Assembly: GCA_965153455.1 (NCBI GenBank)
Contig: OZ234494.1
Coordinates: forward strand, 10,788,001-10,852,000
Direction of reading: 5' to 3'
Origin: Sphagnum compactum
Taxonomy: Eukaryota
Length of the DNA: 64,000 bases
Positions 1 to 64,000 of the stretch are shown piece by piece; positions within the stretch are counted from its first letter, which is position 1, and each line of letters begins with the position of its first letter. The notes beneath the pieces were generated by a model. The model was not told the DNA's origin, did not search any database, and worked only from the letters and a program-made list of their open reading frames with translations. A program made the position numbers and the translations under genes.

Positions 1-52
1 TAAAGGGTTGTTCCCCAGACTATCTCTTTTTATAACCCTGAGCCATACTAGT

Positions 53-187
53 CCCAAAATATCCTAGGCCATGATATTGCCAAAACTATCGCAAAATATC
101 CTAGGCCATGATATTGCCAAAAGTATCCCAAAATATCCTAGGACATGACATTGCCAAAAGTATCCCAAAATATCCTAGGCCATGACA
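53..187. repeat. 37-bp minisatellite, about 3.6 copies
   Basis: Unit CCCAAAATATCCTAGGCCATGATATTGCCAAAA(C/G)TAT begins at 53, 90, 127 and 164. Confidence 0.95.
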
Positions 188-1591
188 GTATCGTTCATAA
201 TTTAAACCAAATTTTGTTTACTTGACATAGATGTCATAACATCAAAATGTCCATGGGCAATTTAATGATGATATGTTCAATGACAAAAACAATCAGTGAG
301 AGGAGGAGAATAAACAACCAAGGTTTTTACACAAATTTTTTAAAATTATGGGATTTGGGGTCTTGGGTTCTTCAAATTATGGTGTTGTTAATTTTTTTGG
401 CTATGGTCAATAATGTGTTATGGGGTTGAAGGTTGTTGAAATCCAATTTCTTTAGGAGGTAGTTTTTTGTATTTTCTTCAAAGATGGGCAAGCCATGAAC
501 TAATTAGGGCTTGTAGCATTTCACAAATATTTTAACACATAATTTTTTTTTAAACAAACATGAAAAATGACAACAACAAGATGAGAAATGTTTGTCGAAT
601 GGCGAGTTCTTAAAAAATGACATTCATAAAAAAATAAATTCTTCCTAAGTAGCATTGGAATTAATGGATACGTGCACCATTTTTTAGGTAGAACTAAGTG
701 TCACGTGAAGAAGGACCAACACGTCATTGTTGTTGTTGGTGCTTTTGCTTTAGATCACACCATAAACCATGCACTTGCACTACTCCAAGATGTTAGTAGT
801 TATTTTTTTCTAATTCTTCTATGCTTTCCAAGATACATCTCAACCTTGGTTTGTGTCTTTTTAAGCTTTCAATTTGCACCTCACCAGCATTTATGATTTC
901 AATCGTTTGTTCCTTTACACATGTTTCTCACCACATTTGTGATTCTTTCTAATTCTTGCACATTCCCTTCTATGCATTATGCTATGCATTTTGTGTTTTG
1001 AACTTTTCAATGCACTTGTGTTCATTGTTCACAATAGCTCATAAAAACAAAAAGAGGGCATTAAAGAAAAAAGAAAAACCTTTGCACCAGCTTTGTTTTT
1101 AGCACAAAAGGAAAATTTTGGCATGAAACTACTTTCATGTTGAGTTGTTGACAAAAAACCAATTTCAGCCCATCTTGGGGTCCTTTGTTTTTTTAATGTT
1201 GGGTTTGGAGTTACGACCTTCAAATTGGGCAAACATGGGCTTTTGGTGTTGTGTTTGTTCAATTTTACAAATATTTTTAATAACTTGAAAAGTGCATAAT
1301 GTGAAAGAACCTAACTATTTTCAACAAATGTAAAACATTGTCGCATTTTTTTTTGGGTATATTTGGATCCTTCATTGGGCTGAAAAAATCTTGTCAACAA
1401 CATTCTAGTGATATCACAGGAACATTAATTTACACAATTTGAAAAATAATTTTTAATTTATTAAAGTAACTTTTATCAGGTAAAGATTACCCACCAACTT
1501 GTCCCTCCTCACTATCCTTCTCACTGCAACGATGTCCTTATGCAACGATGTCCTTATGTAGTGTCACTGTCACGATGATGCTTTACATAAG

Positions 1592-1696
1592 AGAAGGGTC
1601 TATTAGCAAACCGTTCTGGATCTTCGAACCCCCCTTTGGCCTACCGACAACAAAGGGATTTCAAATCCGGAAAGGTTTGTTGATAGACCCTTTTCT
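1592..1696 (+). repeat. Inverted repeat / stem-loop (pre-miRNA-like or small foldback MITE)
   Basis: Arm 1594-1621 (AAGGGTCTATTAGCAAACCGTTCTGGAT) pairs with 1665-1692, with 3 G:U pairs and 1 mismatch. There is an inner stem CCCTTTG/CAAAGGG. Confidence 0.75.
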
Positions 1697-1747
1697 AGGA
1701 TACATTTAATTCTTCCGCATAAAGCAACCTGAATTTTTGTAGAATAA

Positions 1748-2147
1748 GCATCGATGCCACTTTTTGTCATAGGTGAGGCATAGTGAAATGAGGCGTTTCC
1801 CTACAAAGACATCATTCCGCATTGGAAAAAGGCTTCAAGAGAGGTAGGTACTAGATACCTACTTGTAATTGGGAGTGTAGGCATGGATGCTACTTTTGTT
1901 AGAACCAATGCATAGTAAAATCAGGCATTTCCCTTGAAAGAAAGAGTGCATTCCACGCCGGAAAAAAGCCTCAAGAGGGGTAGGTACTAGGTACGTCCAT
2001 ATAATCGGTAGTGTAGGCATCGATGCCACTTTTCGTCATAATCGAGCCGAAGTGAAATCGAGCGTTTCTATTCAAAGCCTGCATTCCGCGCCGGAAAAAG
2101 CCGCAAAAGAGGTAGGTTATGCACGTAGAATCGGTAGCGTGTCTGGC
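1748..2147. repeat. Three degenerate ~135-bp tandem units directly upstream of the SCL gene
   Basis: Units start with GCAT(C/G)GATGC at 1748, 1881 and 2017 and share ...CATTCC..GGAAAAA...GGTAGGT...AAT(C/T)GG.. Confidence 0.85.
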
Positions 2148-2459
2148 AACCGAGACAGATGCTTTTCTCAGGGTTCGAGGGTCACTAGGGTTCGGAGCTC
2201 CGAGCTGCGCGCGAACACGATCCGCGAGCCTGTTGTTATCCTATGTGAGCGAGCGTTCTCGCAACGAATCTACTCGAAGGCGGAGGCAGGCAAGGTTTTG
2301 GTAAGTAGATTTCCTGTAGAACAAATTTTTATGCCTTTTAAAAGTTTATTTTTCCCGAACGTCACACATATGCATGCTACTACTCCCTTATTGTTTATGG
2401 GTGTTTTAGTTCTGATTGCAATAGCATGCATTAGGTCTTGTACATTCACATGTGTGTCT

Positions 2460-2710
2460 GCATGCACAGTATGTTCAAAACATTTCCCCATACCTTTCCT
2501 GGATGCCTGCTGAGCCGTCTGGCATCCACAGTTTGTTTAAAACATCTCCTCATGCATTCAGGTGTTTTGCGTCTCCTATGTGTTTCTGCATCTACAGTAT
2601 GTTCGAAACGTCTCCTATAGATCTCCTTGATGCATGCTCAGCTCTGTCGCATTCGCCGTCTGTTGAAAATGTTTCTTCATACATCTCCTGGATGCATACT
2701 CAGCCCTATC
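2460..2710. repeat. Four degenerate ~63-bp tandem units inside the SCL 5'UTR intron (intron 2301-2912)
   Basis: GCAT..ACAG...GTT..AAA anchors at 2460, 2522, 2588 and 2649. Donor G|GTAAGT at 2301, acceptor GGCAG| at 2912. Confidence 0.75.
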
Positions 2711-2927
2711 ACTCTTTTAGTGAAACCACTAGCTATCGTTCTTGTTGTTACATGTGAGTCCTGACTTAGGACACAGCTTTGCAAGGGGGGTTTCATGATT
2801 GCTCTGCTTGGATTATTTCTTTGGGAATTTTTTATTACAGCTAGAAGTCTGTTGAGATTCGGCTTTTTTTCTTCACTATGGAGATGGATATGTCGTCCTT
2901 TTTTGGTGGCAGGACCTTCAGAAAGTG

Positions 2928-5900
2928 ATGAGGCGTCGCAGTCCCAGTTACTCTCCACCAAGGAGACGGCGATCTCCTAGTCCGCGGGGTAGAGGAGGTT
3001 ATAACAGGGCTGTGGACCTGCCTACAAGTCTTCTGGTTCGCAATATCCCTCGGGACTGCAGGTACCTCCAAACAGATTTGCGTAATATGAAAAAGGGAGC
3101 AAAGATTGTATTGCTCACTTTGTCACTAGTTTTGCCCATGTTGTATTGCTATCTCTTTTGCTAGGATATTGTTTCTTGTATTTAGATGATTATGTGGCAA
3201 CTGAAAATTACACCTGTTGGCCTCACACCCTTGCATGTTTAGTAGTTGCAGAAGGCATACTGCAGTTTTCTGAATGTCAAAGACAGGGCTGCCTATATTA
3301 GTTTTGTGGTTTCTTCCTGGTCTTCTCTTCAGTGCTCGATAAACAGGATTTACTGGCCTGTGGATATTGTTTATTTATGGAAATGATCTTCTCATGCATA
3401 GTGTCTGTTGGATGATTAACTCATTTTTATTGACTGTATTTGCAGGCCAGAGGATTTGCGCATCCCATTCGAGCGCTATGGAGTCATAAAGGACGTGTAT
3501 TTGCCAAAAGACTACTACACTGGGTAAGTGGTCTATCATTTCAATTGTGGCAGGATCAGTGATAATCAACTCATAGGGAGAGGGCCAGTTCAGATACTTG
3601 CCAGACTATCAGAACCACACTTCTCGTCCTCTATTATCTTTCATTCTCTGCTGTGCAAAACTTCCCATGTCTCCATTAGACACTTTCACTTTCCCATCTT
3701 TTCTGTGTCAATCACAGATAGAGGGTTAAGGAGCACTAATATTACTTCTGGATTCAGGCCAAACATACACTCTAAGCTCGTATGTCTTTGAGGATGTCAG
3801 GGGTCTAATGTAGGCACTTGATGTCAGAACTCTGCTTACAGTGTCGAAGGCTCACTACAGTTGTAAGAGAGAGGTTGAAGTTACTATGCACTGTATGGTG
3901 GAAAAGCAGTAGTCTGTTAAATTTCTGGTGCTATTTGCATTCAAGGATATATGGGAAGCCTGCCCTTTGGACTAGGCTAGGAAGAGATGTCCTCTATAGT
4001 GGTGTGCAGCTCTGCTCCCATGTGATATGCTAATTCAGCTTCTCATTAGCCTTGATTTCTTACAGTGCAGAGTTGAAGTGTGTTCTGTTGTCAGCAAGCA
4101 AGATAGAAGACTCATTGTGGGGTCTGATGGCATATGCTCATCCTTAGACTCAAATGTGGGTTTGGGTATGGTTTTGAGGATCAAAGATCCCCATAAACTT
4201 GTGGGGAGCAATTGATCACCCTGTGCTTTTATTAAAGCTTATCACTCAAATAGCTTGTTTGTAAGAGATGGCTGGCCTAACACTTTGACTTCGGAAAGGC
4301 TGTAGAGGTGATGATCACATCAGGCCAGTCTGCAAACAGAAAGTTCCAGAAGTTTCCAGAAGACCCTGAAGTAGTGAAGGATGGGTTCCCAAGAGAAGAT
4401 AGAGTTCTACGGAGGCCCAAGAAAAGAGAAGAGAAGAGAAGAGAAGAGGTGGAAGGTGTGAAGAGGGTTTATGAGGTCTGGGCAGCTCATTCAAAGTTGG
4501 AAGAATGGGCCACATAATCCTCGAGAATTATTTGAAGAAAATGGGGAAGGAAAACCGAAGAAGAAAGATGTTTCTCCTTTACCAATTAAATCTGGTCAGT
4601 AGTGGGCTATTGTTGCCACAAGGTCAGCGACCAAATGCATCAGTGGTTCTGTATGTGAATGTCTTTCATTATGAGTGCCTTTTAGAGAAGACATGTTTTG
4701 TCCAATCATCTCTCACAGTGCACTTTACAGCATGCCGGCACTTAATGCCAGACATTTCCCATAGTTTTGATTGCAAGTTTACAACAGGGGTCCTTGGTGG
4801 TTTTGTGGAATAGAACTCATTAGTGTTTGATGTGCATCTTTTGATGGGCGCACTGCCATGTATTGGTGCATGAGTTAGAGTTGCATACAAATTTGTCATT
4901 TACAAAGAGCTTGACCTTACTAGTTTAAGTATGGTTTTTTATTTTAGTATTGTGCCTGCAAACAGAAGGTAATGGTCAAGAATGCAGCGTTTCACTGGGT
5001 CACAATTGAGCAGTCTGGGGAGAAATATAGTGTAGATAACCACCTCAGCATGTTCATGATGTTTGTACTGGAGTTGGATCAGAAAGAGAATGACGAGGTC
5101 TGGATTTCAAACTCTGGTCAGCATCTGGTATCAGCAAGGTCAACAGCTGCAAGCATTTCTTGTTAGTCTGAACAGAAAGAAAATGCTCAGGCAGCATGCA
5201 AAATACAAATGAACTAAATCTCTGGCCCCTGTACTCTTGTGGTGGCAGAGGAGCCTTGCCTACTTAATAATCTAAATTGATGGTAGATTTAGTTAGGGTA
5301 TGTCAACCACCTGTGTTTCTGCTTTATTATCTGTGTCCATTACTAATGCAAATCCTTCTGGTTTTACACCAGGGAACTTCGAGGGTTTGGATTTGTGCAG
5401 TTTCTAGAGGCAGGTGATGCAGCTGAGGCACAGTACAACCTGGACCATCAGGTTATTGGTGGTCGTGAGATTACTGTTGTGTTTGCAGAGGAAAATCGAA
5501 AGAAGCCCCAGGAAATGCGTTCTAAGGAGCGTATAAGGTACCCATTTTCTTTTGTTACAAAAATGCTTTTGCATAATTTTACAGTGTCCATTTCAATCTG
5601 TAGAATGAACATTTTGCCAAATTTGGATTATGCTGTTAAAACATCCCCTACTTGATGCAGAGGCCGACCAGGTTATCATGGACGTCGTCGCTCTCCATAT
5701 GGTGGTAAGACAAGCACTTCTGTACAAATGAGTTTGGAGGTCAGCTTGGTTTGTCCTGTGGGTATCAGTATTGGAGAACAGCTTAGTTCAAACCTGTGAT
5801 TATACATTCTTTTGGTTGGACTATAGATAGTTTTTAGCAGATCATTATGCACCTATCAATACCCAAGTTGATTGCTGATGAAGTCAGTGGGGCATAATTG

Positions 5901-7301
5901 GAGCTAGTCACAGCCATTCATGATGAAGGTGATGGTCTGATGCTTTGTGAGTGACACTCCACAGGTTATGATGGCACACATTCTTGTCATGTTTGTTGTT
6001 GATTGGGTGGATCTGAGACAATGAGCAGTTTCAAAGTGTTATGTGGAGTTCTTTCTGTGGTCTCAGATATGCTTCTGGTTGGATTAAATAGTTTTGTTTG
6101 TGCAGCCCCACGTTCACGCTCTCCTAGGTATCGCTCCCCTTCACCAAGAGTTGCTCACCACTCTAGGTAAGGTTTAAAAACCTTGTCTGTCTAACTTCGG
6201 GTTTTTATATTACAAACGTGGTTTTGCAATTGAGAAATTCTCAGAGCTTCCACTGCCTTGCATCACAATGTCTACCTTTTCTGGAGATTATCTGTTGTGT
6301 GTAAAGCTTGCCAATTTTCACAGTAGGTCCTAAATCATACAGGCATTTGGGTTGGATTTCTTTTTATAATAATCAGTTCAATTTGTAATTGATGTGGGAG
6401 ATCTTCTCTGTTTTCCATAGACAGAAACATCATTGCTGATGAATGTCACAATTGATTGCTGATGAATTTTGTGAACCTGGATCATGGTCCAAGTTGTGAT
6501 TGGTACACTGGTCCAGTAAGTGATGTAAGATCCACATGATGAATTTCCCTGCCCTCATCTCTCCTGAAGCACATAATCCTTATGATGGATATGCTTCTAC
6601 ATGTGATTTTATGTTCAAATGCTGTTCAGGTCATACACTCCAGACCGAGAATATCGTCACTCACACACTCCATCCCCAGCGCCCTATCAGCATGTCTACT
6701 CTTCTCCTGTAAGGTCTAATAGCAGAAGGAGGCGTGACCGGTCACCTCTACCTACAAGAAGGTCCCCAAGCCCACCTCATGCATCACGAGATTATCAGCT
6801 GCGTTCAAAGGACAAAGATTATTACCCTGACCAGTATAGGTATCTTTTCTTTTGATGAAATGTGCTTAAGTCTGGTGTTTCCTTTTCTGAGCTCACTGGA
6901 AGCTGATGAGTTTATTTGATGGTCACTTTGTCTAATGCTCATTGCTCTTTTCCATGTCTGTAGACTTTTGGATTGTGATTTCTGCTTCTGCAGATCACAC
7001 TGGTAGTCTCACACACTCTCTCTGACTTCCTCCCAGGAGACAGCAGTCCTCATCACACTCTCCACCATCATCTCACAGACAGGGCAGGGAGGCAAATTAT
7101 GAGGGCTCTCCTGTTTCAGAACACAGGTACCAGCCTTTTTGTTGTTATCTTCTAGCTGCAAATATCTGCTACTTCCCTGCTTACTTTTGATTTTTGTTCT
7201 GAGAGAACAAGACTGTATGTGGTGTGGCATAACTTACAGGGCACAAACATATGAACTTGATGCATACTTTTTTGTTTTGCAGGCGGTTGCGGCATTCTTG
7301 A
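2928..7301 (+). CDS. SC35-like (SCL subfamily) serine/arginine-rich splicing factor, SCL28/SCL30A/SCL33-like, about 266 aa
   Basis: Exons 2928-3061, 3446-3523, 5373-5537, 5661-5704, 6106-6166, 6630-6839, 7037-7126, 7283-7301, all GT-AG and phase-consistent. N-terminal RS/SP extension (MRRRSPSYSPPRRR), RRM (DLPTSLLVRNI...DVYLPKDYYTGELRGFGFVQF...FAEENRKKPQEMR), then an RS/SP-rich C-terminus. An alternative acceptor at 6993 would end the protein at 7006. Confidence 0.93.
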
Positions 7302-8584
7302 GGCCTTTGATGATGTGGGTTAATCTCAGATAAAACCCTGGGGGCTTTGGATAACAGAATTGGCTACTTGACTGGTTGAAGGCATCACACTGCAGTTTCT
7401 GATCCTAGACAAGTATCTCTTTCCCATGATGAAGTGAAGGCTGATGGGAAACAGGGAGAACACACGATTGTTGAGCATCGGAGGTTTTTGCCAAACTATG
7501 AGTGAGTTAGATACACATTTCCAGGAAGTGTTTTTGTGGGGTTACTGTGGACCTAGAACTAGAAATGGCCATCCACTACCGGGAGCTGATTAAGTTGGTG
7601 GGGATGTTTATGGTAGCTTGTTTCAATCTCACTTCACTGGTTGTGACTGTCACTGGTCTGCTCCTTAGTTTGTTTTCACTTTTTTGAGGGTCAAGTCTTT
7701 CTTTTCAAACTGCTGATGTGTTGTAGGATGTGAGACTTCTGTGACCTTATCATTACAACATCTCTCAATTCCATTCTGTTTGACTTAAATTGTAAGTATG
7801 GAGGAGTTCTCAATACTTATGATGGTTTAAGGGTTTGTGAGATGTGGTATTGCAACACCTTGCTTGTGAAACCTTTTGCTGCACATCAATGCCACTTTTC
7901 TTAAAAGCCTCATTTCCAGTCATCATGGGGATTGTGGAGGAGATGCTTGGGGTATTATAAACTGAGCATAGAAGATTTCTTAAAAGGCAGCTATTTAAAA
8001 CTCTAGTGTATTGGGTGGCCAATTAGATTGGGGTGGCTTTCAACAAAGATATACTGGACCTGTGCTATAAAGTGTATGTGGGCTATATGTACTTGGTACG
8101 TGTAGGTTTTGGTTGAATATGTCAAACCAAGGACTTAGTCTCAAGGGAACAAGCAGCTCATAGTGCAGCAATGGCTCTGACCCTGATGGCAAGTTCAAAC
8201 CAGCAAGAATTAAAATAGCAATTATGTTCCATGAGCCAGAGTTGCCATATTCAAACAACATATTCCAGTCGGTGTGTGTGTGTGTGTGTGTTTTTTTGGG
8301 CGAATTTTCTTAGCTTGGCAATGGTTTTTCATAAAAAATGAAAAAAGCATGGAGAAATTGTGGTTTTTTTGGGGGCATTTTCGCCATTTTTCGAGATTTA
8401 AATAAATAAATTAGCCACATCTTGACGGAGGCACTTCCTAGGTCACCAATTGTAGCAGCACTTTTGTAAGAATGTTGTTAGAGCTCACTTAATACAGTCG
8501 CCATTTAATGGTAATTAATGCTGGGGGATCCTTCCCAGTGGACACACTTGAGGAATTTGAAAAAAAAACCATTCTGGTTCTACC

Positions 8585-8775
8585 AAGTCGCAAAAATATA
8601 GCAGGAAATCGAACGCAAAGCGCTTTCTCGGCTATTTTTCTATTTTCCTCTGACATGTAACAAAATTTGGCTAGTTCCTCTTCTGGATGATCGCCAATGT
8701 GGCTACATCACAAAATAAATAAAAGAAAGGGAAAATAGGGGAATTTTTTAAATATATATAAATAAAACCAACTGC
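8585..8775 (+). mobile_element. Partial copy of a dispersed non-autonomous element (same family as 14906-15166 and 28808-29167); a more diverged related copy lies at about 8265-8580
   Basis: Shared core AAATATAGCAGGA...AAATTTGGCT..TTCCTCTT.TG(G/A)ATGATCGCCA.TGT...ACATCACAAAAT. Confidence 0.7.
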
Positions 8776-8784
8776 CAATGATAA

Positions 8785-9050
8785 CCGAACCTCCATTACC
8801 AAATCTACTCCAGTTCCAAATTATGCTTTCCGAACCTGGCAACCCAACCTACTATAGATGTAGATTTAGGTTTCCGAGTCTGCGCTATCAAATCTATTAA
8901 GGATGTAGATTAAAATTTCCGAACCTGGCAACCCCAATCTATTGTCGTTGTAGATTTAGATTTCCGAGAAAAACCTCAGTATCAAATCTATTAATGATGT
9001 AGATTAAGATTTCCGAACCTCGCTACTAAATCTACTAGAGATGTAGATTT
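8785..9050. repeat. Six ~45-bp tandem units, most carrying an AATCTAY-N7-GTAGATT dyad, at the beta-tubulin promoter
   Basis: CCGA anchors at 8785, 8830, 8874, 8919, 8964 and 9013. Units 2/4 and 3/5 resemble each other more, giving a dimeric higher order. Confidence 0.9.
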
Positions 9051-9259
9051 TGTTGGAGGAAATCCGCTTTGGACCTGGCGCTCATTTCTGCCTTCGTTTT
9101 CACTGCCCCTCTTGTGTTGCATCTCTCTCTCTCTCTCTGTGTGCGTCTCTTCTGTTTCTTCCCTTTGTCGCTGCTTCTTCTCGGCTCTTCTCTGTGCACC
9201 TGCGTCGCTCGTGTTTGCGTTTTTCTTCAACTCTCCGTGTGTCATCTGCGGCTTCCAAG

Positions 9260-10938
<1,679 letters not shown>

Positions 10939-12119
10939 TGTTGATGTTCTGTATTGTTTGCAGATGTTGTACTATTTTGAGCAGATTTGTCTTCTGTTTT
11001 CTGGTTTGGATAGACAGATGGTTTTCCAAGTAAACTAATACTTGTTTCTTCCTTAATGGTATTGTTATTCTTAAATTCAGGTAAGGAATTTGCAGACCAA
11101 TGTATGTTTGTGACAATGAAATTGCTATACACAGTTTACTTAATACAGTGAGGAATGCTTGCAGTCTTATGGGGGTGTGGAATATTTCAACTGACTGCTG
11201 CTTTTCAGAAATGTGCTGTTTCAGAAACGCAAAGAGAGAAGATAGTTTATTGTTGTTGTCCACATTCTGTGATTTGCTGCCTACCTTTTGTAGGTTCTGT
11301 TTGTGTGACTTTTGTAGGTTGTGTTTGAAGTGAGGAATGATCTTCCTAGTAGTTAAATTATATTGCCAGTTTGTTGTGCTGATTTGTTTGACATTTCTAC
11401 AATTGACAGGTTAGTTGTATAGTATTTATGTCCATATTTTCCTGAGTTATGCAGAGAGTTGGTTTTGGGAGAGATTTTCATGCTCTTCTCTTGATCAACT
11501 CTTGACCACTACTAAATGAAACTTCGCCTTAGAATGCACTTTGAAAGCAGTGTTAAAAATCCACCATTTCTCTTTCTTTTTTCGTGCAAGAGAATTGTGA
11601 AAGCCAGCACCCAAAAGTCATGGTGACTGATCATTCAATCCAGAAAAGCACAAGTCAGTGTTCTTAGTTCAAGAGGAAGAAGAGACTTTACAAAACAATT
11701 TTCTTTGGATGCAACAGTTATTATATCTTTGCGTTTTCAACAGACATTTTTAGAATACAGACTACACTGTCAAGTTGGAACAAAGCTGGAGATATGGAGG
11801 ATTAGGAAAGCTGCCACCTCCATGTACATTACCCTGACAAAAAAAGTGTTCCCTCTGAGAAGCTTTTGCAACTGTATGAACTTTGCAATGCTCCTTGGTC
11901 TCCCACTAACTCCCATTTTGGTGTGTGACTTTTGGTGACCATTCTCTCCAAAAGCCTGGAGCTTAAAACCAGAAAAACCCAATTGGGCAGACTTAAAAAG
12001 AAATGGTGAATTTTAACAGCCTTTTTATTAAAGCCTGTAGAAACTTGTAAAAGAAAAGGCAAAACAGTAATAGCCAGTAGTCAAGGGTTTAAACTTACAT
12101 ACGGGATTTTATGATAATC

Positions 12120-12200
12120 AATATGGCAATTGTCGACAAGAATCAACAAAATTTGACTACAGGTAAGAGAGAAAAGTAGAAAATTTTAAGAATCCTGCTA
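12120..12200 (-). mobile_element. Fragment of the same dispersed MITE family, reverse orientation
   Basis: Reverse complement reads TAGCAGGATTCTTAAAATTTTCTACTTTTCTCTCTTACCTGTAGTCAAATTTTG...ATTGCCA, aligning to 15044-15125 and 29038-29120. Confidence 0.65.
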
Positions 12201-14241
12201 TCTATATACATATATATACATATTATTTTTTAATTTAAAAGAAATTTCTCACAAATGCCCTTTGAATGAGTCACATTGGATTTTTTCTTGCCCACAAAGG
12301 TGATCAATATTTTGCAGGAGAAAAAAAACCCCTCAAGTTACAAGGGCAATAACCTGCATGATGACCATCTTTTTGATCCAAAATTACCACCCACAATTGC
12401 CCTAAATAACAACATAAGCCAAGCAGCAGCATGTTTTGAGAATTGTTTTGACAAGGGCAGTCCCCCATGGGGAGTGATTCTTTTAATGAGCCAAAATTTT
12501 ATCCCCCACAAGAGGACCCAAATAACAGAAGCCAAGTTCAGTAACTTGTTTTGGCATGTACGATAAGGCCCAAGGAATCAAGCATTCCTGAAATGAGTGC
12601 CTCCTGCTGACAAGCCCATCATTTCTGGTAAAATGCCTTTACATGAAAGCCAACATGGTTTGGCATGTAAGTTAAGACTCAAGGACTAAGATTTTAGGGT
12701 TAGGGTTTAAGGCATTCCTGAAATGATGGCTGCCTGACGGAACCAGCACCCAACAGTGTACCATGAAAGATGGATGGTCAGTAGTCAGGAAACAGTTTTC
12801 TGTTGAGTTCCAGTTCCATGGCTAACCATGGTAGTTAGCTCAATTGCTTTTTTCAAACTACATACCTACCTACTAACAACCCACAAGCAGGCTGTTAGAA
12901 GATAGGTAGTAAAGACAGCCCTTAACTATCTAAAAACCATCTAAAACCCATCTATTTACTTGGTAGTTAATTATTTTCGTACCTACCTACCTACCTATAT
13001 ATAAGACCTACTTCTTATACCATGGGTAACCAAGGTGAATCGAGATATTAACTCAGTTGAGCTTCATCCACGAGTGAGTCAAAAGGGGCATCCAAGTGGA
13101 TGGTGCGCTGGTGGGTGCTGGTTTGCTCTGGCCTTTCTCTCTGACAGGCCATCTTTTTGTTTTGGTACTGCGTCGTCGCCTTACGCCAAAACACTTGAAT
13201 CCAAACTCTGTCGGGTAATAAATGTCACCAGAAAAATATCATGTGAAGTAAATTCTGTCATGTAAGGTGCTACCCAACTATACACTAAGAGACCAACCGA
13301 GGGTGAACTACTGACCCACACACTCATGAGCTTGACCTTTTTGAGTGAGGCCTCTTAGTAGTGAATTCTCTTTAAAAATCTATCATTTTGGGGGCTTATA
13401 TTAGGCCCCAAAAAATTTAAGATTTTGGACTCAGAGACCCTGATTTAGACCAAGCCTCCGAGGTTTGAATACCTATTTAGAAGCAATTTAAGGGGGAATT
13501 TTGGATTTTTACCATACAAATGGGGTAACCTGTGAACAAAAAAGCCTAGGGCAGCTTTAGCACAAATTACATTACCTACTTTTAGAAACACTGAAAATTT
13601 CAAAAAAAAAAATTCAAAAGAAAAAAAAAATTGTTGAAAGAAAATGGAGATTTTTTTGGAATTTGCAGGAATATTATTATTATTATTTGAAATGAAATCT
13701 TCAAAATTAATTAAATTATTCAGCAGACATTGTGCTGAAGAGCTTGCCCATGTACTATGGTATTGGAATGTGACGACAGGTATCTAAACCGTAATACTAA
13801 ACCATTTCTGCCTGATTCCTCCCCCATTTGCTCTAGACCATAACATTGGGGTGATTTAGTAGTGTTAGGCGGACTCCACATATCTACAAACAATGGTCTA
13901 GTTTTTGATACCAGAGTTCGGATGGCACCATTGTTGATACTAGACGTATTGGCAATGATACCATATCTAATGTAAGCCTCTAAACCAGACCATATAATCC
14001 TTGCATCACACTGGGGTGAGAGATGAATGAATGAATGAATGAAGCCAGGGAGCATTTATATGCCCCCACTTTCTCTCTTTCTCTCATTTATATGCCCCAC
14101 ATGAACTGTGTTGTACTGGCTCCTCTTATTATGCCTGTCTACTGGACACAATCATCAATCAACATGGAAATACACGGATTCTGAAACATTTCAGAGTTGC
14201 TCACCAGACTGCAAGTCAAAACTGCAGTGCCACCAAGTAAC

Positions 14242-14247
<6 letters not shown>

Positions 14248-14280
<33 letters not shown>
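14248..14280. repeat. (GT)n microsatellite
   Basis: About 16 perfect GT units. Confidence 0.95.
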
Positions 14281-14281
<1 letters not shown>

Positions 14282-14905
14282 TGATCTTTTCTGGTAGATA
14301 CTCTGCTTTTGTGTAAAGGCATCTCCTGCTGTCTGCAAGCTGCAAGCTGAACATCACACAACACTCTTACGTTGTACAATCTATGCTGGGTACTTACTTA
14401 CTAGCTAGCTACTAGTTACTTCCATATGCTCTTCCCAAATTCAACTGACCCATTTCATGATGTTTCTTAGACAACTTAAGACAGCAGTTTTCAGTCCACG
14501 TCTACCATTTTTCCATATCTTCCTCCCATTTTCTTCCTCATCAAAGTTTGGCAAGTTTCACATCAATTTCCAGCAGGTTATCACGTTCTTGAAAGTGGCA
14601 GGTGCAGATAGGATGTACCCAAATTGGCAGACTTTGTTGGAAGTGGGCAGATACCCAATTAGCCGGGTTTCACATAGTTTGAAGCCTTCTTGTTCCTTCA
14701 AACTCATGGCAACAAAAATGACTAGCTAGGCTAAGTCCTTCAAACTGGAAGGCAATAATTCGATCAATGCTTTTATCCAAGGGGAGGCACTTCAAAAAAA
14801 AATCCTTCACAAAATTCTTAATCTTGAAAAAATTGTCATGCAAAACTTGTTTGTAACTTTTTTTTGGATAAAGGGTATGTGTTGGTCAATTCCTTTACTC
14901 TCAAA

Positions 14906-15166
14906 CAGCATTTTTACTTGGCAAACAAAATGAAACAAAATCCAATGTGAAAAAAAAATGCACCAAAGTTGCCAGATTTTGAGGAATTTGTTTTCCAAAA
15001 TCGGCATATTTAGACAATATGTTTCAGTAGGTTGCCAAAAATATAGCAGGATTCTTTTTTAAAAATTACTTTCCACTCAGACCTGTAGCCAAATTTGGCT
15101 AATTCCTCTTGTGAATGATCGCCAGTGTAAAACATCACAAAATTGAAAAAGAAAAAACAACCCCTG
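14906..15166 (+). mobile_element. hAT-type MITE copy
   Basis: CAG...TTTT / AAAA...CTG ends, flanked by an imperfect 8-bp direct repeat (CTCTCAAA / CTCTGAAT). Internal core shared with 28808-29167. Confidence 0.55.
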
Positions 15167-15469
15167 CTCTGAATATTGGAGGAGTTTTGTCACTAGGCAT
15201 TTTCATGTGTTTATTCCAAGAATATATTATTTTCTGTAGGTATTTGTTGTTGGAATTCAATTTAATGTGAAAAGGGTTTTAATGTTTTTTCGTGTTTCAG
15301 TAAACAATTTTGAAAACCATTGCTTAATTATTTTATTTTATTTCAATTTTCCCCTTTTTCTTTTCAACTTCATGCAAGGTGGAGAAGTGCTGTTAATACA
15401 CTCGTGATTTAAATGGCACGATGACCACAAAACGGAAGGTTATACAACTTCAGAACCTGTTTGGGGATA

Positions 15470-17340
15470 ATAAAGTTTTAAATTTGAGCTTCACTTTGAA
15501 AATGTGAGAAAGAGATAAGAATAATGGTAAAGGAGATGGAGCTTTATCAATTTGATAATATCCCACATTAACATATACTTGATGTGCCTTTTCATGTTAT
15601 TCTTTTTAAAGGTATTGAAATAATAAATTTTTTGGATAGTAATTTTCTGAATTACATACGTGCTCTACTTGTTCATCAGTTTCGGCAACAAACTGCTGAA
15701 TAATTAATTAAGTTTAAAATTTTAACTTCAGCACTTGGTTTTTTAATTCTGAAATTTTTGGCAAGCAATGGTTATAAAAAATAATAAACATATTCTTGTT
15801 ATGTTTCTGGGACAAATTAGTGTGTCTAGACTGTCTTAGTCTTAATTTCTTGAATGTTTAAGGTTTGCAATTCAAGCCCAACAATCAAAAACTTGCAAAT
15901 CCTTAATTTTATAATAATTATAAAAATTTCAGCACAAGTAACAAATAAAAATTCAAAATTTTTGCAAAATAAAAAATAAGTTAATTTATGCTGAAATCGA
16001 TCATGTGTTACGATATATAGTATGAATCACTTGAAACCATGGACTCTAGATAGATCTAGAGAATATATATATGTTAGAACCTTGTGACTTGGAAAAAACT
16101 TTGGTTTATGGAATATTTTCTAATAGTTAAATAAATCTTAAAATTCCAAATTTAAGCTTCGATTGAAAATGTGAGAAAAACATAAGAATGTTGCACAAAT
16201 TCTAAAACCTAAGCTTTGAAATTGGCTCAACAATTGCATAAGACTAAATGAAATCATTTGTTAAAATATTAATTGTTCTTATGTTGTGTTCCAAAATTGA
16301 ACAGTTACCTTTTAAGCATTGAGTGATTAATAGCATATTTCAATGTTGTCAATGAAAAGTTTAAGAGGTAAATTTCACTTAAATATTACATCCGAATAAT
16401 GTGTCAATTTTATTTTGAAATCATGTTGAAAATTGTTGGGAGCAATTAAATCCATACAATTCATCATTTGCAATATATTTCAATATATACCTTGTTGAAG
16501 ATGGTGTTAGTATGCATTCTTATCATCACTTTCATTTCATTTGCTTTAATTTAATATTCACTCCTTAATGATTCTTTTTAAATGTCTTAGCAAAATGTCA
16601 TGTTTCATTTTTACTCTCAAGAAATGAAAGATGTGTGTAAACAATTAAATTGATACATCATATATATTTCAATTCTAATACACGAACAAATACAAACTTG
16701 TATATAGTTTTCATGTTGCATTTTTTTTTTATTGCAAATGATTGATGTCACTTTCCAAGTTTTGGTTCCCAACGATGCATTAAGTTTTAAATTATTTTTA
16801 AATTGCCCAAAACTTTGATATTTGAAAATGCCACAAAAATTGCATAAGTCTAAATGAAACAATTTAAATTTTGTTTAAATGTTCTTACATTGTGTTCCAA
16901 AATCAAACAATGTGTTTTATAGCATATTTAGGCATTGCTAATGAAGAATTTAAAAGGTAAAACTTCATTTGCATTTCAATTTAATCCCAATAATGTGGCA
17001 TTTTTCAAGTTGCATTTTTAATATTACAAGTGATTGATGTTACTCTCCAAATTTCAATTACAACAATGAATAAAATCATTAAATTATTGATGAATTAGCA
17101 AAAGCTTTGACATTTGAAATTGCCACAATAATTGCATAAAAGCAAATGAAACATACCTAGAAACTATAACATTATTTTCCCCTAATCATCTACATGGACA
17201 TGAGAAAGCACATGTTATTTCTTGAAGAGGTATTGAAATAAACTTCGTTTGAAAAATATATATTCTGAATCACATACATACACGTATATATGGGCCACTT
17301 AAAACCATAGACTTTAGATAAATTTAGAGAATACAGTTAA
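15470..17340. repeat. AT-rich patchwork of locally duplicated degenerate blocks (decayed repeat/TE)
   Basis: Recurrent blocks: TTGAAAATGTGAGAAA at about 15496 and 16163; AATTGCATAAG.CTAAATGAAA at about 16232, 16838 and 17130; CACTT.AAACCAT.GACT.TAGATA at about 16028 and 17297. Confidence 0.7.
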
Positions 17341-20300
17341 TGTAATATCCCAGCCAGTCTTAAAGAGAGAGAAAGAGAGAGAGAGTGTGTGTGGGGGGAA
17401 GGGGGGGGGAGGATCATACTTTAAATGTAGGTTAACAAGATGAACAAGGGCATTGAAGAAAGGAGGGTTCATGCGAGGCAATAGCCTAGGGAAAAATAAT
17501 TACATATTACATTTAATAAAGTTGTAGTTTAATCCCTTATACTAGTTGCAATATAATAGGAAATGTAATATCCTCTCACTCTTGAGGAGTAGGTGTAAGG
17601 TCCCACATGCACTTGAGGAGTAGGCATAAAAGACCCCCCCCTTCCTATTCCTCACAATCTACATGTTTAGGTTCATCATAACATTAACCTCATGCTTTAT
17701 GATGGGTGAAGTTTTACACATTCTTTTTTTTCTTTAGCAAAATGGGGAAGAAGGGTCAAGTTATCTTTTCCTTTCTTAACAACATGAATGGGTTGTTCAT
17801 TTGTATCATCATTAAATGAGTTGTGTAGCCTAATCAATAGTTGGCCACTTGTGACATCTCCATTGGTTTTTCATCTCTTCTTCTTCTAATCAATTTTGAA
17901 TCACAAAGGAAAAACAACTAGTAGCCTCTTCTTCATAAGCACCTTTTGATTTTGGCCACGACCAAATCTCACAAAAAAACACAAGCACCGCAAAATTTCT
18001 CCATTGCAAAGCTCACAAAAATTCATGCTCACACAAATTCCCAAGCACCCTAGCATCTGTCCATTGCAAAAGTTCACAAAAACACATTCTCACAAACATT
18101 CTCACACCCCCCAAATTTTATCCATTGAAATAGCTCACACACCATGTCAAAGTTTTGCAAAGAACACACATTTTGTGCCAATCACTTTATTTAAAAAATT
18201 GAATGCTTTTTATAGAAGGAAAAAATTGCACATTGTTGAAGCTCACAAAAAAATCGCAAGCTTCATACAATTCTTCTAAAACGCTTCACAACAAATTTAG
18301 TGGAGCTGGTGGTGATAGATGGGGTCAACATAGGAGTAGAGGGGATCAATGTGTTTATAGAGGAGGTCAACTCACAAATAGGAGCAATTGACGCAAGAGG
18401 GGGAGAGAGGTTGAAGTTGAAAAGGGATGTTTTGATTTCACTTGTTCTTTTGAGTGTCAAAGTTGCAAGTATTCGCCTACTTCCATGTTTGGGACTTGAT
18501 TGTCATGAATTGTAAAAAATGTTAGTGCATTTTGCCCTCTAAAATGGATGTCTTTTTCAATGTAGCAATTGCCATGTTGGTAAGGGCCTTTGCTTGTTGC
18601 TTGATTGCACATTTTTCAATTTTTGTGGCCTTCTAGTTTTTTTTTTGTTACAAGACAACTTTGAGGACATTTCTAGGTGGGAGCCACAACTACACCCTCA
18701 ACTACTTTTAATTCTTCTCAAATATATATTCCCTAAGCACTAATACATCTATTGCAAACAAACGTCTAGGCCTTTTCACGGACATTAGTTTTTCAATTCT
18801 ACGCTTTTGTTTAAGCTTTGTTCACCAAGGTATATCTTTGAGGAGAAACCAACAATGAATCAATATGAAAGACACATTCATCTTTGGACTCGTCCAATTC
18901 CAAAGCTTTTTAAAAAACATCCTCACTACAAACACCACTCCAAGAAAAGCCCCATAATTATTACAAAATTTGGAAATATCTTGTTGTTATTAGCCCCATT
19001 TTGTCTTCAAGCTCTTAGTTCGATGCTCTCCACAACTAGTAGGCTTGTTGTTGTAACGCACTCCTAGGAAGCTTGACTTTTTTGGCCATTTCCAATAATG
19101 GGATTGTTTTTCCTTACAATTGTTTTTTTCCTCCTTCAGAACAATTTTTTTCTCCCTTCTCACCCCTCTAGTTTTTCCATCTTGAGTTGCCATGGTGTTG
19201 AAACACAAGGATGGCCTGTGAGATGGCAAGAGAAGATTTGCAGATACATAAATTCAGTCTTAGATCTGGAAGTTGAAGGTCCTGTACTGAGATCCAAGCT
19301 GACCAAACTGATTGCTGAAGCTACAACCGCTGGCATGTGAAGTTACATCCCCACAAGAGTGATGGTTGCCAGAGCTGAAGTGGTTGTGGAGTGATGAAGA
19401 TTGGTCTATGCATATCAAGATGACATGGTTCCAGAGGATATGCTGAAGAAGAAATTTTCATTGCAGATTGTATTGATCCTGCAATTATGAAATCCATTTG
19501 CAGAGCAAAAACATGGCAATGAGGGTTGCAACAACTCCAGCTTCAAAATGCGGTTGGAGAATTTGCTGCCAAATGAAGAACTTTTTACTGAAATCTTCAA
19601 CAGTAGATTTTTAATGGGTAAGGAAAGATCCCCATCATGTTGCAACAGGTGTTCACACTTGGTGTTCGCACAAGACGCATAGGCTCCTTCAAAAGCAACG
19701 AAGCTGAAAGTGCTGCATTCTAAGAATGAGCATTTTGCTTGCAGATATTAGAGAGGTGATCAAGAAATTGAGCACATGATCAAGGGGTGCAGCTGGAGTC
19801 CAGAGCACACCAAGTTCAGCCATGCCAGCTCCTAGGTGACAATAAGCAGCAGCATATGTGAACCTTACTGAAGCTACATTTGGAATTGAAAAAAAGATGT
19901 CATGCCACCACTGGAGAAACTATGTACCAATAGCAAACCCTATCCAGATAAGCAACCACTGGATCTCTACTAGGTCTCTACTAATACACCACTGAAGATG
20001 TGACAATGCATAAGAAGAGGGGTCAGTGGAATGCACAACCCAGGAAGCCAAGGGTAAGAGAAACTCCTGCCAACTGCACAAAGCAAGAAGAAACAACTAC
20101 CTAAACAACTACCCAACAACATACTTTTTATCTTTTGGGAAGTTGTGTATGGTGTTGAAATACAGAACCTCACAAAAGATAAAAACATTTGCGTGCAGTC
20201 ATGATTAGACCAAAGGCACTTGGAAATGTTTGACCATATCTTGAGACATTAGATGAGGGGTATCTCTATACTCTGAATGTCCAGGTTAACATCATTGGGT

Positions 20301-20528
20301 ATTGTCAGGTGATCATCCTTGCATTTTCAGTAATGAATCAAAAAGCACACAGGCCATTTCACACAAGAAAGGTAATAGAATAATGTATATGAAAGCAGAG
20401 TAGCAGTTTACTTGAAGATTGTGTTTCACATGCCACAACAAGAAATCCTTGTGGTTTCCAATACAGAAAAAAGGCCTGCCTTCACTATTACTCAAGATAC
20501 TTCAACATCTGCACATAGACACAGTACA

Positions 20529-22142
<1,614 letters not shown>

Positions 22143-22865
22143 CTTGGCAGAACGAGATCGAAACCCCCGCAGCAAAAACAAAAACAAAAGAACCCAAACC
22201 AAAGAAGCAGACAAACAAATGGGAGGCGCGAAGAAGAGCAGAAGTGACGACGAGATCGAACTCCCCGCAACGAAAGAAAACCCAAGAAGGCAAAGAAAGC
22301 AAGCAAACGAGGAGAGGGTAGAAGGAAGGCGCGAAGGAAGAAGAGAAGCGCAAGACGAAGTAGAAGACGAGAAAATAGAACAGATAAAGAAAGGCCAGCA
22401 AAAGAAGGGAAGTAGGAACTGCGCGGTCACATGAGTGACAGCTCACCGCTAAAATCTACGCAATTTATGGATTCTTCGAAATGTCTCCAGTTTTGGTTCC
22501 ACTGAAATCTACATATTTTCTAATTACTTCAAGTGAGCTTATGGACCAGGTAACTGGCAACAGGTAGCCGCCGGTTACAAGTGAGGTAGCCGGCTACTGA
22601 AAGGTCGGGTAAGCCTCTTCTCAATATTTGATGTCCTGTTTGGACGACACAATGCATACATAGGAAAAGAATGATGAGAAAGTTTCGCTTGGTGAACACG
22701 AACATTCACCGGAGAACAAAATCAGAGCTTGAGAACCTTTTGGACCAGAGGTTTTTATGCACTAGATAACTGGCAAGAGGTAGTCAGTGAGATATCGAAA
22801 ACAGCTAAGGATGCAAGAGCGGCAAAGGTACTTCAAGTAATCGATGACATTAAACCGAAGACAAT

Positions 22866-22960
22866 CAATCCACTGTTCAAGAGTGACAACATAACCCTCT
22901 TGTTGAGGGATGAGAAGTCGGGCAATCCACTGTTCAAGAGTGACAACATAACCCCTCTTC
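22866..22960. repeat. Direct duplication, 32-bp identical core at 57-bp period
   Basis: CAATCCACTGTTCAAGAGTGACAACATAACCC at 22866 and 22923. Confidence 0.9.
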
Positions 22961-24425
22961 TCAATGGACCAAATTTCATAACCAATGTCTTGTCCAGATG
23001 ATGATGCATGCACGGGAACGGAAGGGTGAAAGGTTATACTATGCTTGGTGGAGGATGAATTAGAATGGTTCAGAACTTTAGGTTATGGTTTCAGAGATTT
23101 TTTTTGAACAGGGTTGTTCACAGGTAGATGGGTGTGGTTAGACTATGGTTACATTCTAAATGTGGAGTGCTAGGTATGAATGCACTACACAGGCTGTAAA
23201 TGAAGAGGATGAGAGGAGGAACCCAGGAGGCCACTTGGTGCAATTATTGTGGGAAAAAATTAATATCTTTATTTAATATTATTTTAACAATAATTTTTTG
23301 AGATTCAAATCTCTTTCAAACGAAACCCTGAATTTGTTTTTGAGTAGTAGGTCTGCCCGCGATAGGTCTGCCCCGCAGCATTGTCGCTTCCCTTCCTGAA
23401 GGGCAAGGGCCCAAATTCGAATTTTGAAAAAAGAAAAAGAAAAGCCTATTGTGTATATCTTGTGTCAATTGGTCAAAACTTAACGGATCTAAGAATGGGT
23501 CGGCTTGGAAGATCTGGACCATCCACGCGACAAAAAGATCGAGGTGCTCAGAAAAATTCAAAACAACGTAAACGATTTTTAGCCATCCGATTTCAGATCA
23601 CAGATCTAGATTCAAGACACACTTGCTAACGGCTTTTCAAGTTAGACCTCTCAATTTATTTCCTGATTTTAAAAAAGAAATTAATTTTGGGGGATCCGAC
23701 CGTTGCTCGGTAATGAGACATACAAGCGTTTTTCTGTTATGGTCAGGTCCAAAATCAATTTTTAAAAAAACATTTTAATTTGATTTTATGGTTTTCTTTT
23801 CACGTTCAAATCGGGAAAAACGCGAAAAGAAAGAAACGTTAATGTCTGGGGTGGCAGAGTAATGTCATAATTTTCTTTACACTTCATAATCTTCCGTCGA
23901 TGATCATACACACTCATAATATAGGTACTAAACGAAATGTGTCTGTTGAAACGAGTTTTCAAAAAATCGTTGAATCTGCCGCCCCAGAGCATTAATGTCA
24001 TGGAATGGCCTCGTCCTTGCTCATTACGACGTTGGGTGTGACACCTGGCTCACCCTAATAGGGCTCGTCTGTCGCCTTACTATGCATAATGAGCAGCGAT
24101 TTGACCATTCCAGAGTATGTAACGTCCAGCGCCTGCCCGTTTCATCATCCGCTCGTTTGGTCGTAAACAGATTCCGTTTTGCAGAAACAACGCCGCCGTT
24201 GTTGTCGTTGTTCCTCGCGTTGCATGCGCTCTCGCGTCTCCCTCCTTTACTCTGATTCTCAAGCGTTTTTTCTCGTGCGATCTTCTCTCCTTCCTTTTGA
24301 TACTGGATCTTTGTTGTTGTGTTCTTGATTTTCTTACATTTTGCAGTTCATTAGTAGTTTTCCCAGAACCTTTATTCTTTTTTGAACTGACACATTATTA
24401 TTGTTTCTTTTCTTCTACACACCTA

Positions 24426-25113
24426 CAAACTCTTCACCGCACGCTTGCAGTCCCGTTTGTTCGTTGTTGGCAGTAATTCAAAACAAAGTTTGCGAGCTCT
24501 GCGTACTTGCAACTCTTGTCTTTTGGAGGTTCGAGGTGTGGCTTCACTCGTGTGGCTAAAGTTCTCACAGGTAAGTAATGACTATGTGTTCTGCTTTGTA
24601 CTCCTCCGATTCTACTCGATGCGTATCTATTACGATTACAAGACGTGACGGTTTTGGCTGCCATCTTTTTCCTTTTTATTCTTCTTGTTTTCTGTGGCTT
24701 GGAGGTCCAGAATTGGAAATGCCGTAGACTGTTGCAGAGAATAGGATCGTCGCGTTTCAGGCTCTTTCTTGCACCGCCATAATGTTTCTTTTCCTGTAGT
24801 CCAACAAACTCTTTACCGCACGCTTGCAGGACCGTTTGTTCGTTGTTGGAGCTCTGCGTTCTTGCGATTCTTGTTTTCTAGGAGGGTCGAGATCCGGCTT
24901 CACTCGTGGGACGGGCGGCTTCAGCTCAAACAGGTACGTAACTTGTGTGTTCTGCTCTGTACTTCTCCCTTTCTACTCCGTGTGTATTACGATTGTCAAG
25001 AAGTGACAGTTTGAACGACTGTTTTTGTTTTGTTTTCTCTTTTTTCGCTTTTTTCTGGTTTTTGTTTTGGAGGTCCAGAATTGGAAATGCAGTCGACTGT
25101 CGCAGAGAATAGA
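24426..25113 (+). repeat. Tandem duplication (about 379-bp period) of a putative 5'UTR exon plus splice donor of the 4-TM gene
   Basis: CAAACTCTT.ACCGCACGCTTGCAG..CCGTTTGTTCGTTGTTGG and GGAGGTCCAGAATTGGAAATGC..GACTGT.GCAGAGAATAG each occur twice. Donors are CAG|GTAAGT (24571) and CAG|GTACGT (24934). Confidence 0.9.
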
Positions 25114-25602
25114 GGGATGCGGATATTGCGGATATTTTCCAGTAAACAGTTTTATCATTCTCAAACCGTTGTCAAGAGATAGTGTTCAGCTTTGCAAGAA
25201 CATAGTCCTCTGATACTGTAATGATGCCGTGAAGTTTTACTGCGTTCTGCTTGCTCAAGATCCAGGGCAAACTTCTACGTCTTCCATTTTTGTGTAACAA
25301 AACTTCGATGCAGTTTCGTAGTATGCGCTCAGAATGCTAGCAGCTCTCTCAAAAGAGAAATTGAGTGATCTGGTTTTCGAGAAGGCTGTTTTCAGCTCAA
25401 GAAGGGTGTTATGAGATGATGTCAGTGTTTCCAGACTAGGGCTTGAGGATGTGAACATCTCTGTCGTCTCAGTTGTGAATGACAACAGTAGAGAGAAATG
25501 TCAACCTTTCTGTGTACCCTACTTCAAGATCACTGGAATTGGCAATTGACATTTCTGGCAGAGTCACACAGGTGTGTGAAATTGGAAGGGAAGTCTGGAA
25601 TC

Positions 25603-26489
25603 ATGGCAGGGAGATCACTCAAAGGGCAATTGGCGTTTGTATCAACTGGCCTTCTCTCTATTTTGAACCTTCTGGCCACCATCGGAGGGATTGCAGGCAT
25701 TGTGATCATTTGTGCACTGGAGCATGCACCCAGCAGTATAGGATGGCTCTTGATTGTTGTAGGAGGTTTCACAGTGGCTTCAGGATTGATTGGGATTTTT
25801 ACAAGCAATCGGCGAGGTTGCTTCACATGGCAAGCAGTTCTTCTGATGTTTGCTCTTGTTGGTCTGATTTCGGCATCCTTGGTCATTTTCTTCAAGCCCA
25901 CTCTGGTTCTGCAACGGATGAATCTCAAAATTAGTGAATCCAGTGCCCGGAAGATCATGAAGTTTCAGGCTGCGATTTTCTTCATCGTGTTCTGCATTGA
26001 TGTGAGTGTCTTGTCATCGTTTTATCAATGGTTGCAATGCAACGATACTCTTTATTGTATACATCTCTTTCTTTTGATTTCACACAATTCAAAACATGTT
26101 CAGACTCTATTGCCATAATGCTGCTGCAACCAAAGTCTTTGGTGGGTGAAGTGCTTCTATTGGTGTGAAGTTTTGGTGAGTAGTTAGCTGCTGGACAGTC
26201 TCATTGGTTCTTCTTCACCTAATCTTTCAGTGGTTCATTTGTTCAGGTGATGGTCCTTATCCTTGGTACCTGTGTGAACTGCTGTGATCTTGTTGATTAT
26301 TATGAGGACCTTGAATTGGCAAACCGCAAGAGAGCTGACCTGGGACGCACACAAGCTGAGTCAGGTCGACGAGCATCCAAGAAAGAAGACACAAAAGCAT
26401 CTCAGCTGGCACAGAAAATGAAAGACAAGTATGGGAAGTGGACGAGTGATGGTGAAAGTAACACAAACAGGAGGGCCACACTTGGATAG
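25603..26489 (+). CDS. Uncharacterised four-transmembrane (tetraspanin-like topology) plant protein, 213 aa
   Basis: Exons 25603-26001 and 26247-26489 (phase-0 GT-AG intron). Four hydrophobic helices, Cys cluster after TM4 (TCVNCC), charged C-terminal helix ...AQKMKDKYGKW. Confidence 0.85.
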
Positions 26490-28807
26490 ACTCTGTTACA
26501 CTAGAGGGGGAAATCTACATGAGCTGGGTTTTCATGAAAGTATATCACTTTCCAAGGGAAACCAAGTCAATATTCCAGTCTGTTGCTAGACTAGCAGGTA
26601 TTCTCCCATGAAGGTGGTGAGATTGGCTAAGCAAAGCCTGTGCAATTGACATCTGCTGTGCTTGTATGGGATGAAAGAATGCTCCCAATCAGACTAGTTG
26701 GGAAGTTTAGAAGGTCATGAGATGTGTGTCCTAACTTTTGGACAGGACATGAAGGAGGGTTAATATTCTCCATCTGTTTTCGGGTTTTCACTGGGAAACC
26801 CCAGTTTTGTTTCTTACATGTTAACATGTCAGCATGTAGACCAAATTCAGTTTGACATTTCTCTGTTGTGCCGTCATCTATGGGATTGTAGTTTGACCCA
26901 GAAACACAGTGATGGAAGCATAGTGGCTTGAGATGTTTGGTCAAGATGGGTGAATGGGTGATTGAATGAACAAAGTCTTACTATGAAGAACAAATGGCAA
27001 CTACTTGTACTTGATGTTCCTGCGGGACGTGACACTGGGATAGTAGGTGAGTATGTATTCCAACGTTCCTCTTTTCTTACTCTGGATCCATGAGGCAACC
27101 GTCATGCCAAAGTGGGCACAAGAGGATTCAGAAAGGTATCTGATTTCCACAGGTTGGTGGTTTGTGTCTTTTTCCCCATAATGTCATGTGAACTACAATC
27201 TCAAACTTCAGCCACATTGTTCAACCCAACTCTTTGAATTATTTTATAAGGCAGATGCAGCTTTGAGTGCAGTTTATTCTTACTTTCATGGACAACGTAT
27301 TGCACACTATCTTGTCACCTGTTCTGCCATTTCAGATTGGATCAAATCTAATCCTAATTCAGATACTTTCCTCTGCCCATCTTCATCAATAAGTGGTAAA
27401 ATCTGAAGGGGATACTCTACTCTACGTAAAGGCATGATCTCTGCTTCTTACTCTAAGATTTGAACTCAGTTTCTCAAGGTTGCTCACTAGCATAGCATTA
27501 TGTGGGGCGGAAGGGGAGTGCTAAAGTGCTAAATGGATATTGTTTCCTTATATGTCTCTATGCATGTTTGTCCATCTTTCCCAAGCAATTCACAAAGGGT
27601 GGATACAACAACATTCATGAGTGTGTTTCTGAGCAACAAGGAAAATATAGCCTTGTTTGTCAATTCCAACAACCTCTGCAGGTTGTTGGTGGTCATGATA
27701 TTGTGCCTGGTAATGGGAAAAAGGTCTGTTGATATCTCTGCACACATGTTTCATCACTTTTCAGTATGGGTTGTATCTGCTGAAGGAGCCTACAAAAAGC
27801 TAATGAAAAATAGTTACTGCTCAGTGCTTTGGATGTCATAACCATGTTGGTGAGTAGAGAAAAAGAGAGAAGCAGTTATGTATAGGGATGAAGGTAGTTG
27901 AAAGGAAAGGAGGAAATTTTTAAGAAAGAAGTGAGATTGTTAGACTTGGGAAATGAACTAATTGTCTCTGGAATTGTCCACTGAGGACCATATGGTAAAT
28001 TTCATAACCTCATCAATATAGGGTACCAGTTCTCTCAAAATTTCACATCATGGGAATGAAAATTTTAATATGACATTTAATTAATAAAATAAAACTATAA
28101 AATCTTATTATATAAAAAAAAACCTGCACATCATAAAGGAAGGAGCTGAATTGGTCATATTTTTACTGGTGGGCCTGTGGAGAGAAGTTCCATGATCCAA
28201 CTTGAGATTGGACAATTGAGCTTGAAATTTGCACTTGAGGAGCCCCCACCCTTCGCACACTTCTCCCCTAAACTTTTTTGGCTCCCCTAAACTTGTTTGG
28301 GGACTAGAAACAAAACCAAGTCGATAATTGTGCACAAATTGCTCATCCCAATTTGTAAGCAAAAGACAAAGTGGTAGCAAATTGTCAAAGACGGATTCAA
28401 ACATATATACAGACTACATCTGGCTTTGCATGACAAGTAGTGTTGCACTCCAAAGTTTGATTTTCTTCACCCACAAGAGGGGATTGATCATTGATGGGTG
28501 TGAGGATAGGCTGCTTTGCTCGGGTGCACTTTCCATTGGAAAAAGTGGGCAAGCTTTTATGGTCTCTTGAATGTTATTATTGTTGGACTAAATCATTCAA
28601 AAAAGTTTGAATTTGTCAAGTTTTTATTACATAGCAAAGTTCACATTATGGACACACTCCCCAATGAGCCTAAAGTTCAAAGCAAGGTAACACAACCTAG
28701 GTGACTAGACTTAACCCACAGTCACAACAAACATTGGAAGCCTGTTTGTTTTATCAGTAGCAAAAACAGAAATTTAGTTAACCACTTATCATCTAGTGGG
28801 TTGTTAG

Positions 28808-29167
28808 CAGTGTTTTTTTTAATAAAAATTTTTAATAATTTTTTTAAATTTTAATTTATTATTATTTAAGTAATTTAATTTTCCAATTTTGGCACTGTGG
28901 CCACAAAAGAAAACCCACTGTCAATTGTACACTGGCTTTTTGGGGGCCAAAAAAAACCCATAAAAATCCACATATTCTGAGGGACAAAATTCACATGTTG
29001 TCATATTTAGAAAATCAGTTCCTATTGCTCACCAGAACTAGGCAGGATTCTTAAAAAATATATACTTCACTGTCTGACCTTTAGCCAAATTTGGCTCATT
29101 CCTCTTGTGGATGATCGCCAGTCCACCTACTTGACAAAATTGGACCCAAAAAAAAAAAAAAAACCTG
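28808..29167 (+). mobile_element. Non-autonomous hAT-type MITE, about 360 bp
   Basis: Ends CAGTGTTTTTTTT...AAAAAAAACCTG, flanked by GTTGTTAG (28800-28807) and GTTGTCAG (29168-29175), an 8-bp TSD with 1 mismatch. The core recurs elsewhere in the window. Confidence 0.75.
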
Positions 29168-30875
29168 GTTGTCAGTAGCTAAGTAGTAAAAACAGAAATT
29201 GAGTTAACCACCATGGTCTGGTAGGTAATTGAAACCCAATGAATTTTTTTTCCCATCCACCAATTATCCATCCATCCATCCATCATGGTGTGACTGTGGT
29301 TGTCAGTTTACATTATCCCAAACTTGGGTGAACTTAAGAAACCTACAACATGCATGATTTCTCTACACTGTTTTTTTTCAATAAATGGAAAGAGAAATGA
29401 ATATATGAACACTTCATACTTTTATTGGGCAATTTCGAAGAAAGGGAAACAAGACACACCACTCCTTCTAGAAAGGTTTAGAGACAACAAAGACATGAGA
29501 ATAACAATTGTCTCTCATATTTGAAAGTACTTCAAATCGTGACATGTCTTCAACTCAATGTAATTTAGTGAAAGCCTTTAAGATCCTCCTTCCATACCAT
29601 TCGTAAGTCCACTCAACACCAAAACCTAACCGACCAAATCATTTGAAATAAAATCATGTTCAAACTTTTGAAACTTTAAACATATCCAAAAGAGAGTGTG
29701 ATCTTTGAAAACTAAAAAAAAATTCTTTCGAATCATCTAAAGGAAAATGAATGTTGAATGAAACAACGTGAAGGAATGACATACATGTATTAATGGAACT
29801 TGAAACGGATTGAGTAGCATGACCAAGTAAAATAGTTTGAGTATAGTTTGGTGTCTAATGATGTTAAACACTAGGATAACAACAATCATGGACAAACCTT
29901 CTTTTTTAATTTGGAGGTTAAATTTTATTGATATTTGAAATTATATTGTATGTTTTCAATGTTTAAAAAGTTATTAATTTAGTAAGTTGACAATTTTTTT
30001 AAACCTATAAGTTTTCTTTTGTGATTATCCTGGTTAGTGTATTAATTTCATATTCAACTTCATTTTGTGATGTGAGCCTCCATTTTGTGGGCTATGCTGT
30101 ATATGCTTTTTCCATGTCCAAAATAGATTATGGATAATATAGGATTTTGTTATGTTTTCTATTGATATTTAACCAAATTAATGCCTTTACTTTAAGGTTT
30201 TCTAATGGATTTGATTTTCAGGTATTGTGTAATTTTCAAATGGTTTTTTAAAATAATTTGTTTGAGTATGTGTTTCCATGTGAAGACAAACTAAAATAGA
30301 TAGGCTGCACCAAAGGCCCATAAATGTTTAACCCAAAGCTCAAACGCATTGCACACCAAAACACAACCATATGGAGGTAATTGAAAACTCATTGTGAGGA
30401 CCCAATTGAAAATGTCAAAGCTTCCCCCCTCCCCTTCCCTAAGGAGATCTCCTTGGTTGAATTATTTGCCAGATTTTCTATGGAATAAAAGGGTTTCAAA
30501 GTTCCTTTTAAAAATCTAAAATCAATAACAAATTAGGTACCACAATTTAAACCAATTTCCAAAGTTTTGTAGCCAATCCCATCCAAAAGGAGCCCAATTA
30601 ACTAAGAAATATATCAAACTACCAGACACAATCCATGAAAGATATTACTATTATTCAAAAGAGAAACTTGTTTGTGGGTAGCTGAACGTGTTTTACTACG
30701 TGAATCACACACACCAAAAAAGAAAGCCAAAAAAGAGAGAAGAAAAAAAAGGAAATTATAATTAATGAAAAAATGAAAAAGAAATTTATATTATTTCTTG
30801 GGGTTTTTTTGTAAAGAAAAAGGTCTACCAACACTAAAAACAAGCTTGACAATTTGAAATAATAAATGGGTTTCT

Positions 30876-31006
30876 GCCACGTGGAGGATACAGGCCAATA
30901 ACTAATCAGCCAAGTGGAACAGAGGGAGGACATATGAGACACGTGGCAGAACTCCATTCGTTTAGCTTAGAGGGCGGGAATAGGAAGAAGTCTGCCGGGT
31001 GCATGC
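30876..31006 (+). promoter_or_regulatory. Candidate ABRE/G-box pair plus RY element upstream of the extensin-cadherin-like gene
   Basis: GCCACGTGG at 30876, GACACGTGGC at 30938, TGCATGC at 31000. Confidence 0.4.
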
Positions 31007-31302
31007 GTTTGTGTGCCCCGCGAGGACTCTGTCGCGCGCAGAGATCCGGCGTCGCGGGTGGTGCAGATTCCCAAAATTGCTTCTCATCTCGGCGATTTGT
31101 GAAGACAATCTGCCTCTCTCGTTTCCGCGTCTGTTCAGATCTGAAGGGAAAGAAAGAAAGAAATCATCCGATCTACTTCTTTGTAGTAGTGGTTTCCATT
31201 TTGTGCTCAGTAGTAGAGTAGCTTGGCAGAAGCTCGAGGACGTGAAGAAGACTCGAGAAGAAGATACAGTGTTTGCTGGGTTTGCAATTCGCGTAATACC
31301 CA

Positions 31303-33778
31303 ATGCAGGGAGTAAGAATAATCTGCTTTTTGTTGTTGTGCTCAATTTGGATACTTCTTCCTAGTGTCACGGAGCAGCGGAGCCTGGAAGAAGCACATAA
31401 TGATGATGATGATGATCTCAGGAAGGAAAGTGATCTTCTAGTGCAGAAGCTCCACGGCATTTCAAGATGGAATGGGGTTGATACTAGGGAGGAGGAGGAT
31501 TCTGGAGGTGCACAGCATGTTGACATGATCTGGGACTTACCGGCTGTCATTGCCAGCTCTCTCTCTCTTTCATCATCCCATCTTGCAGATCCTGCGCCTG
31601 AAGAAGACGAACCTCCTCCGCCTCCGGATGATGAACCGCCCCCTCCTCCTCCTCCTCCGCCACTTTCTCCTTCTCCTCCCCCTCCGTCTCCATCACCACC
31701 TCCACCAACGCCCTCTCCACCACCCCCTTCTCCTCCTCCTCCTACCCCATCACCACCTCCACCTTCTCCACCACCGTCGTTCCCATCACCACCTCCACCA
31801 ACGCCCTCTCCACCACCCCCTTCTCCTCCTCCTCCTACCCCATCACCACCTCCACCAACGCCCTCTCCACCACCCCCTTCTCCTCCTCCTCCTACCCCAT
31901 CACCACCTCCACCAACGCCCTCTCCACCACCCCCTTCTCCTCCTCCTCCTTCCCCATCACCACCTCCACCTTCTCCACCACCGCCATTTCCATCACCACC
32001 TCCACCACCCCCTTCTCCTCCCCCTCCTTCCCCATCGCCACCTCCACCATCCTTTTCTCCTCCCCCTCCATCTCCCGATCCGCCTCCACCATCCCCTTCT
32101 CCTCCGCCCCCGTCTCCTTCTCCTCCGCCTCCATTTCCCTCTCCCCCACCACCATCCCCGTTTCCTCCGCCTCCACCATCCCCTTCTCCCCCGCCTCCAT
32201 CAGCGTCTCCCCCTCCGCCTTCTCCACCTCCACCATCTCCTCCTCCTCCTCCTCCTCCCCCTTCGCCTCCTCCCCCTCCTCCCCCACCTCTCATTACACT
32301 GAGCAACCTGGTAGTGTCTCAGGGAGCGCTACTGTTGCCCCCTTTTGATGCGCATGTCTTCTCTTACCGCACATCAGTTGCAGAATACGTTTCTGCAATC
32401 CGCATCACTGCATATCTGCCTGCCGATTCCAAGGTATGTCATGTAGGAGTAGTGTATACAAAGCAGATTTGCTCATCATCATCGGCATTGCAAGATTTTG
32501 TTATCTTAGGTTTGAAACCAACTGTGTTGTGAAGCACACAAGACTTCCATGTGTTTCCATGCATCTGTTGAAGCACAGAGAGATTGCCTGTTTGCCATGT
32601 GTGTCTATGACATTGAATCCAAAGCTTTTTTTAACACATTTGTAGTTCATGGATTCTTTGTTTCCATGCATCATCTGTTGAAGCACAAAGATTTTTTTTC
32701 CGTGTCTGTCTATGACATAGAATTCAGAGCTTTTGGCACATTTGTAGTTGACAGATTCTTTCTTTCCATGCATCTGTTGATGCACATTATTGTGTTCCAT
32801 GTTTGCCTATGACATAGGATTCAGAGCTTTTTACATAATTTGTAGTTCACAAATTCATTGTTTCCATGTTTGTCCATGATACAGAATTCAGAGTTTTTGA
32901 CGCATTTGTAGTTCATGAATTTGTTGTTTCCATGTGTCTTTTTCCAGGACAGAGAATTTTGAACTCTGAAAATTTTGTAGCTTTGACACATTTGTAGTGT
33001 AGTTTTCCAAGAGTGATGATTGTCATCGAGTTAGTTTGGACAGTGCGAGATAAGTGGCAATTGCTTTGCATTCCTTGTAATTTGAACTGTGCACATCGGG
33101 TGGGCATGGTGCAGGACTATGAAATCAAGGTCAACACAATGTCAATGAGAAGTGGAGAAGAAAGCCCACCATTGCAGATTGGAGGCAATGAAGAAACAGT
33201 AGAGTTTGCAATTTATGTGTCAGCAGCTGAGCACAGACCTGTGGTCTACTCCCTCTCTGTCTATCGTGGTGAGATGTTCCATCCTTTTACTACCACTCTT
33301 TGTTTTATTGTTGAAAATTTCATGCACCCTTATTTATGGGGTCTCTAAGATGCACCATCATAAAGCTCTAACAGTGGTAGAAGGATTAGCATTAGCTGCT
33401 TAACGCATTCTGTGCAAAGCATGCCAGCAATGGAGAATGTTTTTATAGCAGATATGCGGGTGGAGAGAGGGACGTGTCAGATGTACTAAAGCAGCTCATG
33501 AGCACATTGCTGGGTGTTTGATGGTTTTTGCAGAGAAGAAGATGAGTTTCTGGTGGAAGGTTCTCAAATGGATTCTCATTGTGCTCTTAGCTATTCTGGT
33601 GATTGGGGGAATCCTGTATTGTTGCTTTGCCTTTTTCCGAGGTACACGAGCTCTTGGGGAGTCAGGAAGAACTCTTGGGTGGTGGCCATTTGGCTATTTC
33701 ACTCGACAACAGCAAGCTGGCGTAGAACCAGATCCTTCCCCTCTTTTGGCTGAAACATCTGAATCTTCTCAGCCTTGA
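31303..33778 (+). CDS. Type-I membrane proline-rich (extensin-like HRGP) protein with a cadherin-like beta-sandwich domain, about 509 aa
   Basis: Exons 31303-32433, 33115-33268, 33534-33778 (phases 0 and 1, consistent). Signal peptide MQGVRIICFLLLCSIWILLPS; about 225-aa SP3-5/XPSPPPP region; LSNLVVSQGALLLPPFDAHVFSYRTSV...IRITA...IKVN...SGEESPPLQIG...FAIYVSA...YSLSVYR (cadherin-like beta-sandwich pattern); TM WILIVLLAILVIGGILYCC; short cytosolic tail. Confidence 0.88.
32530..33000. repeat. Degenerate tandem repeat (about 5 units of 67-102 bp) in intron 1 of the extensin-like gene
   Basis: C.CATTTGTAGT-like anchors at 32635, 32737, 32834, 32901 and 32987, with repeated TTTCCATG and GAATTCAGAG. 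Confidence 0.85.
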
Positions 33779-34780
33779 AAATCCTTCATACTTCACTCAA
33801 TATCTGCTGCACTTCCATCTCCAGTGATAAAAGAAGAGTTTGAACTTGGAATGCCATTTCAGACAAAGTCAGGCCTTAATGACAAGCTCCAGGAAGCTTA
33901 CAAAAATGCTGCAGGTCTAATGCTCTCCATAGCTAAACATCATCACGAGTAATGCTTGGGTTGTAGATGATATTTGCCCCTTCATCTAAACTGAAGACAG
34001 TTTTTCTATGAATGTGAATTTCAGCCTGTTCTCCTTGGCAAATACGTTGGTCGACTGCCAAGGTTCATAGTGACCTGAGAACTTTGTAATCAAAAAGTAG
34101 CAAACACCACACACAACACGCACAGATTATGTAGCTTTATCTGTTTTCATTGGAGACATTCTTGAAACAATTGTACAAGATTCAACTTTCAGTTCTCATT
34201 CAAAACATAGTTGGACTAGACTGGTGTTTTGTCTTGGTTGTCCTCAAATCTTCAGAACTCTTAAAAGAAAACTGAGTTGTATCTCTGGCATTGGGGATGG
34301 AATAGTTGGGACTTAGTTAGATTTGGTAGCACAGAAATACACATCATGATGTCCAATAAGACTGGCTAATGCTCACTTGATCCAGTATGCCAACTAGCAA
34401 TCAAATAGCAAAAACACAGATGGAGCTTGTGAGAAAGAGTAAGCTTAATTAACTCACCTACTACTTCTGCAATGACTGAACTAGCCAGTACTCATACTTA
34501 ACCAAGAAGATTGCAATAAGAAACACACAGAAGCTGTTTTTGCTTGTGCATAGTCTACACTGTGTACATGCCGCAGAAATAATCACTAGAAAGATTCAGG
34601 TAATGAGGATCACATAATCCAGTGTATTGTGTTCTTTTACCAGCACCTAAGAAGCAATCAGGAACCTTTTTAACCACTTCAATTTTACTCCTCCATTGCG
34701 TGTCTGTTGCAGTTTGTCTGACTTCTAAAATAAAGGATTATTTCAATTTGTGAAGGAGTGTCTTACACATTACCAGAAGT

Positions 34781-37813
<3,033 letters not shown>

Positions 37814-40800
37814 TGATCGATTGTTCTCTTCTGAGCTTCAAGAAATCGGGCTCGCGAGATCCACAAACACTCGAATGAATTGCTCTCGCCAAAATCTACG
37901 AAACACTCTCGAATTGCTCACAAGGAAATGTGAAAGCGAATCCGAGAGAGAAATCGCGGGCAACGGAAAACCCTAACGAAGAAGAAAGACCTAAAATTGC
38001 ACCAGCAAGAGCATTCTAGAAAAGGTCGAATTTGTGGCCTTTTAGAGCGTTGTGACGTAATAAAAGGCCACATGACATGGTCATAATCACACACCTCGTG
38101 CAAAAAAACTGCGAATTCGTGGTCTAATTTGTGATGGATTGATTTTGTGAAAATTAAGTAACAATCGAATGAAAATGTTGAATGACATTGAAGTTGAATT
38201 TAATTCAATTCAATTCTAATTCAATAGTTGGATTAAGATTCCATCAAAGAAAAATGTGATGCAAATTGATGAAGTAGGTATTGACAATTGTCTCTATGAA
38301 AATAATAATAATAATTTAAGTTTGAAAATACACCTTTCCATGTCTCTTCATTTGGGATGGGTTCAACAAATTCCAATTTGAAACTCTCCAAGTGATGATT
38401 TGCGACTTATGAAACATAAAATTGTTCTTTTTAAATCAACTTTGATGAATCATCATCATTGAAATATAAGTAAAAGTGTAATGGTCTTGAACTTAATGGC
38501 AAAGTTTTCTTATGTTCCAACTAGTTGGACATGTATCAACTTTTGAACATACCAACTAGTTGGAACTTAAGAGTACCTTGATATTAACTCGTGTCCAAGT
38601 GTCATCATCTTCTAGTCCCCAATAAGGTGGATCGCTTTCATTCTAATTCATGTTGGGGAAAGTATGTGTAATACTTTTGGAATAATCAATTCCAAAACCA
38701 ACTCATCTAGAAAGGAGTGGATGAAACAAGATTAAGATTGGATTGTGAACAAAATACATTATAAGACTAGCAACTTCGTCTTCCTCTCAAGAAAGTTTAA
38801 TTTTGTGAACTTGCACCCACCTTTTCACAAAAATGAAAAATGCACATTTAAAAATGAATTCACAGCCAATCCACAATAGTAAACTACGAAATCATAATGT
38901 ATCACACATACAGAACATGGTCCTATAAATAAATTATAAGCCACAATATTGTAACCCAACATGCATGCATGCACACACTCTCACATACGTACATACATAA
39001 ATACACAAATATTGACAGCAATGCAATTATCATAAATAATTCGAATCAAAAATTGCAATTGAAAATAAACTAAATTTTAATCTTCTTGTCATGGTCATTT
39101 ATTGGCATGTAAAATTTAGACTTTTCACCATGTAACCACTTCTTATCAACGGTTAGAATACTTAAACCATTGTTAACCAAAGATTTTTTTTTCAATAGCC
39201 ATTGAAGCTTGCAATAAATCTTGTTTTATGATTTTGTTTAATGCTAAATCATCCAGTTTTTAAAGGATGTTCCATCGAACAAAAGTAGCTAGATCAAATG
39301 AATATAAAATATGGTGTGCACAATATAGGGGTACATAGAAAAAAAATTGTTTTGTTTTGTGGCCCCCTATTGGTGAATCCCCAAAAATGTCACTATAAAA
39401 CATGTTAATTAACTATTCATTCAAGGTTCAACACATGTTCAACATTGTAACAAATTAAAAGGGGATTAGTGCCAATGTTGTGTGCTACCATGTCAACGCT
39501 TACAATTATCATTGTCCACACATACATAAAACAAATGACGCAAAACACCTTAAAGGGTGCATCACATCCAAACATTTTAAGGTGAGGGACTAATAAGTCA
39601 AATGCATTTGTGAAGCCCATTGTTAGTTATTCAATTGTAATCCCCCAAATCCTTAACCAACTATGAATTATCATGAATAAAAACTTAGGATATTCCCCAA
39701 TGTCTAACTATAAATTTTTTTTGTTTATTTTGTGCATTAAGGGCAAAACCATTTTCTAGTCGACATTTCTGCCAATGGTGACATAAGACATCCCATATAC
39801 CATCCTCCAGAACACCAATCACAAATAAATATTATGGTTGCCCCTTAAGATTACCTACATAACATACTCCATTAGGCTAGCTAAAACAACAACAAAAAAT
39901 GAATCAATTTGGCCATCCACATTAGGAAGATGACATGGTGTGCAATTATGCACATGGTCTATCCCTATCTAACCATTTTAGCCTTCCAACAACAACACTC
40001 TGGAAGGTAGCACCTTTCGCGCGTCCAAAATAACACATCCTATAGTCACATCCAACATAGTTGGAAATGTTTGTTATAAGAACACATAATCTTTCAACTC
40101 AAATTTATGAACTTGAAGTCAATAACCACTTCTTCGCATGATGGCATAATGTAACATATCTTGGTGTTGAACAATGTTTAATTTTCTATAGCCATTGACA
40201 TTACTTGTTGGAACCAAATTATTCATTCTTCACATGTTTAAAGCCACACCTTTGGATCATCCAAATTGATTATTTCCATTGCATTCATCCATTTTGAAGC
40301 CCATACATATGCAAACCTCACTTCACCATCTACACCATATATTTAACTAACCCATTTTCCTTAGGACAATCTTGTGAAATCATCCGATGATCAACCAATG
40401 CTTTCTAACAAAACTCTCGGAATCCCCAACGGAATTCCACATTTCGATTGATGAGTATTTTGGTTGGGGTGCCAAACATGCTAAACACCCTATTTATAAA
40501 TGCATAAGTAGTTTTTTCACTATTATAACCCAACAACGGCACCAACTTTAGCCATTTTGAAAAGTGTTCGATCATAATCAAAACATATCAATTTGTAACA
40601 CTATCAAACTCAATGGGCCATCAAAATCCAAATTCCACTAATAACCAAACCCCGTGATGGGCAATAGCGATATATGAAGTGTATGTGCATTGAAGGATGC
40701 CTACATGTAGTTATACACCACACACCAAAAAATGAACTCTTGAACCTACAATTACATCCTTTAACATTTAATATTATGCTTGGAATAACCTATAAGTCTT

Positions 40801-40829
40801 TTGGACCCCAAAATTGGCCCAACTCATTA

Positions 40830-41254
40830 TTAACATGCCATGACATGTTGGAGATTTGGTGGCCACCAACATTTTTTCACTTGCAAACCCACCTCATTAT
40901 TCACCTTTTAGATGAATTAAAATATGTGGGCCTATGGAAAGGGGGTTGTGCTACCCTTTTGAGTGGTATTTGCATGTGTTGAAGTAGTATGTGAAGAACA
41001 AAGTTAAGCCAAAAAGTTGGATGGCATTAAGGTGCATGTATGACAAAATCTTGGGGTTCACCATTGAATATCTTGCATTATTTTCACAAACAAGGTGTTG
41101 GATTTGGAACACAAATGAGGAAATGGATATTGTCCATGTTTTGGTAGGGAGTGGGAAATTGAAGAACTTTTCATGTATGGAGATGCAAATGATATATGAA
41201 CGTGTAGTAGAAAATTCAATGGCCATTGAGGTATTTATAAGTATTTGTTTGTAA
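40830..41254 (+). mobile_element. Decayed CACTA (En/Spm) transposase fragment, DUF4218-like
   Basis: LEIWWPPTFFHLQTHLIIHLLDELKYVG, followed after a frameshift/stop by YVKNKVKPKSWMA...LGFTIEYL. This matches the En/Spm pattern FPPxFFD.M.HL..HL..E...GP / YV.N...PEG. Confidence 0.75.
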
Positions 41255-41959
41255 TGCAAATCAAGGTGCAAAGTGTTGGCCTTTTTTCCTATAATGACAA
41301 TGACATAATGGGTAGAATATGATGAATGGTTTGTACATTTGTGAATGTTTTGACCATTTGTAAGGAGTGCACAGAGGAACAATCCCACCATGAAGTGGAT
41401 AGAGTGAAGTTTAGGTCACATGCATGGGGGGATGTTGAAGGTGGGTTCATATTGAACTCCCCCTCATTTGCAAATAGATAGACCATCCTATGGCTGCACA
41501 CATTTGAATGGAAATGGGTGGAAATGGTCCATTGAACTATCATGATTTTTGGGTGAGGAGGCAAGCTACTGCATGAGCTTGAGCCTAGAGCTTAAAATTG
41601 GAACTTGGGATTGTAAAATGTTTTTTCCCATATACACATGCAAGTAAAACCCAAGAATTTAATCACAAAATGAATGTTGTACCAATATACCTAGAAGTAA
41701 ACATAAGGATGAATGTAAGCATTCACCCTCATTATGGATTAATGTTTTATTTTATCATTAAATTATTATAGATATTTTTTTCCACATAATTTTAATCAAC
41801 TAAAGTTTAATTCAACACACAATCTAATTATGTATGATATAACATTTGTTGATAGTATAATGTAAATTCCATTATAGATGTATTTCATTGCTATGGTTTA
41901 AAATGTTATTATTTTAAAATTTTCTTAACTATATTACCATTATTATGCTAGCATCCACC

Positions 41960-42480
41960 CCATGGTCATTGTTGTTAAAAAAATTATATATATATATATT
42001 CCAAACTAACTAACTAAGTGTCGTTGACAATAATGGGGTTTTTTCCTCCCCTTCCTTTAAAGGTGCCACAATTTATTTCAAACCTATTTATAATTATCAT
42101 TGGCAACAACGGGGGTTTTTTTTCATTTTTCATCAAGGATGCCATGACTTTTTTCAAATTTAACCAATGTTGTTGATAACAATTGGTTTTGAATGTTTTT
42201 AATATTTTTAAACTATGTAATGTAATTAGTGGTAATGGATTTTTGAAATAAACACAAATTTAATTTTAGGCACTTTAATTAGCTTTCCTCAAACAACCTA
42301 CTATCATAGATGACAATGAGGTTTGTTTAATAATTATTTAATTTTAAGGCACCCCAGTTTTCCATGAAATAAATATATAATGTTGTTAACAACAATTGGG
42401 GGGGGGGCAGGAGGGTGACATTCATTCCATGACAATATTTTTTGAATTGCTTAACATTGTTCATGAAAATGATTTTTTAA
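41960..42480. repeat. Array of degenerate palindromic motifs (TGTYGTTGAYAAYAATG-like), probably TE subterminal repeats
   Basis: Variants at about 42018, 42096, 42167, 42303, 42380 and 42455. Confidence 0.5.
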
Positions 42481-45400
42481 ACAAAATTTAAAAAATCATT
42501 TTGGTCCCATCATCATATTTTCTCCTATTATCACAATTATATTATCCATCATTATTAAATGACATTCAAGTTTAAGATATTAATATTTGGACAATAAATG
42601 AAGGTGGATATAAATAATCTTGAATTTATTTATCTTCCAATCATGGATGAATTTCATCCAATGATTTTTTTAATTTAATCTAAATCATAAATGAAATTCA
42701 TCCATGCAAAAATGACATTCATCTATATGAAGAAATAATGTTTTAGACGTTCTTCAAACCTTTTAAGATTAATTTGTTTTCACAATGTCCTTTTTGTTTG
42801 GAAATATTATTGTTTATATGGTTCACCAGTTGAAAATGAAATCTTTCATTGTTTGTGGCAGCTAGTTTGAATGTTGATTCCTATTTTGTCACCCAAAAAA
42901 CATCTTTGATGGTGTCTAACTAAATCCTTCTCATTATCCCTCTTTAGATGTTTTATCTATCAACCCTTAATGTCTTGGCAACACTTTTATTATTGTTGAA
43001 AAATTGGTTAAATGCCAAGGCACATATAATTTTTTTGCAACCACAATCTTAGTTTTGCGAGTTCCTAGAAAATGTGTTGTCAAACTAGATTTAAAGTTTT
43101 TTACAATCTCCATATTGCACCTGACAAAATCTAGATCTCTAAAATATTCAATGACCATGTCTTTAACTAAAGGGTGTTTCATAAAATTTTCAAATGTTAT
43201 TTGTTGGAGATGATAGTTTAAACTCCTTGTTTATTCCACAAAAGACAAGGCCATCCTTTTTTAAATCATAACAATAGTCCTTTGAAGCCCCTTTATAAAT
43301 GGATAAGATTGTTTTGGGTCATTTTTTTCCATTAAAGGTGACAATCTATTCTACTTGAATAGTAATAAGTGTTGATGTTCTCTTAGTTCTATACCTCCTT
43401 ACCCTTTTTCATGCATCATCCCTTCTCTTAGGTACATACCAAAAGTTTAACACTTCACAGCACTTTACCAACTTAAGATTTTTATTTTTTTGTTCGCCCC
43501 TTCTAGTGTTGCAATGGTTAGGTGCCATGGGTGCACCACCCAATGACTAAGTCAACAGAGAATGCTCATAAATTAAAACTTTATCACTTGGGTCACACAT
43601 GATTAAATAGGTACAATATGGACATTGACTTTTCAATATTGCATTGACTTGCAAATGCCACATATTTGCAAATCCAAATCACACGTGCAACTTGTAATTA
43701 AATTAAGGAACAAGGTCCACATCCAATTTGATTAGCCTATAACATCGAATGGCAAAAAGTAAGAGACCCACATGCAACAACTATAGTTGCAATTTCCCTA
43801 CAATGTTGGCAACATGAGGATAATGCACCCATGAAATGTAATCTTCCACCACTTCCTTGCCTACACACTCAAAATAAATAATTTGTTGCTCTTCCCATCA
43901 TTTTGTTGTTTTCTCCTTCAATTGCACTAAACTTTGTTCAAACAACATGAAAGGGGAACTATTTCAATAACTTGAAAACCTTGAAACACAGCAATCACAT
44001 CATAATTGAAATCTCCCTCACACTAATTCAATTTAGTTGTTATCAACTTAGGAAGAATCCCTTTAAAAAAAAATGGAACAATAAATCCATGTAGCGACCA
44101 AAATATGAATCATTAAATGTAAAGACCTAAAAACCATCAAAATGACATATTCTTGAATTTAGAGTTTACAAATTTTGGTAACAAGTACCTTCGTGGTTGA
44201 TGCTTGAAAGGTGTTAAAGCTTTTACACACCTTTCAAAAGCCTAAGTGAATCCTTTAATTGTTATCAACTTGTTAAATGCCATTTTCAAGAAATTGGAAC
44301 AAAATATCTTTATAACAACCAAAATAGAAAATAATCTCAAGTAGCCAAAATAAAATAAAATACTAGGTCCATTTATGATTTGGTACCAATATGAATGAAC
44401 AATTTTAAAAAGATTCCAAAGTCCAACTTGGATTCTTATTCAATTTAGATTATTTTAATTATAGTGAATTATTGTATGCTTAAATAAAATGATGTTATGT
44501 TAAATTAATAAAAATATAAAAAATAGTTTGGATACTATGTAAAAGTCATTTTGAATCCTTTAATCTAATTAAATTAGGTGTCCAACTTGCACTTTTAAAA
44601 AATAATAATAAGAGGGAATGTATTAAATCATGCAATTGATTTCGAACTTTATACAACAAAAATATGTTTCCCTTTATGCAAATACATGTTTATTAGGTGA
44701 AGTTGATGAAAAACCAAATCATATTATAATTCCACATAATTAAATTTGTTGCAAGGGAAAGGAAAGGGTTCCCTTTTTTAACCATTATCTAGTTGCTTAT
44801 ATTCACTAGGCTCAAAAATTTTAGCTCCAAGTCATGTAGGAAATAATCTTGCCAAAAAACATGTTCATAGAAACTCATTTAAATTTTTTTTTGTGTTTGC
44901 GTTTGTAAACCAAGATATTAATGCAAAATTATGTACACATGTGAAAAATAACCACCATCACATGAATTATCTTATATCGGACTATCACCATCATTTTGAA
45001 TTTTTTCATTTAATTTTTTTTGTGTAAATATTATTTGCAAAAGATAGTCTTAAAAAGTCATGGAATCCTTTTTCTTTTTTTATAGAACCCCACTCATGAA
45101 TGGACCCTACTTACCTTTAACACTAGTTCCAACTAGAAAGAAAACTCAAGTTCAAATGTAAAACAATCTTTAACAACCATGTCCTTGGAACTAAGTTATA
45201 AAACTTGTTTGAAACAAAAGGTAAAAGATTGTGTGGTTGAAGCACACTTTGAATAGTAATGGTAAATCCAAACCTAGTATAGTTGCAAATAGTCCTTGGT
45301 GCTACTCTTTCATGCTCCTCCAAAATATATTGTTATGTTTTTAATCAAATTCCAAAAGTAATAGTCGCATTGTTTGGGTTGCTTTCATTTTAATATGTAT

Positions 45401-46578
45401 GAAAACAAAATCTTGAAATAATGGTGTAGAAAAGGTAGGCAATATTACATTCCAATAATGCACAAAAGACAAAGAGAAGAGTTCACAAAAGGCAAATAAC
45501 ACCCAACAACTAATAATATGGAAAAAAAAAGTAGCAACAAAACAAATATCAAAACCTAAAACCCTAAAAATCAAGAATGGGAAAGAATTTAAAAAAAAAA
45601 AACGAACTAGTTGCCTCACTTCTTGTCACAAAATTTTACTTGTTTAAATCAATTCTTATTGATTCCTATATTTATTGATTTGGAATTTTAAGGATTACAA
45701 TTTTCTTGCCGCTTGGCATACCACAATAATTGTAGTTTTCCTTGTTATAATCATAATCATCATTGTTGTTGAGATGGTTCTAAAATGTTTGTCCCTCTCA
45801 CCATTGTAGTTGCCCTTTGATATGTTTGATTTTCATTGGATCTTCATTGAGAGCATTTTGTCTTTTCTTTCTTCCCAAATTTCAACTTTTTGTCTTTGTT
45901 TTTCTTGGAGCAATTTTGAAATTAGCTTTTCAAAGGTTGGAGTATCATCTTGTGCGATCATTATGAGAAAAAAAATTTCATAAAGATTGTGAATTCAATA
46001 CACGAATAACAACTTCTTCATCTAGTACGACTTCTCCAATTCCTACAAGCCAAATGAATGTTTTTTTTGACAAACCAAAAAAATTCAAAAACATTCCCTC
46101 CTTCTAAAGCTTAGATTTTAAAACTTATTTTCAGGATCATCTTCCTTACAACATTCCTAGTCTTGAAAAGATCTTGGAGTGATCTCCAAGAGATCTCTAG
46201 ATCAATTAATTTTAGATATGTAAGGGATGAGTTCATCGATTATTGAGAAGTTCATGATGGTTAATTTCTCATTGAGCTGGATCTTTTGCTGCAAAGCATT
46301 TTGAAAAAGAACTACAATATATGTGCAGAAGGAAATCCTAAGCAAATTGCAATCGCTTCCAAATAGATCCACAATATCAGTTATGCAACTCAATGTGATA
46401 ACATATCATCCAGTGTTTGCTGGAAGAAAAAGAAAACAAGAACCTAACTACAGTTTTTTGTGACATGTGCAGGCACAATAAAACCTTCAAATGTTAACTA
46501 GCCACCATTGTCTTCCACCCTCTATTTGCTTCTTCAATTGAATAGTGTACACCTTACATAGTGACAATCGTTTACAGT

Positions 46579-49500
46579 TCAGAGTCTGGATTTCACTCCC
46601 TGATCTGTTTTCCGCAACATCCCTTCTTGAGCTGTTGAGATGACGAGCTGTACACAAACAAAGCATGATTGAAAAATGGTCAAATATACAGCCAGGACAA
46701 TCTTTTTGTGTACATTATTCGTGTGCAAAGTTTGTGTGCAGAGTCTTATATGACCTTTTATACATTGATTGCCAAGAAGTCCTCTGTTACAATTCATTGA
46801 CAAGTAATGCGTCACTACTGTGATATACAAACAGAAAAGGGCATCAATACCTCTCCACTTTGTGTGTAGATCTGGCCAAAAACCAAACCTCGTCCATGGC
46901 CTGCTTGTGGACTTGTTTGCTGCAACAGTTGCATAGTGACCCAAAACATTATGAGACATACACCCATGAGATCCAAAGGTACACATGACCTTGAAGTTGG
47001 GTCAGTGAGATTATACAAATTGCATATGAAAAACAGAATAGTTTAGGGTCTAGCATTAAGGGTGTAAGAAACAAATCAAGGCTAGCATAATGATGTGCAC
47101 ACATAGGTGAAGAATACATGACGTACCACGTATAGAAGCCATTCATCAGCTCTGAATGGCTTGTGGAACCACATACTGCACAATTACCACCACCTTGGGA
47201 TGTGAATTTCTCTTTGTGAATTTCTCAAAGAGAAATTCAAGGAGACAAAAACACTTGCTACTTTGCAACCTTTGTATGATTGTCAATACAAAAGACCTCA
47301 TGCAAAGAGACATGCAGAAATTTGGCCACTCTGAACAGATTGATAACAAGAAACCCAATGCCCAAAGCCAACTAGTGTTATAGTAGCAAGAATATTGATT
47401 GATGCAAGCTGGAAAACCACTGACAGAAAGGAAAAAACCCAAGGTGAAAGAAGTGTAACGTACGAGTGGTCAAGACTCAGAACCTGCATCTCATTACGAC
47501 CTGGTATGTGTTTGTGAGGCCGTAAGGCTGTTTCTATAAATGTCCAATCAGATGCATATGCAGCAACGCATCTGTGAAATCAGCCATCAGTTATGAGAAG
47601 AGAGAAGTAAGAGATATTGCAACAAGCTCTCAGATACTTATGTATGCAATGAGCTCTCAGAGGCATGGAAAAACCATCCAAATTAGATGAATACAAAGGG
47701 GGTAAAGGAAAATGCTTCAGCCCCAAGCAAAGAGACTGCATCTAGAGTTATCATGGCAGAGCAACCATATAGTTTTTCTCTCCTACATCCTTCACTGCAA
47801 CAATTGTAACAGAAACACACATATCAAATTCAAAGAACAACTGTTTGAACACCCAACTACAGATCTCTACTTTGGGAAAATTCTGAAAAATTCCATACCG
47901 CTGAAGAGCCTGGTCATCAGATAATTTTCCCTTTGATCGCATCCAGACCCTCTGTCTGTAAATATATAATACCCATTACCTGCCTCTTATCAGAGCCAGC
48001 AAGCAAGAATGAGGAAAAAACCTAGGAATTAAAAAATTCAGCTGAAAAAAGCGACAATGATGTACACACTCTCACCTTGGTTCCAAAACTTGGCGCATAA
48101 CGCGATCTATAGGTTCAACAAACCTCATCTCCAAAGGAGCTGGTGCAACTTTCATAGATGCCAGTTTTTGCCTCATCTTCCTGAAAGTCACGTTATTGAA
48201 GAGCTTTACCACCAGGAAAAGCTTATCACCCATTGTTGAAAAATAAGGTCACATTTCAGGGACCCTCCATGTGCACAATACAATATAATAGTGTTGTTGC
48301 AAACATGACCTACAGAACTCAATTTCTAAGTGTGTAAAAATGGGAGTCCAAATGTGTCAAGAAACTACTTACAAGGGGATGCGGGGGTCTGTACGGTAAC
48401 TCTCCAGTACTTTCTCCCATGGAGGAACCTGTAGAGATTGAACTGATTTTAATACTGAGAAAATCCAGTACCAAGCAAATCGTACATATCTGAAAACAGA
48501 GTCTACAGATTTGCAAAATACATAGAAAGTGAGTGGGTTGAACTGAATGCACCTCATCTGGGTTAGGTGCATCTGGCATTGGCTGTTGATGTTCAACACC
48601 ATCCATAGCTCTCTGAAGGATATTCACATGACCAACCAGAGAGCGCTTAGACATGTGGGGTTTTTTTGTTTTTCCTCCTCACAAATGAGATTCTTTCTTG
48701 TGGCATTTTGCAGGTCCAATACATGATCAGAGTCCACTCCTCCTACATGAGATCATGTTTTACCAACCAAAACAAAAGCAGAGAGCAATACCTGGAAAGA
48801 AGCATACATGGTAAAAATAACTCTGCCTTTCTGTGTAGCCAACACTTGTCGGGTAGCAAACGTGTGGCCATCTCGAGTCCTCTCTACCTTGTATATGATT
48901 GGCACTACGATTCATTGGCACCCAAAAGACTGTCATGGTTTGTGGACCAAGCAAACACCATGAAAACTGGATGGAAAGGATGATTCAACATTTTCTACAG
49001 TATGATCCAGGGTTTAGGGTTTACCACAGAAATGCCACTTTTGGTGCCTGTTCTGACGAATCATGCAGAATTTGCTCTGAATTCTCTAACCCTGAGTTAT
49101 CAAATACAAACTTGACTCTCTCACCAAGAACTGGGATTAGGGTTTAGGGTTTAGGGAAGAAAGACTGCAGTATATGCCTGGACTTTTCTTCTGTATCAGT
49201 CCCTCTTCACAACAACTATCATGAAGTGGCATGTTTGAGCACTCTCCGACAAGGAGGTGATTATTGACCAGGAGGGTTAAGCGACAATACCCTGATCATC
49301 ACCCGTGCGGAGAAAGTATGAATGAAGGCTGTGAACAAGCAGGGAAGGATCAACTGACTTGCTGGCAGCTGCTAGAGCCTGCAATATGCACCCTAACTCT
49401 TCAATTACAAATTGCCTCCATTTCTTGTCCATTACCAGAAAAATCCCCCCTAGATTTATTGACTGATATGAACAGCTATAGAATGTAGAAAAGTCAAGGG

Positions 49501-51243
49501 CTATCAGGAGATGTACTTGGCCCAATAGCTGCCCACCAAAGACATTGCCGCCAAACGAGGGATATTCCTTCTCTGTAACTCCTCGATACAGATCAACCTA
49601 CCAAAAACATCCTTGAAAACTTGATGACAGTTATGTTATCTTTACACAGAAGATCTAACCACTATTTTTGCAATCTGATTCTCCAAGCTGTGTGAAGAGC
49701 ACACACTTCCTGAAGAGCGCAAGCGCTTTCCTTTTTCAAAAGAATTTCTTCACACATTTTCACTATAAATCAGACCTGACCCATAAAATCCAGCACACTT
49801 ACTTCCAAGGTCTCAAGCTGCAGAATGCGCTCCACCAGAGAAACACTAGTCTGATCTGGTTTGGTGGCCCATATGGACTCAGATGATAGTAAGTCGGCAT
49901 CCTCATGTCCAAGAACAAAGCACATCAGCTGCAAACAAACACAATGCTAAGAGGAAGACAATTTGGACTGCCCATCACGTTCCAAAACATCTGCCATGAA
50001 ACAAACACATTAAACCCCAAGTCTAAGCATTCAGTTAAGGCCCCTAAATTAATGTTTTTGTGCTTCACAGGAAAGGAAAGGAGGACCTCAGTGATTGCAT
50101 TTATGTCAGCTTTGTGGAGTGTTTTCACAGGTCCAGAACAGGCTGTTGCCACCCAACAACATGCCACAAAAATTTGGTCACCCAAAAGTCTGAAACTTGT
50201 GCATGTCTATGAAATTCCAGAGAAATAAATCTCCACAACCCATAACAAAAGGTTGAGCTTCAATGAAAGAAGGGGAAAGCCCAATCACAGAATCCAGCTG
50301 CAACAGACAAGCTCAATGTGAGGGGTAAAATCATTGATTTCAACTTGTCAGCATACCATATCCAAAGTAGTCACCCGGCTTCAAAATGGGCATGGTATGC
50401 TGCATCATGGTGCCACTGATTGATGCTGAAACCTCTGCCTGAATATATACAAGAAATTTACAAACACATGTGAATCGAAATGCACCCAGTAGGTCCACAT
50501 GAGAATGATGACTGCCACCATTTTGTACCCCATAACATAATGCTCCTCCTCATGCACCTCTTGCTCTTTCTGATTGTAGCATTCTATTATTGCTACAAGT
50601 CTTCTGGAAGATGGACAGGAAAGGAAAGTGAAGAAGACATGATGGTGATATGAGAAAAAGGGACAATGAATAGGAGGTACTACTCCACCTCTCCTTTGTA
50701 GAGGAAGTAAAGCCCTTCTCCTGGTGACCCTTCATGCACCAGCATCTCACCTGGTTCTGACCAAACAAAACAAAAAAGGCATTCACAATTTCAGTACTTA
50801 GTGCAGAATGGATCCCAATTCACATGAAGAAAATGGGATTATTCGACAGGAAAAGAGAACCTGTAGCACACAGAAAAAGGGGGGGGAGGGGGGGGAGAAA
50901 AAAAGACTTGGGTCTCTCACCAAAGTGTCGCAGCTTCACGACATCGGCAATCTTTTGAACTGATGCTCCAGGCAATTGCTGCAACAAAGGTATCGATCCC
51001 AGAAAATCCAGAACTGCAAACCCAAAAACAAAATTGAGCATCGAGAGCTCTCTGCATCTTGCAATTAAAAAATAATTCAGACTCCCTTGAGATCCTTCCT
51101 ACAACACAATCAATCCTCGAAAGGAAGGGGGCGGGGGGGGGAACTGCAGAGAAAAACAGAGTCTTCGTGTGAAATGAAGAAGTGAGAGAAAGAAAAATAC
51201 GCATGTGTGCAACTGACTGACCTTCTTTTGAGTCTACCGCCAT
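46579..51243 (-). CDS. ACH2: Peroxisomal acyl-CoA thioesterase II (TesB/ACOT8 type) with N-terminal cyclic-nucleotide-binding domain, 433 aa
   Basis: 17 exons: 51243-51222, 51013-50921, 50756-50689, 50438-50357, 50142-50087, 49928-49803, 49597-49517, 49378-49291, 48904-48792, 48612-48553, 48428-48373, 48180-48076, 47955-47899, 47571-47464, 47175-47127, 46919-46851, 46647-46579. Motifs GDYFG (cNMP fold), [39 protein letters not shown], and C-terminal PTS1 SRL. Confidence 0.95.
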
Positions 51244-51469
51244 TGCAACCGTTTCTTCCAGCTGCTACTTCATCACCCACGATCCACAAAAACTCTGATC
51301 TTGATCTTCTTTCGTCTGTGTGTCTCTCTCGATGTTGTTTATTCGCGCGACGCGACAACAACAACAACATCAGCTGAGGAAGAAGAAGGACTCTTCCCTA
51401 GCGTATGCGGGAAGGGGACTGCATAATTTCTCTGTTCACACTTGGACGAAACGAACTCCTAGGTGTAAA

Positions 51470-52015
51470 ATAAATTATCCCCATTCCCACTTTTGGCCGA
51501 AACCCAATAGCCTTTTGGGCAGTCTCAAACTCAAAACTGAGTATCAAATGGAAACACGCCTCGATTGAGCCAAAATCAAGGAACAATGTCTTTTCATTTT
51601 TGACGTGTGAAAGTGAAGTTGCGCTTTTATGTATAATAGGGTAAGGAATAGATAACCCTATTCACATGTAATCCCCCATTCCCACTTTTGACTCAAACCC
51701 AATACCTTTTTGAGGCCCAAACTTGCAATTGAGCATCAAATGGAAATTATTAATTTTTAAGTGTCAATTATATTTGACAATAAGAATGATGATTTACAAT
51801 TTTGGCATTAAACTAACTAAATAATGAAGCTATTGGGCTTGAGAGCTTCATCTAGATTTTTGGCATGGCATGCACATATTTTTCAGAATTTTTTGACAAT
51901 TCCAAATAAATAATTAATTAGTGCCTACCCAGCTTAGGTACTAGGGTACTAGGAACAAGAGTTTCATTTGCTAAGTGTGCAAGTGAAGTTGGGCTTTATG
52001 TATAGGGTAAGGAAC
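51470..52015. repeat. Local duplications upstream of the thioesterase gene
   Basis: CCCCATTCCCACTTTTG...AAACCCAATA...ATCAAATGGAAA at 51479 and 51674. GTGTG.AAGTGAAGTTG...TAGGGTAAGGAA at about 51605 and 51975. Confidence 0.8.
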
Positions 52016-53079
52016 ATTTTTGAGACGCTTCCTAGTTTTTGAGACACTTCATGCCATGCTTAGAAAGCTCTCAATGAGTAAGGGTGCACGGACTTGGTTT
52101 GAAATGCTTCATGCCATGCTTCTTGGTGTTGCTGGAAAGCCCCTTGGCGATGAATAAGATTTAATAGAGTTTATTTCACAATTTTTAGAGCTAAGGTGTG
52201 AAAGATATTGATTTTTGAGTGAATTTTTTGTTGCTGAAAATTCAAACAAATTGCAAGAATGGGGTTTGGAAGGAAAAATCAGTTGAATCTGCAATGTGTT
52301 CACACTTGGGGCCAACGACATAAGCCACACTAGTTTTTTTGAACTGTATTGTTGAAGTGATTTTTTCTAGCTATGCATGTATGATAGAAGGCATTAAAAC
52401 TTATTTTCAAAGATTCACTTATATGTTTTCATGTTTTGTTTCAAATTTTCAATTGTTGCATTAGACATTCATTATCCAACCTTTTGATATATGCACACAA
52501 GAGTGGTGTGCAAAGGACAAATGTGTTTTATGTGGTGGGTGTAAGTACCTTATGTGTACACCTAAAACCCAACCTTGGTCAAACATAGAATGTTCCTATC
52601 CTTTTGCCACCCCTATGGTTGGTACAATATTTTATATGTACACCTAAAACCTACAAAATGCAACTATCCTTTTGCCATACCTTAGTGGATACAATACCTT
52701 ATATGCATGGTTTTTTTATTATAATGTACTTTTATGGAAGTCATAGTGATAGTTTTTTTGATTTTGTCAAGTCTTGGCTTTTACAATTCAAATGCATTGA
52801 AAAATTCAAAAAATATAAGTTGAAAATTTGAAACATTATTTTAATCCTCTTAACTTTGAAAAAAAATACACCAAAAAGTCCAATACTTAGTGAAAAATGG
52901 ACTTTACAATGTTGGCCACATTTAATGTCATAGTTTTTTTTTTAATGGTTATGGATTTCTTCTTCTAATGGATTTGGAAGACATGTTCAAAAGTTTGGCG
53001 GCCTCTACATTGTAGGTTCATAACACTTAAGATGAAAAAATCAAGTAGAAAATGTTCTTTCATGTTAAAAAAAAGTCAA

Positions 53080-54170
53080 AATGAAGACCTTCGAATTCAC
53101 AAAAGCCATTTAGATATCCAAATTGATTTTTCCAAGAGCCATATTTATTATGATGTTTTAAGTGCATTAGGCTTTCACAGCTATGATAGTTGTTTCAAAG
53201 TCATTGTGAGTAATTAAAATATGGAGACCAATTAAGGGATCAATAAAATGGACCATGTGGGACTATCCTATAAATCAAAAAGTCAAATTTTTTTGCCATC
53301 ATTTAGATTAGTTATCCAATCTTGCATAATCTTACCTGATGTGTTTACAACAACATCAATGAACATCAATGTTTGTAGCTTGGAAGGATGTGTTTGAACC
53401 ACCATACATCCTATATAGGTTTGCTTGGCAAAATTTTGACAATTGCAATGTAATCACATACAAATAATCTTTGCCCTTTGCAAATTTCATCAAAACATTA
53501 ATGGATTCTAGCATGGGCAAAATACATGGTAGGCCCATAATTGTATCAATGTCACACAAATTTAACATATTGGCCTTGGTTGCCTCCATTGAACCAAAAT
53601 CAACTACCATCTTAGCAATCAACATCATAAAATTTTTCCCAATTTGCTTCAAAGGTGTTAGCATGTTGATCCACCTCGTTTTCACATTTTGAAAAACTTT
53701 CAAACCTTTTGTTTTCACAATTTTAGTAAGCCTTTGGAATTCAAGATGGCATTTGGGGGAGCTAGAAAAATACGCATAAAGCAATTCAAGGAGATCTTCC
53801 AATTTGGAAACCATTGGCATGGAAGACAAAATTTACATTGCAAGGTTTGTTCTATGTTCTATATAATGGATCCCAATGAAAAAAGGTGTTTGCTTTATCT
53901 TCATTAAACCAATAATTCCAAATTTGACCCTTTGAAATGTGAAGGCACCATTAACTTCTAGACACACAAGGTGTTTTGTAATCTAACTTCGAAACAAACC
54001 ACCATATTTCATTAGAGCAAAAAAAAATGACAACTTTGATGTTTGTGCCAATTCCACCATCATTTGAATGTCCAAGTGTGAAAAAAATAGGCACATGCCT
54101 AAAAATTGTCATCACATAGCAATAGATGTAAATCAAGCTTCAATTATCAATTATAGTTACTTCATTTCCA
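53080..54170 (-). mobile_element. Decayed hAT-family (ZNF862-like) transposase
   Basis: ORF 53829-53356 reads LLYAYFSSSPKCHLEF...GLKVFQNVKTRWINML...LPCILPMLE..NVLMK (SPKR/TRW hAT motifs). Upstream frameshifted remnants resemble H..HRTNL and the DEVT..DN catalytic segment. Confidence 0.8.
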
Positions 54171-54279
54171 AAAATTCAAAAAAATTTGTGAAAACAAGAT
54201 TTCTTCTTTAATGTGAGGGATGCCAAGGCCATGAAATTCATTCATTTGAATGTTCATCCATGTACCTAAATTTTAATTC

Positions 54280-54660
54280 AATTTTAATTCATTCTTCATC
54301 AATTTCTAGTTAAGTTTTAATTCATTTCCACTTAACTCATAGTTCACTTCCAGTTGACTCTTAGTTCACTTTAATTAAGTTTTAATTAAGTCTGAGTTAA
54401 CTCCCAGTTAACTCTTAGTTAGCTTCTAATCAACTTTGAGTTAAGTCTTAATTAATTCAAAGTTAACTCATAGTTAACTCCCAGTTAAGTCCTAATTAAC
54501 TCCCAGTTAAATCCTAATTCCCTTTTAATTAAATTCTAGTTAACTTTAGTTAAATATAATTAACTTCTCGTTGAACAAAAAGTTAACTGGAAGTGAATTA
54601 TGGAGTTAATAGGGTTAAACTAGGGGTTAACTCCAGTTGATTTTAAGTTAATTTTGCAAC
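54280..54660. repeat. 11-bp minisatellite (AGTTAACTCCC-like) with an orientation switch near 54570
   Basis: GTTAAC/TTAA cores recur every 11 bp (e.g. AGTTAACTCCCAGTTAACTCTTAGTTAGC). The right end reads GTTAACTGGAAG..GGAGTTAA..GGGTTAACT. Confidence 0.8.
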
Positions 54661-57600
54661 CCATGTGTCTTGGAAGTGACGTTTCATTTCATATTTTTTT
54701 TTTTGTTTCTTACCATTATCAATATCAAATTTTATTTGGGTTGGATTAAAAATAACACAATCATCAGTAGTAGCCCTCAAGCCTTGGTTGAACTAGCATT
54801 AGGTGTAAGAAATGTAAGGGGGACACAATTAGTTAAAACAACTTGCGCTTGAAATCCTTGGGAAGACCTAATGGTGGCATTGCCCAAAGCTTCTAGACCC
54901 AAACAAACTTGATGGATGTGATGCACAAATAATAAGTTGCAATTGATACATGACAAAGTAGGTGACAAAACAATTGTAATGTTTTTTGGAAGAAAATGTG
55001 CATACAAAACAAGCCACACACTCAAGCTATAAGCATCATGATCTAGATTTTAGAATCTGCAAGTGGGTGATACTTGCAATTGATGTGTTTCAAACTTGTA
55101 GTTCATAATTGTTGCAAGTCCGATCATAATCATGATTCACTATAAGTCTGAATTGCACTCATGATAATATTTAAATGTGATGAAAAATTTGACAAAGAAA
55201 CAAACAACATACTTACCCTTTTAAATGGACTATGGAGTTGTTTGCTATTGTAGCCAACCTACTCAAGATTTAAGATTCATGAAGTCCAATGGAAATCTAA
55301 AAGAACCATTTAGTTTTGATTCTAAAGATTTGACCATGAACCATTAACTCAAAAAATTTGAAAAAATTGATGCACCATTGATTTTAAAGATTTGAAATAC
55401 CCAACGACTTTGGAATTTGGAAATTTGATGGATATGGACAAAAGAATCACCCCATGGCAATGGGCATCTACCATGACCCATTTGTGGTGTAGATTTTAAA
55501 AATTGAAATATGATGCATCTAGCATTCAAGGCATGAACTACATTGTTGCAACTATGGGCTACAACTATTGAATACATATTGGTATTATGATATACCCAAT
55601 GCATGCTATCAATCTGCTACATTGTGTCATTGCAACAACGCTTATGACCTATGAACTTGTTGCATATTAATATTATGATATACCCAACATAGGCTACTAA
55701 GTTGCGTCATTGCAACAACACCCATAGTCCATGAATTTTGGAAAAAAAACTATGCTCTAACAATGATTCATGAGCATGGTGCTACCTACATAATGCATAT
55801 GCACAAGTGATAGTGCACATTACAATGTACTTCAACATTTAGAAATTAAACACAAACGACAAGTATGAAACTTCTAATTATTTCATAAAGTGGGTTGTGG
55901 TGTAACTTGCTATTTGATTTTTGAGAAGTTGAATGGTGCCAATGAGCCTTGAAGTTGAAACTTGAAGTATGAAAATATTTGGGATTTCGGATCTTCAAAT
56001 ACAAAACTTAGTGTTCACAAGTTGTAAGCTCGCCACTTGTAGTTCTTCAAACTTAGAAGCTCTTCTTGAAAACACATTGCATAAGTCAATGGTTTTCCAA
56101 ACCATGTAGAAACAAGCAACAAAAGCACTAATGGTGATCAATGAAAATAACAATGACCTTTTCCTAGCCTTGGTCTAGGATCTGACAAGAGTGACAATTT
56201 GGAATCAACCACAATTACAAACCCTAAACCTAAGATGGAGGAATTTGGCACACTGATCATGCAATCAAATGCCATTCAATGGCAATAAGTGTAAGCTTTA
56301 AACAACTTCCCTTGTGAACCTTGATAAAACAAGATAGGGTTTGTCATTTTTTAAAAAAATCATGTTTTCTTCAAGTTTAGAGGTAACAACCCCTTTGCCA
56401 TAAGTAGGGAATTGGCAAAAAATTGCTAATAAAAAAAGCATTGCTTATATGCACACCTAAAACCTAGCCTTGGATAAAAATCCATCGCCTAAATCCTTTA
56501 TCAAATTTAATTAACATCAAGTTTTTTCACACCTATATCCATTGGGGTGAGTCTTGTGACAAGTTTTCCCCTTAATGTTGGGCCAATTCCATGGACTTAG
56601 CCTTGAGCCTAGGCTCAAAACCCAAACCTAGCCAACATTGGTTAAAAAGTTGGTGAATAAATATGGTGGCTTTTATTGACAACCCACCCATTAAAATTAT
56701 TGACCTAGGTGGTAACATTTAATTGAATATCATCTTACACTAATTATGATTTCATCTTCATTAAGGGGCTGAAAAAATAATTTGCATATTATTTTAGTTG
56801 TCATAGACAATGATATTGACCTAACATACATGGTGTGGGTGGATATGCTCTTAAAGTAAAAAATCAAACCAATTATTAAAACTAAATATTGAAATATGAT
56901 AGAATGAATTATAAGAAAACTTTTTATTTAGTGGATTTTGAGTTCGTAAAAATGAAGTCACTAATGGTTTTAAATTGATTTGAATAATTTATCTTCCAAA
57001 AGTTAAAATCTATGTAAATGTCAAGGTTTAACAAAGTTACATCATGCTTTTAACATGTGTTGGGAGTTGATGAATTCTTGCAAAAATTTATTTTAAAGAA
57101 ACCACCAATTTGGAAGGGGAAATGGAGGAACAAAAAGAAAAGACCAACATAAAAAAAACAAAAAAAAAAAGGTTTAAAAGGAGAAACATATCCCCATGGT
57201 GTTGATCATGATAAAACCCATCATTGCTTAGGTTATGATTCTCATTACCACTTCTTAATAAATGACAATTTACAAAATTAAAATTTCTAGTTGAGAGGGA
57301 TCGATAATGATGACATCAATTAGAATGCAAACCCCATTGTTGGAGATCACAATATTAATTCAGGAACATGAAAAACAAAAAGAATAATGATGCAAGTACA
57401 TACATGTGTCTTTTCATTGAAAACATGAAACCTAACATCTCTAACAATGAAAGCAAAGACATTCGAAATGAGGTAGTGAGATGCAAGACCTCAAGTGACA
57501 AAGGTGATAAATCATGTCAAATATTATGATGTTTGGAAAAGGAGTGCTCACGCAAAGAGATTTGACATGCTTTCATGCAAGTTAGTTCTATTGTCGTGTC

Positions 57601-58313
57601 CAACTTGCATGTTTGGTAAATTTCATCCATGAATTTTTGTTTTATCCATGCAACACATTTTCCCACACTTGTATCCACTTGATGAAGTTTGTGGATGTCT
57701 TCACATTTCACATTTATGGCCAATGGATCTTTATTTGTGATCGACTTCAATCCATGAAACAATGTTTCATCCAATTGGTCCATTGAACAAAGATGAAAAC
57801 CTCAACAGGCGGATGGTGTATGAGAACAAGGATGAATGAAAAAAATGAAATCTAACAGCCATCATGAATCTTCATGCCAACTCTCTTTTATGTGGCCTTG
57901 AAATGGCCTTCTTGGATGAAGGTGCTTGAGATATTTGGATGAAACCAAACGGACTTCATGCAAATGTGCTTTCGACAGATTTTACGCCGCTGGGAAAGGT
58001 TTTAGGGTTTGGCGCTCTACCGCAAAACAGAGTTCTTTGCAAGCCTCTTTCTGTCTTTGTGGGAGGAAGGACGGAGCCGCATCGCCCTGCAGGATCGCAA
58101 ACTGCGAAATATTCAAGTGGAGAAGAAAAATCGCAGATTGCTGTTTCCCTGCTGCTGCGGTGAGTTGTTTTTATGTTGCTGTTCCCATTTTTTCAGTTTT
58201 TGGAGTCGTCGCTTTTGTGTTTTATTTTCTCTCGATCAGCAATTTTGTTCTATCTGATGTGCTTGCCCTGAGGTTTTCTTGTGTGCTGTGCAGAGTGAAG
58301 AAATGCAAGAAGA

Positions 58314-59503
58314 ATGAATGGAGCCTATGTACCACCAGTCTATGTCCCGGATCTTCACTCTGATGAAAAGGATGATGACCTTCCACCATTGTCACCTTCA
58401 CAAACCCAGCACTTGTTGGATCATGGAGGGTCTATGTCCTCAGCAGCAGCAGTGCAGCAGCATCCACCGCAGCAGCAGCAGCAGCAGCAGGCGGCCTTTC
58501 ATTGGACTTCAGGAATTTGTGCCTGTTTTGATAATATGCCTGTTTGTATGTCCCTGCTCTTTTGCTACTGTTGTTTTCATACTTATACATTCTTCGCTTG
58601 TGCACAAGTCATGATTCGGTTTCAGTTTCTGCTTCTGCTGGTTTGTATTACATGAGAATAATGTGGGCGAGGGCAGGTTGTTTGGGGTGCTGGTGCCCGT
58701 GTGTGCTCTTTGGAAGGAATGTAGAAATGCTGGAGGGCAGGCCATGGCTAGGACCCTCTATGGTTCATGTTCTTCTTTGGGGCATTCCATTTGGTGTCTG
58801 CTGTGCTCTTTCCAATACAGCAATTGGCCTCCTTGTTGCTTGTGTTCCCTGCTATGCCTGCAGATTCCGCCGTGCTCTTCGCAGCAAATATAATCTGGAG
58901 GTGATAGTCTCCTCATCTTTATATCACACTACTGTGTCTGTAATTATGAGGGCATGACATAGTTAAGGCTAGCTAAATAGGAAGTATCAGTTGTGTTCCT
59001 CTTGCTCTTTCACCTTTGAAGGCTCTTAGAATGTAAAGGTCCACACTCATCCTTTGAATTGGATTTGGATTCTTGTTTGGATGTCAACTTTGAGATCTCA
59101 TCTTGCTAATGATGGTCTTGATTTCTTGTCATGATGCTTTCAGGATGCTCCATGTGGAGACCTCATCACACACTTGTGCTGCCACATGTGTGCAAATTGC
59201 CAGGAGCATCGTGAAATGTGTGAGCGCACAACAATGGCAATTGGCCTTTCTTCAGTGAAGCCCCCACCTACTCAGAGAATGGGTGCAGGCAAGTTACAGC
59301 TCTTTCCCCACTGGAGCATGCAGATTGCAGTCTGCATTTCAGTATGCATTTCTGTGCACCTGGTGTTGCACTATGTTTTGCTTCACATTCCTGTTGAGTT
59401 TGAAATTCTGCTGTACTGTAGTATCGATTTCTTCCTCCAACTGTGGACCGTTTGTGTGTATGTAGTCCCTGAATATGTTCCCAGATATGTAATGCATGTT
59501 TGA
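58314..59503 (+). CDS. PLAC8-family (cell number regulator / FW2.2 / PCR-like) Cys-rich protein; C-terminal end uncertain
   Basis: Exons 58314-58545, 58677-58900, 59144-(59288 or 59503). Motifs WTSGICACFDN, CCLGCWCPCVLFGRN, YAC.FRR.LRSKYNL, DAPCGDLITHLCCHMCANCQEHRE, plus a poly-Q tract. 5'UTR intron 58160-58293. Confidence 0.92.
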
Positions 59504-60482
59504 ATGGTGCATAACCTGGTTCCGCCACTTATGTGGCATACTGTGGTATGCAGAATATCAGCCCTGATTTGCCATGGTGTCACCAAATTGGGAAGTCGTT
59601 CTCTTGTGGTGACAGGGTTGAAGTACATTGCCAGAGCTGTGGAGGTGATGGAATGCCCTGACTTGAAGTCCTATCCAATTTGTATAGGTTTACTTCTGAC
59701 ATCACATTTGATGTCAAGGGTTAGCAGTTTAAAGCTGCTTGGATGTACATAAGATTGAATTTTGATTGATGGGGATTGTACAGTCAGCAATGTGTTGCCA
59801 AATGTCTGGAACCTTTGCATTGAAGACTTTATGCACATGATCTGACTAAGTGGTTATCCAGTGGATGGTGGCATTGGTGGTTCATACAGAAAACCCTGAA
59901 CTCATAGCAGTTTACATGCTTTCAAATCAGGGGTATTATTTTAAGGTCTCAGAATTTCTTTATTTGGATGTGGTTCCAAAGCTGTGCTTCATACTCATGG
60001 TGGTTCCAAACATGCACAGTCGAGTGAATAAAGTGAACATTCTAGTGTAAGCGGAGTCATGCAGGGGAGGTGCAGTTGAGTTGGAGACTAAATTAGTCTA
60101 CAATACCATCATGTTTTGAGTTCATGGTTGGGTCCCCCTGTAAGTGTAAGACGGGTGATGGAAAGTGAGAAACATTATGGTATTTTTCTTGTGTTTTGTC
60201 TTTTACACAGTCATCTTTCAGCTTCTCTGTGTTTTTTCCGTCATTGTGTTGTCAAACTTGGTTTGTAACACATCATCTAAAAGATTTCAGTGTTCTTTTG
60301 TTATCACTGACAAGGATAAATGCAGTAGTAGCTCTGTGTCTTTCTGTAAAGGAGACTTAAGGGTGCTTAATTCGATGAGATTAGTTCTCTTGAAAGACAT
60401 TTTACGTTAAGTTGAGGTTGTCAGAATCTGAAGTTTTAAAGTCTTCATAATTCTCTGAATGCCCCTAAACTAAACTAAACAC

Positions 60483-61530
60483 ATGGATGAATCATGAAAT
60501 CAAGTTGAACTTGAAGACGTGGATGAAATTTTTCACAAGGGATGAGATGGCTCATAATTAATTAGATAAAATAACACATGAAATTCATGACTTGGATGAA
60601 ATGAATGACAACATGAATGAAATTGACCATATGGATAGCCATGGACCATTTGGTTGAACAATATGGATGAAATAGACAGTATGGATGATATTAAAGATAT
60701 GTGAAATTGGAGCACATGATGAAATTTGGCAATATGGATGAAATAGTTGACAGCAGAAGTGACAAAAATTACATTAGAAAAACATGATCAATATGAATGA
60801 CACTAAATAGAGTATACCACAATGATGCAATTAAACACAGATGAAACTTGATTGCAAGGATGAAACTTAGCTACTTGATGAAGTTGATAACATAAAGAAC
60901 AAGGATGAAAATTCAACCACATGAAATGATGGTCACATTCATCCATGCCTGTAATTTCATCCATATTGTTTGAATCCATTCATATAGGAAACTACATCCA
61001 TGTGGTCAAATTCATCTGTTAAATCAAATTTCATCTGTGGTATCTTTCATCATCCATGTTGTTTAATTTTCAATCATGTAAAGAATTGCAACCAAGTGCT
61101 AAATTTGATCAATGTTATCAATTTCATCCATATGGTCTGATCTTCCATGCAATTACAATTCATTGATATATGTAAGTTTCATCCTTGTGATCAATTCTAT
61201 GTTGAGGATAATTTTTCATCCATGTCGTCAAAACTTTCAACCATGAATTTCTACAGTTTCGACCAAGTGCTACAATTCATCTATGTTATTGATTCCATAT
61301 ATATGCTCTGATTTTCATCCATATAATTTATGTTGGTTTCATCTGCCATGTGATCACTTGATCCACATGGAGGATTCATTTTTCATCCATGTTCATGTTA
61401 ATTTAATCCGTAATGGTCCTACATGCTGGTCAAATTCATCCATAATCACAAACTCCATTTACTATCCAGTTCATTTCCAAAAGGTACCTAATGGCCCAAT
61501 TATTGAATGTGGGGAAAATTTCATCCATGA
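60483..61530. mobile_element. Foldback-like element built from GGATGAA / TTCATCC modules
   Basis: The left part (to about 60925) repeats (A/T)GGATGAAA and the right part repeats TTTCATCCAT. Longer arm matches include GATGAAGTTGATAACAT vs ATGTTATCAATTTCATC. Confidence 0.65.
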
Positions 61531-61583
61531 CCATCCGCATGCGCATCGCCATCGCCGCACATATGTGCGCGCGGACACACAAG

Positions 61584-61627
<44 letters not shown>
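61584..61627. repeat. (CT)n microsatellite / GAGA element upstream of the oxidoreductase gene
   Basis: About 21 CT units, followed by a TATA-like CTATAAATA at 61688. Confidence 0.9.
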
Positions 61628-61629
<2 letters not shown>

Positions 61630-62570
61630 GCACACAGTCCCTCTCGATTGAACTTTGGAGCTCACTCGAGTCTCAGAACATTTCTTACTATAAATATATG
61701 CATACATTACTGTGCATGTGCATGCAAACCGTTCTTTGAGTGCGGCGTTTGAAGTCTTAAGCACTGGATTCTTAAGATTTTACGGCAGGGTTGGAGGAAG
61801 TTCCTGCATATCAATGTTGTTAATATCAAGGCGGTGGCTGATTTTGGCTGATAGTTTTCTCCTCCCGTTGACAACAACAACAAACAACAAGCAAAAAACG
61901 GGCAAACAACGACATCGTCGTCGTCGTCAGTTTGGACTCTGGAGCTGTTGCTTTTAAATAAGTGAGGTATGCATTTTTGGATACTGATTCTATGTTTCGA
62001 TGTGATTGTTTTTGTCCTTTTTTTTATCGGATGTGATCGTGTTGGTTGGGAGCGTCATCTAGGTAGTTTGTTAAGGATGTTTTGAAGAAGAAACAGGACG
62101 TGTTGATCTGGTCTGAGAATGGATCGCGATGTTCTGAGAACGTGAATGGTGATTCAGTTGCACATTCTCAAAATATGTTGTGATTCGACGACGACCTGCA
62201 AGTGTAACCAAATTTCTTGATCAAGATTCATACAGTATTCAGAAGATTTGATTCGAGATTTGCAGATCTGCTCTAGATTTGTTCCAATTATGCAATAAAA
62301 AGCTGTAAGATCTGTGAACTGGGAATCCCCCCGGAGGTTCTTGAAGCTTATCACGTATCTGGTTTTCTTGATGACGAGCAAATCGGAGCAATGCCTTAGA
62401 GTAACGACCAAAGTTATGGATGATTGAATCTTGCATGGCCGTGCAATCTCTAGAGGCATAGAGGTTATATATCTTGACTGTGTTTGCTGCAAATGTTTCT
62501 AGAACTCTTCGAATGCAAAGTTCTCTGAAATTGAAACTCTTCTGGTGACGAGCTGTGTGATGATCAGAGT

Positions 62571-64000
62571 ATGGCAGACTGCAGGACCGGTCCAGAAGCT
62601 GCCGAAGAAGAAATTGCGGGTCTTCGGCACACAGTTTGGGATCAACAAGACCAGAAAGTACAGTATCCGAAGCTACAGAAAGATGTGAGTGCCGATGTGG
62701 TGGTCGTAGGAGCGGGTATTGCTGGCTTGAGCGTCGCCTACAACCTTGTGAAGGAAGGGAAGAAAGTTATAGTTCTCGAAGCTCGTGTCATAGGTGAGAA
62801 CATGAACCTCATCGTGTTTGCAGAGTTTTCTTTCTTCCATTGCAGATCCAAGAGAAAAAGAGTTTCTCTTCGTCCAAGAGTCTGTTGTGAAATCCTGACA
62901 TGTAGTAGAGAGATATGTACACTACTTGTCAGGTGCGGGCCAGACAGGTAGGACGACAGCACACATAATGCCATGGTTTGATGATTTCTACCACATAGTC
63001 GAGAAGGTCCATGGCACTCGCAAGACACAGCTGGTGGCAGACAGCTACAAGAAAGCTGTGGACTGGATTGACCAAACTGTGGAAGAAGAGAACATCGAGT
63101 GCAAATTTTCACGCGTCGATGGGTACCTTTTTCCTCATGATGATTCAAAGCAAGCACATGATAGTCTACAAAACGTAAAGCTCTTTCTCCACACCTGTTT
63201 TCCACATCTTCCTTTGCACCTGCTTTTCCCTTCTTTCAACTTCTGTTATATTCTACTTCAGCATCTAGATATGATTCATTGCATGCTTCCCTTTTGTTGA
63301 CCCGTACAGGAAGTTAGCCTTTGTATATCTACTGGAACACATGAGATAAAAGGGGTTTTTTTTTGGGTATGCTATGTATAGCATACCAGAAATTCAGGAA
63401 GAGTCGATAAATGGATTGCTTCCCCAATGTAATGAACTTTTAAATTTCAGGGTTCTCACATAAATTTTGTAGGATCCCTGATGCTTGAATCGTGAAGTTC
63501 TGTGTGGGGGAGGTGCCTTGATTTACAAAGATGAAATTTTTAAAGTTCATTAAGTATGAAGGCATTGCTGTCATTGCCTGGATTGCCTTCAGCCCTCGGT
63601 TCACGAGGTGGAACGCAGTGACAGTGGTGCCTTCCCTTCCATAACAACTGAGAATCTGGACAATCTGGACAATCTGAACAATCCAAACTACCTTCAAAAT
63701 AGCTCCCCTACCTGAGGAAGCTTATGTGAAATGGCCGCTCTAGGCTAGGGAGCCGGAAGTTGCACCGGGGAGGTACATTTTAAGTATATATTCGTAATTC
63801 AATTCTAAGCACCTTAATTAGATTTAAGTATATTAAAGGTTTAAAAAATAAGTTGCCCCTACATTTTTCTGCAACATCATTTGGAAAAAAAAATGGAAGT
63901 AACTTCCCCTGGGTTGACTGATGTCTATAATTTTCTTTTTATCTCTCTCATTTGCTTTGCAGGAATTTGATGCATGCCAGAGATTGAAGTTCAATGTTCA
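62571..64000 (+). CDS. FAD-dependent oxidoreductase, DAO/glycine-oxidase family, YhfW-like (5' part; truncated by window end)
   Basis: Exons 62571-62793, 62933-63174, 63963->64000. YPKLQKDVSADVVVVGAGIAGLSVAYNL...VIVLEARVIGAGQTGRTTAH...IECKFSRVDGYLF matches the bacterial YhfW-type N-terminus. Probable 5'UTR intron 61967-62567. Confidence 0.88.

Follow-up and report, generated by a model that had tools for sequence, protein, structure and literature searches.

Background

The closest described relatives of the domain treated here occur in bacterial surface proteins that carry the beta-sandwich PF12733 (in whose full Pfam name, 'cadherin-like', we take the first term to be merely a name for the fold). 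These proteins share both the Pfam domain and the predicted fold with the plant protein described below, but they are built differently: all ten of the large repeat proteins that were scanned contain 5-14 PF12733 stretches, and bacterial members add SLH, T9SS-tail or Ig-like modules, whereas the plant protein has a single copy that is fused instead to a putative eukaryotic signal peptide, an SP4 array, a transmembrane (TM) helix and a tail with a sorting motif. In terms of layout, the yeast cell-wall integrity sensors Wsc1 and Mid2 are comparable, as they consist of a signal peptide, a head, a stiff and heavily O-glycosylated rod, a single TM helix and a short, enzyme-free tail. Their rods, rich in Ser/Thr, carry mannose, and Wsc1 has a Cys-rich WSC domain as its head. 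The likeness is one of working principle and does not extend to sequence; in the Sphagnum protein the rod is of the SP4 type and a beta-sandwich lies between rod and membrane. Within the green lineage, Algal-CAM and the pherophorins of Volvox likewise join, at the cell surface, an extensin-like polyproline rod to a globular domain of the adhesion type. Their domains are of the fasciclin or pherophorin kind, and the proteins are either bound to the wall or linked by GPI, whereas the Sphagnum protein has PF12733 and a TM helix, and no Pfam match to a fasciclin or pherophorin domain came up.

The well-known membrane-spanning chimeric extensins are the PERKs, which act through kinase signalling and in which, to our knowledge, no PF12733 domain is found between rod and membrane. 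According to the accessible text of PMC4769139, the N-terminal part of PERKs is extensin-like and extracellular, and one TM helix comes after it, an arrangement that recurs in the Sphagnum protein, although the latter is kinase-less and ends in a tail of 45 residues. The same text (Liu et al. 2016) defines a class of 'other chimeric extensins', whose members need a signal peptide, two or more SPPP motifs and an HRGP-type domain, together with a non-HRGP domain that does not place them among the LRX, PERK or FH proteins. The Sphagnum protein falls within this working definition (its signal peptide being putative), albeit that the class is a catch-all of 346 proteins rather than a family and was drawn from 16 genomes that exclude Sphagnum. 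As for the modification and history of such arrays, the accessible part of PMC5371791 states that Ser-Hyp4 is galactosylated and arabinosylated, that Hyp-arabinosylation is found in mosses and is important for the integrity of the moss wall, and that repeated SP3-4 motifs are lacking in Physcomitrella and strict-sense extensins are an invention of vascular plants. Nothing on Sphagnum extensins was found in the accessible part of PMC12026656.

Here we describe a gene from a stretch of 64,000 nucleotides of the Sphagnum compactum genome (the window). The encoded protein is one of a small land-plant family, in which, as judged from sequence comparisons, a sandwich, a TM helix and a tail form a conserved unit, the rod is variable, every complete tail contains a sorting motif and the plant group splits cleanly from the bacterial repeat domains. 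To the extent of our comparisons these four observations are new.

Results

The locus is a real and intact gene of the peat moss genome, with plant-type neighbours on both sides (tubulin, RPN11 and PLAC8). Its three exons, each bounded by GT..AG (Table 1), yield a spliced coding sequence of 1530 nt, i.e. 509 codons and a TGA stop. The ATG at 31303 is the earliest possible start because the stop-to-stop frame opens at 31297. An earlier note on this DNA had proposed precisely such a three-exon gene, encoding a leader, an acidic segment with the motif RSLEE, a Tyr-free rod, a beta-rich domain, a TM helix and a tail, and all of these were recovered (RSLEE in the translation of the acidic segment). 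Its description of the exons as 'in-phase' stands in so far as the reading frame is kept, but the two introns differ in phase. Intron 1 contains a 97-nt tandem repeat (3.1 copies, 32552-32868).

Table 1. Features of the gene and of the encoded protein, with positions in the window
Feature	Position	Strand	Details
Exon 1	31303..32433	+	377 codons; donor AAG/gtatgt; start codon, leader, acidic segment, Pro-rich rod, first beta-sandwich half
Hydrophobic leader, putative signal peptide, residues 1-24	31303..31374	+	hydropathy alone
Acidic head segment, residues 25-103	31375..31611	+	21 D+E vs 6 K+R in 79 residues
Tyr-free SP4 extensin-like array, residues 104-329	31612..32289	+	226 aa
PF12733 cadherin-like beta-sandwich, N-terminal half, residues 333-377	32299..32433	+	17.6 bits
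Intron 1	32434..33114	+	681 nt, phase 0; GT..AG; interrupts beta-sandwich domain
Exon 2	33115..33268	+	154 nt; second sandwich half (residues 378-428) and base 1 of codon 429
Intron 2	33269..33533	+	265 nt, phase 1; GT..AG; codon split G/AG
Exon 3, coding part	33534..33778	+	linker, TM helix, cytosolic tail, stop codon
TM helix, approximately residues 434-464	33548..33640	+	Kyte-Doolittle and AlphaFold helix
Cys458-Cys459, candidate S-acylation site	33620..33625	+	cytosolic end of helix; YCC = residues 457-459
Cytosolic tail, residues 465-509 (45 aa)	33641..33775	+	conserved WPFGY stretch (alignments)
DPSPLL, residues 495-500	33731..33748	+	fits acidic dileucine motif [DE]xxxL[LI]

The exon joins agree with those of related proteins and transcripts. 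The orthologues P0001 and P0002, both annotated Sphagnum proteins, run uninterrupted across the two joins, and the junctions 32433/33115 and 33268/33534, singled out in the earlier note, are joined exactly in contigs from RNA libraries of a close relative. Here they appear as the joints 32431->33113 (cut +2) and 33267->33533 (cut +1), respectively, both of which occur in contigs of the data sets X1/X2 and X12, where the figures for X1 and X2 do not differ and one data set was probably filed twice, and where the labelling of X12 as RNA is a guess. The spliced contigs have a depth of 53-58, compared with only 5-8 for the contigs of intron 1 in X1; since they are about 97% like the window, they originate from a close Sphagnum relative and not from this locus. 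In the case of X24, a poly-A library that carries the same species label and of which about 12% of the run was read, 17 reads were placed and none of them on the unique exons. When the printed consensus of three loose-end reads from this library at 33551 is translated, we read it as the exon 2/3 join of a paralogue with a shorter rod.

At the N-terminus, 19-residue Kyte-Doolittle windows reach 1.7-2.35 at window starts 1-7, and windows above 1.6 are confined to this leader region and to residues 432-466. The paralogue P0003 retains the leader together with the adjoining TEQRSL. No Pfam family was matched by the acidic head in scans of exon 1 and of the Sphagnum relatives.

The rod that follows is composed of little else than Pro and Ser (P167 S41 T7 F5 D3 E1 L1 A1) and contains 25 SP4, one SP3, one SP6 and two SP8 motifs in its 226 residues, the underlying DNA consisting of nested tandem repeats with periods of 15-150 nt. 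It thereby shows the repeated Ser-Pro3-5 of the working definition of extensins in PMC4769139, and lacks the Tyr-X-Tyr (isodityrosine) motifs within the repeats that mark the classical cross-linking extensins: Tyr is absent from residues 104-329 and YxY from the entire protein of 509 residues. Isodityrosine cross-linking of the rod is therefore impossible. A Gly-rich open frame on the minus strand (31173-32318) was discarded, as it merely mirrors the Pro (CCN) codons of the rod. The length of the rod varies, from 226 to 217 and 203 residues between orthologues and from 0 to 236 residues for the Pro-rich span among 16 relatives, with P0018 and P0157 lacking it. The existence of a rod-less Sphagnum paralogue implies that the core functions without a rod that reaches into the wall. 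On these comparisons, the rod appears as a variable add-on to a conserved unit of sandwich, TM helix and tail.

The PF12733 domain, which had already been labelled by automatic annotation, is divided over two exons: the tail of exon 1 by itself matches profile positions 1-34 of 89, and exon 2 by itself gives no match. Whole-profile matches are found in the relatives, where P0001-P0004 score 33.0, 30.3, 37.8 and 35.2 bits over profile positions 1-89 or 1-87 of 89, so that four of the five Sphagnum proteins found pass the gathering cut-off of 24.2 bits; the earlier assignment of the domain to PF12733 is thereby borne out. Against a custom family HMM, the 96-residue sandwich of the spliced window protein (residues 333-428) scores 134.2 bits. 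The beta-sandwich that the earlier note expected was also returned by AlphaFold, whose model (based on 17 sequences) consists of a confident seven-strand sandwich (pLDDT 87-95 over model residues 1-100) followed by a helix at model residues 105-142, which correspond to residues 434-471 of the window protein. The sandwich adjoins the membrane, ending about 5 residues ahead of the TM helix, and the rod would point outward from it.

An Atlas structure search named PF12733 for the aligned part in nine out of ten rows (TM score 0.51-0.60), and both this search and a second Atlas search yielded exclusively bacterial PF12733 clusters, with scores of at most 0.85 that serve as a lead only, and in neither case a plant cluster of at least 50 members. 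Among solved structures, Foldseek found no match in the PDB at E <= 0.001, VIA-align found none with Z >= 8 (the best Z, 7.9, lies inside the tool's stated background range, and the top rows are generic Ig-like sandwiches), and a sequence profile search of the PDB gave one chance TM match (E 0.25). As these matches are generic, the fold is uninformative about a ligand. Glycoside-hydrolase accessory domains, carbohydrate sensors and domain B of glucodextranase are among the weak structural matches.

Other domains that might have been expected in such a protein were looked for with Pfam. The classical cadherin repeat (PF00028) was not listed for P0001-P0005 at E <= 1, no kinase family was listed for P0001-P0004 at the same threshold, and LRR, FH2 and WSC domains were absent from the scans of P0001-P0004 and, in the case of LRR and FH2, also of exon 1. 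The earlier note had remarked that the classical extensin chimeras (LRX, PERK, formins) do not carry PF12733, and these scans showed no kinase, LRR or formin domain.

In the TM region, Kyte-Doolittle windows reach up to 3.02 (window starts 432-448). The two Cys residues at its cytosolic end may be S-acylated (palmitoylated); of the 16 relatives in the alignment, 12 have Cys in the second column. The tail is predicted to be disordered, given its pLDDT below 50. Each of the relatives' 15 complete tails has a sorting motif, either the acidic dileucine type (in 8) or else a YxxPhi, distal and at the corresponding site, although short linear motifs of this kind easily arise by chance. Acidic dileucine and YxxPhi motifs are classes recognised by AP adaptor complexes.

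The family is defined by a single PF12733 sandwich directly before a TM helix, followed by a short tail in which [DE]xxxL[LIV] or YxxPhi lies distally as a sorting motif. The window protein belongs to it on account of its family HMM score, its place in the tree (see below) and its DPSPLL, and its C-terminal 180 residues are 97.2% identical to P0001 of Sphagnum troendelagicum. Sphagnum carries three paralogue lineages. An exhaustive HMMER search recovered single-domain-plus-TM relatives among the best 150 of 773 matches; weaker members may sit below the large repeat proteins, beyond these best 150. Two named relatives stem from Selaginella moellendorffii and Sphagnum fallax. When proteins were searched by words, both the domain half and the combination of domain, TM helix and tail as query gave Sphagnum proteins only. 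A profile word search, in which the 8000 candidates sharing most words were scored and 20 proteins returned, missed the known members P0001-P0004 and is thus uninformative about absence elsewhere. The restriction of named relatives to Sphagnum and Selaginella fits the suggestion that the family belongs to non-seed plants. No plant paper on PF12733, on these locus tags or on this architecture was found in searches of the literature, which accords with the earlier note, whose author knew of no characterised plant protein of such architecture.

Six residues are invariant in an alignment of 17 sequences, including the G and S of the loop SGEESPP (both 17/17, its first P 16/17). The family HMM separates the family domains (95-136 bits) from any domain of a repeat protein (at most 50.4 bits), and in a tree the 19 plant-family rows, the Selaginella sequence included, form one group with 100/100 support, separate from 25 repeat domains. 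Outside this group, the nearest relatives are surface proteins of bacteria that bear SLH or T9SS sorting domains, and a bacterial origin of the plant domain would be consistent with them. Such an origin, if real, is ancient, because an intron splits the domain and the well-supported plant branch includes a lycophyte.

Discussion

We infer that the protein is a type I single-pass membrane glycoprotein, in topology, glycosylation and localisation alike. The function that we propose, and to which we give about an even chance, is that of a kinase-less tether or probe of the state of the wall, linking the wall to the plasma membrane. The SP4 array would be hydroxylated and O-arabinosylated to become a stiff polyproline-II rod that could hold the acidic N-terminal head up to approximately 70 nm into the wall, where head and glycosylated rod would engage the wall non-covalently. 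At the membrane face, the sandwich might contact carbohydrate or protein, and the tail might couple the protein to adaptor-mediated endocytosis or to some cytosolic partner. What speaks against a tether is that a sorting motif in every tail would equally suit a cycling or endomembrane protein, and that one Sphagnum paralogue manages without a rod.

Other roles have to be weighed against this one. PF12733 domains are thought to bind polysaccharides or partner proteins beside bacterial glycoside hydrolases and S-layer proteins, and the Sphagnum protein might in the same way be a ligand-binding receptor or adhesin, its sandwich binding a wall polysaccharide or a partner protein and its rod serving as a glycosylated spacer or shield. 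In favour of this are the conservation of the sandwich rather than the rod, the nearly invariant SGEESPP loop, the SLH- or T9SS-bearing nearest outside relatives and the weak structural matches to carbohydrate-related domains. Nevertheless, all of these structural matches are at background level, and a sandwich some 5 residues from the membrane, beneath a rod of up to 70 nm, has a poor reach into the wall; we consider such a role unlikely, and it overlaps the tether or probe reading rather than excluding it. Slightly less likely still in our view is a cargo or sorting receptor that shuttles by means of its tail between trans-Golgi network, plasma membrane and vacuole and might escort or deposit wall glycoproteins. 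The sorting motifs of the complete tails would suit it, as would a tail that is short, predicted to be disordered and devoid of an enzymatic domain, but the same motifs are used in the ordinary endocytosis of surface proteins, a lumenal sorting receptor would not usually carry an SP4 array of 226 residues, and there is no similarity to known plant sorting receptors, PF12733 being the sole Pfam match above cut-off.

That the locus is no resident plant gene but the result of a recent transfer from bacteria, of contamination or of faulty annotation is very improbable, even though the matches to PF12733 are overwhelmingly bacterial and a long Gly-rich frame runs along the opposite strand. The latter only mirrors CCN codons, and the gene has two spliceosomal introns, one of them within the domain and both removed in RNA-library contigs, lies between plant neighbours, and belongs to a group of three Sphagnum paralogue lineages and a Selaginella member that stands apart from the 25 repeat domains at 100/100.

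Taking the tether or probe reading further, one may speculate, with little expectation that every part will hold, that a bacterial domain was captured before mosses and lycophytes split and became part of a kinase-less sensing or tethering system, which non-seed plants retained and seed plants lost or replaced, and in which lineage-specific extensin 'nanosprings' of 0-236 residues set the reach of each paralogue into the wall.

Conclusion

If the above is true, long tandem SP4 arrays do occur in a moss, although the model moss is reported to lack them: with regard to the history of extensins, 25 tandem SP4 motifs in Sphagnum, without cross-linking Tyr, stand against none reported in Physcomitrella. 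Membrane-spanning chimeric extensins are candidate links between the wall and the interior of the cell, and beside the PERKs there would be a second, kinase-less design in early-diverging land plants, in which an SP4 rod is combined with a bacterial-type beta-sandwich and an adaptor-type tail. As the walls of Sphagnum underlie peat formation, its surface glycoproteins are also of ecological interest.

Gene model and composition of the product

The open frame 31297-32532 (+) spans the first exon of the gene, and the three coding exons (see table) add up to 1530 nt, i.e. 509 codons and a stop. An earlier note on this DNA had joined these three exons, and both introns indeed have GT..AG ends and leave a 509-codon open frame; its description of the exons as 'in-phase' is right in that the frame is kept across them, but intron 1 is of phase 0 and intron 2 of phase 1, so that one codon is split.

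Table. Features located in the window
Feature	Position	Strand	Remark
Tubulin gene	9047-10938	+	Tubulin GTPase and Tubulin_C domains in separate open frames
Tubulin gene	20529-22442	-	Tubulin GTPase and Tubulin_C domains in separate open frames
Exon 1	31303-32433	+	followed by an intron with GT..AG ends
SP4 array	31639-32290	+	length compared with P0001 and P0002
Exon 2	33115-33268	+	GT..AG introns on either side
Exon 3 (coding)	33534-33778	+	preceded by a GT..AG intron
RPN11 C-terminal domain (proteasome subunit)	34781-35032	-	open-frame match, 101 bits
PLAC8-family open frame	58535-58957	+	42 bits (cut-off 34.4)

Residues 104-329 of the product (226 aa: P167, S41, T7, F5, D3, E1, L1, A1 and no Tyr) form an extensin-like rod with 25 SP4, one SP3, one SP6 and two SP8 motifs, and 19-residue hydrophobic windows above 1.6 are limited to the N-terminus and to window starts 432-448. 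Both observations agree with the earlier reading of a Tyr-free SPPPP rod of about 225 residues and a single transmembrane (TM) helix. The motif YxY is absent from the entire protein, and its four Cys are at positions 8, 13, 458 and 459. At the DNA level the rod consists of tandem repeats nested in one another, whose periods range from 15 to 150 nt; on the minus strand, a long Gly-rich frame (31173-32318) is the mirror image of the rod's CCN codons and was rejected as a gene. Intron 1 contains a 97-nt tandem repeat (32552-32868, 3.1 copies), with which a 67-nt repeat (32789-32935) overlaps. The two tubulin genes are opposite in orientation with ~10 kb between them (GTPase 111-113 bits, Tubulin_C 140-141 bits).

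Orthologues and transcripts

The 51 residues at the end of exon 1 served as the query for a search in which five proteins were returned among 24 candidates; four of the five are named Sphagnum troendelagicum, S. jensenii or S. compactum. The annotated orthologues P0001 (501 aa) and P0002 (488 aa) are continuous over both joins and share 97.2% and 96.7% identity with the last 180 residues of the product, so that the window belongs to a Sphagnum genome and an independent annotation has the same exons as proposed here. Both joints (32431 to 33113, cut +2, and 33267 to 33533, cut +1, both GT..AG) are also carried, at a depth of 53-58, by RNA-library contigs from the data sets X1/X2 and X12, of which X1 and X2 have identical figures and are probably a single set, while X12 was labelled as RNA by guess. 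These contigs differ from the window at ~3% of positions and thus derive from a close relative, other than the window locus. The orthologue is spliced at both joints. Hence, the junctions 32433/33115 and 33268/33534, which the earlier note had singled out for a check in RNA, are joined in the contigs of a close relative, whereas the poly-A run X24 (same species label, ~12% of the run read) yielded 17 aligned reads, none of them on the window's unique exons. When the consensus is read by hand, three loose ends of X24 at 33551 translate to the junction of exons 2 and 3 in the paralogue with a shorter rod.

X1 also has intron contigs at a depth of 5-8, and the database proteins P0005, P0012 and P0165 of the same family run into an intron rather than splice (past the end of exon 2, P0012 goes on with the residues of frame 32998-33348 in the window); these three may represent unspliced transcripts or gene-model errors. 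As the RPN11 frame is on the minus strand, a convergent neighbour ends ~1 kb beyond the stop codon, and it probably explains why a 1870-nt contig of X1 extends ~840 nt past 34200.

The cadherin-like beta-sandwich

The gene was scanned as separate exons: the tail of exon 1 alone matches PF12733 with 17.6 bits (profile positions 1-34 of 89; cut-off 24.2 bits) and exon 2 alone has no Pfam match. The full-length relatives P0001, P0002, P0003 and P0004 match over the whole profile (33.0, 30.3, 37.8 and 35.2 bits), the truncated model P0005 stays below the cut-off (15.9 bits), and no other Pfam family reaches its own cut-off in P0001-P0005. For the C-terminal 180 residues of P0001 (alignment of 17 sequences) AlphaFold predicts seven strands, a helix that covers 105-142 (residues 434-471 of the product) and a tail with pLDDT <50 (mean 81.2; residues 1-100 at 87-95). 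The sandwich claimed earlier is thus upheld by the scores of P0001-P0004 and by the seven-strand model. In an Atlas structure search nine of the ten rows name PF12733 for the aligned part (TM-score 0.51-0.60). Against solved structures, Foldseek gave no match at E <= 0.001 and VIA-align none with Z >= 8 (best 7.9). The VIA-align rows are Ig-like sandwiches of a generic kind, glucodextranase domain B (Z 7.4) among them, with values that the tool calls common background; when PDB sequences were searched with a profile, the sole match was to a TM stretch and due to chance. The assignment to PF12733 is therefore based on the Pfam profile and the modelled fold, without a solved relative. The domain call is not new, since the UniRef entry for a Sphagnum member already reads cadherin-like beta-sandwich-like domain protein.

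A plant family apart from bacterial-type repeat proteins

An exhaustive HMMER search with a profile of the Sphagnum sandwich, TM helix and tail matched 773 proteins with E <= 0.001, of which 206 reach E <= 1e-10 and 21 reach E <= 1e-30. Among the best 150 of the 773, the majority are long and match in 5-30 stretches each; all ten long matches scanned with Pfam have 5-14 PF12733 stretches, and the SLH domains in two and the T9SS sorting tail in one of them mark these repeat proteins as bacterial-type surface proteins. The single-domain matches through TM helix and tail, again among the best 150, are P0018, P0022, P0026, P0032, P0034, P0076, P0104, P0141 and P0148; a profile word search (8000 candidates scored, 20 proteins returned) assigns P0104 to Selaginella moellendorffii and P0018 to Sphagnum fallax. 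Short assembled contigs are the sole source of P0141 and P0154-P0156. On an HMM of the domain, made from 11 members, the plant-family proteins score 95-136 bits and the spliced product 134.2 (residues 333-428), while among the repeat proteins the highest score for a single domain is 50.4. In a maximum-likelihood tree, 19 plant-family domains part from the 25 best domains of the repeat proteins at 100/100; there are three paralogue lineages in Sphagnum, and the Selaginella member groups with P0032 and the P0076/P0141 group.

Variable rod and conserved core

Across 16 relatives, the Pro-rich span (226 residues in the product) measures 217 and 203 residues in the orthologues P0001 and P0002, 113 and 126 in the second Sphagnum lineage and 13-68 in most remaining relatives; it is absent from the third lineage (P0018, P0157), and P0076 has a 236-residue Ser/Pro-rich stretch without SP3+ motifs. 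X12 contigs skip 280 and 436 nt within the SP4 array. From the orthologue lengths and these skips, either the repeat number shifts quickly or the array assembles poorly. In the core, Y26, V34, G62, S65, E75 and Y93 (numbering of the P0001 C-terminal part) are invariant, G62 and S65 being the G and S of a near-invariant SGEESPP loop. In 12 of 16 sequences the helix has a Cys at its cytosolic end, and all 15 complete tails have [DE]xxxL[LIV] or a distal YxxPhi, the former in eight (DPSPLL, residues 495-500, in the product).

Proposed function

A cleaved leader with one TM helix makes a type I protein, the rod then being extracellular; the putative leader and helix would place the rod outside the cell and the tail in the cytosol. 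As the sandwich ends ~5 residues ahead of the helix, it would sit on the membrane with the rod and acidic head directed away, and at a rise of 0.31 nm per residue the 226-residue rod has a calculated span of ~70 nm. Isodityrosine links are impossible in a Tyr-free rod. As far as the consulted part of PMC5371791 goes, Ser-Hyp4 receives galactose and arabinose, the extended structure needs this glycosylation, and mosses have Hyp-arabinosylation, on which moss wall integrity depends; the same part describes Physcomitrella as lacking repeated SP3-4 motifs, whereas the Sphagnum gene has 25 SP4 in a row.

PERK, LRX, formin and classical cadherin identities were ruled out by the Pfam scan of the Sphagnum relatives, and the product stands apart from the LRX, PERK and formin chimeras, as the earlier note had it. 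Within the portion of PMC4769139 consulted, it comes under 'other chimeric extensins', a catch-all class. Literature searches that paired plants with the name or accession of the domain found no plant study, those on the locus tags found nothing, and those on Sphagnum with extensin, or cadherin-like with extensin, transmembrane and moss, found no description of the architecture, in line with the earlier statement that no characterised plant protein of this kind was known.

The Pfam entry for PF12733 reportedly describes its occurrence in eukaryotes as limited and suggests lateral transfer from bacteria. An artefact, or a gene transferred only recently, is highly improbable, as the introns, the plant neighbour genes and the plant-family tree speak against it. 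The sandwich could instead do the ligand binding, with the rod as a spacer, which we consider unlikely, and a cycling endomembrane receptor seems somewhat less likely again. Our preferred reading, to which we give an even chance, is a kinase-less wall-membrane tether or probe, whose amount at the surface adaptor-mediated endocytosis would control; by analogy, such a protein may work like yeast Wsc1/Mid2, or as a PERK minus its kinase.
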